Positions 1 through 64,000 of a stretch of 64,000 nt of DNA are shown here, piece after piece. Source of the stretch: Oceanispirochaeta sp. GTDB lineage: Bacteria; Spirochaetota; Spirochaetia; DSM-2461. The notes beneath the pieces are model-generated. The model was not told the origin of the DNA and made no database searches. It saw only the letters and a program-made list of their open reading frames with translations. The stretch lies in NCBI GenBank assembly GCA_963666275.2, contig CAXXOA010000001.1:544001-608000 (forward strand), written 5' to 3'. Position numbers and translations under genes: made by a program. Positions within the stretch are counted from its first letter, which is position 1. Each line of letters opens with the position of its first letter.

Positions 1-903
1 TTACATCCTGCGAAAAAGAATAATATTCTTGGGCATGAATTTACTGGAGAGATTGTAGAACTGGGAGATGAAGTTCTCGGCTTCTCGGTTGGTGAACGTG
101 TTTTGATTGATCCGCATCCCGGTTGCGGAGTATGTGATGAGTGTCGAAGGGGATACCCGGATAACTGTATTCCCCTTTATGAAACCTGTGAAGAACCAGG
201 TCATCCAGATACCATAGGAATATTCTCTCCTGGCGCTTATACTAATTATGTTATCGTTCCCAGACAATCTCTTTATAAGATTGACCCTAAGGTACCTATC
301 AAAATAGCAGCGTTGGCTGAACCTTTGGCCTGTGTAATAAATGCAACTGACAAATTAAAGGTTCAGCCTGGTCAGAATGTTGTAATTTTAGGTGCAGGAC
401 CAATAGGTTTGCTGTTTACAATGATGATGAAGGCTAATGGAGCTTCAAAGATTATTGTCTCAGAACCTGCCGAATTCAGGAGGAATGCCGCTATTGAATG
501 TGGTGCGGATATAGTTGTTGATCCCCAAAAGGTAAATATTGAAGATGTTGTGGCAAATGAAATGGGTAAAGGTGCTGATATCTGTATAGAGGCTGTTGGA
601 CCTATGCTCCCACTTGCAATAATGCTGGTCAGAGCTGGGGGGAAGGTTTTACAATTTGGTCATGATGAAACAGTCAATCCTTCAATTCCTGTAGGAGTGA
701 TGCTTAAAAAGGAAGTTGAAATCTATGGGGCCTTCATAGGAAAACAGTCCTTTGAAAAAGCAGTAAGAGTAATGGAGAGTGGTAAACTCCCTCTTTCCAA
801 AGTCGTCTCACATGTGCTTCCTTTATCAGAAATTCATGATGGGATTGAATTACTTAGGAAAGGAGAGGGACTAAAGATCATTATTACGCCGGACGAACTT
901 TAA
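1..903 (+). CDS. Zn-dependent medium-chain alcohol/polyol dehydrogenase, 5' end outside window (candidate IolM-like step)
   Basis: Frame is open from base 1 (LHPAKKNNILGHEFTGEIV, GHE motif); structural Zn motif CGVCDECRRGYPDNC; ALAEPLAC; Rossmann GAGPIG. Confidence 0.9.
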   Translation, partial: LHPAKKNNILGHEFTGEIVELGDEVLGFSVGERVLIDPHPGCGVCDECRRGYPDNCIPLYETCEEPGHPDTIGIFSPGAYTNYVIVPRQSLYKIDPKVPIKIAALAEPLACVINATDKLKVQPGQNVVILGAGPIGLLFTMMMKANGASKIIVSEPAEFRRNAAIECGADIVVDPQKVNIEDVVANEMGKGADICIEAVGPMLPLAIMLVRAGGKVLQFGHDETVNPSIPVGVMLKKEVEIYGAFIGKQSFEKAVRVMESGKLPLSKVVSHVLPLSEIHDGIELLRKGEGLKIIITPDEL

Positions 904-919
904 AAATTTCAAATCTGAA

Positions 920-954
920 TATAGTTGCAGTTTATCTTTTGAGTTGCAACTATA
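920..954 (+). terminator. Stem-loop after dehydrogenase
   Basis: TATAGTTGCA...TGCAACTATA inverted repeat 17 nt after the stop; weak U tract. Confidence 0.45.
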
Positions 955-1769
955 CCTTTAATGTAATCAGATTCGAGATTTATAGGTTTCACTTTAAGTT
1001 GAAGTATAGCGGAAAGTATTTTATGTCATTGATTTTTACAGGGGAGTCTATAGTTTCTTTAAGATATTATCAGTTAATAATTCAAGAAAATATTGTTCCT
1101 GATTCGGTTTCCAGTAAATATTCTATCTCCTAATATTCATCAAAATAGTCGACATAGAAGTTTCTGAAAAGAACATGTATTTTGTGTTTGAAAAACTAAT
1201 GGTTTTGCAGAACAAAAAGGTCTTACCACAAAGGAGGCAAAATGAATAAGGAGGTAAATGTTCTACTTTTTAAACATATGCAGGAAATTGATCTTTTTAA
1301 CAAAAAATTCTCTGACCTGGATGGATAAGACGCATAGAATATAAAAAAAATCCACAAAAATGAGAACCTTATCATACCATAAACATGTATTCATATTTAT
1401 AAAATTGAAGATTATATTCGAGCGTCTAATGGTTATCTGGATACATTCCCTGTTTATTCTACAAATCTATACCTAAAAAAATAAGGCCTTTTACTATCTA
1501 ATAAGCGAATTTAAATTATAAAATTTAAAAAAAGAAATATATATATATCTATTAATAAAAGTATCAAGATGTACAATTTGCTAACAAAAGTGTAATAAGT
1601 CCGCATAAAGTATCTTTTTGGGTGGATCTTTGAGTTGATCTTTTGAAGTCCTCTCTAAAAAAAGGAAGGACATAATCCACAGTGAGGGAGTTTGATAGTA
1701 AGAAAAAATATCTGAATTCAATATTCTCATACAGTTCTTTTTTTTTGTCGTTGGATGTTGATATTTTGT

Positions 1770-1830
1770 TTGACAAATGTATGAAGAGTGGTAGTATATT
1801 ATTATAGTAAAAGTATGATCATCAGATGAT
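1770..1830 (+). promoter_or_regulatory. Sigma70-type promoter for the sugar ABC operon with downstream operator-like motif
   Basis: TTGACA 1770-1775, 16 nt, TGG-TAGTAT (TAGTAT 1792-1797); TATGATCATCAGATGAT 1814-1830. Confidence 0.55.
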
Positions 1831-1886
1831 GGGATGTGAAATAGTTGTTGATTTTCGATACTAACAGGAGTGTAGTTTTGTAAGGT

Positions 1887-1902
1887 GTGATAACGTTATC
1901 AC
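1887..1902. promoter_or_regulatory. LacI-family operator
   Basis: Perfect palindrome GTGATAACGTTATCAC with central CG, upstream of the ABC operon; LacI gene at 5783. Confidence 0.75.
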
Positions 1903-1972
1903 TTTTCTGATACTTCAGAATCATATTTTTGCTGTAAATAAAATCCATTTATTTTTCATTTAGGAGGAAAAA

Positions 1973-2899
1973 ATGAAAAAAGCGGTATTAATTGTTTTAT
2001 TTGTGCTGATAGCAATTGGAGGGACTTTTGCAAACGGACAGAAAGCTGATGATGGTAAGAAAACTATCGGATTCACTTTTCACAGCTCTCAGGTTGTTTT
2101 TCAGAATCTAATTAAAGAAGAGTTTGTTAAGGCGGCAGAAGCACAAGGTTATGAAGTAAAAGTTATTGATCCTTTGACAGATATTGAGAAGCAAAATTCA
2201 GCTGTAGAAACATTTGTTTCACTTGGAGTAGATGCTATCGTTACAAGTCCTTTGGATTACACTGGTTGTGTTCCTCAGGTTAAAGCTGCCAATGAAGCAG
2301 GTATCCCTCTTGTTGCAGTCAACTGTGAAGTGGATCCAGCTGCTGGAGATTTTACCTATGTGGGTTCTCTTAATTATGATGCAGGTGTTATTGAGGGTGA
2401 ACATTTTGCCAATGTACTTCCTGAGGGAGCAAAGATTGTATATTTGAGAGGAACAGAAGGTATGGAGCATACCAATGCAAGACGTGAAGGTGTTCAAGAT
2501 GCTCTCCTGGAGAAAAGACCGGATGTTGAACTCCTTGCCGAAATGACTGCCAACTATGCTCGATCTGAAGGAATGATGGTAATGGAGGACTGGATCCAAG
2601 CTTATCCCGAAATCGATGGTGTGCTAGCTGCTAATGATGAAATGGCTCTGGGTGCACTGGAAGCATTGAAGGGAGCAGGTATTGAGGGGGTTCTGCTTGG
2701 CGGAATTGATGGAACAGAAGAAGCTAAACAAAATGTTAAAAACGGTACATTTTCAATTACTGTTCTTCAGAATGCAAAGGGGCAGGCTGTTGAGGCTCTC
2801 AATGCTGCAATAAAAATGCTTAACGGAGAGTCTGTACCTGAAAGAGTTATTGTTCCTTTCGAACCTATCACCGCAGAGAATGTAGATTCCTACATGTAA
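1973..2899 (+). CDS. Sugar ABC transporter solute-binding protein (RbsB/CUT2 type)
   Basis: RBS AGGAGG, signal peptide ending FANGQ, NDEMALGA and GIDG motifs. Confidence 0.92.
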   Translation: MKKAVLIVLFVLIAIGGTFANGQKADDGKKTIGFTFHSSQVVFQNLIKEEFVKAAEAQGYEVKVIDPLTDIEKQNSAVETFVSLGVDAIVTSPLDYTGCVPQVKAANEAGIPLVAVNCEVDPAAGDFTYVGSLNYDAGVIEGEHFANVLPEGAKIVYLRGTEGMEHTNARREGVQDALLEKRPDVELLAEMTANYARSEGMMVMEDWIQAYPEIDGVLAANDEMALGALEALKGAGIEGVLLGGIDGTEEAKQNVKNGTFSITVLQNAKGQAVEALNAAIKMLNGESVPERVIVPFEPITAENVDSYM

Positions 2900-2924
2900 T
2901 TATCCAAGATTTAAAAAAACAACT

Positions 2925-2950
2925 ACCGGGGCAGTTCTTGTCCCGGTTTT
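2925..2950 (+). terminator. Intercistronic stem-loop after SBP gene
   Basis: ACCGGGGCAG-TT-CTTGTCCCGGT followed by TTT. Confidence 0.55.
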
Positions 2951-2994
2951 ATCAGAAATATATGGAATAACTTTGAATTTAAAGGAGGATCATC

Positions 2995-4506
2995 ATGAGC
3001 AGTAGCAATGAGTTTTTACTTGAAATGCGAAATATAGTAAAGACTTTCCCAGGCGTAAAAGCTGTAGATAATGTAACGCTGCGTGTTCGTCCGGGTACTG
3101 TTCACGCCCTTTGTGGTGAGAATGGAGCTGGGAAATCAACAATGATGAAGATTCTGGCAGGAGAATACAGTGCCAATCAGGGTGAAATATGGTTTGATGG
3201 GAAAAAGGTTGATATCAGAACAACCCAGGATGCTTTTGATGTCGGAGTATCAACTGTATATCAGGAATTGAATCTAGTAAGTGAAATGACAATAGCCGAG
3301 AATATGTTTCTCGGAAGAGAACCAAAAAAGAAAAACAAAATTTTTGTCGATGCCAATTATATTAACAAAGAAACTGAAAAATATCTGGAAGGTATTGGAT
3401 TAGTAGATTTCAATCCGAAAGATAAACTAAATAAAATGAGTGTATCTCAGCAGCAAATGGTAGAAATCGCAAAAGGGATTCATAGGGGCTCTAAACTTAT
3501 TGTGCTTGATGAACCGACATCTGCTATAACAGATACTGAAGTTGCAACACTCTTTAGATTAATTAATGAACTGAAAGCAAAAGGTATTACCTTTATATAT
3601 ATTTCTCATAAACTGGATGAAATATTTGAAATTACTGATGAAGTTACTGTTATGAGAGATGGTCAGTATGTTGATACTGTAGAAACAAAAGGGTTGTCAG
3701 AAAAATCTTTAGTTTCTCTGATGGTTGGTAGAGAGTTAACTCATTTATTTCCCAAAACAGCTGTAGAAATCGGAGATGTAGTCTTTGAAGCGAAAAACCT
3801 TACCAAGAAAGGTAAATTTAAAGATGTTTCTTTTAAGATTCGACGAGGAGAAATTGTAGGTTTATCAGGTTTGATGGGGGCTGGTAGAACTGAAGTCGCT
3901 AGAGCAATCTTTGGTTTAGATCCATTGGATTCCGGTGAGATGCTTTTAGATGGATTACCCTATGAGGCTCATAAAACAATTGATGCAATCCGTCATGGAA
4001 TTGCTTATGTACCTGAAGATCGGAAAGAGGTCGGACTATGTCTTGGGCGGCCTATCCTTGAGAATATTTCTCTTGCCAGTCTTGAGATGTTTTCAAGACA
4101 TGGGTTTCTAGATCTCAAATATGAGAGGCAGGAGGCTGAAGAAATTTCTAAACAGCTTCAGACGAAAACTCATAGTCTGGATGTTGATGTTAATACACTA
4201 TCAGGTGGCAATCAACAGAAAGTCGTACTCAGTAAATGGTTGATCAGGCCTTTAAAGGTATTAATACTCGATGAGCCCACAAGAGGTATTGATGTAGGAG
4301 CTAAATCGGAAATACATAAGCTGATGTGCAAGTTCGCAGCGAATGGTATGGCCGTCATTATGATTTCATCAGAACTACCGGAGATCCTTGGTATGAGTGA
4401 CAGAATACTAGTTATGCATGAAGGACAGTTTAAAGGCGAACTGAACCGTGAGGAAGCGACTCAGGAAAGTGTTATGACTTTAGCAACAGGAGGAAAAAAT
4501 GAATAA
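2995..4506 (+). CDS. Sugar ABC transporter ATPase (two NBDs, RbsA/MglA type)
   Basis: GENGAGKST, LDEPTS, LSGGNQQKV, LDEPTRGIDVGAK. Confidence 0.95.
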   Translation: MSSSNEFLLEMRNIVKTFPGVKAVDNVTLRVRPGTVHALCGENGAGKSTMMKILAGEYSANQGEIWFDGKKVDIRTTQDAFDVGVSTVYQELNLVSEMTIAENMFLGREPKKKNKIFVDANYINKETEKYLEGIGLVDFNPKDKLNKMSVSQQQMVEIAKGIHRGSKLIVLDEPTSAITDTEVATLFRLINELKAKGITFIYISHKLDEIFEITDEVTVMRDGQYVDTVETKGLSEKSLVSLMVGRELTHLFPKTAVEIGDVVFEAKNLTKKGKFKDVSFKIRRGEIVGLSGLMGAGRTEVARAIFGLDPLDSGEMLLDGLPYEAHKTIDAIRHGIAYVPEDRKEVGLCLGRPILENISLASLEMFSRHGFLDLKYERQEAEEISKQLQTKTHSLDVDVNTLSGGNQQKVVLSKWLIRPLKVLILDEPTRGIDVGAKSEIHKLMCKFAANGMAVIMISSELPEILGMSDRILVMHEGQFKGELNREEATQESVMTLATGGKNE

Positions 4507-5467
4507 AACAAGGGCTTTGCCCCAAAACTTTGTTATTAGTGCATTTCTGGCAAAATATGGATTTCTGGTAATTTTGGCAGTGATGGTAATAGCTTCTAGT
4601 TTATTAAGTCCGGCGTTCCTTACAGGGCGTAATATTATGAATGTACTAAGACAGATGTCAATCATAACAATTATAGGTTTTGGTGTGACTATGATTATTA
4701 TTACCGGAGGTATCGATCTTTCTCCCGGTTCGGTTGTAGCTCTTACTGGAGTTTTGGCAACAAGTATGTATGTACATACACAAAATATTTGGTTGGGTCT
4801 TATTGCAGGCTTGCTAGCTGGAGCTTTGGTAGGATTTACAAATGGTTTTTTTATCACTTATTTCAGTTTACCTCCTTTTATTGTGACATTGGCAATGATG
4901 ACAGGTGCTCGTGGGCTGGCTCTGTTGTTCACTGGCGGGTATCCTATTATTAATATTGGAGATTTCACAATTTTCGGCCAGGGATATACACTTGGCATTC
5001 CTAATCCGATTCTTATTATGCTGCTCGTTATGATTATTATTATGGTTCTTGTCAAACGGACTAGATTTGGGCGATATATATATGCAATTGGTGGAAATGA
5101 GACAGCAGCGATGGCTTCAGGTGTCAATGTTAGAGGGATAAAAATGGCTACTTATACCATTGCAAGTTCTCTGGTTGGTCTCTCCGGTGTTTTACTTATG
5201 TCTCGTATAAATTCTGGCCAGCCAGCAGCAGGTTTGATGTTTGAACTTGATGCTATTACATGTGCTGTTATTGGAGGTACATCTCTTTCCGGAGGTGTCG
5301 GTACTATTGCTGGTACTCTAGTAGGGGGGATCATTGTCGGAATCCTTCAAAATATACTTAATTTAACTAATGTTTCTCCTTACTGGCAACAGATACTTAA
5401 AGGTGCTGTAATTATGATTGCTGTAATTATGGATATTAAAACAAAAAGTGCAAAAACATCTTCTTAA
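4499..5467 (+). CDS. Sugar ABC transporter permease (RbsC type)
   Basis: GGIDLSPG, GRYIYAIGGNETAA, ELDAITCAVIGGTSLSGG. Confidence 0.95.
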   Translation: MNKTRALPQNFVISAFLAKYGFLVILAVMVIASSLLSPAFLTGRNIMNVLRQMSIITIIGFGVTMIIITGGIDLSPGSVVALTGVLATSMYVHTQNIWLGLIAGLLAGALVGFTNGFFITYFSLPPFIVTLAMMTGARGLALLFTGGYPIINIGDFTIFGQGYTLGIPNPILIMLLVMIIIMVLVKRTRFGRYIYAIGGNETAAMASGVNVRGIKMATYTIASSLVGLSGVLLMSRINSGQPAAGLMFELDAITCAVIGGTSLSGGVGTIAGTLVGGIIVGILQNILNLTNVSPYWQQILKGAVIMIAVIMDIKTKSAKTSS

Positions 5468-5635
5468 TGATTTTGTTGGTTTAGTAAATATAGCTTTTAC
5501 AGAAACTCTGTTTGTATTCTCTATACAGTTGTGGTGCTGAGGAAATTCGATTGTTTTGATTTTTTTATGGGACAATAGTATTTCTTTTTCATAAAAAATA
5601 TCCCCTGTGGGATAATGAGTAATCCTTCTTTTTGT

Positions 5636-5670
5636 TGGCCTGTCTGAAAGTTTTCAGGCAGGCCACTTTT
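5636..5670 (+). terminator. Intrinsic terminator
   Basis: TGGCCTGTCTGAAA-GT-TTTCAGGCAGGCCA then CTTTT. Confidence 0.7.
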
Positions 5671-5782
5671 AAGATATATGATATAATACTATACACAATA
5701 CAAAAGGTAAGTTTTTCTATTATTAAAAAATGATTGTTCTAAAATCTATATATTTTCGTGGGGAGAAAAGTACCGGTTAAAA

Positions 5783-6796
5783 ATGAATTATACGATAAAA
5801 GATATTGCAGAAAAAGCGGGGGTTTCCATTATGACAGTATCAAGAGTTATTAATAACTCCGGATATGTTTCAATGAAAACAAGGATCAAAGTAGAATCAG
5901 TATTAAAAGAAATGAACTATCAGCCGAATCTACTCGCAAGAAGTCTAATTAACAGAAAAAGCCATTTCATTTCCATAATTGTACCGGATATTTCTAATCC
6001 CTTTTACGCTGAGTTAACCAGGGGGGTAGAAGACATTACGATACAGGAAGGCTATGATCTTATTATAAGCAGTGCTCATATGAATAAAGATATGGAATTG
6101 AGGCAGATAGAGACAGCCAGAAGCCGAATGGCGGATGGTTTAATACTTGTCCTTCCGGAATTATCGGAAACTAAAATACTTGAAATGCAGAATAACATAC
6201 CCTTAGTAGTGGTTGATAAATATATTAAATCTAATGATATAAGTAAGATTTATCTGAAACAGGAGCTGGGTGCTTACCGGGCTGTCCAATATCTTCTTGA
6301 AATGGGGCATAGAAAAATCGCTTTTCTTTCCGGGTTATTAAATGTTCATAATAATAATGTCAGAAAAATGGGATATATTCATGCTCTTGAAGATAACAGA
6401 GTCCCTTTTGATAGTTCATTGATTTTAAACGGAGATTTTTCATTTGAAAGTGGGGAAAAAGCATTTAAAACTTATATGAATATGAAAAATGAAAATAGGC
6501 CGACAGCAATATTTTCCGCAAGTGATCTGATGGCTCTGGGTTTCATGAGGTGTGCTTATAGGCATAAGGTGAGAATCCCCGAAGATGTTTCCATCGTTGG
6601 TTTTGATGATATTCAGATCTCATCCATTATAACTCCTACCCTTACAACCGTTCGCCATCCATATCTACAAATGGGAAATGCTGCCAGCAAGCTTTTGATG
6701 TCCAAACTTGGAAAGAATGTATTGAACTCTACTATTCTCTCATTGAAAAATGAGCTTATAATCCGAGAATCTGTAAAAGATATCAAGAAAATATAA
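5783..6796 (+). CDS. LacI-family transcriptional regulator
   Basis: TIKDIAEKAGVSIMTVSRVIN HTH, YQPNLLARSL hinge, PEDVSIVGFDD, LTTV, IIRES. Confidence 0.95.
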   Translation: MNYTIKDIAEKAGVSIMTVSRVINNSGYVSMKTRIKVESVLKEMNYQPNLLARSLINRKSHFISIIVPDISNPFYAELTRGVEDITIQEGYDLIISSAHMNKDMELRQIETARSRMADGLILVLPELSETKILEMQNNIPLVVVDKYIKSNDISKIYLKQELGAYRAVQYLLEMGHRKIAFLSGLLNVHNNNVRKMGYIHALEDNRVPFDSSLILNGDFSFESGEKAFKTYMNMKNENRPTAIFSASDLMALGFMRCAYRHKVRIPEDVSIVGFDDIQISSIITPTLTTVRHPYLQMGNAASKLLMSKLGKNVLNSTILSLKNELIIRESVKDIKKI

Positions 6797-6895
6797 AGAT
6801 CCTATCAAGACATAAATGGCAACTCTGTTTCTTTTCTTTATTCTTCAGGACAAGCATTTATTGAGGCAGAAAGTCTGTAATCTGAGAATTATATC

Positions 6896-6955
6896 TTGAC
6901 AATTTCAGGATCCGATGTATGATCTAATCATATAAACATCATATGGTCAGATGAT
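6896..6955 (+). promoter_or_regulatory. Promoter and operator for iolN-iolO
   Basis: TTGACA 6896-6901, 16 nt, TATGAT 6918-6923; CATCATATGGTCAGATGAT 6937-6955. Confidence 0.65.
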
Positions 6956-6990
6956 AGTATGATAAGGATCACAAGTAAAGAGGTCAATGA

Positions 6991-8103
6991 ATGGAAGCAA
7001 AAGAAAAGAAGTGGCTCACCACAGATTATCCTGAAATCATTTTTGAAGATAACGAAGTCGGTAGACTGAAAAAAAAGATCTTCGACGCCCCCATGAATGA
7101 GATTGAGAAGATTCTGGAAGATTATGGGGTGGGAGCTGAGTCGGAACTGGGAAAAGCAGGATGCTATATCCAGAACACACCCCGAAAAGAAGCGATAGAA
7201 AAAAGAAAGAATAATGATGTTGTCCTTGTTCCAATTGGTTGTACGGAAAATCATGGCGATCATGCTAATACAGGTTTGGACACCTTTATGGTTACACAGA
7301 TCTGTGAAGCCGTGAGGAGAAAAACTGCAAAACAAGGAAGGGAAGTGAATCTTGCCTTTACTCCTATCAACTATGGAGGGCATCCCTATCACCACATGGG
7401 AATGCCCGGGACTATGATAATTCCCCCCGAGGTTGTAAGGGAAATGCTTATCTACACAATGTTGGGGCTTTGGAATGATGGATACCGGAAAATCATTCTT
7501 TTCAATAATCACGGACATCTATGGACTCTTGTCGATGCTATACAGGAGTTTATGAAACGTTTTCAGCTTCCTGCTGTCGTGCAGGTTATTGACTGGCATA
7601 GGGCCATTCGTGAGTTTTTCATGCCCATAGACAGGGAAGACTCTCTAACTACGAACTTTATCCATGCTGATGAGGCGGAAACCGCTGTGGGACTTCTGAT
7701 GTTCAAGGATATGATTAATATGGAATATGTTCGTGATGCGGAAGGAGAGAGGTTTCTCCCCGAAGGTCATTTTGACCTTTCGGTGGATCCGTATCGTCGC
7801 CCCCATAGATGGTCTGAAGGGGAAGGGCATATTGCCATTGAAAGATTCGCGACTCCCGAAGGTGTAGTTGGCGCTCCGAGTCGTGCTACAGCTGAGAAAG
7901 CTAAACGTCCTATTGCGGCTATCTGTGAGTATATGACCATGGTAGTCAATGATATTCTGGAAGCTTTCCCTCCTGGAAAAGTGCCTGAGAAAGTATCACT
8001 ACGTTCAGATGAAGAGTTAGCTCCTTTTCTGAAAGAACCCTGGACAGAAGGATGGAAGTCTGTTTATGAGCTGCCTCATATGGGACCGTTCCATAAGGGG
8101 TGA
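6991..8103 (+). CDS. iolN: Creatininase-family 3-dehydro-scyllo-inosose hydrolase
   Basis: PIGCTENHG, GLDT, YGGHPYHHMGMPGT, NNHGH, FIHADEAET, FLPEGH, PEGVVG match recalled Thermotoga IolN segments; adjacent to iolO. Confidence 0.8.
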   Translation: MEAKEKKWLTTDYPEIIFEDNEVGRLKKKIFDAPMNEIEKILEDYGVGAESELGKAGCYIQNTPRKEAIEKRKNNDVVLVPIGCTENHGDHANTGLDTFMVTQICEAVRRKTAKQGREVNLAFTPINYGGHPYHHMGMPGTMIIPPEVVREMLIYTMLGLWNDGYRKIILFNNHGHLWTLVDAIQEFMKRFQLPAVVQVIDWHRAIREFFMPIDREDSLTTNFIHADEAETAVGLLMFKDMINMEYVRDAEGERFLPEGHFDLSVDPYRRPHRWSEGEGHIAIERFATPEGVVGAPSRATAEKAKRPIAAICEYMTMVVNDILEAFPPGKVPEKVSLRSDEELAPFLKEPWTEGWKSVYELPHMGPFHKG

Positions 8104-8106
8104 AGA

Positions 8107-8928
8107 ATGAAATATTCAATGTGTTTATCAACAAATCCAGCAAAATTTGATGCAGTTCCCTTTAAAGGGAATTTTGAGACAAATGTAGGAAAAATATCAG
8201 AAATTGGTTTTGACGGTATTGAACTTGCTATTCGGGACCCGAAGTTAATTGATCAGGAACATATTCTTATGGTTCTAGAAAAGGAAGGCATGGCCGTGCC
8301 GGCAATAGGTACGGGGCAAGCCTGGGGAGAAGAAGGTTTATCATTTACAGATCCAGATGAACGTATACGTGTGAAAGCTATAGATAGAGTCATTTCTCAC
8401 ATAGATTTTGCTGAGAAATCTGGTGGAATCATCATTATAGGCCTGCTGAGAGGCATTACAAGATCTGATGTATCAAGAGATACTGCTTTCGACCAGATGC
8501 GGGAGGCTTTTAAGGTATGCTGTGCAAAAGCTGCTGTGAAAAATGTCAAAATTGCTTTTGAACCGATTAACCGTTATGAAACTTCGCTTCTAAATTCTGT
8601 TCGAGAAGGGTTGGATTTTATTGACGGGATTGGAGCAGAAAATCTGGGAATGCTGCTGGATACATTTCATATGAACATTGAAGAGCCTTCCATCTCTGAC
8701 AGTATCAGGCTTGCTGGTGATAGGATGTTTCATTTTCATTATGCCGATTCGAACAGATTATACCCTGGGTGTGGACATATAGATTTCCAGATCATTATGG
8801 AGACTCTTTCTCATATAGGTTATGACGGATTTGTTTCTGGTGAGCATAAAGCGGATCCTGCAGCCAGTATCTCCGCTCTAAGAGGGTTGGAGTATTTAAA
8901 AAGCATCGAAAAAAGATTGGTCGGATGA
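8107..8928 (+). CDS. iolO: 5-keto-L-gluconate epimerase (xylose isomerase-like TIM barrel)
   Basis: AKFDAVPFKG, IELAIRDP, AIGTGQAWGEEGLSFT, EPINRYET, DTFHMNIEE, ADSNRLYPGCGH. Confidence 0.8.
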   Translation: MKYSMCLSTNPAKFDAVPFKGNFETNVGKISEIGFDGIELAIRDPKLIDQEHILMVLEKEGMAVPAIGTGQAWGEEGLSFTDPDERIRVKAIDRVISHIDFAEKSGGIIIIGLLRGITRSDVSRDTAFDQMREAFKVCCAKAAVKNVKIAFEPINRYETSLLNSVREGLDFIDGIGAENLGMLLDTFHMNIEEPSISDSIRLAGDRMFHFHYADSNRLYPGCGHIDFQIIMETLSHIGYDGFVSGEHKADPAASISALRGLEYLKSIEKRLVG

Positions 8929-9086
8929 GAGAGTCCAATTAATGACTGAAGCTGTGCTCAACTAATCAGTATCTGAATAATAGTACTCTATTCAGAAGAG
9001 TTCTGATCATAGGCTACTTGTTCCAACTATTTAATAATACGTTGTGCGAAATAGTCAATCAAAGAATAAAGATGAGGAAAAATATT

Positions 9087-10592
9087 ATGACAACCTATTT
9101 AGAACCATTGAAAATAGTCGGGGGATTACCTGAAAATCCTATGATAAACAAAGAACTCTTCCCTTGCCTGAAAGATGTTAGGCTTTTTGAAAAATCTTTC
9201 AGAATAAAGAATGGCGTCCTATTTTTCTCTATAAGGCAAAATGATAAAGATTTACTTGTGGTGAGCTCTCCTAAAGATATGCCCTGGCCTTTTCAGGGGG
9301 TTGAAATTGAAAACCGTGAAGGTAGTACAATATTATGCGAAGAAAACAGATGGAATTCTAATTTGCTTGTATCTATATTTCCTGATCTGGAACCATCTCC
9401 TATTGGCAAGGAGGCATCTACATTTGGTGTAGGAGATCGACTGGGGAGCGCTTCAATAGGTCATATAAATAGTTTTTCACTCTATCCGGAATATATTCCT
9501 ATTCTGGCGCAGCAGTCTTTAAGAGAACTACAGTTGACAGGAAGAACTTACCGCGAGGTTATTGATGCTTCTGTTTGGGGTGTCTTTAAAACGGGTTATA
9601 GAGGATTATGGGGAGCAGATGGTGATCATCTAAAAGATATTGAAGCCGCAAAATCAGCATTGGAGCAGGGATGCACCATGATAACCGCAGATCTATCAGA
9701 TTTTTTGGACTCAGAAATAGAAAAGCTTGATAACTTGACCGTACTGAAAAAATATAAAGGGATAAACAAATCGTACCGGGAAAGGGTTGAATCCTTTTAT
9801 GGAAATATAGAAAGGTATGGCAATGATATTGAGTTGGATTTTTCAAAAGTAAAACTAGCAAGGATTGTATTGGTTTATAAAAAAGCACTGGAATTTGCTC
9901 AAGTCCTATACAGGGAATGTTCAGTGATAAAAGAATCTTTTGACTTTGAAATTTCAGTTGATGAAACTGCCTTTGAAACCTCTTTGGAGGCTCATTATTT
10001 TATTGCTTGTGAATTGAGGGAATTGAATATCTTATATACAGGTATTGCTCCCCGTTATGTGGGAGAATTTCAGAAAGGAATCGATTATATAGGAGATCTG
10101 GAAAAGTTCAGAAAGAATTTCAGCCTGCATGCCAAAATGGCAAAACTCATGGGGCATAAGATTTCAATTCATTCATCAAGCGATAAATTTTCCGTTTATC
10201 CTATTATTAAAGAGATGAAAGAGGGGCCCTGTCATTTAAAAACATCAGGAACAAACTGGTTAGTTGCATTGCAGGTAATTGCGGCTACTGAATATCAATT
10301 GTTTAGAGATCTATTTGACAAAGCCTATGAAGTGTATGATATCTCCAAAACTTATTATCATGTTACTCCTGACTGGTCTTTGAAAACAAAAATTGGTCTA
10401 TTATGTAATACAGATTTATACAAAGTTTTTTCAAATAATACTGATAGACAGGTACTGCATGTGTCTTATGGAGAAATAAAAAAATCAGAAGATATCTGGG
10501 GTAGGTTTCAAAATGCTTTGTCCCAAAATCAAGATCTCTATAATAAGTTTCTCGAAAGACATATAGGTTACCATTTGTTTTTACTGAGCTAA
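9087..10592 (+). CDS. uxaE: Tagaturonate/fructuronate epimerase
   Basis: GVGDRLG, AQQSLREL, GADGDHLK, FEISVDET, GEFQKGIDY, HLKTSGT; start at ATG 9087 chosen for its GAGGA RBS (track gives TTG 9018). Confidence 0.88.
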   Translation: MTTYLEPLKIVGGLPENPMINKELFPCLKDVRLFEKSFRIKNGVLFFSIRQNDKDLLVVSSPKDMPWPFQGVEIENREGSTILCEENRWNSNLLVSIFPDLEPSPIGKEASTFGVGDRLGSASIGHINSFSLYPEYIPILAQQSLRELQLTGRTYREVIDASVWGVFKTGYRGLWGADGDHLKDIEAAKSALEQGCTMITADLSDFLDSEIEKLDNLTVLKKYKGINKSYRERVESFYGNIERYGNDIELDFSKVKLARIVLVYKKALEFAQVLYRECSVIKESFDFEISVDETAFETSLEAHYFIACELRELNILYTGIAPRYVGEFQKGIDYIGDLEKFRKNFSLHAKMAKLMGHKISIHSSSDKFSVYPIIKEMKEGPCHLKTSGTNWLVALQVIAATEYQLFRDLFDKAYEVYDISKTYYHVTPDWSLKTKIGLLCNTDLYKVFSNNTDRQVLHVSYGEIKKSEDIWGRFQNALSQNQDLYNKFLERHIGYHLFLLS

Positions 10593-10689
10593 AAATAATT
10601 AAAAGTTGTATGATTTTTTTAAAAAGATATCATCTTATTATGAAAAAAGAGGTTAAATTAGTTGGAAAAAAATAATAGAAATGCAAAGG

Positions 10690-11598
10690 TCAATCATCAG
10701 ATTCTGATGTAGTTGTATGAATTAGAACAATGGCTACTATTACTAATGTAATTCCAAAAATTATCCAGAAATTTAGACTATCATCTAAAAAAAAGATGGA
10801 TAAAAAAACACCAAATAGGGGAGTAAGAAATTTAAATGCAGATGCGCTGCCAACACCAATAACATATATGGCTTTATGATACAAAGTTGCGGCAAAAGCT
10901 GTGGCAATAAACGAGATATGAAAAATTCCAAACCAAATTCCCATGCTCATATGTGTAAGATAGTTAAAATCAGATTTACCAATTAGAGTTGCACAAAATA
11001 ATGCGATTGTGCCAGAAAGTGTTGCTATGAAAGTAGGAATAATAGTTCCATATTTTTGTACATGCCCTTTCATTTCAACATAGAATATACTTATTAGTAT
11101 TGAAGCTACGATACAGAGAAAATTTCCAGTAATAAAGGAGGCTCCTCCAATAATATTAGAGAGAGAACTGCGACTTACTACCAAAATAATTCCAATACTT
11201 CCAAGTATTAGACCGTGAAAATGCAGCCTACCATGGTTTTCCTTAAGTAAAATTATGCCGAAGGCTGTCATGAAAATTGGTTGGGAGTTAATAATTATCG
11301 AACTGCTAGATGGTGTTGTGAGTCTCAAACCGAAATCAAAAAGTAAAGCAAATATTGCTATGCCTATAATTCCGGAAATTGATAAACGAAGCATTTCATT
11401 CATGGATGGACTATGGATTTTTTTCCGGTTGATAAGATAGGATGGGATTAGCGCTATTGTGGTAATAAAGTATCGAAGAAATGATAACAAAATGGGATTC
11501 ATTCCATTATTTAATAGTTCTTTGGTAATCGGATGAATTGCGCCCCATGAAAAGGCGCACAACGTTAGAATTACTGTCCATTTTACTGGTTTTTTCAT
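10690..11598 (-). CDS. DMT/EamA-family 10-TM transporter
   Basis: Two EamA repeats (WG, RY, IINSQP, LKE, FLTPLFG); start 11598 has a GGAG RBS (alternative 11613). Confidence 0.88.
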   Translation of the reverse strand: MKKPVKWTVILTLCAFSWGAIHPITKELLNNGMNPILLSFLRYFITTIALIPSYLINRKKIHSPSMNEMLRLSISGIIGIAIFALLFDFGLRLTTPSSSSIIINSQPIFMTAFGIILLKENHGRLHFHGLILGSIGIILVVSRSSLSNIIGGASFITGNFLCIVASILISIFYVEMKGHVQKYGTIIPTFIATLSGTIALFCATLIGKSDFNYLTHMSMGIWFGIFHISFIATAFAATLYHKAIYVIGVGSASAFKFLTPLFGVFLSIFFLDDSLNFWIIFGITLVIVAIVLIHTTTSESDD

Positions 11599-11695
11599 TA
11601 AGATTATCTCCATGGAAGTTTACTTAAGATTTCTTTTCACTCCAGATTTAAACATAAGTTATATGATTCAAATATCTGGAATCATTAACTAAAAA

Positions 11696-11829
11696 ATCAT
11701 ATGATCAGATGATATGTTGTAAGATGTTTTTTGAAAAGTCGAGTGTATAAACAAAAAATAAGATTTAATTGCTTCAAATCCTTGACTATAAATATTTCTA
11801 TGATATTATTAACATCATATGATCAGATG
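11696..11829. promoter_or_regulatory. Divergent promoter region with two copies of ATCATATGATCAGATG
   Basis: Copies at 11696-11711 and 11814-11829; TTGACT 11782, 16 nt, TATTAT 11804. Confidence 0.65.
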
Positions 11830-11920
11830 TAGATATTGAGATGCTTAAATTATTTATTAGTTTTATATTAGGAAAGAAATATAAATATTTGTTAGTAAAT
11901 CATAGAAATAGGAAGAAATA

Positions 11921-12391
11921 ATGTCCAAGGTTAAATTGATTGATGATAAAAACTGGAAGAATTTAGTCCAGTTTATTACTGCAAATATTTTTCTTCTAGC
12001 TATGTTATTTGTAATGTTTATCTCCCTATTTCAGAATAAGGAAGAGAGTTATATCAAAATATTTTTTTTACTGGTATTTATTCTCTGTCTGATTATTTTT
12101 ATACATTCCTATATGGCTTGGTTCTGTTCATGGATTTGTTTAGAAGTTGACTCAACTGATCAGGAAATTACTCTTACCTATTACTTTAAAAAGCCAAGAA
12201 AAATCAAAATACCATTCGATCATATTAAAGAAATTTTCCTTGATATAGATGTGAATCATAATGCTGAGATTGGTGTAAGAGAAACGTTCTTTATTCGAAT
12301 TGAAACAAAAAATGGAAAATCCATCACAGAAAAACTAAATACCTTTCCTAGAATTCCAGATAATTTTAAGATTTCTATTAATAGAAGATAG
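11921..12391 (+). CDS. Hypothetical membrane protein (two N-terminal TM helices plus soluble beta-rich tail)
   Basis: 156-aa ORF with AGGA RBS, promoter and terminator; hydrophobic segments. Confidence 0.7.
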   Translation: MSKVKLIDDKNWKNLVQFITANIFLLAMLFVMFISLFQNKEESYIKIFFLLVFILCLIIFIHSYMAWFCSWICLEVDSTDQEITLTYYFKKPRKIKIPFDHIKEIFLDIDVNHNAEIGVRETFFIRIETKNGKSITEKLNTFPRIPDNFKISINRR

Positions 12392-12484
12392 TTCTGAATT
12401 GAATCTGGGAATGATTGAACAAAAAGTTATTAAAAATTAGTGGGATGTTTTATAGACCTCCAACCTTGAGCATTTCATTAATCC

Positions 12485-12520
12485 CAGACCGGATAGGCTC
12501 ACTATCCGGTCTGTTTTATT
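12485..12520 (+). terminator. Intrinsic terminator between convergent genes
   Basis: CAGACCGGATAG-GCTCA-CTATCCGGTCTG then TTTTATT. Confidence 0.8.
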
Positions 12521-12562
12521 AAAACCTAAAACTTAATCTTATGTTGAAAAGATTTTGATATT

Positions 12563-14398
12563 TCAATACCCCAGAAACTCCCGGATCTTCGGCAGAAATA
12601 CAGGTCCGTACTGTTCCAGTTTGGTTTCTCCCACCCCGGAAACCCGCAGAAAGCCGCTGTTGTCCACCGGTTTCAGAGCGCTCATCTCCCGTAGGGTTTT
12701 GTCCGAGAAGATTACATAGGGGGGGACATTCTTCTGCCGGGCCAGCTCGGTCCGTACAGCTTTGAGCAGATCAAAAAGGCTTTTGTCGTAGCGGTTGGTT
12801 CCAGCCAGGGCATCTTCTCTCTCGCCGGGAACCTTCGGCAGGGTATCTTCTTTTTTAAGAATGAAAAAGGGCTCCCTCCCGAACAGGATATTCCTGCCTT
12901 TCTCTGTTAATTTCAGAGCATTGTAGGATTCTCCGTCCTGATAGACAGCCTTCTGGCTTATCAGCTCCTCAACTATACCGCGCCACCACTTTTTGCTCTT
13001 GTCTTTGCCTACACCATAGGTTTTGATTTTGTCATGACCGGTTTTCCGGATCTTCTCTGTATCCGCCCCCTGAACAATGTCTATGATATGGGTCAGGCCG
13101 AAACGTTCCTCCGTCCGAATCACCGCGGAGAGGATCTTCTGGGCATCTACCGAGCCGTTAACCCGTTCGGTGGAACCGGTGCAGATATCGCAGAACCCGC
13201 AGTCATCCTCTGCCGGTTCATCAAAGTATTCGAGGATCTGTTTCCGGCGGCATACGTTGACCGAAGCGAAGCTGGCCATCCTCTGCATATTCCGCCGGGC
13301 TTTTTCCTTCTCTTCGGGATTCTCCATTTTATCAATAAAATACTGGAGTTTCACAAGGTCTCCCGCAGAGTAGAGGAGCAGGCAGTGGGACTCCAGTCCG
13401 TCCCGGCCGGCCCTTCCTGTCTCCTGGTAGTAGCCTTCCATACTTTTGGGAAGGTCCCCATGGATCACATAGCGGATATTGCTCTTGTCAATTCCCATAC
13501 CGAAGGCGATGGTGGCCACGATCACATCCGCTTCGTCCCGGTTGAACATCTCCTGATTCTCTTCCCTCTCCGCCTGGGCTAGCCCGGCGTGGTAGGGAAG
13601 AGCCCTGACCCCCCGGCCCGCCAGGTGGGCGGCTGTTTTCTCCACATCCTTCCGGCTGGTCCGGTAGACAATACCCGCCTGACCGGTATGGTCCATAATA
13701 AAGGCTGTTATCTGTTTGAGGACCTTCTCCTTTCTTTCCACCCTGTAGAAGAGCTCCTTTCTATTGAACGAGGCTCTCACGGTAAAAGGACTTTTCAGCC
13801 TGAGGATCCGGATAATATCATCCTGAACCTTCCGGGTGGCCGTAGCTGTAAAGGCGGCAATAGGAATATCAGGAAATGCCTCTCTGATCCGGCTCAGAAC
13901 AAGATAGTCCGGGCGGAAGTCGTGTCCCCATTCGGAAAGGCAGTGGGCTTCATCCACCGCAAAGAATCTGACGGGGAGTTCTTTCAGCTTTTCAAGATAC
14001 CCCTCCAGAGCGAGCCTTTCGGGGGAGATATAGAGCAGTTTTATTTCGCCGCTGTAAAGCCGGGCATAGACAGATGCCGCTTCGTCCGCTTTCAGGGTAC
14101 TGTTGATAAAGGCCGCCGGAATGCCCGATTCTCTGGCTCCGTCCACCTGATCTTTCATCAGGGCGATCAGGGGGCTTATCACTATGGTCAGCCCTTCCAG
14201 GCAGAGGGCCGGTATCTGATAGCAGAGGGATTTTCCTCCCCCTGTGGGCATGGAGGCAAAGACATCCTTTCCGGCCAGAACAGACAGTATGATTCTTTCC
14301 TGATTGGGACGGAACGAGTCATAACCGAAGGTTCTTTTCAGAACATTTAGGATGCTGGGACTGTCAGGAGCTTTTTCCTGGGTAGCTGAATGGGACAT
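12563..14398 (-). CDS. recQ: ATP-dependent DNA helicase RecQ
   Basis: FGYDSFRPNQ, MPTGGGKSLCYQ, DEAHCLSEWGHDFRP, QETGRAGRDG, Zn-binding CRR...CGFCDIC, RQC and HRDC (VPPYVIFSDKTL); start taken at MSHSAT. Confidence 0.96.
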   Translation of the reverse strand: MSHSATQEKAPDSPSILNVLKRTFGYDSFRPNQERIILSVLAGKDVFASMPTGGGKSLCYQIPALCLEGLTIVISPLIALMKDQVDGARESGIPAAFINSTLKADEAASVYARLYSGEIKLLYISPERLALEGYLEKLKELPVRFFAVDEAHCLSEWGHDFRPDYLVLSRIREAFPDIPIAAFTATATRKVQDDIIRILRLKSPFTVRASFNRKELFYRVERKEKVLKQITAFIMDHTGQAGIVYRTSRKDVEKTAAHLAGRGVRALPYHAGLAQAEREENQEMFNRDEADVIVATIAFGMGIDKSNIRYVIHGDLPKSMEGYYQETGRAGRDGLESHCLLLYSAGDLVKLQYFIDKMENPEEKEKARRNMQRMASFASVNVCRRKQILEYFDEPAEDDCGFCDICTGSTERVNGSVDAQKILSAVIRTEERFGLTHIIDIVQGADTEKIRKTGHDKIKTYGVGKDKSKKWWRGIVEELISQKAVYQDGESYNALKLTEKGRNILFGREPFFILKKEDTLPKVPGEREDALAGTNRYDKSLFDLLKAVRTELARQKNVPPYVIFSDKTLREMSALKPVDNSGFLRVSGVGETKLEQYGPVFLPKIREFLGY

Positions 14399-14466
14399 TC
14401 TACCTATCTTATTGATTATTTTGCATTCGCGCATCAAAATCACCGGGAAAATTGGCAAAAAAGGGT

Positions 14467-14496
14467 AAAAAAAAGCGGCCTGGAAATCCAGGCCGC
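14467..14496 (-). terminator. Intrinsic terminator of the minus-strand ABC operon
   Basis: GCGGCCTGGA-TT-TCCAGGCCGC followed by T8 on the minus strand. Confidence 0.85.
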
Positions 14497-14521
14497 AAGG
14501 GTACACAAAAAAGAGATTCTA

Positions 14522-15469
14522 TCAGGCAATAGCCCGTTTTTTCTGAAATGTATCGAAACCGACCGCCAGGATCAGAACCAGACCTTTTACAATCATCTGG
14601 GTGTAGTTACTGATATTCAGGAGTACCATTCCGTTGGTGAGGACACCGATGATCAGTACACCGGCTATAACTCCCGAGATCTTTCCGAAACCACCAGTAA
14701 TGGAAACTCCTCCCAGTACAACACAGGTAATAACATCAAACTCGTATCCCAGACCGGCAGTGGGCTGGGCCGAATTGGTTCTGGAGAGCATAACAATTCC
14801 CGCAAGACCGGCAAAAAATCCGGACAGAGCAAAAATCAGGTATTTGATCCGGCCGACGCGGATTCCCGAAAGTTCCGCCGCTTCTTCATTTCCACCAACC
14901 GCATAGAAGTATCTTCCGAAGTAGGTCTTGTTCAATATCAGGGCTCCTACGGCAAAACAGACAGCCATGATGATAACCGGAACGGGGACAGGACCGAGGT
15001 ATCCCTGACCGATTACCTTGAACCGGGGGTCAAAGCCGTAGATCGGTGTTCCCCCTGAGATCAGATAGGCCGATCCGGCAAATACGGTCTGAGTGGCGAA
15101 GGTGGCGATAATGGCCGGCATTCCTACGGTTGAGATCAGAAATCCGTTGATTAAACCGATCAGAGTTGCCATGACCACAGAGACAAGAACCGCTTCGGCC
15201 ATACCGAATCCCATATTCACCATCAGATAGGCACAGACAACATTCACAATGGTGATGACAGAACCGATGGAAAGGTCAATTCCTGCAATCAGAATAACAA
15301 AGGTCATACCGATTGAGGCAATACCGTACATGGATACCTGTCTGGCGACTGTAAAAAGGTTGTTCATTGACAGGAACCTGTGGTTCGCCGAGGTAAAGAA
15401 AACAACCAGAAGTAAAAGCACTATCCAGATGGCGCTTTTTTTAACATTATTTATAATTTTATCCTTCAT
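14522..15469 (-). CDS. Sugar ABC transporter permease
   Basis: AGIDLSIGS, GRYFYAVGGNEEAAELSGI, EFDVITCVVLGG. Confidence 0.95.
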   Translation of the reverse strand: MKDKIINNVKKSAIWIVLLLLVVFFTSANHRFLSMNNLFTVARQVSMYGIASIGMTFVILIAGIDLSIGSVITIVNVVCAYLMVNMGFGMAEAVLVSVVMATLIGLINGFLISTVGMPAIIATFATQTVFAGSAYLISGGTPIYGFDPRFKVIGQGYLGPVPVPVIIMAVCFAVGALILNKTYFGRYFYAVGGNEEAAELSGIRVGRIKYLIFALSGFFAGLAGIVMLSRTNSAQPTAGLGYEFDVITCVVLGGVSITGGFGKISGVIAGVLIIGVLTNGMVLLNISNYTQMIVKGLVLILAVGFDTFQKKRAIA

Positions 15470-15471
15470 CT

Positions 15472-16971
15472 CTATGCCTCCTGAACATCAGATGCCATTT
15501 TCAAAATTGTATTCTGATCAAAGTCTTTTTTTTGTAATTCACCGGTGATTCTGCCCTCTGCGAATACAACGATTCTGTCGGACATACCGATCAGTTCCTC
15601 CATTTCCGATGAAATGAGAAGAACGGTTTTTCCTATTTCAACAAGCTGGTTTATGAGCTTGTAAATCTCGAACTTGGCTCCCACGTCGATACCTCTGGTG
15701 GGTTCGTCCAGGATTATCAGTTCCGAGTTTGCCGCCAGCCATTTTCCGAGGATAACTTTCTGCTGGTTTCCACCGCTCAGGTTTTTTACATTCTGCTGAA
15801 TCGTGGGTGTTTTGATGAGCAGTTCTTTTCTGTATTTTTCCGTCACAGAGGCTTCTTTGCATTCATCGATATAAGACAGCTTGGAAATACTCTTGTAGAT
15901 AGGCATATTGATGTTGTTTTTGACTGAAACACCCAGCAGGGCGCCGTGCCTTTTTCTGTCTTCCGGAACAAGGGCTATTCCCATATCGATGGCTTCTCTG
16001 GGGGATTTGGGATTCACCTCTTTTCCCTTGAAAAAGAACTGACCCTCTGTTTTCTGAACCGCACCGAATATCATCTGAGCCATTTCTGTCCGTCCGGCAC
16101 CAACCAGACCGCCCAGGCCCAGAACTTCTCCCTTGTGGATCTTGAGATTGACGTTGTGATTCCCGTTTCCCGTAACATTTTTTGCCTCGAAAATCACTTC
16201 TTTTTTCAGTGCGATGGATTCTCTGGCGGGGAAGGTATCCTTCAGTTCCCGTCCAACCATCAGCTGTATCAGTTCGTCTACTGTACTCTCCGCTGTCTGC
16301 AGAGTATCAATGTACTCCCCATCCCGGAGGACAACAATTCTGCTTGAGAGTCTGAAAATCTCTTCCAGTCTGTGAGAAATATAAACAATGGAAACCCCTC
16401 TGGATTTCAGAAGGTCACAGACTTTAAAAAGGCTCTGTACTTCAGCATTCGTCAGAGGCGCGGAAGGTTCATCCATGATCAGGACTTTTGCATCCTGCTG
16501 TATCGCTTTGGCAATTTCGATCATCTGCTGATATCCCACAGTCAGATCGCCTACCAGAGCTTTGGGGTCGATTTTGATATTCAGCTGAGCAAAGGCTTTT
16601 TCCGCTTCCGCTTCCATAGCCTTGCGGTCAATAAAAATCCCCTTTCTGATAGGATCGCCCAGGAACAGGTTTTCAGCTGCGGAAAGCTCACTAACATTGT
16701 TGAATTCCTGATAGATTATGGCTATCCCGTTCTCTTTGGCCAGCTGGGGGGTCATTTCTGTATGTTCCTGACCATTGATTATAATCTTTCCGGAAGTGGG
16801 GATTACCGCTCCGGAGCAGGTTTTAATCAATGTAGACTTGCCCGCACCGTTCTCACCGATCAGTCCCAGGATTTCACCCGGTTTGACCTGAAGAGTCACA
16901 TTTTTCAGTGCAACAACTCCCGGATACTCTTTTCTAATATTTTTTAATTCCAGTACATAGTCTTCACTCAT
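15472..16971 (-). CDS. Sugar ABC transporter ATPase
   Basis: GENGAGKST, MDEPSA, LSGGNQQKV, DEPTRGIDVGAK. Confidence 0.95.
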   Translation of the reverse strand: MSEDYVLELKNIRKEYPGVVALKNVTLQVKPGEILGLIGENGAGKSTLIKTCSGAVIPTSGKIIINGQEHTEMTPQLAKENGIAIIYQEFNNVSELSAAENLFLGDPIRKGIFIDRKAMEAEAEKAFAQLNIKIDPKALVGDLTVGYQQMIEIAKAIQQDAKVLIMDEPSAPLTNAEVQSLFKVCDLLKSRGVSIVYISHRLEEIFRLSSRIVVLRDGEYIDTLQTAESTVDELIQLMVGRELKDTFPARESIALKKEVIFEAKNVTGNGNHNVNLKIHKGEVLGLGGLVGAGRTEMAQMIFGAVQKTEGQFFFKGKEVNPKSPREAIDMGIALVPEDRKRHGALLGVSVKNNINMPIYKSISKLSYIDECKEASVTEKYRKELLIKTPTIQQNVKNLSGGNQQKVILGKWLAANSELIILDEPTRGIDVGAKFEIYKLINQLVEIGKTVLLISSEMEELIGMSDRIVVFAEGRITGELQKKDFDQNTILKMASDVQEA

Positions 16972-16997
16972 GGCATTCCTTCCATAGAATTAAGAAC

Positions 16998-17025
16998 CAG
17001 CCGTTACGGTTACCCGCAACGGCTG
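16998..17025 (-). terminator. Intercistronic stem-loop after SBP gene
   Basis: CAGCCGTTACGG-TTAC-CCGCAACGGCTG. Confidence 0.5.
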
Positions 17026-17059
17026 TCTCTTTATTACCTATAAATTAAGGGTTCGAATC

Positions 17060-18025
17060 TTATTTATAGTCAGCCAGGTATTCGTCAGCGTTATCAGCAT
17101 TGATTACCAGGAGAGGTCTGAAGATGTTCTGATCTGCGAAGGTTTCTCCCATCATCAGTTTTTCATAGAGGGCTACACAGGCCTCAGCGGTTTTCTTGTT
17201 GGATCCTTCGAATCCGACAGAAGCTCTTGTTGCTTCGCCGTTTACGATGGCTTCCAGCTGCTGCTGAGTTGCGTCAGCAGAGAAGATACCTACGTCAGAA
17301 GGAATCTTTCCACCCAGTTTGGACATATAGGCTTCGTTGGCTCCGATGTCTCCACCGGCTCCGATAGAACATACAACTTTTACATCGGGATTAGCCTGGA
17401 AAATAGATTCCATGTTAGCCAGTCCGGTTGCGGCATCAAGAGCAGGCTGCTGAGCAACAACTTCGTATTTACCAGCGGCATTTTCTTTCAGACCCGCCAG
17501 GATTCCATTTTCTCTTTCAAGAAGGATGGGAGTCTGGGGATAGTTCATGATAGCAATCTGTGCTTTGTTGGATGCAGAGTAGTTCTCATTAACAAATCCG
17601 GCAGCGGCTGTTCCGATTACATGACCGAGTTCTGTGTTGTCCAGTACCCAGTTCACATCGGTGTTTTTCATTTTGTCATCCCAGCACATTACTTTAATGC
17701 CCTGATCCCTGGCGGTTGCAAGATAGTCTTCCAGTGCGTTGGGGTCAGAAGGATGAACCATGATCAGGTCAACCTGGTTTGTGATGAAGTTCTCAATCTG
17801 CTGAATCTGTGTGGCAGAATTATCTTTACAGCTGAGAATGGTATAGTCCCAGCCCTTTGCTTCCATCAATGTTTCTACTTCTCCGAAAACACCGGCCCAG
17901 TAGCTGTTTTCCAGAGACTGAATGGTAATTCCCACTTTCAATGTATCAGAATCTTCACTCTGTCCATTGGCAAATACGGTAAAACTCATGGCCAATGCCA
18001 GTACTAAAGTCAAAACCTTTTTCAT
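17060..18025 (-). CDS. Sugar/polyol ABC solute-binding protein
   Basis: Signal peptide ending FANGQSE, SLENSYW, periplasmic binding protein type I pattern, GGAGGAG RBS. Confidence 0.9.
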   Translation of the reverse strand: MKKVLTLVLALAMSFTVFANGQSEDSDTLKVGITIQSLENSYWAGVFGEVETLMEAKGWDYTILSCKDNSATQIQQIENFITNQVDLIMVHPSDPNALEDYLATARDQGIKVMCWDDKMKNTDVNWVLDNTELGHVIGTAAAGFVNENYSASNKAQIAIMNYPQTPILLERENGILAGLKENAAGKYEVVAQQPALDAATGLANMESIFQANPDVKVVCSIGAGGDIGANEAYMSKLGGKIPSDVGIFSADATQQQLEAIVNGEATRASVGFEGSNKKTAEACVALYEKLMMGETFADQNIFRPLLVINADNADEYLADYK

Positions 18026-18326
18026 TTAATTCTCCTCCGATAATTTTTTTAAAAAATGACAAGTTTTAAAAATCTCTTTTTACAAGCAGAGATCTTATTG
18101 ACAATTTTTAAATACGTTCCGGCTTGTCTGCCTACTCATCTTTTAAAAAGTAGAGTTTTAGAAAACCTTCCTTTGAAAACTGAACAGAAACTTAAAATCT
18201 GTATTCCTTTTGACAGGGACAGAACGTTTCTGTTTCACCTCCTTTTTAAGGGTTCTCCTGCAGTATAGTTCCTTCGGGGGGATCCACTTCCTGAAGCACT
18301 ATAATCGCCGTTTAAATAAATTATTA

Positions 18327-18383
18327 AGTTTTATAAAACTGTTTTATGAAACTCATGCTATTATCATAATTCCCAGTTGTCAA
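18327..18383 (-). promoter_or_regulatory. Promoter of the ABC operon with putative ROK operator
   Basis: Minus strand TTGACA-17-TAGCAT directly followed by a near-perfect 27-bp palindrome AGTTTTATAAAACTGTTTTATGAAACT (18327-18353). Confidence 0.6.
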
Positions 18384-18576
18384 CATTTTTTTTAAAAAAG
18401 TTTTAGGGGCCTTAATGGCTGTAAATACCTATAATAATGTAAGATAAAAAAATATCGATTGAAGTATTTCCTCTTTCTTCCTCTTTTATCCTTGACAAAT
18501 AAAAGCTTTGATACATATTGTATATGTAATTAAGTAAAGTGATTTTATATAATAGAAATATAAAAAGGAAGGAAGA

Positions 18577-19356
18577 GTGATGGGAATCATTGAAAAGATG
18601 CGCCTTGACGGCAAAGTCTCCTTTGTTACCGGAGGAGCCAGAGGTATAGGAAAAGCAGTGGCAACTGCCCTTGCAGAAGCGGGAAGCAATCTTGCTATTG
18701 TTGATATTGATATTACAGAAGCGGAAAAAACAGCTTCATCCATCCGGGAATCCCTGGGTGTGGAAGCCATCGCCATAAAAGCGGATGCCACAAAACAGGA
18801 AGATGTCGATGCCATGATGAAGACCATCCTGGATAAATTCGGAAAACTCGATGCGGCTTTCTGCAATGCCGGAATCTGCATGAATATTCCCTCTGAAGAG
18901 ATGACTCTGGATCAGTGGAGAAAAGTCATTGATATAAACCTGACAGGGGTATTCCTGACATCCCAGGCCGCGGCAAAACAGATGCTGAAGCAGGGTTACG
19001 GTTCCATCGTCAATACAGCCTCCATGTCCGGACACATTGTCAATGTACCTCAGCCCCAGTGCTCCTATAATGCCTCAAAAGCCGGTGTTATCCAGCTGAC
19101 AAAATCCATGGCAGTGGAATATGCCAAGAGGGGAGTGCGGGTCAACAGCATCAGTCCCGGATATATAGGAACAGAGCTCACCCTTAACTCTCCCGATCTG
19201 AAACCCCTGATTGCCAAATGGAATGAAATGGCTCCCATGGGACGGATGGGAAAACCTGAAGAACTGCAGTCTATCGCTGTATACCTTGCGGGTGATACCA
19301 GCTCTTTTACCACTGGTTCCGATTTTATAGTGGACGGAGCTTTCACCTGTTTCTGA
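18577..19356 (+). CDS. Short-chain dehydrogenase, polyol/ketose reductase-like
   Basis: TGGARGIG, CNAG, SMSGHIVNVPQPQCSYNASK (YxxxK), RVNSISPGY. Confidence 0.9.
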   Translation: MMGIIEKMRLDGKVSFVTGGARGIGKAVATALAEAGSNLAIVDIDITEAEKTASSIRESLGVEAIAIKADATKQEDVDAMMKTILDKFGKLDAAFCNAGICMNIPSEEMTLDQWRKVIDINLTGVFLTSQAAAKQMLKQGYGSIVNTASMSGHIVNVPQPQCSYNASKAGVIQLTKSMAVEYAKRGVRVNSISPGYIGTELTLNSPDLKPLIAKWNEMAPMGRMGKPEELQSIAVYLAGDTSSFTTGSDFIVDGAFTCF

Positions 19357-19380
19357 TTTTCTGATAATGCAATAATTACA

Positions 19381-19436
19381 ATGCCTGCAGAATCGGTTTT
19401 TTCCTCCTATCGGACCGGCTCTGCAGGCATGCTTTT
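19381..19436 (+). terminator. Stem-loop/terminator after SDR
   Basis: ATGCCTGCAGA...TCTGCAGGCAT then GCTTTT. Confidence 0.6.
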
Positions 19437-19623
19437 AACCATACAGATGGTTTCTACTCCGGGCAGATCAATTATCTGGCCACAATTTGTGGTACTTTTG
19501 TAAGATCTTCTGTATAATTATTCACAGAAAATCTGAAATAGTCATATAAAAAACGATCCTTTGGTTTTGAGTGGTTATATTCGAAGAGAACAATTAACTT
19601 ACAAAAGTAATGAACTGGACTGA

Positions 19624-20745
19624 ATGAAAAACATAACTGTTTCCGACATCAAAAAGAATAATCTCACCCTTATATATAACCTTATATATTCCAGCGGCAA
19701 AATATCCAAACAGGAGATCGCCTCCCATCTCAATCTCAGCCTTCCCACGGTGACACAGAAGATTGTCAAACTGGAGGAAAAGGGCCTTGTGATCAAAGAA
19801 GGCTATTTTGAATCTTCCGTAGGACGGAGGGCTGTGGCCTACTCTATCCGTTCGAACGCCAGGATTGCCATCGGCGTGGGGATTCATCAGAATCAGGTCC
19901 GAATTCTCAGTATCGATCTGAAGGGGGAAGTCTGCGGAACTAGCCGTTTTGACATTCCCTATGCAAACCGGGAAGAGTACTACAAAGAGGTAGCCTACAA
20001 GATCAAGGATTTTATTCTGGAACAGAACTATCTGCTCGATCAGATCCTGGGAATCGGTTTTGCCATTCAGGGACTGACTTCGGTGGACGGCCAGAAAATT
20101 ACCTACGGGGATACACTGGGGTATACGGGATTGGATATTTCGGCCTTCTCCCGCTATCTGAACTCCCACTGTGCTTTTTTTCATGATGCCAAATGCGCGG
20201 CGGAAACAGAACTCTGGGTCAATGACAGCATTAGCAATGCCCTTTACCTTTCTGTGGGAAATCATCTGGGCGGAGCCATGATTGCCAACGGAAAAGTCTG
20301 GATGGGCGAGAACGGTCATTGCGGCGCGGCCGAACACATGCAGCTTGTTCCGGACGGCCGGGAGTGCTACTGCGGTGCCAGAGGCTGTATTGAAACCTAC
20401 TGCTCCCTGGGGGCACTGCTGAACCCGCAGGAAAAAATAGGAGACTTCTTTGAAGTTCTCCGTCAGGGGGATGCCGAACATATGAGGCGCTGGGATGAGT
20501 TCCTCAACTATCTGTCCAACGCCCTCAATAATCTGCATATTCTTCTGGATACGCCTGTCATACTGGGGGGGGAAATCTCCCACTTTCTGGTTCAGGAGGA
20601 CCTGGAGAAGCTTCAGGACCTGACCACAAGACGGGTTGTCTTTTCCAACAGGGAAAATTTCATTCAGGTGAGTCTCTATCCGAAAGACTCTATCTCCGTG
20701 GGGGCAGCGCTCCATTATATCCAGGACTTTATCAATCAGATCTGA
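19624..20745 (+). CDS. ROK-family transcriptional regulator
   Basis: N-terminal wHTH (SKQEIASHLNLSLPTVT, GRR), GAAEHM...CYCGARGCIETYCS. Confidence 0.93.
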   Translation: MKNITVSDIKKNNLTLIYNLIYSSGKISKQEIASHLNLSLPTVTQKIVKLEEKGLVIKEGYFESSVGRRAVAYSIRSNARIAIGVGIHQNQVRILSIDLKGEVCGTSRFDIPYANREEYYKEVAYKIKDFILEQNYLLDQILGIGFAIQGLTSVDGQKITYGDTLGYTGLDISAFSRYLNSHCAFFHDAKCAAETELWVNDSISNALYLSVGNHLGGAMIANGKVWMGENGHCGAAEHMQLVPDGRECYCGARGCIETYCSLGALLNPQEKIGDFFEVLRQGDAEHMRRWDEFLNYLSNALNNLHILLDTPVILGGEISHFLVQEDLEKLQDLTTRRVVFSNRENFIQVSLYPKDSISVGAALHYIQDFINQI

Positions 20746-20819
20746 TTGAAACGACTATTGCCCCGATACTTCAGGTTCTGTAAGGTATTCCTATACAGAC
20801 TGAGTAAGGATTCTTTTCA

Positions 20820-21434
20820 ATGATACTATTTCTTCAGCTATGGGGCGGGCTCTTCTATCTTATCAATAAAATTCTTTTTTCTCTGGCCGAAAACCTGAGT
20901 TTTTCTCTGAGAAGGCGCTTTCGTATCGTCTCCTGGATTCTTTATATTCTGGGAGTTCCCGCCTGGGTCGTGATCCTTGTGCTGAAACACAACTGGATCG
21001 CCGCATCCATCGAAGCCGGCGGTATACCGGCCATGATTTTCGGTCTGTCCAAGGATCTCCGTCCGAAAAGCACCGCTAGCCGGCGGCTCGATCTGCTGGC
21101 CAGCGGATTCACCTATCTGTTTATAATCCTGGGAGTTGGTTACAGTTTTATGGATTTCGGCGGAATCCGTTCTCTTTCCCAGGTTCTGGAAATCCTGGTT
21201 ACGATAGGATTTCTTGCGGGAAGTTACTTTATGGCCAAAGGCAGATCTGCGGGATGGCTTTTCTTTATGCTTATGAACGGCAGTATGGGATATCTTATGT
21301 ATATTCAGGGGCATCCTCTTCTAACTCTGCAACAGGTAATTTCCTTCTGTTTCGTTGTTTATGGGTACACGACAGTTTTGAGAACCTCTTCGGGAAACTG
21401 CGGGATACCGGAAAAAGCAGGACCGGATAACTGA
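20820..21434 (+). CDS. Multi-TM membrane protein, possibly PnuC-like
   Basis: About 7 hydrophobic segments; family assignment weak. Confidence 0.6.
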   Translation: MILFLQLWGGLFYLINKILFSLAENLSFSLRRRFRIVSWILYILGVPAWVVILVLKHNWIAASIEAGGIPAMIFGLSKDLRPKSTASRRLDLLASGFTYLFIILGVGYSFMDFGGIRSLSQVLEILVTIGFLAGSYFMAKGRSAGWLFFMLMNGSMGYLMYIQGHPLLTLQQVISFCFVVYGYTTVLRTSSGNCGIPEKAGPDN

Positions 21435-21475
21435 AGATTCCGGTTTCTGAAGTTGTCGATGAAAAGGAGAAAGGT

Positions 21476-21844
21476 ATGAATTATTTATGGACCACGATCC
21501 ACGTGTCCGATATGGACGCATCACTGGAATTCTATCGGGATTTTCTGGGGCTTGAACTTATGGAAAGAGTCAACCCTGCAGAAGGGATTGAGCTGGCATT
21601 TCTGGGCAGCGGGGAGACTCGTGTTGAACTGATCAGGAGGGAAGGGGAAGGGACTCCCGCCTTTGGGAAAAGTCTCTCCATGGGCTTTCAGACTGCGTCC
21701 CTTGAGGCGGCAATGAAAGAACTGGAAAACCGGAAGATCCCGGTCCTGGAAGGGCCCAATCAGCCCGGCCCGGGTATCCGTTTTCTCTACATCCGGGATC
21801 CCGACGGGATGAAAATTCAGCTTGTGGAACTGCTGAACCAGTGA
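21476..21844 (+). CDS. VOC/glyoxalase-family protein
   Basis: IHVSDMDASLEFYRDFLG, VELI, IRDPDGMKIQLVE. Confidence 0.9.
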   Translation: MNYLWTTIHVSDMDASLEFYRDFLGLELMERVNPAEGIELAFLGSGETRVELIRREGEGTPAFGKSLSMGFQTASLEAAMKELENRKIPVLEGPNQPGPGIRFLYIRDPDGMKIQLVELLNQ

Positions 21845-21926
21845 ATCGAGAATGATTTTTTATCTGTAACCGCTGGCTGATAAATTGCTTTCCTGAGTAT
21901 ACTATTCCTGTCAGGGAGAATTAATT

Positions 21927-22832
21927 ATGTACATCCGGAAAAGTCTGTCAGCCTTCATTTCATTCCTTTTATTTTTCTGTGTTCTGCCCCTATCTGCCCA
22001 GTTCGGGGGATCCCGGGGAGGCAGCGGCCCCATTGCCACCGCCGGCTCCGGCGGATCCGGGAGGGGCATTACCGTCGGAGGAAGGATCACACCCTACAGG
22101 AAAATAAGTCATACCTTTTCGGTGGACGGCTATGTGGATGCCCTCCTGGTCTCTCCGGGAGACAGGATAAAAGCTGGGGATCCTCTGATCCGTTTAACCC
22201 GGGATGTGGTGGGGGAAACCTATAAGCCCGTCATTCTGGAATCCCGCATTGACGGGATTGTTTCAGAAGTTCATGTCTATGAAAGCCAGCAGGTTTCATC
22301 GGGTACCCCGGGAGTCACGGTTCTGGATGACCGCTTTTTTCTGCTGGAGGCCAGTTTGAGCGACAGGGATGCCCGGGCTGTCCGCAGTATGATGGGCTTT
22401 CCTGTGACAGGAGTCTCTCCCGAAGGAGACGGATTCTCCGGTAAAATCCGGGACATAACTACCGAACCGGATTATTCCACAGGCCTTTTCACCCTGACAA
22501 TGCAGTTTCCTCCCCGGGCGGGACTCTATCTGGGAACCGTCCTTTTTGTGGATCTTCCCGTGGAGAAAGCATCGGGTATCACCATAGAAAGAACCGCCCT
22601 CATTCCGGAGCAGCCGGAGCCGGCGGTCTGGGTTTTCAATAGCCAGGGGCTCCTGGAGATGCGGCAGGTTACTGCCGGACCGGAAAAGGAAGATAAAATA
22701 GAGATATCCCTGGGGATTTCCGAGGGGGAACAGTATGTCCGTCTGCCCGATGGACGGGAAGCCGAGGGGATGAGTGTCCGGGAGCTGATCCAGTCAAGAA
22801 TGGCCGGGAACGGTTCCCAGGGTGACCGCTGA
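21927..22832 (+). CDS. RND efflux periplasmic adaptor lacking the alpha-hairpin (BesA-like)
   Basis: Lipoyl halves VDGYVDALLVSPGDRIKAGDPL and LESRIDGIVSEV joined by about 12 residues; GISEGEQYV membrane-proximal motif. Confidence 0.85.
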   Translation: MYIRKSLSAFISFLLFFCVLPLSAQFGGSRGGSGPIATAGSGGSGRGITVGGRITPYRKISHTFSVDGYVDALLVSPGDRIKAGDPLIRLTRDVVGETYKPVILESRIDGIVSEVHVYESQQVSSGTPGVTVLDDRFFLLEASLSDRDARAVRSMMGFPVTGVSPEGDGFSGKIRDITTEPDYSTGLFTLTMQFPPRAGLYLGTVLFVDLPVEKASGITIERTALIPEQPEPAVWVFNSQGLLEMRQVTAGPEKEDKIEISLGISEGEQYVRLPDGREAEGMSVRELIQSRMAGNGSQGDR

Positions 22833-25800
22833 TGCTAGATTTTCTTTTCCGTAAATCTACCGGTTTTTTCCTTCTTGTTATTCTTCTGATCGCGACGGGA
22901 GTGATAGTCCTTTTAAGGCTTCCGGTTATGATGTATCCCCAGACCAGGCGTCCCCAGGTGATGGTGCAGTTCAGTCATCCCGGAATTTCCGCTGTAGATT
23001 TTCAGGACCAGTATGCCGAATCCATCGAAAACAGCCTGATGTCCCTCTCTGATCTGGATCTTCTGGAAACCACCTATTCCACCGACTCCAGCCGGTTCGG
23101 CCTGACTTTCAACTGGAATGTGGAGAGTGATGAAGCCCGGACGGAAGTGGAAAACCTGATGGTCACGGTAAACGCCACTCTTCCAACGGTCATTCAGGAT
23201 TCCTATTCGGTCAGGTACTGGCAGGGGGAGAATGCGGGGTACCTTGTAATGGGACTCACTTCCGAGACGACCCCTTCGGAAGAGCTCTATTACACTCTGA
23301 AGAACAATATTGAGCCCCGGCTGATGAAAATAGAAGATCTGGAGGAGATCGGCTTCTACAATACAAGGCGTCTGATTGTGGAGATCCAGCTGGAGCAGCT
23401 GAAAATGCTCTCCTACGGGATTACAATCAGTGATGTCAATACGGCGCTCCAGTCAGGATTTCTTCCTCAACCCCTGGGATCTCTGGATACGGGGGACGAC
23501 AGATTGAGTATCCGTCTGGAGAGGAATGAAAAAAGCCTGGATCAGCTCTCCCGGCTGGAGATCAAACAGGTGGGGAACTCCCGGATTACCCTGGACGATA
23601 TCGCTCAGCTGGATATCCGCTATACCCTGCCGGAACGGGTTTTCCTTGTGAAAGGGGAGCCGGCGGTTCAGCTCACCGCCACGCCGGAAGAGGGCGGGAA
23701 TGTGAATACCATGACCCGGCAGATCGAGGAAATTCTCCAGCAGGGGATCGACGAGGGACTGATACCGGGGGATACAGAAATGTCCCTGTATCTGGATCCG
23801 GCCAAGTACATAAGCAAATCCATCCAGAATGTGGTACAGGCCGCCCTCATCGGAGGACTTCTGGCTGTGACTGTTGTTTTCCTGATCCTGGGAGAGTGGA
23901 AAAATACTCTGCTGATTGCGGCATCCCTCCCTGTTACAATCATTATCAGTTTTCTCTTTATGCAGGTCTTCGGGGTTTCCATTAATCTGATCTCTCTGGG
24001 AGGTCTGGCTCTGGCCGTGGGCATGATTGTGGACTCTACCATCGTTGTGATGGAGAATATTCACCGTCACCGACTGGAATCGGAAGGGGCGGGCAGAATC
24101 CTGCAGTGGCGTAAAATTGTTATTGATGCGGTGGATCAGGTAAGGTCCCCGGTGATCGCCTCCACCCTGACGTCTGTGCTTGTCTTTCTTCCCATATCCT
24201 TTACGGCCCCTCTGACCAACGCCATTCTGGGGGATCAGGCCAGAACCGTTGTATTTGCTCTTATGGGCTCTCTGCTTGTTTCGCTCACCCTGGTTCCGGT
24301 ACTGGCTTTCTATGCCTTTCTGGGGCATCAGACGAAAGGCCCCATGGGGAAGCGGCTTAAAAAAAGGGATGAGAAGATCTTTCAGGGGCTGGGGAATCTT
24401 TACGGAACCAGTCTCCACTGGATCCTGAGGAAAAAGCGCAGGGCCGCCGGATTTCTTGTGGCGGCTTTCGGCATCCTGATTGTCTCGCTGCTGCTTGTTA
24501 TGCCCCGGATCCCCAGAGAAATTATTGCCACTCCCACATCGGACAGGGTTGTCCTCTTTTTCCGGAATTCAGAAATCTCCGATCCTGAAGTGTATATGAA
24601 TGAAATAATCCCCGAGATGAATGCCAAAATAGATGAAGCTGTGGGAGACCTGCTTTCAGAAAAGTTTGCCAATCTCTACGGACGGTTCAATCAGTATTTT
24701 CTGGACCTTCACAGTTCCGAGTACACCGAAGAGGCCATTGCCCGGCTTCAGGAGGTTTTTGTCTCCGAAGGGGACTGGTACTACAATGTGATGGCCTGGG
24801 ATCCGGCGGCTCTGCCTCTGCCCCGGAGTTTTGATTTTCAGATGAGCCTTTTCGGGCCGGATCCTCAGGTAAAAGTGGAGCTTCTGGCATCCATACAGAC
24901 CCTCCTGAATGAGGAGGAGATCTTCCGCCGGACCTTTACGGAACCCTCATCGTCCATTGTCAGGCAGCTGAATCTGAAGTCCCGGGAAGAGACTATCGAC
25001 AGTTTTTCCGGGCTCTCCGAATCCTCCCTGACCCAGCTGATCAGGCGTGTACTCAACGGAACCTCCACCATTACCCTTTCCGAGGATTCGGAAGATGTGG
25101 ACATCTCCGCCTCCTATCCGGAGGATCTTGTGAACTCCCGTCAGAAACTGGAAGACTTCCTGGTTCCCTGGGAGCAGCAGTTCATACCGCTCAAACACTT
25201 TTTCAACTTCAGCGAAACCAGCGGGGTTTCCCAGGTTTACAGCGAAAACGGCGAACCCGCCTTCCGGATCTACGGACTGGCGGGATTCCGGATCAGTGAC
25301 AGTAAAAGGCTGGAGATGCAGCAGCAGGCTCAGGCCTATCTGGAGGAGAACCTTGTCCTTCCCGAAGGATACAGCTATACCTTCGACAATCCCCGTATCG
25401 AGATGGACAGCGCCATACGGTCCCTCTTTGTGGCCCTGGCTATTTCTGTGGTGCTGATCTACCTGCTCCTGGCCTTCCAGTTCAACTCCCTATGGATCCC
25501 CCTGGTGATTCTTGTGACCATCCCTCTGGGGTTTGTGGGGGTTGTTTTCAGCCTCTGGCTCTTCAAATCCACCCTGAACCTGAACTCCCTTCTGGGAACC
25601 ATTCTTCTGGGCGGGATTGTTGTGAATAATGCGATTATCCTGATTGATTTCTATCTGAAATCCAGGCTGGAGTTCAGCGACTACAGAGAGGCGCTGATCC
25701 ATGCCGCCCGGATCCGTTTCCAGCCTATTATCATTACCACCATGACTACCATTTTCGGTATGCTCCCCCTGGCTATCGGCCTGGGAGAGGGATCCAATAT

Positions 25801-25945
25801 CCTTCAGCCCCTGGGAATCGCCGTATCGGGAGGGCTGCTTGTTTCGACTCTGATGGCTCTTTATGCGGTTCCCTCCCTGCTGGTTCTGACCCACAGCAAC
25901 AGAAAGTCTCACCACCACAAAGAAAGGGATATGCTCCATGAATAA
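22832..25945 (+). CDS. RND efflux permease (AcrB/AcrD/AcrF family)
   Basis: 1037 aa; SLGGLALAVGMIVDSTIVVMENI, GIVVNNAIILID, RFQPIIITTMTT, PLGIAVSGGL. Confidence 0.95.
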   Translation: MLDFLFRKSTGFFLLVILLIATGVIVLLRLPVMMYPQTRRPQVMVQFSHPGISAVDFQDQYAESIENSLMSLSDLDLLETTYSTDSSRFGLTFNWNVESDEARTEVENLMVTVNATLPTVIQDSYSVRYWQGENAGYLVMGLTSETTPSEELYYTLKNNIEPRLMKIEDLEEIGFYNTRRLIVEIQLEQLKMLSYGITISDVNTALQSGFLPQPLGSLDTGDDRLSIRLERNEKSLDQLSRLEIKQVGNSRITLDDIAQLDIRYTLPERVFLVKGEPAVQLTATPEEGGNVNTMTRQIEEILQQGIDEGLIPGDTEMSLYLDPAKYISKSIQNVVQAALIGGLLAVTVVFLILGEWKNTLLIAASLPVTIIISFLFMQVFGVSINLISLGGLALAVGMIVDSTIVVMENIHRHRLESEGAGRILQWRKIVIDAVDQVRSPVIASTLTSVLVFLPISFTAPLTNAILGDQARTVVFALMGSLLVSLTLVPVLAFYAFLGHQTKGPMGKRLKKRDEKIFQGLGNLYGTSLHWILRKKRRAAGFLVAAFGILIVSLLLVMPRIPREIIATPTSDRVVLFFRNSEISDPEVYMNEIIPEMNAKIDEAVGDLLSEKFANLYGRFNQYFLDLHSSEYTEEAIARLQEVFVSEGDWYYNVMAWDPAALPLPRSFDFQMSLFGPDPQVKVELLASIQTLLNEEEIFRRTFTEPSSSIVRQLNLKSREETIDSFSGLSESSLTQLIRRVLNGTSTITLSEDSEDVDISASYPEDLVNSRQKLEDFLVPWEQQFIPLKHFFNFSETSGVSQVYSENGEPAFRIYGLAGFRISDSKRLEMQQQAQAYLEENLVLPEGYSYTFDNPRIEMDSAIRSLFVALAISVVLIYLLLAFQFNSLWIPLVILVTIPLGFVGVVFSLWLFKSTLNLNSLLGTILLGGIVVNNAIILIDFYLKSRLEFSDYREALIHAARIRFQPIIITTMTTIFGMLPLAIGLGEGSNILQPLGIAVSGGLLVSTLMALYAVPSLLVLTHSNRKSHHHKERDMLHE

Positions 25946-27260
25946 ACTCAAAGCCCTGGGACTCATTTTTCTTATTTTCTCAGGCCCACTTTCGGCGGCA
26001 CTGTCTTCCCAGGAGATCAGTCTGACCCTGGAAGAGGCCTGGAACCGGATGGCCGGGAGTAACGGGGAACTTATCAAACTGAGGACCGCCCTTGAAAGCG
26101 CCCGCCGGCAGGAGGACGCTCCGGATCAGTGGATCCCTTCCCTCAGCGCCGGTGCCTCCCTGTCCCGATCCTCCCCCCTTGTCAGCGCCTACACCCAGCC
26201 GGATCCACCCGAGAGGGAAGAGCAGGACAACTGGTCTGTCCGGGGATCCGTGGATATGCAGCTCAGACTCTCTCCGGGACTCTCTCTGATGGAAAAGCTG
26301 GAAGTGCTCAGAAGGCAGAATGCCGAACTGGCTCTCCGGGAGGAGATCGCCTCCCTCCGCTATGATCTGACGGTTTTATTTCATCAGATCCTGGCAGGAG
26401 ACAGACGGATTGCCTTTCAGGAGGAGAATGTGGCTCTGGCGGAAACCCGTCTGGGGCAGATTCAGCTCCAGTTTGACAGAGGGCTGCGGTCGGATCTGGA
26501 GCTGCTTTCCGCCAGGATTGCCGCGGCCGGAGGCGTTCCGGGGCTTATGAAAGAGCGCTCGGATCAGGAAAAAAGGTATATTACCCTCAAGCGCTATCTG
26601 GGACTGGAACAGGAGGTCTCTGTCCGTCTGGAATCGCCGCCGGAGGAGGTTTCCTCTGATCCTCCCCTGGAGGAACTTATGGCTTCTCTGGGACCGGATC
26701 CTTCTATTGTGGTCCTGCAGAATCAGCTTGAGATCAGCCGGATCAGTTACGATCTGGAAGGAAAGAGTCTCTATGGACCCACCCTGGGGATGAGTCTGGG
26801 CTGGTCCTCCAGTGTGAACCCGGCCTTCCGGGAGGAATCCTGGAGTTCTGAAGAGTGGAGTGACTCGCTGGGTCTGGGATTTTCCCTCTCCGTTCCTCTG
26901 GACGGGTACATTAAGGGCTCTTCCGGGCAGATGGACTTTCTGGATCGGGAGGATGCTGTCCGGACTGCCGAAATCAATCTGGAAACAGCCCGGCAGATAC
27001 GGCGGGACAATGTCCACACCCTGTACCTGGATATTCAGCTCAGCCGGGCCAATATCGATGTTGACAAGCTGAATGTGTCTCTTCTGGCGCAGACTCTTTC
27101 CAAGATGGAACTGAGCTACAGCGAAGGCCGGGCCTCTCTTTCCGAGCTGGAAGAGAGCCGGCAGGACTGGATGGAAGCTGTTCTGACCCTGGAGGATGAA
27201 CGGCTGAATCTGAAGCTGCTGGAGATTGAACTAGTGTATTATATAAATCCATATATCTGA
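25938..27260 (+). CDS. TolC-family outer membrane factor
   Basis: Signal peptide, LTLEEAW, repeated OEP pattern (FDRGLRSDLELLSA; YSEGRASLSELEES). Confidence 0.88.
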   Translation: MNKLKALGLIFLIFSGPLSAALSSQEISLTLEEAWNRMAGSNGELIKLRTALESARRQEDAPDQWIPSLSAGASLSRSSPLVSAYTQPDPPEREEQDNWSVRGSVDMQLRLSPGLSLMEKLEVLRRQNAELALREEIASLRYDLTVLFHQILAGDRRIAFQEENVALAETRLGQIQLQFDRGLRSDLELLSARIAAAGGVPGLMKERSDQEKRYITLKRYLGLEQEVSVRLESPPEEVSSDPPLEELMASLGPDPSIVVLQNQLEISRISYDLEGKSLYGPTLGMSLGWSSSVNPAFREESWSSEEWSDSLGLGFSLSVPLDGYIKGSSGQMDFLDREDAVRTAEINLETARQIRRDNVHTLYLDIQLSRANIDVDKLNVSLLAQTLSKMELSYSEGRASLSELEESRQDWMEAVLTLEDERLNLKLLEIELVYYINPYI

Positions 27261-27295
27261 ATAAAATAAACCATTCTCTGATTCGCCTTTCTACC

Positions 27296-27327
27296 CATTT
27301 ACGCCTCTGATTTCAGGGGTGTAAATG
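27296..27327 (+). terminator. Stem-loop after TolC
   Basis: CATTTACGCCTCTGA-TT-TCAGGGGTGTAAATG. Confidence 0.6.
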
Positions 27328-27365
27328 TCATATAAATATTTCCTCAGCTTTTAGGGATTTTTTTA

Positions 27366-27421
27366 GTCAACAAAATTGTTCAACAAAAATGTTGACAGAT
27401 AATGTACAGCATTGCTAATAT
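27366..27421 (+). promoter_or_regulatory. Promoter of the tct/gal cluster with putative GntR operator overlapping -35
   Basis: GTCAACAAAATTGTTCAACAAAAATGTTGAC dyad (27366-27396); TTGACA 27392, 18 nt, TG-C-TAATAT. Confidence 0.6.
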
Positions 27422-27457
27422 GTTTAAAGTTCACATTAACAACGAAAGGAGTGATAT

Positions 27458-28444
27458 ATGAAAATCATGCGAAAAATCCCTTTAATGCTGGGGATTGTAT
27501 TTTTCTTTTATACAGCCATTGGCTTTGCAGAAGGACAGTCTGAGTCTTCGAAACCTTATCCTTCAAAGAAGATTACTTTTCTTGTACCGGCTAATCCCGG
27601 CGGGGGATGGGATCTGACTTCCCGGGCGATGAAAAAAGTTCTTGAAGAAACCGGACTTGTTGATCAGCCCATTGTCATTGTCAATAAACCGGGGGGAAGC
27701 GGGGAAATCGCATGGCAGTTTCTGAAAAATCAGGACAGCTATACACTTTCTATCAATTCCGCTCTGATTCTCAATAACAATACTCTGGGAGTGAGCGAGT
27801 TAACATACAATGATTTTACCCCCCTGGCTACGATTTCAGCCGGATGGGAAGCTCTGGTCGTCCCTGTAGATTCTCCTTATCAGACTGCTGAAGATTTTAT
27901 GGCTCAACTGAAGAATGATCCTGAATCTCTGAAAATTGGTGTTTTCGGATTAGGAAACAATGCCCATCTGATGTTTGTAAAGGCAGCTATGCAATATGGA
28001 GTGGATATTTCAAAAATTCAGTATCTCGTAGAAAAAAGCGGCGCCAACATTGTAACTCAGCTTGCGGGGAATCATATGCAGGGAGCAACCATGTATGCGG
28101 CCGAAGCCACTGAGCTGTACAAAGCCGGTAAGGTAAAAATTCTTGCTGTGGCCAGTGAAGAACGTATGGAAGATATTCCGGAAGTTCCCACATGGAAAGA
28201 ACTGGGCGGGGCTTCAGTTGCCCAGTGGAGAGGATTCATGGGGCCCCCGAATATGACAGAAGAAGAAATAGCCTATTGGGATGGTATTTTTGCTGAAGTG
28301 GTAAAAACACCTGAGTGGAAGGCTGTGCTGAAGCAGAATCAGTGGTCTGACTATTACAAGAATAGTGTCGATACTGCTGTTTTACTGGAAGAAAACAACT
28401 TGATCTATAAAGAGTTGATTGAAGCAACTGGATTGAAAAAATAA
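27458..28444 (+). CDS. tctC: Tripartite tricarboxylate transporter substrate-binding protein
   Basis: YPSKKITFLVPANPGGGWDL, VNKPGGSG, VPTWKELG, WRGFMGPP. Confidence 0.92.
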   Translation: MKIMRKIPLMLGIVFFFYTAIGFAEGQSESSKPYPSKKITFLVPANPGGGWDLTSRAMKKVLEETGLVDQPIVIVNKPGGSGEIAWQFLKNQDSYTLSINSALILNNNTLGVSELTYNDFTPLATISAGWEALVVPVDSPYQTAEDFMAQLKNDPESLKIGVFGLGNNAHLMFVKAAMQYGVDISKIQYLVEKSGANIVTQLAGNHMQGATMYAAEATELYKAGKVKILAVASEERMEDIPEVPTWKELGGASVAQWRGFMGPPNMTEEEIAYWDGIFAEVVKTPEWKAVLKQNQWSDYYKNSVDTAVLLEENNLIYKELIEATGLKK

Positions 28445-28447
28445 GTG

Positions 28448-28481
28448 ATCCCTGAGGTTCTGTTTTCAGAACCTCAAGGAT
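28448..28481 (+). terminator. Intercistronic stem-loop after tctC
   Basis: TGAGGTTCTG-TTTT-CAGAACCTCA core. Confidence 0.55.
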
Positions 28482-28506
28482 TGGGTTCGATAGACGGAGG
28501 TTGTAT

Positions 28507-28956
28507 ATGTTTTTTTCACGTTTGATAGTTCCGGTCAGTTTGAATCTTTTCAGTATCATTTTTTTGATTTCTTCGCTGAGAATAGATAAAGCACCCATGG
28601 GAAACCCAAATGCACCACTATATTTTCCAGTAATCATTGCCGCGGGTTTGTTTGTTTTAAGTTTAATTTATTTCTTCGAAGAGTTTAAAAAACGTGATGA
28701 GTCTTTAGATGTACTGAGAAAACTTAAGAGTGGAAGAACTCCAAAGTTATTATTCGGAACAATGCTGATCTGTGTAGTCTATTCTATTTTTTTTGAAATA
28801 GTTGGGTTTCTTATATCCACCATTTTATTTTTATTTCTTGAATTATGTCTGGTCAATGGCATGAAACGTTGGAAAGTGAATATTCCAGTTGCAGTTATAT
28901 TTACAGTTGTGGTGTGGTTTGGTTTTTCAAGGCTGCTAGGTTTAAGTCTCCCTTGA
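28507..28956 (+). CDS. tctB: TTT small membrane subunit
   Basis: PLYFP, GFLIST, F..LLGLSLP C-terminus; GGAGG RBS fits ATG 28507. Confidence 0.88.
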   Translation: MFFSRLIVPVSLNLFSIIFLISSLRIDKAPMGNPNAPLYFPVIIAAGLFVLSLIYFFEEFKKRDESLDVLRKLKSGRTPKLLFGTMLICVVYSIFFEIVGFLISTILFLFLELCLVNGMKRWKVNIPVAVIFTVVVWFGFSRLLGLSLP

Positions 28957-29021
28957 ATTAAAACATTATCTAGTAGGACTTTATTTGAAATGAATATATT
29001 TTATAAAATAGGAGCCTATAA

Positions 29022-30560
29022 TTGGAACATTTAATTGCAATTGCCCAGGGGTTCTCAACGGTATTCCTGCCCGTTAACCTCATACTCATTGCATGTGGAG
29101 GTTTTTTAGGAACTGTTGTGGGAATGCTCCCCGGGCTTGGTCCCTCCACAGCAGTGGCAGTTCTTTTACCGGTTACATTCGGAATGGATGCCACTTCCGC
29201 TATGATTCTCTTGTCCACAGTATATTACGGCGCAATGTATGGTGGATCCCGCAGTTCTATCCTTTTAAATACGCCAGGAGATTCAGCAGCTATTGCAGCG
29301 ACATTTGACGGATATCCAATGACAAAAAACGGTCAGGCCGGACCCGCCCTTGCCATTTCCGCTCTGGCATCGCTTGTAGGTGGAACTATTGCGGTAATAG
29401 GATTTATCTTTCTTGCAAAACCTCTGGCCGGGTTTGCTTTGAAATTCGGCCCGACGGAATATTTCCTTTTGTATCTTTTTGCATTGTCAGCCGTTATTTC
29501 CCTTTCAACTGGGAAAATGGTCAAAGGCTTCATATCCATGTTTCTGGGGTTGGCAATCAGTACTATTGGAATTGATCTGCAAACTTCTGTTTATAGATTT
29601 ACATTCGGTATGCCTGAGTTCAGTAACGGTGTTCATTTTGTTGTAATCGTTATTGGAATTTATGCGGTGGGGGAAGTTCTCTTCAATTATCTTTCCATCG
29701 ATGTAAGCAAGAAGAAAAAAGAAAAAGGGAAGAGTAAAGACCTCGGCAGAATATGGGTTACAAAGGACCAGTGGAAACGATCAGTTAAACCCATTTTAAG
29801 AGGTGCTCCTCTTGGATTCCTTGTGGGGGTTTTACCAGGCGCTGGAGCCAGTATGGCATCTATTTTGGGATATTCTCTTGAAAAACAGGTCTCTAAAAAC
29901 CGTGATCAATTCGGCAAAGGAGCTATAGAAGGTTTGGCAGCTCCTGAATCGGCGAATAATGCAGCTTCGGTGGGAGCCTTTATCCCTATGCTGACAATGG
30001 GCATTCCCGGCTCTCCGGTAACCGCGGTAATGCTTGGTGCTCTCATCATGATCGGCGTCAGGCCGGGTCCGTTTCTATTTCAAAATAATCCTGAACTGGT
30101 CTGGTCTCTGGTTGACAGCATGTTTGTGGGAAATCTTTATCTTGTCGCCCTTAATATACTTCTTGTTGGTCTACTTGTTAAAATACTGGCAACTCCCTCC
30201 AAGATTCTTTATCCTGTGGTGCTCGCCCTGGCATTTGTCGGTACCTATACTTTGCAGTACAGCTCCCTGGATTTTTATATTGTCATCCTCTTCGGGTTCA
30301 TAGGTCTTTTTCTTAAGATGATTAAGTTTCCCATCGCACCGATGATTCTTTCCATGATTGTGGGGAAAGATATGGAGCAGTTTTTCAGAAAGGCGCTGGT
30401 CTTATCTGACGGGAGTTTAAAGGGATTCATCAGTTCTTCCATATCCTTAGTCCTTATTCTGCTTATTCTGCTCTCCGTTTTTTATCCTCTCATTATCGGA
30501 AAGATGGAGAAAAGAAAAAAAACTGAAAAAAAGGCAGATGTCAATAAACAAAATGCCTGA
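29022..30560 (+). CDS. tctA: TTT large membrane subunit
   Basis: GMLPGLGP, YYGAMYGGS, NTPGD, APESANNA, GIPGS; TTG start with AGGAG RBS. Confidence 0.95.
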   Translation: MEHLIAIAQGFSTVFLPVNLILIACGGFLGTVVGMLPGLGPSTAVAVLLPVTFGMDATSAMILLSTVYYGAMYGGSRSSILLNTPGDSAAIAATFDGYPMTKNGQAGPALAISALASLVGGTIAVIGFIFLAKPLAGFALKFGPTEYFLLYLFALSAVISLSTGKMVKGFISMFLGLAISTIGIDLQTSVYRFTFGMPEFSNGVHFVVIVIGIYAVGEVLFNYLSIDVSKKKKEKGKSKDLGRIWVTKDQWKRSVKPILRGAPLGFLVGVLPGAGASMASILGYSLEKQVSKNRDQFGKGAIEGLAAPESANNAASVGAFIPMLTMGIPGSPVTAVMLGALIMIGVRPGPFLFQNNPELVWSLVDSMFVGNLYLVALNILLVGLLVKILATPSKILYPVVLALAFVGTYTLQYSSLDFYIVILFGFIGLFLKMIKFPIAPMILSMIVGKDMEQFFRKALVLSDGSLKGFISSSISLVLILLILLSVFYPLIIGKMEKRKKTEKKADVNKQNA

Positions 30561-30592
30561 ACTTGATAACTACTACTAAATAGGAGACTCGA

Positions 30593-31327
30593 ATGTCTGA
30601 AAATAAAACTGCGCTTGTCATGAGCGCCCATTCCGCCGATTTTGTCTGGCGGGCAGGAGGAGCCATCGCGCTCCATGCGAAACGGGGATACGATGTCACC
30701 GTGGTCTGTCTCAGCTACGGCGAGAGAGGCGAAAGTGCCAAATACTGGAAAAAAGAGGGGATGACTCTCGAAAAAGTGAAAACCGAGAGACGCAAAGAGT
30801 CGGAAGCTGCGGCTGAGGCCCTGAATGTCCATGATATCCAGTTCTTTGATCTGGGGGATTATCCCCTGGAAATGGATAAGGAGGCAAAATTCAGGCTGGT
30901 CGATGTGATCAGAAAGGTACAGCCGGATTTTATGATGAGCCACTCCTTTGTGGATCCCTATAACACGGATCATGCCTATGTTACTAAAACCCTACTGGAA
31001 TGTCGTATGATCGCCCAGGCCTGGGGACACAATCCGGGGGAGAAAGTGCTGGGAGCACCGCAGGTGTACCTTTTTGAACCCCACCAGACAGAGCAGATGC
31101 AGTGGAAGCCCGATGTTTTCCTGGATATCACTGAAGTGTGGGATCAGAAGCGTGCCGCCATCGAGTGCATGCAGGGCCAGGAACATCTCTGGAATTACTA
31201 TACCAATGCCGGAGAAAACAGGGCCAATCATTTCAGAAGGAATTCAGGCGGCCAGGCGGGAGGACGGAATGCTCTTTATGCAGAAGGGTTTCAATCCGTA
31301 TTTCCCAGGACTGTGGACATCCTGTAG
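30593..31327 (+). CDS. galB: 4-oxalomesaconate hydratase (PIG-L family)
   Basis: SAHSADFVWRAGGAIALH, GERGESAK, DPYNTDH, FEPHQTEQ, GQEHLW match recalled Pseudomonas GalB; galD and galC nearby. Confidence 0.9.
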   Translation: MSENKTALVMSAHSADFVWRAGGAIALHAKRGYDVTVVCLSYGERGESAKYWKKEGMTLEKVKTERRKESEAAAEALNVHDIQFFDLGDYPLEMDKEAKFRLVDVIRKVQPDFMMSHSFVDPYNTDHAYVTKTLLECRMIAQAWGHNPGEKVLGAPQVYLFEPHQTEQMQWKPDVFLDITEVWDQKRAAIECMQGQEHLWNYYTNAGENRANHFRRNSGGQAGGRNALYAEGFQSVFPRTVDIL

Positions 31328-31540
31328 GCAACGCTTATACGCCGTTTTCCCATTCGGGAATAGCGTTAATCTTTACAAACGGAGGTGATAGTGAAAGAAT
31401 AATTGATCTACAATGAAGTAATGCATATATGTCAATCAATGTAGATCATAGGCAAGCTTTATCTTTTATGATGAGCCCATTTCCAATTGAATTATTTTTA
31501 TGTGGAATTGATTTAACAGTAGGAATTTAAAGGAGCTAAT

Positions 31541-32527
31541 ATGAAAAGGAAATTGTCAGGTTTTATTTCGGTTGCTATATTTCTTGTTTCCATGAATTCT
31601 TTTGCCGAGGGAATGCAGGAACAGGGAAATGCCGGGGGAGACTACCCCAGAAGACCTATAGAAATTGTTGTACCCTTCGGTGCAGGAGGATCTTCCGATC
31701 TGATGTCCCGTCAGGTTGCGAAGATTATGGAAAATTATGTGGATGTTCCTGTGAATGTCATAAATAAACCCGGAGGCGGCGGAATTGACGGTATGGTTTA
31801 TGCAAAGAATACCCCTGCCGACGGATACACTATGCTTCAGGTTACACCCTCCCATGCCATTGCTACTGCACTGGGAAGACCCAATGCCAATCTGCTGGAA
31901 GATTTCGCTCCCATTGGCAATTTTCAGGTTGACATTGTCTGTTTCGGAGTTTCAAAAGACAGCCCTATCGAGAACCTGGAAGATATGATCGCCTATGCGA
32001 AAGAGAATCCCGGAAAGCTCAAAATAGGCGGTACTTCTCCCGGTGGTTTGGACGATTACATCATCAACGGTTTTTCCCGGGAAGCGGGAATTGAGCTGCT
32101 CTACGTGCCATATAAATCGTCGGCTCAGACCAAAGCGGCCGTACTGGGCGGTGAAATCGATATTTATCAGGATAAACTGATTTCCTTCTCCTCCATGGTG
32201 AAATCCGGAGATATCAGACCCATTGTTGTACTTCATACATCCAGAATCGAGGGACTACCCGACCTGGCGGATGTTCCCTGTTCCGTAGAAAAAGGAATTT
32301 TCTTTACCCAGGGTTCCTGGCGGGGGTACGCCGTAAGAAAGGACACTCCCGTGGAGATTCAGGATTTACTGGCTGAATTAGTCCGTAAAGTCTATGCGTC
32401 TGAGGAATATCAGACAGCCAGTAAGAAAACCATGTCTAATATCATACCCGGGTATATCGGCCAGGAAGAGTATGGCCGGATGTGGGAGACTGAAACGACC
32501 CGATTCCGGGACGTTCTCGTAAGGTAA
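31541..32527 (+). CDS. tctC: Second TTT substrate-binding protein
   Basis: YPRRPIEIVVPFGAGGSSD, NKPGGGG, PADGYT, VPYKSS, WRGY. Confidence 0.92.
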   Translation: MKRKLSGFISVAIFLVSMNSFAEGMQEQGNAGGDYPRRPIEIVVPFGAGGSSDLMSRQVAKIMENYVDVPVNVINKPGGGGIDGMVYAKNTPADGYTMLQVTPSHAIATALGRPNANLLEDFAPIGNFQVDIVCFGVSKDSPIENLEDMIAYAKENPGKLKIGGTSPGGLDDYIINGFSREAGIELLYVPYKSSAQTKAAVLGGEIDIYQDKLISFSSMVKSGDIRPIVVLHTSRIEGLPDLADVPCSVEKGIFFTQGSWRGYAVRKDTPVEIQDLLAELVRKVYASEEYQTASKKTMSNIIPGYIGQEEYGRMWETETTRFRDVLVR

Positions 32528-32529
32528 GT

Positions 32530-32577
32530 TTTTTCAGAAAGAGAGGACTCCCGCGGAGTTCTTCTCTTTCTGAAAAA
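32530..32577 (+). terminator. Intercistronic stem-loop after second tctC
   Basis: TTTTTCAGAAAGAGAGGACTCC...GGAGTTCTTCTCTTTCTGAAAAA. Confidence 0.55.
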
Positions 32578-32596
32578 CAATTTAGGAGTCGTAAAA

Positions 32597-33067
32597 TTGG
32601 AAATACTATTCAGTCTAATCCTTGTCGCTCTTCTGGTCGGGGCATTCATCGTCTCGGGAAGCTTCGGAGGATTGGAGATCTCAACAGATAAAATAGGTCC
32701 TGCCGGATTTCCGCGTATGATCATCATCATCTGCCTTTTTTTAATGGTCCTGATCCTTCGGGATCTGATAAGAAAACCGAAAGAACAGAGCAAATCTCTC
32801 ACTCCCAGGGGGGTGAGTCTCATTGCCCTGAACGTAGGACTGTTCGGTCTCTATCTTTTCTTCCTGAATGTGATTGGTTTTATCCTTTCCACATTCCTCT
32901 ATGGAACTGTGGCCATCAGGACTATGGGATATAAATCTCTGAAAAAGAATGCCCTCTTTATGCTGATTCTGACAGTCCTTATAACCCTCATATTCGGCAG
33001 AATCTTTTACGTGTCACTGCCAAGAGGGCTTGGCTTTATGCGTCAGCTCTCTTATTTAGCCTATTAA
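32597..33067 (+). CDS. tctB: Second TTT small subunit
   Basis: GPAGFP, GFILST, FYVSLPRG. Confidence 0.88.
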   Translation: MEILFSLILVALLVGAFIVSGSFGGLEISTDKIGPAGFPRMIIIICLFLMVLILRDLIRKPKEQSKSLTPRGVSLIALNVGLFGLYLFFLNVIGFILSTFLYGTVAIRTMGYKSLKKNALFMLILTVLITLIFGRIFYVSLPRGLGFMRQLSYLAY

Positions 33068-33079
33068 AAGGAGACATAT

Positions 33080-34597
33080 ATGGAAAATATTTTACAGTCA
33101 CTGCCCATTGTTTTCAGTCCTTTTGCTCTCCTTTCGATGTTCCTGGGAACTTTTTTCGGGATTATCTGCGGAGCCTTACCGGGGTTGGGACCGACCATGT
33201 CGGTGGTGCTTCTTTTACCCTTCACCTATAAAATGGATCCCATTGTGGGGATTATCACACTGATAGCCGTGAATGTCGGTGCCCAGGCGGGAGGGAGTAT
33301 CTCCTCCATTCTTCTGAAAGTTCCAGGAACTCCCAGTGCCATCGCGACAACCTTTGACGGCTATCCCATGGCAAAGCAGGGAAAAGTCGGGAAAGCTCTG
33401 GGACTGTCGATTTCAGCCTCTGCCATCGGAAGTATTATTTCTGCAATTATCATGCTCGTGTCGGCACCCATGCTGTCACGGTTCGCCCTGAAATTCCAGA
33501 GTGCCGAATATTTTGCCCTGGCTCTTCTGGGGCTGAGCTGTATTTCCAGTCTGGGAGCAAAGAATCAATTGAAGTCCCTGGTAGCCGCTGGTTTCGGCCT
33601 ATTGCTTTCTACGGTAGGACTGGATTCCATTAATGGAACTGAACGGTTTACTTTCGGACAGAATTTTCTGATGGGCGGTATTGATTATATCCCGGTTCTC
33701 GTCGGAGCCTATGCCATAGCGGAAGTCTATAAGAACATCGGAAAGATCTTGAGTACCAAACAGCCGGAAAAAACAATCGAAGGAAAGACAAAATTTCAAT
33801 TCATCACATTAAAAGAGATCCTCTCCAAATGGAAGACCTATGTGAAGGGTTCGGTTATCGGTACCCTCGTAGGAATAGTACCTGCAGCAGGTGGATCCAT
33901 AGCCGCTTTCATTGCCTACAGCGAGGAAGTCCGCTCCAGTAAGCATCCGGAAAAATTCGGAACTGGAATTGATGAGGGAATCATTGCCCCGGAAAGCTCC
34001 AATAATGCCGCAGTAGGGGGGTCTCTTGTTCCCACACTGACATTGGGAATTCCCGGAAGTCCCGTGGCTGCTATCATCATGGCTGCTTTCATGCTTCATG
34101 GATTGACCCCCGGACCTTTGCTTATTAAACAGCAGCCCACTATGCTGTACAGCATCTTTTTCGGGATCATCATAGCGTCTCTCATGCTGTTATTTGTTCT
34201 TGGGAAAGTTATTGCCAGACAGTTTTCCCGTATACTGAAACTCCCATATCCCATGCTGGCTGTTCTGATTATGGTCCTGGGAGTTGTAGGGGCCTACTCT
34301 CTGAGGAATAATATGACAGATGTTATTTTTGTCTTTTTCTTCAGTTTCGTCGGGTACTTTTTTACAAGATTTGACTATTCGACTTCATCGTTTGTCCTGG
34401 GGCTTATCCTCGGATCGATTCTGGAGAATGCCATGAGGAAACAGCTCATTGTAAGTGAAGGTCACTGGATCGGTTTTTTCACAAGACCTATCTCTCTGAT
34501 TATACTATTGCTGGCTCTGATAGCTTTTATAAGTCCCCATGTGAAGGCGTTCCTTATGAAAAGAGGCGCGGACTCTGCTCAAATCAAAAATGATTAA
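33080..34597 (+). CDS. tctA: Second TTT large subunit
   Basis: GALPGLGP, VPGTPSAIATTFDGYPM, APESSNNA, GIPGS. Confidence 0.95.
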   Translation: MENILQSLPIVFSPFALLSMFLGTFFGIICGALPGLGPTMSVVLLLPFTYKMDPIVGIITLIAVNVGAQAGGSISSILLKVPGTPSAIATTFDGYPMAKQGKVGKALGLSISASAIGSIISAIIMLVSAPMLSRFALKFQSAEYFALALLGLSCISSLGAKNQLKSLVAAGFGLLLSTVGLDSINGTERFTFGQNFLMGGIDYIPVLVGAYAIAEVYKNIGKILSTKQPEKTIEGKTKFQFITLKEILSKWKTYVKGSVIGTLVGIVPAAGGSIAAFIAYSEEVRSSKHPEKFGTGIDEGIIAPESSNNAAVGGSLVPTLTLGIPGSPVAAIIMAAFMLHGLTPGPLLIKQQPTMLYSIFFGIIIASLMLLFVLGKVIARQFSRILKLPYPMLAVLIMVLGVVGAYSLRNNMTDVIFVFFFSFVGYFFTRFDYSTSSFVLGLILGSILENAMRKQLIVSEGHWIGFFTRPISLIILLLALIAFISPHVKAFLMKRGADSAQIKND

Positions 34598-34684
34598 TGG
34601 ATCTTTGCTTCTATTATTTAAGTGTTGGAAGTTTCCGGTGCTACAGGATATATTATCAATTGAATTCCGATTTAGGAGATTGTA

Positions 34685-35332
34685 ATGAAAAATAACGGAC
34701 CCTCCGTTGCTGTGTATGAGAGTTTGAAGAAAAAGATTGAAAACGGTTCTTTATCTCCCAGTGAAAATCTCCGTGAAGTTGAACTGGCCAACCAGTACAA
34801 GGTGAGCCGGAACACGATAAAAAAAGCTCTCCTGATGCTGGAGCGGGATACTCTTGTCTCTATTGAGCAGAATAAGGGTGCCAAAGTCCGATCCTACTCT
34901 CTGGATGAGGTTCTTGAATTTCTGGAACTCAGAAGTTTCATGGAAGGGTTTATAACCAGACTGGCCTGCAACGCCCTTACGAGAGAGGCTCTGGCCGCTC
35001 TCGAGGGTATTCTTCAGCAAATGAAAGTCTATAAAGAGAAACAGGAGCTTGTGTCCTACTCGGAAAACAATCAGAAGTTTCACAAAATCATCTATGATGC
35101 CTGTCCCAACAATACGGCAACCAGACTTCTGGTGAGTCTCAAGGGGCAGATGAAAAAATATAACACCAAAACAATCCTGATTCCCGGTCGTAGCGATCAG
35201 TCTTTTGCTGAGCATGAAGCGATATTCCAGGCTCTGAAAGATAAGGATTGTGCCAGGGCCGAAAGCCTTATGGTTGAGCATGTTATGAATGTCCGGGAAG
35301 TTTTTCAGAAAAACTTTCAATTGCTCCTTTAA
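34685..35332 (+). CDS. GntR-family regulator with FCD domain
   Basis: LREVELANQYKVSRNTIKKAL HTH; N..FH, EH..I, H FCD residues. Confidence 0.93.
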   Translation: MKNNGPSVAVYESLKKKIENGSLSPSENLREVELANQYKVSRNTIKKALLMLERDTLVSIEQNKGAKVRSYSLDEVLEFLELRSFMEGFITRLACNALTREALAALEGILQQMKVYKEKQELVSYSENNQKFHKIIYDACPNNTATRLLVSLKGQMKKYNTKTILIPGRSDQSFAEHEAIFQALKDKDCARAESLMVEHVMNVREVFQKNFQLLL

Positions 35333-35349
35333 TATTACAGGAAAAAACA

Positions 35350-36438
35350 ATGCAGAGAAATATACCTTTTATGCAGATCCGGGGAGGCAGCTCCAAGGGG
35401 CTGTACTTCCGGAATGAACATCTGCCGGCAGATACTGATGAAAAAGACAGAATCCTACTGGCAGCCATGGCCGGTAGCGGTCCTTCCGATAAAAGGCAGA
35501 TAGACGGATTAGGCGGTGGGGATCCTTTGACGAGTAAAGTGGGAATTGTGTCACTGTCATCCAGAGAAGATGCCGATCTGGACTATGAATTTGTTCAGGT
35601 TCTTGTGGGAGAAGGCCGGGCGGACAGAACTCAGAACTGTGGAAATATTCTGGCGGGAGTGGCTCCGTTTGCTCTCGAAACCGGGATGATTCAGGCTTCT
35701 GATCCGGAAACACAGGTCAGGATCTTTATGACCAACAGCGGGTCTGTCTGTACCGTAAAGCTTCAGACACCAGGGGGACACATTACTTATAGTGGAGATG
35801 CCTCCATAGACGGGGTTCCGGGAACCTCTGCTCCTATCAAATGCAATTATCAGGATATCGCCGGGTCTGCCTGCGGTTCTCTTCTGCCCACAGGAAATCC
35901 TGCGGATACCATCGATGGTATTCAGGTGACCTGTATTGATAACGGGATGCCTGTGGTCCTGCTGCGGGCTTCCGATCTGGATCGGACAGGAAGAGAGACC
36001 CCGGAGCAACTCAATAGTGATACAGAGTTGAAAGAACGTCTGGAAAGGATCCGTCTGCAGGCGGGGATAGCGATGAACCTGGGGGATGTTTCCGGAAAAT
36101 CCGTACCGAAAATGACTCTGATCTCCCCACCTGAAAATGGCGGACTGGTCAATACCAGAAGTTTTATCCCCCATAAAATCCATGCTGCCATCGGAGTTCT
36201 GGCGTCAGTCACTGTGGCTACAGGGTGTCTCATTCCCGGTACAGTGGCGGCCGGTATGGCCAGAATGGAGACTGCCGGTGATGACTCGATTTACAGAATC
36301 GAGCATCCCTCGGGAGATCTCACTGTGAATCTCGTTTTAGATTTGTCCGGGGAGTTCCCGGATGTGAAAGAAGCGGGAATCATCAGAACAGCCCGGGCTC
36401 TGAGCCGGGGCGAAATACTATTACCAGAAGGAATGTGA
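35350..36438 (+). CDS. galD: 4-oxalomesaconate tautomerase (PrpF family)
   Basis: [64 protein letters not shown]. Confidence 0.9.
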
Positions 36439-36439
36439 A

Positions 36440-37147
36440 ATGAAAACAGTAGCTGTGAAAAATATAGAAAGAGCTGATCAGAATGTGATCGATCGTCTCG
36501 GTGAACTGGGGGTTGCCACAACCCATGAAGCTCAGGGAAGGATAGGACTCCTCAAACCCTATATCCGGCCTATCTATCGACATGCGAGAATTGCCGGAAG
36601 TGCTGTCACTGTCCTGGTTCAGCCCGGTGACAACTGGATGATGCATGTGGCGATTGAACTTTGCCGACCCGGAGATGTCCTGGTTGTCGCCTGTTCCTCA
36701 GATACGGATAATGGATTTTTCGGTGATCTTCTGGCCGAATCAGCCAAGGCACGGGGTGTGAAAGGACTTATTATTGACGGAGGGGTCCGGGATACAGGGC
36801 CTTTGGAGGATATGGAATTTCCTGTCTGGTCTAGAGCTGTCAGTTCCCAGGGAACTGTCAAGGAGACTCTGGGAGCCGTTAATGTGCCCATCGTCTGTGC
36901 CGGACAGTTCATTCTGCCTGGAGATATTGTCGTTGCTGATGACGACGGGGTGGTCGTTGTAGAAAGACGTGCTGCTGAAAAAGTTCTCGAAGAAGGAGTC
37001 GCCCGGGAAAACAGGGAAATAGAAAAAAGAAAACGTCTGGCCGCTGGAGAGCTGGGGCTAGATATCTATAACATGCGTCCCCGTCTTGAAGAAAAGGGCC
37101 TGGTCTATCTGGAAAATCTGGAAGAGTATTACAGCTTTAATGCTTAG
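36440..37147 (+). CDS. galC: 4-carboxy-4-hydroxy-2-oxoadipate (HMG/CHA) aldolase, LigK/GalC
   Basis: [53 protein letters not shown]. Confidence 0.92.
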
Positions 37148-37164
37148 CTGAACTTTCTGGGCTG

Positions 37165-37201
37165 CAGAACACGCGGGAAAATCTGTTTCCAGCGTGTTCT
37201 G
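37165..37201. terminator. Stem-loop between convergent galC and DUF4139 genes
   Basis: CAGAACACGCGGGAAA...TTTCCAGCGTGTTCTG. Confidence 0.65.
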
Positions 37202-37229
37202 ATATAATAATCACTCCTATTTCCGTGTT

Positions 37230-39245
37230 CTATATATCCAGACTCAGAATATACTCTTTCAGCCTCTCCTCGGATCTGAGAATTTCCGTCTGAAGGCTGT
37301 CCAGGCGGGTATTGTACGACTGGATCTGCTTCTCCTGATCACCGAGCTGTTTCTCATACTGTTCATAGAGATCTGAACTTTTGTCCAGGACTTTCATATT
37401 CTCCCGGATCCGGCTCTGATCTCTTCCCAGGCGGCTAAGGCTGTTGTTCACCGATGTGATCTCACTGCGGATCCTGTCGCTGTCCCTTTTCAGGTCCGAA
37501 AGTTTTTTCAGAGCTCCTTCCAGTTCCGGGTTCAGGCCATTCCACTCCAGATAGTAGGCATAGTCCTGGACTCCCATACTCAGTAGGTTATACTGACGGG
37601 TGCTTATATACTCCTCTCTCACGGGGACCGGCTGTTCCCAGTCCGACAGGGTGAATCTGTACTCTCCCGGTGTTTCCTCCTGAATCTCCGGGCTTTCGAT
37701 CAGATTCCATCCCGCATTTTTCGGATGAATCAGGAGCAGCTCCCTTTCATCTCCCTCAATTCTGTAGAGGGTTTCTCTCCGGATCCTGTCTTCCCTGTAC
37801 AGAAGACCGTCTGCCATTTTGAGGCTTACTATCTTCTGGGGTTCCGAGCTTGTCTCTTTCAGAACTTCCACTGATCCGTGGACCGCATAGGTCAGAAGTC
37901 TGGAATTTTCCGGAAGCATTTCCGGCAGAAGGGTATCTCCCGCATAGGAGCGGCCTTCCAGTACTGTGGCGGGGCCTGTGGCCCATTGCGCATCAGAGCT
38001 GTTTTCCAGCCGGATCCCCTTGAAGACCATATCGTAGGAGGGGTCATAGACCGCCAGGGAGGACCCGGCATTCTCCGATACCAGTATGGGGATCATCGCC
38101 GTGGAACGGGCTTCCAGGGTGACGGGAGTCTTTACATCATAGCGGTAGAAGTTCCCTGCACGGCTTCCCAGGGCCCTGGATTCCGCCGGGGCGGGAACAT
38201 AGGATTCTTCCATCTCATAGGCTTCATCGGCATAGTAATCCCCTGCCATCTCATCTTCCATAGCCATCATCTGGGAAGAGGCTCTGTAGGATTTTTCCAT
38301 AGCCATGGAGGGCGCCGGTTCAGGAGCATAACCCCTGTCATATCCTGTCGCTCCGATGGGGGCGGCCGAGGCGATCTCCACCTGGTCTCTGTGAACATAC
38401 CGGGGTGTTGAAAGATCCATGGTAAAGGCATTGGGGCTTCCCGCTACAAAGCCCAGCCGGACATCTTTCCAGGGGGCATTCCCTGTATTCTGAACAAGGG
38501 CCCATCCCTCCAGCCGGGGAACTCCCTCTTCATTCAGGGTGATTCTATAGCTTGTCTTCCAGAGGGGAACAGCTCTGATATAACTGATTCTGATCCGTCT
38601 TTCACCGGTTCCCGTACAGCGGATTGCCAGCATCCTGGTGGACTTTATCCGGGACTGGGCAATCAGGGTCAGGGCTCTGTTCATTTCATCCCTCAGGACA
38701 GGATCATCATAGCTCAGGCTCTGGAGTTCTGTTATATTCACTGCTCTGATTCCGCTTTCGTCCAGCAGGTTCAGAACCGTCAGGGTGCTCTCATCTTCTC
38801 TCTGAATCTCCACACTGAAAATCTTTCCCGAGTAGGTTCCTTCCCGGGTTGTTACGGTCACAATCTCTCCCTGGGTTCTGAGGAGGAAATCCTTCAGAGC
38901 CGGTGATCCCGAGGGGTTGATCCTCATGTCTCCCAGGGCGGAAGAGAGGGGGTCTCCGCTGGCGAAGCTGACCGCTTCTGTGGTGCCTCCTCCCAGATCC
39001 TCCAGGACAAGGCTTTTCAGGATGTCATTCATATCCTTATGCTCTACCGGAAGATAGATCGTCTGATTGCCCTGCACGGTGGTTTCATGGACAATCTGAG
39101 CCAGTCCGGCCGTGTAGAGGGTGACACCTGTGACAGGCAGGGGGCTTCCCGAGACGGATGACAGGTCGACAGTTCCTTCTCCGGCGCTGACGGCGGGGAG
39201 ACCGATGGTAATAAAAAATATTAGAGCCAGTGTGATTCTATTCAT
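37230..39245 (-). CDS. Secreted DUF4139/DUF4140-like protein with C-terminal coiled coil
   Basis: Signal peptide; VTLYTAGLA, NDILKSL, PLWKTSYR, GWALVQNTG..W, C-terminal heptads (DQSRIRENM). Confidence 0.75.
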   Translation of the reverse strand: MNRITLALIFFITIGLPAVSAGEGTVDLSSVSGSPLPVTGVTLYTAGLAQIVHETTVQGNQTIYLPVEHKDMNDILKSLVLEDLGGGTTEAVSFASGDPLSSALGDMRINPSGSPALKDFLLRTQGEIVTVTTREGTYSGKIFSVEIQREDESTLTVLNLLDESGIRAVNITELQSLSYDDPVLRDEMNRALTLIAQSRIKSTRMLAIRCTGTGERRIRISYIRAVPLWKTSYRITLNEEGVPRLEGWALVQNTGNAPWKDVRLGFVAGSPNAFTMDLSTPRYVHRDQVEIASAAPIGATGYDRGYAPEPAPSMAMEKSYRASSQMMAMEDEMAGDYYADEAYEMEESYVPAPAESRALGSRAGNFYRYDVKTPVTLEARSTAMIPILVSENAGSSLAVYDPSYDMVFKGIRLENSSDAQWATGPATVLEGRSYAGDTLLPEMLPENSRLLTYAVHGSVEVLKETSSEPQKIVSLKMADGLLYREDRIRRETLYRIEGDERELLLIHPKNAGWNLIESPEIQEETPGEYRFTLSDWEQPVPVREEYISTRQYNLLSMGVQDYAYYLEWNGLNPELEGALKKLSDLKRDSDRIRSEITSVNNSLSRLGRDQSRIRENMKVLDKSSDLYEQYEKQLGDQEKQIQSYNTRLDSLQTEILRSEERLKEYILSLDI

Positions 39246-39343
39246 AATATTGAAGGATATTATATCCCCGTTGTATTTGCTATCAGTTTTACAGGAAATA
39301 CAGGAGAACTGAGTGTTTTGGCAGACCCCTGAGGGCTCAAGGG

Positions 39344-39372
39344 TTGACCAGTTTCAAAACCTTTTTTATGAT
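39344..39372 (+). promoter_or_regulatory. Sigma70 promoter upstream of riboswitch-glyA
   Basis: TTGACC-17-TATGAT ending 8 nt before the riboswitch. Confidence 0.7.
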
Positions 39373-39379
39373 ATTAAAA

Positions 39380-39453
39380 CTCTGTGACTGACGCATGAAG
39401 GGGAGCAAACCCCTGGGAAGCAGAGCAATTCAATTGAGCCGCGCGTCTGGGCT
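39380..39453 (+). ncRNA. ZMP/ZTP (pfl) riboswitch
   Basis: P1 CTCTGT/GCAGAG, GACTGACG, P2 AGGGG/CCCCT, GGGAA, P3 GCC-GCGCGTCTG-GGC with GACG/CGTC pseudoknot; upstream of glyA, a canonical target. Confidence 0.88.
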
Positions 39454-39514
39454 GTATCCCGGATGCCTCATGTCTGAAATTTCAAGTATCCGGGTAACGA
39501 ATCGAGGAGTTTTT

Positions 39515-40753
39515 ATGGAACATCTCAAAAACCTGGATCCCCAGCTGGCAGAAATGATCTCACAGGAAGAAGCTCGACAGAGGGACAAAATCCGTCTGAT
39601 CGCATCGGAAAACTATGTTTCCCATGCGGTTCTGGAAGCTTCCGGAACAGTTCTGACCAACAAGTATTCCGAAGGGTACAGTTCAAAACGCTATTACGAA
39701 GGCCAGCAGATGATCGATCAGATCGAAGATCTGGCAATCCAGCGGGCCAAAGCCCTCTTCGGGGCGGATCATGCCAATGTGCAGCCCTACTCGGGATCTC
39801 CCGCCAACCTGGCTGTGTATCTGGCTTTTATGAAACCCGGCGACACCGCTCTGGGAATGGAGCTCTCCCACGGAGGTCACCTGACTCATGGATCCCCTGT
39901 GAGTTTTTCGGGCAAGTATTTCAATATGATTCACTACGGTCTGACTCCCGAAGGAGAGATCGATTACGAAGCCATGGAAAAAGCCGCCAGTGAGAACAAA
40001 CCCAAAGTGATTATTGCGGGCCATTCCGCTTTTCCGGGAATCCCCGACTGGAAGCGGTTCCGGGATATCGCCGACCAGGTGGGAGCCATCCTCTGGGTGG
40101 ATATGGCTCACTTTGCCGGGCTTGTGGCCGGTGGTGTTCATCCCTCACCCGTTCCCTATGCGGATGTGGTGACAACCACAACCCATAAAAGTCTCAGAGG
40201 CCCCCGGGGCGGTATGATCCTCTGCAGGGAAGAGCATGCCAAAGCCATGGACAAGGCTGTCTTCCCGGGATGTCAGGGAGGCCCTCACAATCATACTACC
40301 GCAGCCATTGCGGCTGCTCTGCTGGAAGCCTCTCAGCCCGAGTTCAAAGAGTATGCGGCCCAGGTTGTGAAGAACGCCCGGGCCCTGGCAGAAGGACTTT
40401 CCTCCTACGGTTTCAACCTGGTTTCAGGGGGGACGGAAAATCACCTGATGCTTATAGATCTGAGGAACAAAGGCATTACTGGGAAACAGGCTGCCAAAGC
40501 CATGGACCGGGCGGGGATCGTGTGCAACTACAACACAGTTCCCTTTGACGATGCCAAGCCTTTCAATCCCAACGGGCTGAGAATGGGGACTCCGGCGGTT
40601 ACCTCCCGGGGAATGAAAGAAGAGGAAATGAAACAGATCGCCGGTTTCATCAATAAAGCGGTGGAGAATTTCGAGAATGAAGAGGTTCTGGATGCTCTGG
40701 CGGAAGAGGTGAAAACCTTCTGTCAGGCTTTTGTGCCTCCCGGACTGGACTGA
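39515..40753 (+). CDS. glyA: Serine hydroxymethyltransferase
   Basis: [46 protein letters not shown] 39515 has a GAGGAG RBS (track start 39395 falls in the riboswitch). Confidence 0.97.
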
Positions 40754-40764
40754 TTTTATATTTC

Positions 40765-40840
40765 GGGTCGGGGGCTATAGCGATAGACCCCGACTCCTAT
40801 AGCGATAGACCCCGACTCCTATAGCAAGTAGCCCCGACTC
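40765..40840. repeat. REP-like palindrome with three tandem 22-bp right-arm units
   Basis: GGGTCGGGGG then CTATAGCGATAGACCCCGACTC x2 (40775-40818) and variant CTATAGCAAGTAGCCCCGACTC (40819-40840). Confidence 0.85.
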
Positions 40841-40888
40841 AGGCAGTTTTCTATTCCATCAATACTGCAGCTGTCTTATATTTAGTGT

Positions 40889-41407
40889 ATGAATACAAAC
40901 AATGAACATGCTATTGAACCCCTTGTGGATACGGACACTATTATGGAAATTCTGGGACAGATTACCATATTGGGTGGTCTGAATGAGGATGAACTGAACT
41001 TTCTATTCAAAAAGATGAATAAGATCCGCTACAGGAAAGGGGAGATTATCTTTTCCCGGGGTGATAGGGCCTCTTACATATACATTGTGAAATCCGGGAT
41101 GGCGAAGATGTACATTGAAGAGGATCAGACCGCTTTTGAGCTGGCTGAGTTCCGGGTGGGCCAGTGTTTCGGCGAGACTTCTCTAATCGGCATTCAGCCC
41201 CAGTCGGCTACGATTATCGCCGAGGAAGACTCGGAACTTATTATCTTTTCCGGATCGGCCCTGCATTCCCTATACAAAGAGAATGTGCAGCTCTTTTCGA
41301 AAATCCTTCTGAATATTGCCCGGGAGTCCTGCCGCCGTCTGGCCCAGACCGACGATGTGATGCTCCACTATGTGCTGGATGAGAAGAAGAGGGGACAGGT
41401 TTTGTGA
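40889..41407 (+). CDS. Stand-alone cyclic nucleotide-binding domain protein
   Basis: GEIIFSRGD, YIVKSG, GQCFGETSL, QSATIIA; no HTH. Confidence 0.88.
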   Translation: MNTNNEHAIEPLVDTDTIMEILGQITILGGLNEDELNFLFKKMNKIRYRKGEIIFSRGDRASYIYIVKSGMAKMYIEEDQTAFELAEFRVGQCFGETSLIGIQPQSATIIAEEDSELIIFSGSALHSLYKENVQLFSKILLNIARESCRRLAQTDDVMLHYVLDEKKRGQVL

Positions 41408-41421
41408 CGGGAACCCCCGGG

Positions 41422-41451
41422 TGATGGGGGGTATCGCTATACCCCCCATCA
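41422..41451. repeat. REP-like palindrome upstream of transposase
   Basis: TGATGGGGGGTAT-CGCT-ATACCCCCCATCA, perfect 13-bp arms. Confidence 0.85.
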
Positions 41452-41557
41452 TCACAAAACCATTACCCTCGATCAGAATTTATTGTCAAGTAAATTGAAG
41501 CATTACTAATATAATCAATGTTATAAAGAACAAATCCATATAAGAGGTTTGTTCAGG

Positions 41558-42103
41558 ATGAAGTCAAGAAAACATAACCGCCATTCCATTCGCCTGAAAG
41601 GATTTGATTACTCAAATACAGGGGCCTATTTCATCACTATATGTACAAAGTACAGAGAATGCCTATTCGGAGAGATTAAACATAAAAAAATGGAATTGAA
41701 TGATTTGGGACAAATTGTACTGGAAGAATGGTTAAATACTCAGGAAATCCGTCCAAATATTAAATGTGATATTTTTGTTGTTATGCCGGACCATTTTCAT
41801 GGGATCATTGAAATATTGGAGTATGGGGTGTATCGCAATACACCCCATACTCCAAGGACAACATTTATTCCCAATCCTCATATCACGAAAACAAGAATTG
41901 CAAGATTTGAATCTCCCTCAAAAAATTTAGGATCTATAATCAGAGGATTTAAAGGGGCGGCAACAAAAAAAATCAATTTGCATAGAAATACCCCAGGTCA
42001 ATCTGTCTGGCAAAGGGACTATTATGAGCATATAATCCGGAATGAAATTGAATACAGAAGAATTCATCAATATATTCTGAAGAATCCTGAGAAATGGCAA
42101 TAA
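41558..42103 (+). mobile_element. RAYT-like HUH Y1 tyrosine transposase (IS200 superfamily)
   Basis: RHSIRLKGFDYS, AYFITICT, VVMPDHFHGII (HUH), LGSIIRGFK, WQRDYYEHIIRNE, YILKNP (catalytic Tyr); no tnpB; flanking palindromes. Confidence 0.9.
41816..41855. repeat. REP-like palindrome in frame inside the transposase gene
   Basis: TTGGAGTATGGGGTGTAT-CGCA-ATACACCCCATACTCCAA, perfect 18-bp arms, encodes LEYGVYRNTPHTP. Confidence 0.9.
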
Positions 42104-42118
42104 GGTTTGGGGGTATTG

Positions 42119-42214
42119 CAGATGATCAGTGGGGGTGTATGGCAGTGGGGGTGTATGGCAGTGGGGGTGTATAGCAGTGGGGGTGTATAGCAATACACCC
42201 CCACTGATCATCTG
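42119..42214. repeat. REP-like palindrome with four tandem 16-bp left-arm units
   Basis: CAGTGGGGGTGTATRG x4 (42127-42190); right arm 42193-42214 is the exact reverse complement of 42119-42140. Confidence 0.9.
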
Positions 42215-43062
42215 GATCTCTGGATCATCCCCATCACATTGTATACCAGCTGGGCTGCAGAAAAATTACAGAACCTCAGGTGTTCTTCCGGGGCCAGTTC
42301 CACACAGTCAAAACCGATGACTTTTCTCTGTCCTATGACTGATTCCAGGATACCCAGGGTCTGATACCATCCCAGTCCTCCCGGTACGGGGGTGCCTGTG
42401 GCAGGCATGATCGAGCTGTCCAGTCCGTCCACATCGATTGTGATGTACAGGTGTTCGGGAAAGCTGTCGGGCAGTGTCAGGGCGCTTATATTTCCGGCGG
42501 CGGCTTCTCTGCCTGTGAGGCAGTGGATCTTCTTTTCCTTCTGATAGACCAGTTCCTCTTCGCAGAGCGCCCGGATTCCCAGCTGATAGATCTCCCAGCC
42601 TGTCAGTTCATGAACCTTCCGGATCACCGAAGCGTGGCTGTAGGGATTTCCCTCGTAGTTGTGCCGCAGGTCCGCATGGGCATCGATCTGCACAAGGCCG
42701 ACGGATTTTCCGAACTTTTTATAGACCCCCCGGGCAGCCCCCAGGGTAACTGTATGCTCTCCCCCCAGGACCACCGGTATTTTATCCAGTTCCAGGGCGG
42801 TTTTGACTCTTTCCTCAATGGCCCGGGTAAACCCTTCGGCCGTGTCCTCCCGAAGAGGCCCGGCTGTATGGATTCCCTCCCGGCAGGGAAAGCTGAATCC
42901 GTCCCAGGTCTCCAGCTGATCCGAGGCTTCCAGAATGGCTTCCGGCCCCTCTGCTGTTCCCCCTCCGTAGCTGACACTCTCCTCCAGGGGAGCCGGGATC
43001 ACATGGAACAGGGCTTCTGCAGGATCGGCGTTGGGAATCTCAGACGATAGGAAGTGGTTCAT
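42208..43062 (-). CDS. speB: Agmatinase
   Basis: SYGGGTAEGP, GGEHT, DAHADLR, IDVDGLD..MPATGTPVPGG, DCVEL. Confidence 0.92.
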   Translation of the reverse strand: MNHFLSSEIPNADPAEALFHVIPAPLEESVSYGGGTAEGPEAILEASDQLETWDGFSFPCREGIHTAGPLREDTAEGFTRAIEERVKTALELDKIPVVLGGEHTVTLGAARGVYKKFGKSVGLVQIDAHADLRHNYEGNPYSHASVIRKVHELTGWEIYQLGIRALCEEELVYQKEKKIHCLTGREAAAGNISALTLPDSFPEHLYITIDVDGLDSSIMPATGTPVPGGLGWYQTLGILESVIGQRKVIGFDCVELAPEEHLRFCNFSAAQLVYNVMGMIQRSR

Positions 43063-44216
43063 GACAGGCGGCTCCTGAAATCTTCGTATCCGAAGTGCTT
43101 TACCAGAGTGAGCTCCTGTGTCCGGGAGTCATAGAGGTACTGGGAGGGCAGGCCCACTCCGTTGAAGGTGGTGGTTTTTACCATGGAGTAGTGGGCCATA
43201 TCGGTGAAGATCAGTTTGTCCCCCGGTTTCAGGGGCCTGTCGAAACTGTAGTCGCCGATCACATCTCCGGCCAGGCAGGTTACTCCGCCCAGTCTGTATG
43301 TGTGGGCCTTCTCTCCCTTCTCTCCGGCGCCCAGGATTTCCGGACGGTAGGGCATTTCCAGGACATCCGGCATGTGACAGCTGGCGGATGTATCCAGGAT
43401 GGCCAGGTCTCCCCGGTTCCTGTGGATGTCCAGAACCGTGGTTATAAGATACCCCGTATTCAGGGCCCAGGCTTCGCCCGGTTCCAGATAGACTTCCGTG
43501 CCGTAATGGCTCTTAATCATTTTGACTAGTTCAATAAGTTCATCCCTGTCGTAGTCTTCCCGGGTGATATGATGACCTCCCCCGAGATTGATCCACTTCA
43601 GGCCGTCCAGTTCCGGTCCCAGGGCCTTTTCCACGGCTTCCCAGGTACGGACCAGGGCTCCTGAGTCCTTTTCACAGAGGTTATGGATATGGACGCCCTC
43701 GGCCTGCTTCAGAAATCCCCCGGGGAGTTCCTGCCGGATGGTCCCCAGGCGGGAAAGCGGGGCTGAGGGGTCGTAGATGGCTGTTTCGGTCTCCGAATGG
43801 GAAGGGTTGAACCTGAGGCCGTAAGAAACCCGGCCGGCATACTCCTCTCTCAGGTCGGCAAAGCGCTCCCACTGGGAGGGGGAGTTGAAAATAAGATGGT
43901 CCGACAGCTCCAGAAGCTGCTTCAGGCTCTCCCGGCTGTAGGCGGGGCTGTAGCTGTGTACTTCCAGCCCCATCTCCTCCCGGCCCAGTATGGCCTCATG
44001 GACCGAGCTGGCGCAGATGCCCGAAAGGTAGGGTTTCAGCAGAGGAAAGGTGGAGAACATGGAAAAGCCCTTTAAGGCCAGCAGGACTCTGGCACCGCTG
44101 GAAGAGGCCACCTGCTGCATAATGCGGGCGTTCTTTTCCAGCAGAGCTGTATCCACCACGAAAGCGGGGCTTCTGACCGCCCCCGGGTCTAGTCCTTTAA
44201 GGTGATCACGTTCCAT
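43059..44216 (-). CDS. nspC: Carboxy(nor)spermidine decarboxylase
   Basis: LLALKGFS, HLIFNS, HIHNLCE, NLGGGHHIT, YLEPGEA, HMPDVLEMPYRP, HYSMVKTTTFNG. Confidence 0.95.
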   Translation of the reverse strand: MERDHLKGLDPGAVRSPAFVVDTALLEKNARIMQQVASSSGARVLLALKGFSMFSTFPLLKPYLSGICASSVHEAILGREEMGLEVHSYSPAYSRESLKQLLELSDHLIFNSPSQWERFADLREEYAGRVSYGLRFNPSHSETETAIYDPSAPLSRLGTIRQELPGGFLKQAEGVHIHNLCEKDSGALVRTWEAVEKALGPELDGLKWINLGGGHHITREDYDRDELIELVKMIKSHYGTEVYLEPGEAWALNTGYLITTVLDIHRNRGDLAILDTSASCHMPDVLEMPYRPEILGAGEKGEKAHTYRLGGVTCLAGDVIGDYSFDRPLKPGDKLIFTDMAHYSMVKTTTFNGVGLPSQYLYDSRTQELTLVKHFGYEDFRSRLS

Positions 44217-45373
44217 GGAAGCCCGTATTCGCCCAGATCGTCCATAAAAGGATCGGGATCAAACTGTTCCATATTGAACACACCCGTGCCTTTCCATTTA
44301 CCCTCCAGGATCATCTTGGCGCCGATCATGGCGGGGACTCCTGTGGTATAGCTGATAGCCTGGCTCTGCACTTCGGCGTAGGCTTTTTCGTGAGAGCAGA
44401 TATTGTAGACATATTTGGTCAGGGGCTCGCCGTCTTTGACCCCTTTGATTATACAGCCGATGCAGGTTTTTCCTTTGGTTAAAGGGCCCAGGCTGCCGGG
44501 ATCGGGAAGGAGCTTCTTCAGAAACTGAAGAGGAATGATCTCCTTGCCTTCAAAGACAACAGGATCAATCCTTGTCATACCCACATTCTGGAGCACTTCC
44601 AGATGTTTCAGATAGTTGTCTCCGAAACTCATCCAGAACTGTGCCTTTTTCAGAGTGGGGAAGTTCAGGGTCAGCGATTCCAGTTCCTCATGGTACATCC
44701 TGTAGATGTTGTAGGTTCCCACTCCCTCGGGGCAGGTATAGGATTTTTTCCGGCTCATGGCAGAGGTTTCCAGAAATTCTCCCTCCTCCCAGTGGCGGCA
44801 GGGGGCGGTGACTTCCCTGATATTGATTTCAGGATTGAAGTTTGTGGCAAAGGGCTGACCGTGGTCTCCTCCGTTCACATCGATAATGTCCAGTTCCTGA
44901 ATTTCATCAAAGTAGTGTTTGTCCAGATAGGCTGTAAAGACATTGGTGACACCCGGGTCAAATCCGCTTCCCAGCAGGGCCATCAGGCCTTTCTCTTTGA
45001 AACGGTCCTGGTATTCCCACTGCCAGCTGTATTCAAATTTTGCTGTTTCGGGAGGTTCGTAGTTGGCTGTATCCATATAGTTGACCCCGGCATTCAGACA
45101 GGCATCCATAATATGAAGGTCCTGATAGGGGAGGGCCACATTGATCACCAGGTCGGGTTTATGCTTTTTCAGCAATGAGGTCAGTTCCTCCACATTGTCC
45201 GCATCGACCTGTTCCGTCAGGATCTCCCTGTCGATCTGATCGGCGATGGCATCGCATTTGCTCTTTGTCCGGCTGGCCAGAATGATCTCTCCGAATACTT
45301 CGGGAACCTGTGCGCATTTGTGTGCTACCACACTTCCGACGCCTCCTGCGCCGATAATCATGACTTTAGACAT
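44189..45373 (-). CDS. Carboxy(nor)spermidine dehydrogenase/synthase (saccharopine dehydrogenase family)
   Basis: GAGGVG, NVALPYQD, DTANYE, GFDPG, FATNFNPEINIRE, HEELESL, SYTTGVPA; next to nspC. Confidence 0.93.
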   Translation of the reverse strand: MSKVMIIGAGGVGSVVAHKCAQVPEVFGEIILASRTKSKCDAIADQIDREILTEQVDADNVEELTSLLKKHKPDLVINVALPYQDLHIMDACLNAGVNYMDTANYEPPETAKFEYSWQWEYQDRFKEKGLMALLGSGFDPGVTNVFTAYLDKHYFDEIQELDIIDVNGGDHGQPFATNFNPEINIREVTAPCRHWEEGEFLETSAMSRKKSYTCPEGVGTYNIYRMYHEELESLTLNFPTLKKAQFWMSFGDNYLKHLEVLQNVGMTRIDPVVFEGKEIIPLQFLKKLLPDPGSLGPLTKGKTCIGCIIKGVKDGEPLTKYVYNICSHEKAYAEVQSQAISYTTGVPAMIGAKMILEGKWKGTGVFNMEQFDPDPFMDDLGEYGLPWNVITLKD

Positions 45374-45375
45374 AA

Positions 45376-47304
<1,929 letters not shown>

Positions 47305-47646
47305 GGACAACCTCCTGAAGGATACAGACTCTGTTAGCGTCAAGGGGTCCTTTGTCTGCGCATCTTTTTTCTGTAAAAAACAGAAAAACAACAGGCCAAT
47401 AAATCGTATATATTCTCCTGTAAGTCAATATCTAATCAGAAAAAAACTGAAAAAAAAAGGGGATGCTGGAAATTCCGTGAGAAATCTGCTGTTCACCGGG
47501 TTTTCAGGTCAGGAATGCCGGAATGGAACTGTTTGCAAAACAAGGCGGAGAGACGGAAGTTCTTCCCATTCAGGTTCTGAATCCCCGGGTTTAGATTTTA
47601 AGCAGATTTTTACATTATTTCTAACATTTATGTTACTATCCCCATC

Positions 47647-47871
47647 ATGACGGAAGAGGAAGAAAAAGCGTTCCTGCTGGAACTGGCCAATACAAGAATG
47701 CCCTTTGGAAAATACAAGGGGCGGTATCTTATAGAACTGCCCGAGGCCTATGTACTATGGTTTAAAAACAAGGGCTTTCCCCCGGGAAAATTGGGAATGA
47801 TGATGGAAACCCTTGTGGAGATCAAGGTGAACGGATTGGAGGGGCTGATCCGGCCTTTGATTAAAAGGTAG
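47647..47871 (+). CDS. DUF3820-family small protein
   Basis: MPFGKYKGRYLIELPEAYVLWF..KGFPPGKLG...EIKVNGLE. Confidence 0.85.
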   Translation: MTEEEEKAFLLELANTRMPFGKYKGRYLIELPEAYVLWFKNKGFPPGKLGMMMETLVEIKVNGLEGLIRPLIKR

Positions 47872-47901
47872 ATAAGAAGCGGATTCCTCCCAAAGATCAA
47901 C

Positions 47902-47933
47902 ACTCCCGGAAAAACAGGTCCGGGAGTATTTTT
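47902..47933. terminator. Stem-loop between convergent genes
   Basis: ACTCCCGGA...TCCGGGAGT then ATTTTT. Confidence 0.6.
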
Positions 47934-47942
47934 AAGGCCCTC

Positions 47943-49217
47943 TTAATAGTACCTCAGCATGATATAGCCGTAGGAAAGAACCAGGGTCAACAGGGTCAGA
48001 GGCACACCGTAAAGCAGATAGCCCTTGAAGCTGAGGGGGACTTTGTTCTTCTTGGCAAAACCGAACATGATCACATTGGCTGAAGCACCCACCAGGGTGC
48101 CGTTTCCGCCCAGACAGGATCCCAGAGCCAGACTCCACCAGAGGGGCTGAAGGGCTTCAGGGGTGGTTGAAGCTCCTATGATTTTAACAATGGGGATGAA
48201 TGTGGCTACCAGGGGGATATTGTCCAGAATCCCCGAAAAGATACCCGAAACAAACAGCAGGGCCGCACTGGTTTTCATAAGATCACCCTGAGTGAATTCG
48301 ATCATTTTGTCGGCCATGGATTCAATCACACCGGCATATTCCAGAACGCCAACCATAATGAAAAGACCGATAAAGAACAGAATCGTATCCCATTCCACTT
48401 TCTTCAGGAGATCCTCAAGATCCTCGTCGGCCCAGAGGATCAGCAGACAGGCTCCGGCCAGAGCGATCACGCTGGGTTCGGTTTCGAGGAATCCATGGAG
48501 GAGAAAACCCAGGATAACAAGACCCAGGATGGTCAGGGATTTTTTCATAAGCTCAGGGTTGTGGATCATTTTGGACTCATCCATGGAAAGGATCCTCTGC
48601 TTGTTCAGATCCGACACAACCATCTGTTTGCGGAAGATGAACACCATCAGGAACATTACGATAAGGGAGATCACCAGGATCGCCGGTGCAACGTTCACGA
48701 TAAAGTCCATAAAGCTCAAACCCGCAGCCGAACCGATCATGATATTGGGCGGATCTCCGATCAGGGTGGCGGTTCCTCCGATATTGGAGGCGATGATCTC
48801 AGTAATGATAAAGGGGAGGGCGGCGATCTCCATCTGGCTTGCCAGGAGCAGGGTCACCGGAGAGATCAGAAGCACTGTGGTCACATTGTCCAGAAGAGCC
48901 GAGAATACGGCTGTAATAAGAAAGAGGACTCCCAGAAAATAGATGGGATTGGCTTTTACCATTTTGGCACTTTTAATGGCAACAAATTCGAAAACGCCGC
49001 TCTGTTCCGTGACTTTCACAATCATCATCATTCCGATCAGCAGAAAGATGACATTCATATCTATGTGTTCCACCGCTTCATGAAAGGGGATGAAGTGAAA
49101 CACAAGATAGAGTGAGGCTCCCAGGATCACAGCCACAGCCTTATTCATCTTCTCCATGATAAGGAGGGCATAGACAACAATAAAAATTATAACAGCAATT
49201 ATCATATGTATGGACAT
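47943..49217 (-). CDS. ArsB/NhaD (IT superfamily, P-protein-like) ion/anion permease
   Basis: SALLDNVTTV, SNIGGTATLIGDPPNIMIG, LDNIP, GGNGTLVGASAN. Confidence 0.92.
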   Translation of the reverse strand: MSIHMIIAVIIFIVVYALLIMEKMNKAVAVILGASLYLVFHFIPFHEAVEHIDMNVIFLLIGMMMIVKVTEQSGVFEFVAIKSAKMVKANPIYFLGVLFLITAVFSALLDNVTTVLLISPVTLLLASQMEIAALPFIITEIIASNIGGTATLIGDPPNIMIGSAAGLSFMDFIVNVAPAILVISLIVMFLMVFIFRKQMVVSDLNKQRILSMDESKMIHNPELMKKSLTILGLVILGFLLHGFLETEPSVIALAGACLLILWADEDLEDLLKKVEWDTILFFIGLFIMVGVLEYAGVIESMADKMIEFTQGDLMKTSAALLFVSGIFSGILDNIPLVATFIPIVKIIGASTTPEALQPLWWSLALGSCLGGNGTLVGASANVIMFGFAKKNKVPLSFKGYLLYGVPLTLLTLVLSYGYIMLRYY

Positions 49218-50113
49218 CAGGGCCTCAGCATTTTATTAATGATTTCGGTCGGATTGATCACTCCCACCAGTTCGTCATTCGCATCCAGAACAAGCAGGTG
49301 GCGGCGGTTGCCTTTGATCATCATAAAAAATATTTCAGGATAGGAAATTTCATCCCGGATCATGTAGGGTCTGTAATCCCGGATAAAATCTTTTATGAGC
49401 ATGTCGTTTTCATTTTTCCAGAAGTACTTCACAGGCTGAAAGTCCTTGAGCATATTCAGATTGTGGAGACTGAATATATAGTCGGGAAATCCCGCTTTCA
49501 GAAGGTCTACCAGGTCAAGGACTCCGCAGATTTTACCCGTTGTGGAGGAGTATACCGGAAGGAAGTAGATATCATGCCTCTTCATCTGGTCCAGGGCGAC
49601 GGAAAGGCTTTCCGTGTCTTTGGCTCTGGGCCAGTAGCGGGCCAGATCTCCCGCTGTGAGGGGAGTACCCATGGATGTACCGGTAGAACTGAAGAGCTCC
49701 AGTATTTCCGCAGGAGAGCCGCATCTGTCCACAATATCCGACTGTTTCTGGATCACCCGTCCGATCCCCTGCAGGATCCCCAGGTAAAGATTGTCCTCCT
49801 TGCCGGATGTGAGGACAGAGAAGATGTATTTCACCTCATTGCCGTCATCCAGGATCAGAGGCTTTTTACAGCGGATAAAGATCATACACAGGTCCCGGAC
49901 TTCCGGGCTGTGGTTGTGGGGGAGCATGGTCCCGTTGCCGATCCAGGTGGAGCTCAGCTGTTCCCGGTCCTCCAGGAGCTTCAGTATTTTCTCCTGTTCC
50001 ATATGGCATTCCTTTGAGAATTCTCCGGCAAGGAAATTCAGAACCTCATGAAGGTTTCTGAACTCTCTGTCCAGAAAAACCTGGTCTTCTGTCAGGTACT
50101 TTCGAAAGTGCAT
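49217..50113 (-). CDS. PTS EIIA(Ntr/Fru)-CBS pair fusion protein
   Basis: DREQLSSTWIGNGTMLPH (phospho-His motif) followed by two CBS motifs (LPVY..GKICGVL; LLVLD..ELVGVI); start at MHFRKY (alternative 50170). Confidence 0.8.
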   Translation of the reverse strand: MHFRKYLTEDQVFLDREFRNLHEVLNFLAGEFSKECHMEQEKILKLLEDREQLSSTWIGNGTMLPHNHSPEVRDLCMIFIRCKKPLILDDGNEVKYIFSVLTSGKEDNLYLGILQGIGRVIQKQSDIVDRCGSPAEILELFSSTGTSMGTPLTAGDLARYWPRAKDTESLSVALDQMKRHDIYFLPVYSSTTGKICGVLDLVDLLKAGFPDYIFSLHNLNMLKDFQPVKYFWKNENDMLIKDFIRDYRPYMIRDEISYPEIFFMMIKGNRRHLLVLDANDELVGVINPTEIINKMLRP

Positions 50114-50303
50114 AATCGTCCCCCTTTTTGTGACGGGATACTCCCGTCTCGTGTGTTTGGTAAGAATCAAATATATGGCATTTCTTTGAAAATAATCAAG
50201 ATCAGGATGTGATATTTGATGACAATAAAGGACAATAGAGGACTTTGCGGATACTTTTTGGTTTCATCTTTTCTCTTAAATCCTGTCGGTGTATCATTGT
50301 TTT

Positions 50304-50891
50304 ATGGAGAAATCGGATAAGCAGCCCCTTTTATTCACAGGGAGTTCCATCATTGAGTACTGGGAAACCCTTCAGGAGGATATGGCTCCTTACTCTGTGG
50401 TAAACAGGGGGATGGCGGGAGTCAGAATTTCGAAAATACGCGCCCGTATCAGGGATTTTGTGAAAGATACCCATCCGGCCGCTGTGGTGGTGTATGCGGG
50501 ATCCAATGATCTGCAGGGCGAGGATCCCCCGAAAGCCCGCTATATTCTGGGACAGTTCGAAAAGATAGTGAATTTCTCAAGGGAGATCATTCCTGATCTG
50601 CCTGTGGTCTATTTGTCTATCGCTCCCTCCCTCTCTTCTCTGAGACTGCCCCATCAGCCTCTGATTGATGAGGCCAATAGACTTATCCGGGAGTTCTGCG
50701 ATGAGGATGATCATCTTTTTTTCTGTGACATCAGGCCCTGCCTCTGTGATTCCGGGGGAAGACCGGATCCCCGTTTTTTCCTGCCTGACGGCATCCATTT
50801 TACCCCGGAAGGGTATCAGGCTGTGATAGGGCCAGTGAAAGAGGTTATCTTTTCTCTCTTTTTGAGTAAAGGAATAATACCAGGAGAATAA
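50304..50891 (+). CDS. SGNH/GDSL hydrolase
   Basis: FTGSSII, NRGMAG, YAGSND, DGIHF. Confidence 0.88.
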   Translation: MEKSDKQPLLFTGSSIIEYWETLQEDMAPYSVVNRGMAGVRISKIRARIRDFVKDTHPAAVVVYAGSNDLQGEDPPKARYILGQFEKIVNFSREIIPDLPVVYLSIAPSLSSLRLPHQPLIDEANRLIREFCDEDDHLFFCDIRPCLCDSGGRPDPRFFLPDGIHFTPEGYQAVIGPVKEVIFSLFLSKGIIPGE

Positions 50892-51825
50892 CAATCCCGT
50901 ATACTATCTGGCGACCGCCTTCTCCAGCTTTCAAACTTATCATAATACTATTAAGAGTTGTCAGTATAATAGCACCTGCTACGGCTCCCAGGTAGCTGCC
51001 ATTGCCTCCCGCCAGAGATATCCCTCCTATGACCGCTGCTGCGACACTGGGCATCATATAGGCTGAGCCCAGATCCAGGTATGAAGTTCCTGTATAACCT
51101 AATAGACAAATACCTGCAAAGGCAGCAATCATACCACTGAATCCATAGGTTAGAAATCGAACCCATTTTGTTTTTATTCCACAGAGTTCTGCAGTAATAG
51201 AGTTTTCACCCACACCATACAAAATCTTTCCCATTCTCATTCTTTCCAGAACAACAAGAGCTATTAACAGTATTAGAATCCAAAGGAACAGTATCTTAGG
51301 AATTCCTAAGAAGCGGCCGGTACCCAGTGAAATTAGTAGAGGAGATGCCTTCCCTTTCGGTTGTCCCTGTGTATAGATTAAGCCAATGCCTTGTATAACA
51401 CTTCCCATAGCCAGTGTCATTACTAAAGGAGGTATCTTGAAAAAGGCGATTCCCGAACCGTTAACAAGTCCAAGAAGGAAGCCAATACTCAGGACAACCA
51501 GAATCTTTGGTATCAACCATTGATCCGACCCATTAAGCAATTGACTTGTGATCACTGTAGCAAGGGAAATAAAGCTACCGACAGAAAGATCAATACCTTC
51601 TCCTCCAGATAGAATCACTAATGTTTGAGCTAGTACTACCAAGCCAAGAAAGGATGATAGGCTTAAGATATTCACAAGATGATTGACATGAAGGAATCCA
51701 GGATTTATCAGTCCTCCTAAAAGAAAAAGCCCCACCGTTATAATATAAGCTAGTGTTATTTTGTTTTCTTTGAGATCCTTTGGATTAAAAGGTATCTTTT
51801 CAACTTTTATGCTACTCAAAATCAT
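50845..51825 (-). CDS. Sugar ABC permease
   Basis: EGIDLSVG, LYGVGEN..AELCG, AVIGGISLAGG. Confidence 0.92.
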   Translation of the reverse strand: MILSSIKVEKIPFNPKDLKENKITLAYIITVGLFLLGGLINPGFLHVNHLVNILSLSSFLGLVVLAQTLVILSGGEGIDLSVGSFISLATVITSQLLNGSDQWLIPKILVVLSIGFLLGLVNGSGIAFFKIPPLVMTLAMGSVIQGIGLIYTQGQPKGKASPLLISLGTGRFLGIPKILFLWILILLIALVVLERMRMGKILYGVGENSITAELCGIKTKWVRFLTYGFSGMIAAFAGICLLGYTGTSYLDLGSAYMMPSVAAAVIGGISLAGGNGSYLGAVAGAIILTTLNSIMISLKAGEGGRQIVYGIVILLVLFLYSKREKR

Positions 51826-52796
51826 TATATTTCTCCCATTGGATTTAATCGTTTAATATTGGGTATTACTGCTAAAGCCAACGCGGCTATAATGATACTT
51901 CCTCGGATGAATTCCTGATAAAGGGAGGGAATATTGGCAAAAAAGACAACATTGTCCAGAATCCCGAAAACAAGTGCTCCCAGTATAGCTCCAGCCATAT
52001 TTCCCTTGCCTCCGCTGAAGGCTACTCCTCCAACAATGACTGCGGCAATAGATCTTAAAGTGAAAGGGGTTCCAATAGAAGCATCTCCCGAAGCTGCCTG
52101 GCAAGTTACAGCTATCGCTCCCAATGAAGTAAAAAATCCACTCAGCATAAATGCCTGAAACCTCAGTTTTTTGACATTTATTCCGCTTGCATCGCTGGCG
52201 AAAGCGTTTCCTCCTACAGCATAAAGGTAGCGATAAAAAGGTCTTTTAGACACTATTATCCAAAGAATGACTGCAAAAGAAATCAGTAGAAGAGGTGCTG
52301 GTATAAATCCTAATGACATCTTATATGACCGATAGAAAAAAGGCGGAATATAACCTCCGGGCTGGGGCATAATGATCAATGACAAACCGAACCAGATAGA
52401 AGATGTGGCAAATGTCGCAACCATCGCAGGTAATTTCAGTATTGAAATAACAAATCCGTTGATAATACCAATACTTATTCCCAGGAGAATACCGCATAAG
52501 ATTGCCAGGACTACACTTATACCACTGTCTTTCATCATTACAGCAAGAACAACATTGATAAGAGTTACAGCGCCCCCTATAGACAGATCTATATACCCAA
52601 GAAGGATAATCAACGCCTGGGCCATTGATAGAAGAATCAATGGAGTAAAAGATGAAAGATTTATTCTAAATGCCCTGTAGGAAAAGAAGCTGGGTTGAAG
52701 GAGTATATTGATAAATATCAAAAGTAACAGGACTACCAGTACAGGAAAAGTCGTATTCTGTTTTACAGTTTGGGAAAGATTATTCTTAAATCGCAT
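51825..52796 (-). CDS. Sugar ABC permease
   Basis: IDLSIGG, LYAVGGNAFASDASG, IAAVIVGGVAFSGG; start at MRFKNN (track 52823). Confidence 0.92.
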   Translation of the reverse strand: MRFKNNLSQTVKQNTTFPVLVVLLLLIFINILLQPSFFSYRAFRINLSSFTPLILLSMAQALIILLGYIDLSIGGAVTLINVVLAVMMKDSGISVVLAILCGILLGISIGIINGFVISILKLPAMVATFATSSIWFGLSLIIMPQPGGYIPPFFYRSYKMSLGFIPAPLLLISFAVILWIIVSKRPFYRYLYAVGGNAFASDASGINVKKLRFQAFMLSGFFTSLGAIAVTCQAASGDASIGTPFTLRSIAAVIVGGVAFSGGKGNMAGAILGALVFGILDNVVFFANIPSLYQEFIRGSIIIAALALAVIPNIKRLNPMGEI

Positions 52797-54315
52797 CTTC
52801 GCATTCCTTAAGGTGCAGACCATGTGTTACCAGTATTTCATCAGACAGGCAGTCATTTTGCAGATCCTGAACTATCTGACCTTCGAACATAACCAGAATC
52901 CGGTCGCAGATTTCAATCAGTTCATGGTTATCACTTGCATAAAGAATTACTGCAGTACCAGTTTCTGCAAGTTCCTGAACTACTTTATACAGTTCTTCTT
53001 TTGCAGGAACATCAACTCCTTTTGCAGGATCGCTGAGTAGGAGAACTGATGGTGTGTGAGCAAGCCATTTGCCAAGGACAATCTTCTGCTGGTTCCCTCC
53101 GCTTAACTCGGAAACTTTCTGTTTTTTGTCCCTGGCTGCAACAGATAGTTTTTTCATTACTTTTTCACTTTGATTGTTGATAGCCTTTTTATTTAGTATC
53201 CCTTTCATCATGTTTACAGAAAACTGTGGAAATATGAGATTTTCTTCAATGGAATGTTCCATAAAAAGTCCCTCAAGGTTTCTATCCCCCGGAACAAGGA
53301 CTATTCCGTTTTTTAGAGCATCTTTAGGGTGTTTTATCTGCTTTTGCTGAGACTCAAAATAAAACAGGGAATCCTTTGTTCGAAGATATCCGGAAAGTGC
53401 CAGAAGAAGCTCTTCCTGCCCTTGTCCCTGAAGTCCGGATATTCCCAGGATCTCTCCTTTTCGTATCTGTAAATTGATATGCTTGAGTTTTTTGGGGATA
53501 TTCAGGTTTTTCACTTCCAGCTGGATTGAACCAATGGTTTTGTCAGGGCAGTCCGTCCGATTCTCAGAATATTTCTGGTCATGACCGGTCATGAGAGAGA
53601 TAATTTTATCCTCATTCTTCTCTTCAGCAGAGAAATTGATATCGCCTACACTCCAGCCGTTCCTGAAAATTGTGACATAGTCACATATCTCAAATACTTC
53701 CTGCATTCGATGGGATATGAATATAATGCCCAGATCCTCTTTGAAACTTCTAATCACATCAAATAAGAGTGAAACCTCTTTCTGTTCCAGGGCCGCCGTT
53801 GGTTCATCCAGGATGAGAATTTCTGGCTTCTTATAGAGAGATTTGACAATTTCTACAATTTGCTTCTCAGCAGGAGACAGATTGCAGACTTTGGATTCCG
53901 GTTTGATTGAAGCAGAAAATTGCCTCAGCATTTCTGCTGATGATTTATAGGACTCCGATTTATCAAGGAATCCTCCTTTACTTCTTTGTTCCACTCCAAG
54001 ACATATATTTTGCCATACAGTCAGCTCTGGAATAAGGCTGAGGTGCTGATGTACCATGGCAATATTTTTTTCAGCTGCCTGGATAGGATTCTGAAGAACA
54101 ATCTTTTCACCTTTGTATATGATATTCCCTTTCGAAGGGGTGTGAATTCCGGTAATAATTTTGGATATTGTTGACTTACCAGAGCCATTGGCACCTAGAA
54201 GACCGCAAATCTTACCCTTGTATATTTTTAAATTTCCGTCGGAAAGAGCTTTGACACCACCGAATTTTTTTTCGATATTTTGTGCCTCGAGCAGTACGGG
54301 AGAGTGAGAGAACAT
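52786..54315 (-). CDS. Sugar ABC ATPase
   Basis: GANGSGKST, LDEPTAAL, LSGGNQQK. Confidence 0.94.
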   Translation of the reverse strand: MFSHSPVLLEAQNIEKKFGGVKALSDGNLKIYKGKICGLLGANGSGKSTISKIITGIHTPSKGNIIYKGEKIVLQNPIQAAEKNIAMVHQHLSLIPELTVWQNICLGVEQRSKGGFLDKSESYKSSAEMLRQFSASIKPESKVCNLSPAEKQIVEIVKSLYKKPEILILDEPTAALEQKEVSLLFDVIRSFKEDLGIIFISHRMQEVFEICDYVTIFRNGWSVGDINFSAEEKNEDKIISLMTGHDQKYSENRTDCPDKTIGSIQLEVKNLNIPKKLKHINLQIRKGEILGISGLQGQGQEELLLALSGYLRTKDSLFYFESQQKQIKHPKDALKNGIVLVPGDRNLEGLFMEHSIEENLIFPQFSVNMMKGILNKKAINNQSEKVMKKLSVAARDKKQKVSELSGGNQQKIVLGKWLAHTPSVLLLSDPAKGVDVPAKEELYKVVQELAETGTAVILYASDNHELIEICDRILVMFEGQIVQDLQNDCLSDEILVTHGLHLKECEDAI

Positions 54316-54343
54316 AGCCTTAACTCCTGATTTTCATTACAAG

Positions 54344-54369
54344 GACGGAACCCTGATCAGGGTTCCGTC
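54344..54369 (-). terminator. Intercistronic perfect palindrome after SBP gene
   Basis: GACGGAACCCTGATCAGGGTTCCGTC. Confidence 0.6.
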
Positions 54370-54384
54370 AAATGATAAAAAGAC

Positions 54385-55440
54385 CTATTTGAATAATGCG
54401 TCAAGCTCTTCTTCTGTCAGCCATTCATCAATAAAATAACTGTCAGGTTCATGCTGGTATTCGTCAAAATAGCTGTCTATATTTTCATTTGTGACATGAT
54501 CTTTCACGTTATAGTAATAATACCCATCCTGTACGAGATCATCTTTCATCTCCATTCCCTGGAGCATCCTTACGCCTATACCTAAAGCTGTAGCACCTAT
54601 TCCCGGAGGATTATTCTGCCCATAGGAGCCGAATCCTGTATCATCTTTGAGCTCTTTCCATCTCTTTACATAACCCATCATGAGTTCTCCGGTAATAACC
54701 GGTACTTCCCTGCCTGCAGCAAGGAAAGCATTCACTGCTCCAAGAGCCATCCCGTCCTGTGTAAGAACACCGTCAATTTCCGGATAGGAACTAAGTAAAT
54801 TGGATACCACCTGCTGAGAACTTGCCTGGTCCCAGTTGCCGTTTACTTCAGTAAGAACATTAATGTCAGGATATTGTTTAAGAACATCATACATACCCTT
54901 TAGTCTGTTTACATTGGCAGGATGTCCGGCAATTCCACTGACAATAACAATATCTCCCTTGCCCCCGATCTCTTCACAGAACCACTTAGCCAGGTTAGCT
55001 CCCCATTGGACCTGGTCGATAACAACATTCAGCGCATACGGGCTTGTAACCGGGGCATCCAGTGCTATTACAGGAATCCCCATTGAATGGGCTTCTTCAA
55101 TAATCGGGTTCAATGCTGTTTCCGAATTAGGATCGATTAATAGAAGATCAACTCCCATAATGAGCAGTTTCTCAATCTGACTAATCTGTGCATTCACATC
55201 CAGACCGGCATTCTGAATTATAACCTTATCTATCCAGCCTTTACCCTGATAGTAAGATGCCAGATCCTCAACTGAGTCGATCATCTGGGTTCGCCATCCA
55301 TTCCCGATATAACCGTTGCTAAAACCAATGACATACCCACCTTCCGGGGCACCTTCCTGGTTTCCGTTTGCAAATACCGCAGACAGGGAAATGACCGTAA
55401 TTGCGCAGGTCAGAATAAATCTGACAGCTGTCCTTTTCAT
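54385..55440 (-). CDS. Sugar ABC solute-binding protein
   Basis: Signal peptide FANGNQE, IGFSNGYIGNGWRTQM, QDGMALG. Confidence 0.92.
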   Translation of the reverse strand: MKRTAVRFILTCAITVISLSAVFANGNQEGAPEGGYVIGFSNGYIGNGWRTQMIDSVEDLASYYQGKGWIDKVIIQNAGLDVNAQISQIEKLLIMGVDLLLIDPNSETALNPIIEEAHSMGIPVIALDAPVTSPYALNVVIDQVQWGANLAKWFCEEIGGKGDIVIVSGIAGHPANVNRLKGMYDVLKQYPDINVLTEVNGNWDQASSQQVVSNLLSSYPEIDGVLTQDGMALGAVNAFLAAGREVPVITGELMMGYVKRWKELKDDTGFGSYGQNNPPGIGATALGIGVRMLQGMEMKDDLVQDGYYYYNVKDHVTNENIDSYFDEYQHEPDSYFIDEWLTEEELDALFK

Positions 55441-55514
55441 ACTTCCTCCTTAATTTGAAGCCTTTGGATTGAAAATATTAATCGGAACAGCTAGTATTGA
55501 AGTTGATTACGCTT

Positions 55515-55560
55515 CATTGTCCCGCATCAAAGGAGTTTTCTCCTGAGATGCGGGGCGATG
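55515..55560 (-). terminator. Intercistronic stem-loop
   Basis: CATTGTCCCGCATC...GATGCGGGGCGATG. Confidence 0.5.
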
Positions 55561-55594
55561 TTGTTCCGATGTTTCCTTTTTTAAAAGCTGGTGA

Positions 55595-56497
55595 TTAACA
55601 GCCTACTTTTTTAAGAGTATCATCAACGTATTTTTTGGCTCTGGGTATATCTGATTCTTCCAGATGTTCGATGATGACAGGAATATTGGGATGCAATTTG
55701 GAGAGTCTTTCAAAGTATAGTTCGTAATTAAGAGATCCTGTCCCAGGGGCAGGGAGCTCTACTGCACCAGCGCCTCTGAAAGTATGAGCTTCAGATGCAT
55801 CCAATGATGCATGCTTCTCTTCGGGATTATCTGCTCTCTTACAATCTTTTGCATGGGCAATTTTAATCTTATCACTCACAGAATCGAATATCTTGTTCAA
55901 TGTGAGATCCATATGATCGATATTTGCATCATCAAAATAATTTGTAGGATCCATCAGGAGTCCCATGGCAGTATGATTTATATCAGTAAAGAGTCTATTC
56001 ACTTCGTCAATTGAGCCAATTACATTGTTTACATAGTTTTCAACAAGAAATACCGCACCGTGATCATAAGCTTCCTGCACGAGCTCATTGATGACTTTCA
56101 CACACTCCTCATACCCCTCTTCTGTTTTATTCTTGGGGTGATGAACCCAGTCGCTTTCTGTATTGTATGTACCTGTTTCGGAAATAACATAGGGTGTTCC
56201 CAGGTCTCTGGCATGACGGATTATTTCTTTCAGATAATCGACTCTTCTTTTTCTTTCATCCAGATCAGGATGAATAATGTTGGTGTATCCTGAGATACAG
56301 CAAATGGGTAGGTTCGCATCTCTGAAGGCATCCCGGATTGTATGGCATTTTTCCTTGGTTATCTTCCCTGCAGAAAAATCCATATCCTTAAAGGACAGGT
56401 CCAGCTGCACAGTCGAGAATCCATTTTTCTTCAGGCAACTGATCGATTCATCAAGAGTGTAGGGAAAATATCCTGTAAAAATTCCTACTGGTAACAT
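55595..56497 (-). CDS. Xylose isomerase-like TIM-barrel sugar isomerase/epimerase/dehydratase
   Basis: FLVEN, LMDPTNY, IAHAKD, PGTGSLNY, IIEH. Confidence 0.85.
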   Translation of the reverse strand: MLPVGIFTGYFPYTLDESISCLKKNGFSTVQLDLSFKDMDFSAGKITKEKCHTIRDAFRDANLPICCISGYTNIIHPDLDERKRRVDYLKEIIRHARDLGTPYVISETGTYNTESDWVHHPKNKTEEGYEECVKVINELVQEAYDHGAVFLVENYVNNVIGSIDEVNRLFTDINHTAMGLLMDPTNYFDDANIDHMDLTLNKIFDSVSDKIKIAHAKDCKRADNPEEKHASLDASEAHTFRGAGAVELPAPGTGSLNYELYFERLSKLHPNIPVIIEHLEESDIPRAKKYVDDTLKKVGC

Positions 56498-56508
56498 AAT
56501 TTCGCTCC

Positions 56509-57627
56509 TTATTGTATGGTTTTATATACTTCTTCCAGTGTGACTGTCCTTTCTTCTTTGATGGACAGGTAAGCTGCATCGATAACAGCGAAAGTTTTCA
56601 GATTGTCTTTTCCGCTGATTTCCGGCTCGGTATCTGTTTCAATAGCTCTGAGAAGCTGGGACATCGTTCCTGCAAATGCATCAGGAAACCAAACGCCGTC
56701 CCATCGGGGCTTAATCCAGCAACGAGGAAATTTCCGGCTGGTGAAGTCCAGAGTACTGGGCACTCTCACCGGATATTTCGGCCAATTAATCGTTCCCTGG
56801 GCTATGCCATCAAGGCCTTCTACCCTCCATTTTATGAAATAATCCTGTTCTACCTGATCATCATCCGGACCTCCCCACACATCGTCAAAGGTGGTAGCCA
56901 TGAAATCATTTTCATATTTGTAGGTAACGTGAGTAATTCCATCGATATGATTAAAGGTAGTTCGTGGATCTTTTCTGGTAACAGCAGTAATTTTCTCCGG
57001 ATCCCCAAAGAGATAACGCATGACATCCAGGTGGTGGATTCCCATATTCAGCATTTCAATGCGGTCATATTTTTTAAGGAAATCCTGCCAATGGGGAATT
57101 GCCCGCATCTCAATACTTGCCAGAACCGGTTCTCCCAGATAATTCCGCTCAAGAATGGTTTTCAGTGCCCGCATTGATTGATCGTAGCGCATGTTGGAAT
57201 TAACACCCAGCTTAATTCCGGCTTCATCGCAAAGGCGAACAATCTCTGCTGCTTCCTGAATATTCATAGCAAGAGGTTTCTGTGCCAGTATTCCTTTGAT
57301 ATGGTTCTTTTCCTTCACTGCTTCTCTGATAACCTCGAGCTGGCAGTCAGGTGGTATCGCGATATCCAGTACTTCGATTTCGGGATCTTTAATTAGGTCT
57401 TTCCATGATTTATGGACTTTGGGTATCCCATGCATAGCTGCGGCTGCTTCTGCTGTACTCTGTTTCCTGGATGTGATGGCCACCGGATTAAATCCCGCAT
57501 CCTTATATGCCACCAGGTGACAGTCTTTCATAATGAAACCTGCACCAATGCATCCGATGCGGAAATCTTTTCTTTTAGGAAGAATCGGGTTAATAGACAA
57601 ATCCAGGTCCATATCGATGTTTGGCAT
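56509..57627 (-). CDS. Gfo/Idh/MocA-family NAD(P) oxidoreductase
   Basis: IGCIGAGFIM, AQKPLA, NSNMRYD, NMGIHHLD. Confidence 0.9.
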   Translation of the reverse strand: MPNIDMDLDLSINPILPKRKDFRIGCIGAGFIMKDCHLVAYKDAGFNPVAITSRKQSTAEAAAAMHGIPKVHKSWKDLIKDPEIEVLDIAIPPDCQLEVIREAVKEKNHIKGILAQKPLAMNIQEAAEIVRLCDEAGIKLGVNSNMRYDQSMRALKTILERNYLGEPVLASIEMRAIPHWQDFLKKYDRIEMLNMGIHHLDVMRYLFGDPEKITAVTRKDPRTTFNHIDGITHVTYKYENDFMATTFDDVWGGPDDDQVEQDYFIKWRVEGLDGIAQGTINWPKYPVRVPSTLDFTSRKFPRCWIKPRWDGVWFPDAFAGTMSQLLRAIETDTEPEISGKDNLKTFAVIDAAYLSIKEERTVTLEEVYKTIQ

Positions 57628-57672
57628 CCTTTGCCTCCTTATTGGGTAGAAATATTTTATAGGAGAGGGAAA

Positions 57673-58935
57673 TTAAAATCCTCTCTCCTGATTAACCTTT
57701 TGAACTGCATCCAGCATGGCAATAACATTATCCAGTGGTGTTAATGCCTGCATATTATGGATGGTATTAAAAATAAACCCTCCATTCCGGGCAAGTAGTC
57801 TCACTCTTTCTGTTACCTCGGCAAAAACGTCTTCTCTTGTTCCGAAGGGGAGGGTTTTCTGCGTATCAACGCCACCTCCCCAGAAAGCAATTTTATTTCC
57901 ATATGTTTCTTTAATATATTCAGGGTTCATTCCAGATGCAGAGAACTGCAGAGGATTCAATATATCAAAACCTGCTTCTATCATACTGTTTATGAACGGC
58001 TCAATTCCGCCGCATGAGTGTTTAAAGGTCTTCCAGTTTGTATTTTCATGAATCCAGCCATTGATACGCTTATAGTAAGGTTTATAGAGATCATCGAATA
58101 AATCGGGTGAGCAGAAAGGACCATTTTGTGTACCAAAGTCTGTCCCACAGATGTAAGCAGCTCCAATTCGATCGCCTGTCACTGAATAGATCTTTTTCAG
58201 GTTTTCAATAGCAATTTCAGTCTGTTTTTCAAACACCTGATGAATATAATCCTGCCTTATGGAAGTAGAAATATACCATTCCGTTACATCACGGATTCCT
58301 TTCGGATCTTTAAGATTAGGAGCTGGTACGCAGGCAATATCTCCAATAGCTGTTCCTCCGAGATTTGCTACAATGAATCGGTCACTGTTTTGGAGCTCTT
58401 CACATCGAAGTCTGTAATATTCCAGTACATCATCACTTATCGGTCCAAACTCCTCCAGGTTATCTTCTGGGTTCAGTTCCTCTTCTTTTATCTCTTTCTG
58501 CCTGTTCAGGGAATCAAAAAAATAGCCACCCTCAGGAAGAACTGCAGAGGGATTCACTGATGTATCTCCTTCCGGGTACATCAGTAGATCTCCTTTGTCA
58601 TTTGTTTTGACGTTAAAATTTTCAGCAACTAAAAGGTTCTGTCCCCAGGGAGACGTCCATTCCTTCCAGTTTTCATTTCTGAAACCATAGAACGTGTATG
58701 GACTCCATATTATATCTGTATCAATCTGCATTGCATCTTTCAGATCATCTTCAATAAGGCCAAGCATCTGATAGGGTTCCAGTATGGTAACCGGCTTTTT
58801 AGGCAGACCATAATACTCCCTCAGCTTTTCTACTATTGTGCAATGTATACCAGTGGTCGGAAACCCGCCGAAATCTATAGGAACGGGCCCATCCTGAAAG
58901 TTTAGGGCTTGTCTTACCCGCTCGTTTCCATTCAT
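57673..58935 (-). CDS. Uroporphyrinogen decarboxylase/MtaA-CmuA-like family protein
   Basis: VPIDFGG, CGTDFGTQ, KHSCG, GFDILNPLQ, FWGGGVDTQKTLPFGT, GGFIFNTIHN; start at MNGNERV with AGGAG RBS. Confidence 0.85.
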   Translation of the reverse strand: MNGNERVRQALNFQDGPVPIDFGGFPTTGIHCTIVEKLREYYGLPKKPVTILEPYQMLGLIEDDLKDAMQIDTDIIWSPYTFYGFRNENWKEWTSPWGQNLLVAENFNVKTNDKGDLLMYPEGDTSVNPSAVLPEGGYFFDSLNRQKEIKEEELNPEDNLEEFGPISDDVLEYYRLRCEELQNSDRFIVANLGGTAIGDIACVPAPNLKDPKGIRDVTEWYISTSIRQDYIHQVFEKQTEIAIENLKKIYSVTGDRIGAAYICGTDFGTQNGPFCSPDLFDDLYKPYYKRINGWIHENTNWKTFKHSCGGIEPFINSMIEAGFDILNPLQFSASGMNPEYIKETYGNKIAFWGGGVDTQKTLPFGTREDVFAEVTERVRLLARNGGFIFNTIHNMQALTPLDNVIAMLDAVQKVNQERGF

Positions 58936-58981
58936 GAAAAACTCCTGTAAATCAATGAAAATAAAAAAAATGGATCGGTAG

Positions 58982-58995
58982 TTGGAACGTTCCAA
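58982..58995. promoter_or_regulatory. LacI-type operator of the catabolic operon
   Basis: Perfect palindrome TTGGAACGTTCCAA downstream of minus-strand TTGACA (59042-59037). Confidence 0.7.
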
Positions 58996-59101
58996 TTTTT
59001 CATGGTTGGATAATTTCTATCACTGTTTTTTCCATCTGTCAAGTTTATTTATAATCCTGAAGCCAGAGGGATTGAGAGGGTTTTTTTATGTAGTAAAACT
59101 A

Positions 59102-61360
59102 CTAAGAATTAGTTTTTCCCAGTGTTTGGTGTAATTCAGAAACAATCTTTTTGATTGTCTCCTCAGGAGTCTTTCTCTTTTTTATACAAGAATTTATGTG
59201 ACGTCCCATGATTTTTTCAAATTGCCGTTCACTCAAATTTTCTCCCAGGGACTTGGGGATTATTCTTTTACGACTTTTATGAAAACTTTCCAGGGATTTT
59301 TCAAGCCATGGATAAATAAAATTCAGCTCTGAAGATTTGTAAAGATAGTTGGATGGATTGGATCCGCCCAGGATCATGTATGGAATAGCTGTTTCTTTAC
59401 TGGATATCCATTTCAGAAACTGAAATCCCAGTTCCGTATGTTTGGATTCAGGCTGAATACCTAAAGACCAGCCACCCATGAGTGATGTCTCTCCCGGAAG
59501 AATTTCATAGCCAATTCTTCCGACAATATTCGAGTGCTGCCTGTTCGTCAGTGTTGTGGCGTGAGCGACAAATAAAACCATCATAGCTGCTTCTCCGGAA
59601 GAGAAGATTTCAACTTGCTCCTTCCACCAGTAATCAGCAGATCCTTCCGGAGCATATTGGTAGCTTTCGCAATAATTCCTTATTCCTTTGAGTGTGGGGT
59701 CTCTGTCAAGAATGATATTGCCTTTGGAATCGAAGACATCACCACCGAATCCCCAAATCCTCGGCAATACTTCGCAGACTGCACCGGAAGAGTCCTGACC
59801 ACCCAGAGTTGTGCCGTAGGTAACTGGTGATTCAGGATTATATTTTCTGGTGAAGAATCTGGCTATCGCATTGAACTCACTCCAGTTACGCGGCGGCTGA
59901 AGTTCCTCTTTATAATAACTGTAATAACTGTTTTGCAGAGCTTTATCTTCAAACAGGTCTTTTCTGTAAAATAAAAGCTGAGATCCGAAAATAAAAGGGA
60001 TAGCATGATAGGAGCCGTTTACAAGGGCATAATTTTCCAGAGATCCGGGAATACTCCTCTGATCAATTTCTTCCATATCCAACAGGAAATTATTTAAGTC
60101 CATAAGTTTTCCTTTTTGAACAGATTCTTCCAGCCAGGGGAGATCTATTTGGAGTATATCAAATTCGGTGGATCCACTTCCCATTACGGTATCGTAAAGT
60201 TCATCATATGAGTATTCGTACAAATCGGTACGGCAATTATGCTTCAGTTCAAAGTCTTTGATTATGGAAAATAGCGCTTTGGAAAACTGATCTTCCAGCA
60301 TTGCCAGCTTCAGTACTGGCTTCTGGGATTTACTGCTTTGAGTAGGAAGTTCTATTTCATTGTGATAAGTGATGGAATTGTCAAGATAGAGTTTTTTTTC
60401 TTCGAAAAATACCGGATTTTCCAGATTTTCAAGGATATTTTCGGCCGCTTTTTCACCAGCAGTTATCGACCTGCGGAATACGTTTATTTTCTTTTTTTCT
60501 TCGGCTATCCAGGTTTCGTCTCCGAAATCTATAATTTCCGGTATAATAGAGAGATAACCCGCTGTATATTCTAGCGCTTTTTCCGTACTGACTGCTAGCG
60601 GTTTGGAAGTACAGATAACCACTTCCGGAATGAAGGAAGACTGGAACAATTCAACAGCTCCCCGGAAACCACTCTCTTTGTTATTATCAGTAATAATAAT
60701 ATGCGGGGGAGATTGGGTGTTATATTTATAGTGATCCTCAATGAAGCCATTCAAGCAGTCTCCTTCTGAACTGAACTCACTGGGGCCGCAGATAAGAGAA
60801 AAATTCTTCTTACCCAGTTTTCTATAAAAATGAAGTATCTCAATTATGGTATCTTTATTTCTATATCCTATAAAACTATACTTATGAAAATTGTTACCAA
60901 TTCCCTTTAACTTGATGTCCCTTTCGAGTAGGCAGACGGGAAGGTCTTCCTTTAATTCCCGTATTTTACTCATACTGGCTACGGGACTGCAAAGACAGGC
61001 AATAATTCCATCTACCCGCTGCTGCATAACCATTTCAATCAGGTCTAGCTCTTTTTTGGGATTTTCATTTGTTATGTATAAACTTACAAAATAGCCGGAT
61101 TCGCTAAGGGTTTTTTCAATGCCATTGAAAACCAGAGCATAATGCTGGTCTGTAACAAAGGGAAGTATAACAGCTATATTCATGGACTTTTTTGTTTTCA
61201 AGTTCCTTGCAGCTGCTGTAGGAACATAACCGAGCTCTTTTATGGCATTCTGTATTTTATCTACTTTGTCTTTACTTACGCGAACATTCCCGTTCAGAAC
61301 ATTAGACACGGTACCATGAGAAACCCCGGCTAATTTTGCAACATCTTTTATAGTCGCCAT
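59102..61360 (-). CDS. LacI-family regulator fused to a C-terminal family-1 solute-binding domain
   Basis: MATIKDVAKLAGVSHGTVSNVLN HTH and LacI core, then DILQIDLPW, LLFYRKDLFE, PRNWSEF, FSSGEAAM, GGWSLGI. Confidence 0.88.
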   Translation of the reverse strand: MATIKDVAKLAGVSHGTVSNVLNGNVRVSKDKVDKIQNAIKELGYVPTAAARNLKTKKSMNIAVILPFVTDQHYALVFNGIEKTLSESGYFVSLYITNENPKKELDLIEMVMQQRVDGIIACLCSPVASMSKIRELKEDLPVCLLERDIKLKGIGNNFHKYSFIGYRNKDTIIEILHFYRKLGKKNFSLICGPSEFSSEGDCLNGFIEDHYKYNTQSPPHIIITDNNKESGFRGAVELFQSSFIPEVVICTSKPLAVSTEKALEYTAGYLSIIPEIIDFGDETWIAEEKKKINVFRRSITAGEKAAENILENLENPVFFEEKKLYLDNSITYHNEIELPTQSSKSQKPVLKLAMLEDQFSKALFSIIKDFELKHNCRTDLYEYSYDELYDTVMGSGSTEFDILQIDLPWLEESVQKGKLMDLNNFLLDMEEIDQRSIPGSLENYALVNGSYHAIPFIFGSQLLFYRKDLFEDKALQNSYYSYYKEELQPPRNWSEFNAIARFFTRKYNPESPVTYGTTLGGQDSSGAVCEVLPRIWGFGGDVFDSKGNIILDRDPTLKGIRNYCESYQYAPEGSADYWWKEQVEIFSSGEAAMMVLFVAHATTLTNRQHSNIVGRIGYEILPGETSLMGGWSLGIQPESKHTELGFQFLKWISSKETAIPYMILGGSNPSNYLYKSSELNFIYPWLEKSLESFHKSRKRIIPKSLGENLSERQFEKIMGRHINSCIKKRKTPEETIKKIVSELHQTLGKTNS

Positions 61361-61411
61361 AATTTCCCCTTAAAAAAAGATAGAGTGATACTATCATTTT
61401 TTAGATAACTT

Positions 61412-61425
61412 TTGAAACGTACCAA
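61412..61425. promoter_or_regulatory. Second LacI-type operator (autoregulatory)
   Basis: TTGAAACGTACCAA, two mismatches to the 58982 site, 52 nt upstream of the regulator start. Confidence 0.55.
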
Positions 61426-61510
61426 TCTCAATCAATTGCGTTGAAAAAATTTTATTTCCCAAAATGAGAACTTCCCCGGGAAAACTAGAAGCCCTGCTCA
61501 GCCGGATAAT

Positions 61511-63913
61511 CTACCAGTAGGTCGCCTTTATCCGGAGGAAGACCCCGTCCACACCCCCTTCGTTCCAGGACTTGTTGTTGTAGAGCCCCGAAAGGGTATT
61601 GAACCCGGCCATGGTATAGCCTGTCATATATTCCACCCCTCTATAATCCACAATGAGCCCTGCTTCCAGCCCCGCATTCTCCTCCCAGACGCTGTTTTCC
61701 AGATCGTAAAGGGTCACTACTCCGTAGAGCTCCAGTATTTTGTAGAGGAACCCCACATCTATGCCGCCCAGATGCCTCACATCTCCCCCGTCATAGATCA
61801 CCGACTGCCAGGCCAGGCCGGGATTGAATGTGACCTCTCCCAGGGGGATCGCCCCGGAGACTCCCGATGAGAGCCGCCAGGCATTGTCCAGATGGTCCCA
61901 GACCGGATAGGTCTGAAAGTCCTCGCCCTTTGTGTATTTGATCCCTGCTGTGACCGAAAGGGAGTAGGGGGCAAAACGGTAGACGTATCCGGCTCCCGCG
62001 GCAGCTTTCAGAGCATCCCCGTTCAGGGCGGCGGCGGCTTCCATATCGAAGGTTTCCGTATCGATCCAGAGGGATCCGAACACATTGGGAACTCCCAGTT
62101 CCTCCTGATAGGTCATGACCTGTTTTGTGTCCCCTTCGTTCTCTTTTCCAATCACATCGGGAACAACAGCCAGCTGGACTCCGTAGGGTTCCAGTCCCTC
62201 CCATTTTCCGCCGATCCAGAGGGACCGGGGCGCCATATCCTGACCGAAGGCAGGTTCGATACCGGCAGAGCGGGTAACCTGCAGCCATTTGTGCACAGGG
62301 TCGGGAGCGGTATAGCCTGCGGTGATTTCAGTATCCTCATAAACCTCCTGAACCATATACAGGGCGTTCAGATAGAAGTAGGACCCGTCTATGGCTCCTT
62401 CGGAGAAGTCCTCGAAATTGACATCCTGAATTCCGAAGACCGTGAAGAGTTTCGTGTAATCGCTCAGAGAGTTCTCCACATACATATGAAGATCGTCTAT
62501 CTGATTGTAATAGCCTGCTTCCCCGTCCAGGGTTCCCCAGACCATGCGCCAGTCCAGACTGAAATCAATCTGGGTTTCCAGGCCTTTCAGCGGAACCGGC
62601 AGGGGGGTGGAGAGCTGGGGCGAGTCAGTTTTAAGGGGATCTTTCATCAGGGGAGGTTCTTCCGGAAGGAGCTCCTCGGGAGGAGGCGTGTCCGCTGTCA
62701 GGGAGGTAGGAAGAGGCTCCCAGTCTACAGAGAGAGGTTTGAAATCCCCGGATATCTCAGCCATTGTTTTGACTGCCAGGCCGCTCCGGGAGATGATTTC
62801 ACAGATCCTGCGGAAGTCCTCAGTGGGCATTTCGGTTTCCGCTGCAGAGGACTCCTCAATTTTATGAAGCACAAGAATGACAAGTTCCCCCCGGGGGGCT
62901 ACCCTGTCCAGGCGGTTCTGAAGGGTTTCGCTGTTAAAAGGCGCCGTAAGGTTCATCACTTTCAGAATATAGGGATTGGCAGGGGGATTGGCCTCGGGAT
63001 ATTCAATGATGGTCCGGGCACTCCTGAAAAAGGCGGGCAGAACCTCCAGCAGGGCGGGACTGAAGGCTCCGTTGGGATAGGAAAAGTCCGCAGCCTCCAG
63101 GCCCCTTTCGGAGAACCATGCGGCCTGATCGTAGAATATCCGGTTGAGCTCTCCCGGTTCCCTGCCGTCCATTCTGCCCAGATAGTGTCCTCCCAGGCTC
63201 CACTGATAGGTCCCTGTGAGATCCTTCAGATCCTCCAGGGTCATGTAGTTTTCCTGCCCGATCAGCTCGGGGATCAGATAGGCTGTCCCCCTGAAACCGT
63301 ATTCGGCCATAATGGGGGCGGCTTTCTGATACTGGGAAAGCCATCCGTCATCGAAGGTGATCACCACTGCCGAAGGTTCCTCCGCCATTTCCGTATAGAC
63401 AGGACCAATCTCCACAGCCGTTCCCGGAGCCTTCCCGTTGTCGTTTATCCAGAACTGAAAAGTCTTCATATGATCGAGATCCGGGGCTCCCCACTGTTTG
63501 CCCGCCGAAAAAGGAAGGGTTATTTTTGTCCACTCCCTGTCCAGAAGCTGGGTTTTATCATCGCTGACCATAAAAACAACACGGTTGGAGAAATCTTCGC
63601 TGTCGGCGGCAAAAAGCCAGAACTCTCTGAGGTTTTCCCGGTTCTCCGTTTTTACCCAGATCACCAGATTCTTCTGATTCAGGGAAAAGTCAGGAAGGTC
63701 CAGGGCTGTCATCTGAACATTCTGACCGTCTCCTGCTGTTTCAAGGCGCCATTTGTACTCCCAGGGCATCTTTGAAGATTCCACAGAAACCTTACCCGTC
63801 GGGGAGTTCAGAAAAAAGGGATGTTCCTCCTTGGGAACAAAGAGGGGCATTTTTTCGACACCGTAAAGTGAGAGTGTCTGAAGCAGCAGGAGCAGATAAA
63901 GGGAGAATTTCAT
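61511..63913 (-). CDS. Exported polysaccharide deacetylase (CE4/NodB) with Pro-rich linker and probable C-terminal outer-membrane beta-barrel
   Basis: Signal peptide MKFSLYLLLLL; VITFDDGW, FRGTAYL, FSYPNG, ILVLH; PPPEELLPEEPP linker; amphipathic strands ending FLRIKATYW; start 63913 has a GAGG RBS. Confidence 0.75.
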   Translation of the reverse strand: MKFSLYLLLLLQTLSLYGVEKMPLFVPKEEHPFFLNSPTGKVSVESSKMPWEYKWRLETAGDGQNVQMTALDLPDFSLNQKNLVIWVKTENRENLREFWLFAADSEDFSNRVVFMVSDDKTQLLDREWTKITLPFSAGKQWGAPDLDHMKTFQFWINDNGKAPGTAVEIGPVYTEMAEEPSAVVITFDDGWLSQYQKAAPIMAEYGFRGTAYLIPELIGQENYMTLEDLKDLTGTYQWSLGGHYLGRMDGREPGELNRIFYDQAAWFSERGLEAADFSYPNGAFSPALLEVLPAFFRSARTIIEYPEANPPANPYILKVMNLTAPFNSETLQNRLDRVAPRGELVILVLHKIEESSAAETEMPTEDFRRICEIISRSGLAVKTMAEISGDFKPLSVDWEPLPTSLTADTPPPEELLPEEPPLMKDPLKTDSPQLSTPLPVPLKGLETQIDFSLDWRMVWGTLDGEAGYYNQIDDLHMYVENSLSDYTKLFTVFGIQDVNFEDFSEGAIDGSYFYLNALYMVQEVYEDTEITAGYTAPDPVHKWLQVTRSAGIEPAFGQDMAPRSLWIGGKWEGLEPYGVQLAVVPDVIGKENEGDTKQVMTYQEELGVPNVFGSLWIDTETFDMEAAAALNGDALKAAAGAGYVYRFAPYSLSVTAGIKYTKGEDFQTYPVWDHLDNAWRLSSGVSGAIPLGEVTFNPGLAWQSVIYDGGDVRHLGGIDVGFLYKILELYGVVTLYDLENSVWEENAGLEAGLIVDYRGVEYMTGYTMAGFNTLSGLYNNKSWNEGGVDGVFLRIKATYW

Positions 63914-64000
63914 GGAAAACCTCGATTCATATTTGATTTCTGTTTTTGAAAAATTATAATTCACTTGAGATGAAAAGGAAAATTCTCCTGAAGGGTCTGA

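Follow-up and report, generated by a model that had tools for sequence, protein, structure and literature searches.

A probable subclass 2.4 REP-associated transposase and its small, probably drifting hairpin family in an Oceanispirochaeta genome

Transposases of the TnpA-REP (RAYT) type bind the foot, or tag, of REP hairpins base-specifically: in the accessible text of two studies (PMC3479197, PMC8266576), A3 and G4 of the foot select CT, and T2 and G4 select CA. In the Marinomonas enzyme, according to the available part of the latter paper, cleavage at CA persists when GTAG is changed to GTGG. REPs themselves have been reported close to the ends of genes, within genes and as tandem clusters (PMC3733652, in the portion available). 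The closest described systems form subclass 2.4 of Quentin et al. 2018 (PMC6006769), which corresponds to Bertels group 4 in Table 1 of that paper. As set out in its accessible sections, proteins of this subclass are marked by the motifs NH[IFV]H, WQ and YIxNNP, by a variable insert that separates beta3 from alphaC and by an 8-aa insertion at the end of alphaB, and have no tail; their REPs are long or 'double foot' (5' GT[AG]G, 3' C[TC]AC); and the 'unique feature' named there is the presence of in-frame REPs in the gene, generally in the HuH-Tyr interval and in a peripheral loop. The 16-mers flanking group 4 RAYT genes average 14 copies (Bertels et al. 2017, bioRxiv 10.1101/119735, available part). 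In our search, which covers few subscription papers, nothing further on subclass 2.4 came to light, nor any in vitro work on group 4.

The locus described here lies in a window of 64 kb (the whole stretch of DNA that was analysed). We consider it probable that the locus is a subclass 2.4 (RAYT group 4) REPtron with a small, drifting and probably low-activity REP family, an assignment made from motifs and the published description (our tree covered the protein's own homologues and two IS200 TnpAs). It shares with subclass 2.4 the WQ and Y-I-x-x-NP motifs, a variable beta3-alphaC insert, the lack of a tail domain and divergent paralogues, as well as long REPs whose stems have three G-C pairs at their base, a double foot, an in-frame REP between HuH and Tyr, and low copy number. 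It differs in having DHFH for NH[IFV]H, a C-terminus only 4 residues past NP, arms extended in three of the four window copies, and feet (GTCG, GTGG, GTATG, GATG) of which none is GTAG. The original prediction had implied that the arrangement was new; that implication is not supported, since an in-frame REP together with a double foot is a published hallmark of subclass 2.4 (PMC6006769, accessible text), and the locus adds one more example to a class described in 2018.

The order of elements is glyA, REP 1, a cNMP-binding-domain gene, REP 2, the transposase, and then a convergent gene of the arginase/agmatinase family:

40767..40794, no strand assigned: REP copy 1, double foot GTCG/CGAC, 14 nt 3' of the glyA stop
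40775..40840, no strand assigned: tandem array of half-REP 1, period 22, 3 copies
40889..41407, + strand: cNMP-binding-domain gene, flanked by REP 1 and REP 2; an adjacent gene and not demonstrably part of the element
41423..41450, no strand assigned: REP copy 2, feet GATG/CATC, 15 nt 3' of the stop of the cNMP-domain gene
41558..42103, + strand: tnpA-REP (RAYT) gene, probably of subclass 2.4 type, encoding 181 aa if started at ATG or 184 aa if started at TTG (41549)
41816..41855, no strand assigned: REP copy 3 (28-nt unit 41822-41849), feet (G)TATG/CATA(C), 18-bp perfect stem
42127..42192, no strand assigned: tandem array of the left half of REP 4, period 16, 4.1 copies
42177..42204, no strand assigned: REP copy 4, double foot GTGG/CCAC
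42119-42143 and 42190-42214: outer arms of REP copy 4, the right arm overlapping the stop codon of the agmatinase-family gene (42208-42210)

The transposase and the hairpin inside its gene

The protein carries the HUH motif D-H79-F-H81, W151-Q152, E157-H158, R161 and the tyrosine Y172 within YILKNP; the WQ region reads WQRDYYEHIIR, and the chain ends without a C-terminal domain. Both the class 2 signature Y-x-x-x-NP and the WQ motif are therefore present, with K replacing the consensus N of YILKNP at a position that is variable in homologues. In the HuH motif both histidines and the hydrophobic residue are retained and the consensus N is replaced by D; DHFH is found in 6 of 119 rows of homologues, and D stands at the first position in 13 of them (its own included). 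The HuH-to-Tyr spacing is 93 residues; among the 113 homologues scored, out of 119, the median is 91. NCBIfam model NF047646 (REP-associated tyrosine transposase) matches in two stretches with 67.4 bits (E=1.2e-18), which is under its cut-off of 80. A threshold of E<=1e-20 yields 4263 homologues. Identity to the best-scoring of these, the query itself aside, is about 48-57%, and several of them bear the name RayT.

The top match in the PDB, by sequence and by fold, is the E. coli TnpA-REP/RayT (subclass 2.2, 4ER8, PMC3479197), whose W94, Q95, E100, H101, R104 and Y115 align with W151, Q152, E157, H158, R161 and Y172, such that foot-contact residues and catalytic tyrosine are alike. Identity is about 21%, and the local protein is without the autoinhibitory C-terminal extension; the local REPs, by comparison with those of E. 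coli, are nearly perfect, unbulged and double-footed, one lies inside the gene, and there are only 6 copies.

Copy 3 begins in frame 5 codons after DHFH (41789-41800) and is translated as LEYGVYRNTPHTP; an earlier observation from the letters alone, that the copy at 41816 follows HUH in frame without disrupting the reading frame, thus stands, with an 18-bp stem. In an AlphaFold2 model (built from 76 of 120 listed sequences; mean pLDDT 84.6), the loop with the LEYGVYRNTPHTP peptide comprises residues about 88-120, has no secondary structure (block pLDDT 49-56), and sits between the strand 79-86 and the helix 124-143. The length of the insert varies widely among homologues (119 rows). The in-gene hairpin is probably tolerated because it lies within a peripheral loop. 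The original prediction of a REP-RAYT system with a REP in a tolerant loop gains support both from this modelled low-confidence loop and from the E-values, which favour NF047646 over the IS200 model.

Among 81 homologous loci (80 foreign and our own), 76 have an intact HUH-to-W frame, the remaining 5 having been dropped as not intact. A hairpin of at least 7 bp occurs in the insert of 59 of the 76 (own included), as compared with 209 of 1520 shuffled inserts; for the foreign loci alone the figure is 58 of 75. GT[AG]GGG is present in 38 of the 76 inserts, 32 of them in the Val-Gly frame used by copy 3, and the peptides expected from the local stem in either of two frames were matched, by a loose regular expression, in 56 of the 119 top homologues. 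Co-variation between the insert and the flanking palindromes was seen in part: at 20 of the 59 loci, against an expectation of about 3, the match between the insert and its own flanks ranks in the top 5%, and at 39 there is no such match.

Of the 38 genomes searched in the family, 1 has the core pattern of the hairpins (below), and of the 301 searched in the phylum, 4 have it. In one of the latter (L357) a 50%-identical homologue carries the stem in frame at the same site with GTAG as both feet. As evidence against tight linkage, a RAYT is near the stem at only 1 of the 51 loci from metagenomes, at none of the 26 from viruses and at 1 of the 3 from the phylum. Such rarity would be expected of dispersed REPs, yet it lends no support to linkage. 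At L357:900-2200, ORFs abut closely on both sides of the homologue that carries the GTAG stem, without intergenic space. In another relative (L084, G016:C1:1151155-1154634) several almost identical subclass 2.4 genes stand in tandem, separated by REPs, which is unusual for a low-copy family.

Horizontal gain of the transposase gene is likely: its GC content is 35%, against 47-57% for its neighbours, and of the 10 congeners searched 1 yielded a homologue. The agmatinase gene is present in 6 of the 10 congeners, and homologues of the cNMP gene in 3, at loci without a match for glyA, RAYT or speB. The synteny glyA-cNMP-speB was not found in the congener loci examined for an empty site. A plasmid search returned 6 distant records. 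Three paralogues, 37-44% identical to the query, bring the genes of this kind in the genome to 4, and this low identity argues against IS-like duplication. The motif NPxxWxxD is kept in 105 of 113 homologues and lost in the query; the three paralogues also lack the terminal Asp, which makes its loss weak evidence of decay.

The hairpin family and its feet

The window contains the core GGGG-NN-TAT-loop-ATA-NN-CCCC just four times, at 40770, 41426, 41825 and 42180, compared with no match in 100 dinucleotide shuffles. Four hairpins sharing one core, not noticed elsewhere in the window, had been described from the outset, and they are confirmed, the coordinates then given being the starts of extended arms. 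Their loops (AGCG, CGCT, CGCA, AGCA) all fit MGCN. The genome-wide search for the motif was carried out over 5.27 Mb: with the exact MGCN loop it returned the same 4 copies and no others, and with a free loop it added 2 distant ones, C1:956888 and C1:1250320, for a total of 6. Identity among the six is only 17-25 of 28; the highest value, 25 of 28, is that between the intragenic copy 3 and the C1:1250317 copy, which also have 4 nt beyond the foot in common. All five extragenic copies are within about 115 nt of a stop codon, and three of the five are between convergent genes. A half-hairpin array similar to those of the window adjoins the copy at C1:956888. Directly 3' of the transposase stop codon, positions 42104-42118 (a G-run, TAT and TGCA) may be a remnant half-REP.

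Contigs of the source sample agree with the stretch at every letter (0 differences). This makes an assembly slip at the hairpin locus less likely, although, coming from the same sample, they are not independent support. Three DNA sequencing runs contain the stretch, all of them from the source sample; a fourth contains next to none of it, and no RNA run is listed as containing it.

Parsed as foot-GGG-N5-loop-N5-CCC-foot, the six copies have, in order, the feet GTCG, GATG, (G)TATG, GTGG, GTCG and TCCG/TATG. GTAG is the foot of none of them, as the original prediction had it; to call the foot missing is nevertheless misleading. GT stands one or two bases before the G-run at 10 of the 12 local ends, against 710 of 9524 background G-runs, and it is preceded by a 5' A at 8 of these 10 ends, against 8 of 69 abroad. 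GTAG is present on at least one end in 43 of 69 distinct foreign copies of the stem, and in 10 of 51 metagenome loci it is paired with an NATG end. The core is therefore the stem of a GTAG REP family, given that 43 of 69 foreign copies keep the tag, and the foot is degenerate (GTCG, GTGG, GTATG) and not absent, given that 10 of 12 ends keep GT; as judged from these comparisons, the local foot appears degenerate and lineage-flavoured rather than missing. Identical non-GTAG feet on both sides characterize five of the six local copies, which are not independent of one another, as against 9 of 69 abroad. Copy 4 (GTGG...CCAC) agrees with the published double-foot definition GT[AG]G / C[TC]AC, and the other five do not strictly do so; the GTCG feet of copies 1 and 5, which are about 370 kb apart, are already listed for one subclass 2.4 protein (Table S1 of PMC6006769, in the part available).

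Readings of the locus

In the subclass 2.4 reading, the locus would comprise a gene for an HUH/tyrosine single-strand nuclease, likely acquired horizontally, and a six-copy family of double-foot REPs. If it acts as its E. coli and Marinomonas counterparts do, the enzyme would recognise a hairpin in single-stranded form together with its 5' foot, nick at a dinucleotide via Tyr172 and then rejoin the strands, and REPs would occasionally be copied to sites just after stop codons. The GTAG tag has likely drifted to GTCG/GTGG/GTATG; replication slippage after insertion would likely have generated the half-REP arrays, and template switching would likely have copied one arm over the other, in one direction or the other. 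Activity is probably low, or the system in decay, as hinted at by the divergence of the copies (17-25 of 28 identical) and the loss of NPxxWxxD. Against the assignment to subclass 2.4 stand the NF047646 score, 67.4 where the cut-off is 80, and the motifs DHFH and YILKNP, each one residue off the 2.4 consensus.

An unlikely, though credible, alternative is that the subclass 2.4 enzyme is still active and its tag has shifted or relaxed to (A)GT-N-G, with the third base ignored, a cut at CA predicted through T2/G4, and non-GTAG copies spreading. The absence of GTAG from the six local copies, when 43 of 69 foreign ones have it, would fit, as would the GT at 10 of 12 ends; the 5' A at 8 of those 10 (8 of 69 abroad) suggests feet that are not randomly eroded, and so favours a shifted tag. 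The distant GTCG pair and the pair that agrees at 25 of 28 positions and 4 nt past the foot suggest that non-GTAG forms have probably dispersed. Marinomonas TnpA cuts CA with GTGG too (PMC8266576, accessible text), and CA is found at the junctions of copy 4's 16-nt array; the junctions of the 22-nt array, however, are not CA, and 9 foreign arrays have no fixed boundary (0-9 nt from the foot). The copies, moreover, are only 6, diverged and mutually non-independent, the foot-contact residues are unchanged, and the C-terminus is short. Were the tag indeed shifted, the locus, with six substrates, one of them in the enzyme's own gene and with its arms rewritten, would be a compact system for the first biochemistry of a double-foot REP transposase.

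Returning to the subclass 2.4 reading, it has also to be set against an ordinary IS200/IS605-type element that arrived as a unit with copies 2 and 4 as its ends, which we regard as very improbable. The gene does share the HUH/Y1 fold with the TnpA proteins of that group (IS608, ISDra2) and has a Pfam Y1_Tnp match; IS200 TnpAs (E 1.2e-6) come narrowly after 4ER8 (E 3.3e-7) as fold matches; and the low GC and the single congener with a homologue are compatible with arrival as a unit. The motif, Y-x-x-x-NP and not Y-x-x-x-Q, largely refutes it. The IS200 model matches weakly (E=0.015), the HuH-Tyr spacing is longer, the gene is single-copy, and the hairpins are one repeated family instead of distinct left and right ends. 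No tnpB is found among the listed ORFs near the transposase, which within that scope upholds the earlier description of an HUH Y1 transposase without one. In a 38-row tree of the query, its own homologue set and two IS200 TnpAs, the latter pair is on a separate, fully supported branch with a length of about 10, and the rows nearest to the query are its own homologues; no supported clade contains the query, and its deep placement is not settled because of the long branches.

That the hairpins are unrelated host structures, stabilizing or terminating RNA and alike by chance, has scarcely any probability, for although the extragenic copies lie just past stop codons and three of five are between convergent genes, the pattern is absent from 100 shuffles and present in a single one of the 38 family genomes, the stem belongs to GTAG REPs elsewhere, one copy lies within an ORF, and none of the hairpins qualifies as an intrinsic terminator (the promoter and terminator scan of the locus was at chance level). 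A secondary, co-opted RNA role is possible.

Extended arms, half-REP arrays and other REPs in the genome

Pairing continues beyond the foot in three of the four window copies: by 6 bp in copy 3, by 10 bp across the array in copy 4, and in copy 2 as imperfect outer arms that span 41389-41470 and take in the stop codon of the upstream cNMP gene. Among the matches listed, foreign GTAG double-foot REPs provide 120 distinct examples from at least 136 loci, of which 5 are extended by at least 6 bp, against a null of 0.13% obtained by cross-pairing, and 84 have no extension at all. In another set, which includes related genomes, 12 of 31 symmetric REPs are extended against a null of 1.7%; an asymmetric control scan yielded just 4 loci. 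At one locus (L309) the right flank repeats, inverted and over 11 bp, a left flank that four homologous loci share with it. Two foreign copies of the stem (L155 and L162) have perfect inverted flanks reaching 51 and 25 bp past a 22-nt core, by arm extension or assembly artefact.

Template switching, in the form of quasi-palindrome correction, makes the arms of inverted repeats identical (PMC5941160, available text). The altered yet symmetric feet and the extended arms fit that outcome; the process described there is a general one of replication, outside the REP literature that we read, and its role here is inferred. We propose that the feet have changed and are nevertheless identical on both sides, and that the arms extend into the flanks, because one arm was copied over the other: the extended arms would fit template switching after insertion, which would also make a mutated foot symmetric. 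Two other candidates were rejected, namely that the arrays arose from breakage at a constant point 2 nt 5' of the foot (the boundaries lie 0-9 nt from the foot in 9 foreign arrays) and that double-foot REPs are formed by fold-back copying of the target flank at each insertion (84 of 120, among the matches listed, have no extension). The natural foot variants found here could serve to test how double-foot REPs are read, and the minority of such REPs with arms extended into their flanks suggests that template switching reshapes REPs after insertion; neither point alters the picture of REP/RAYT biology.

Further REP-like elements were noted in the same genome. A second paralogue of 2.4 type (L093, C3:27411-27989) has its own REP stem in frame, with a GATC loop; this stem has 5 genome copies, mostly without GTAG (at C1:113505, C2:19776, C2:1975893 and C3:28103, plus the one in L093). 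Judging from these GATC-loop REPs, foot drift may be genome-wide. Another paralogue (L099, C1:283438-284193) has a long insert of tandem 6-residue repeats past the HUH motif. Seven further Y1 genes (L180-L186), one of them truncated, have NHVH/NHIH and Y..NP and resemble subclass 2.1. At C2:1667468-1668083, finally, an ordinary gene is flanked by two CATG-loop double-foot REPs with GTAA and GTAG feet; no subclass 2.4 gene was found beside these REPs, which have extended arms and tandem half-copies.
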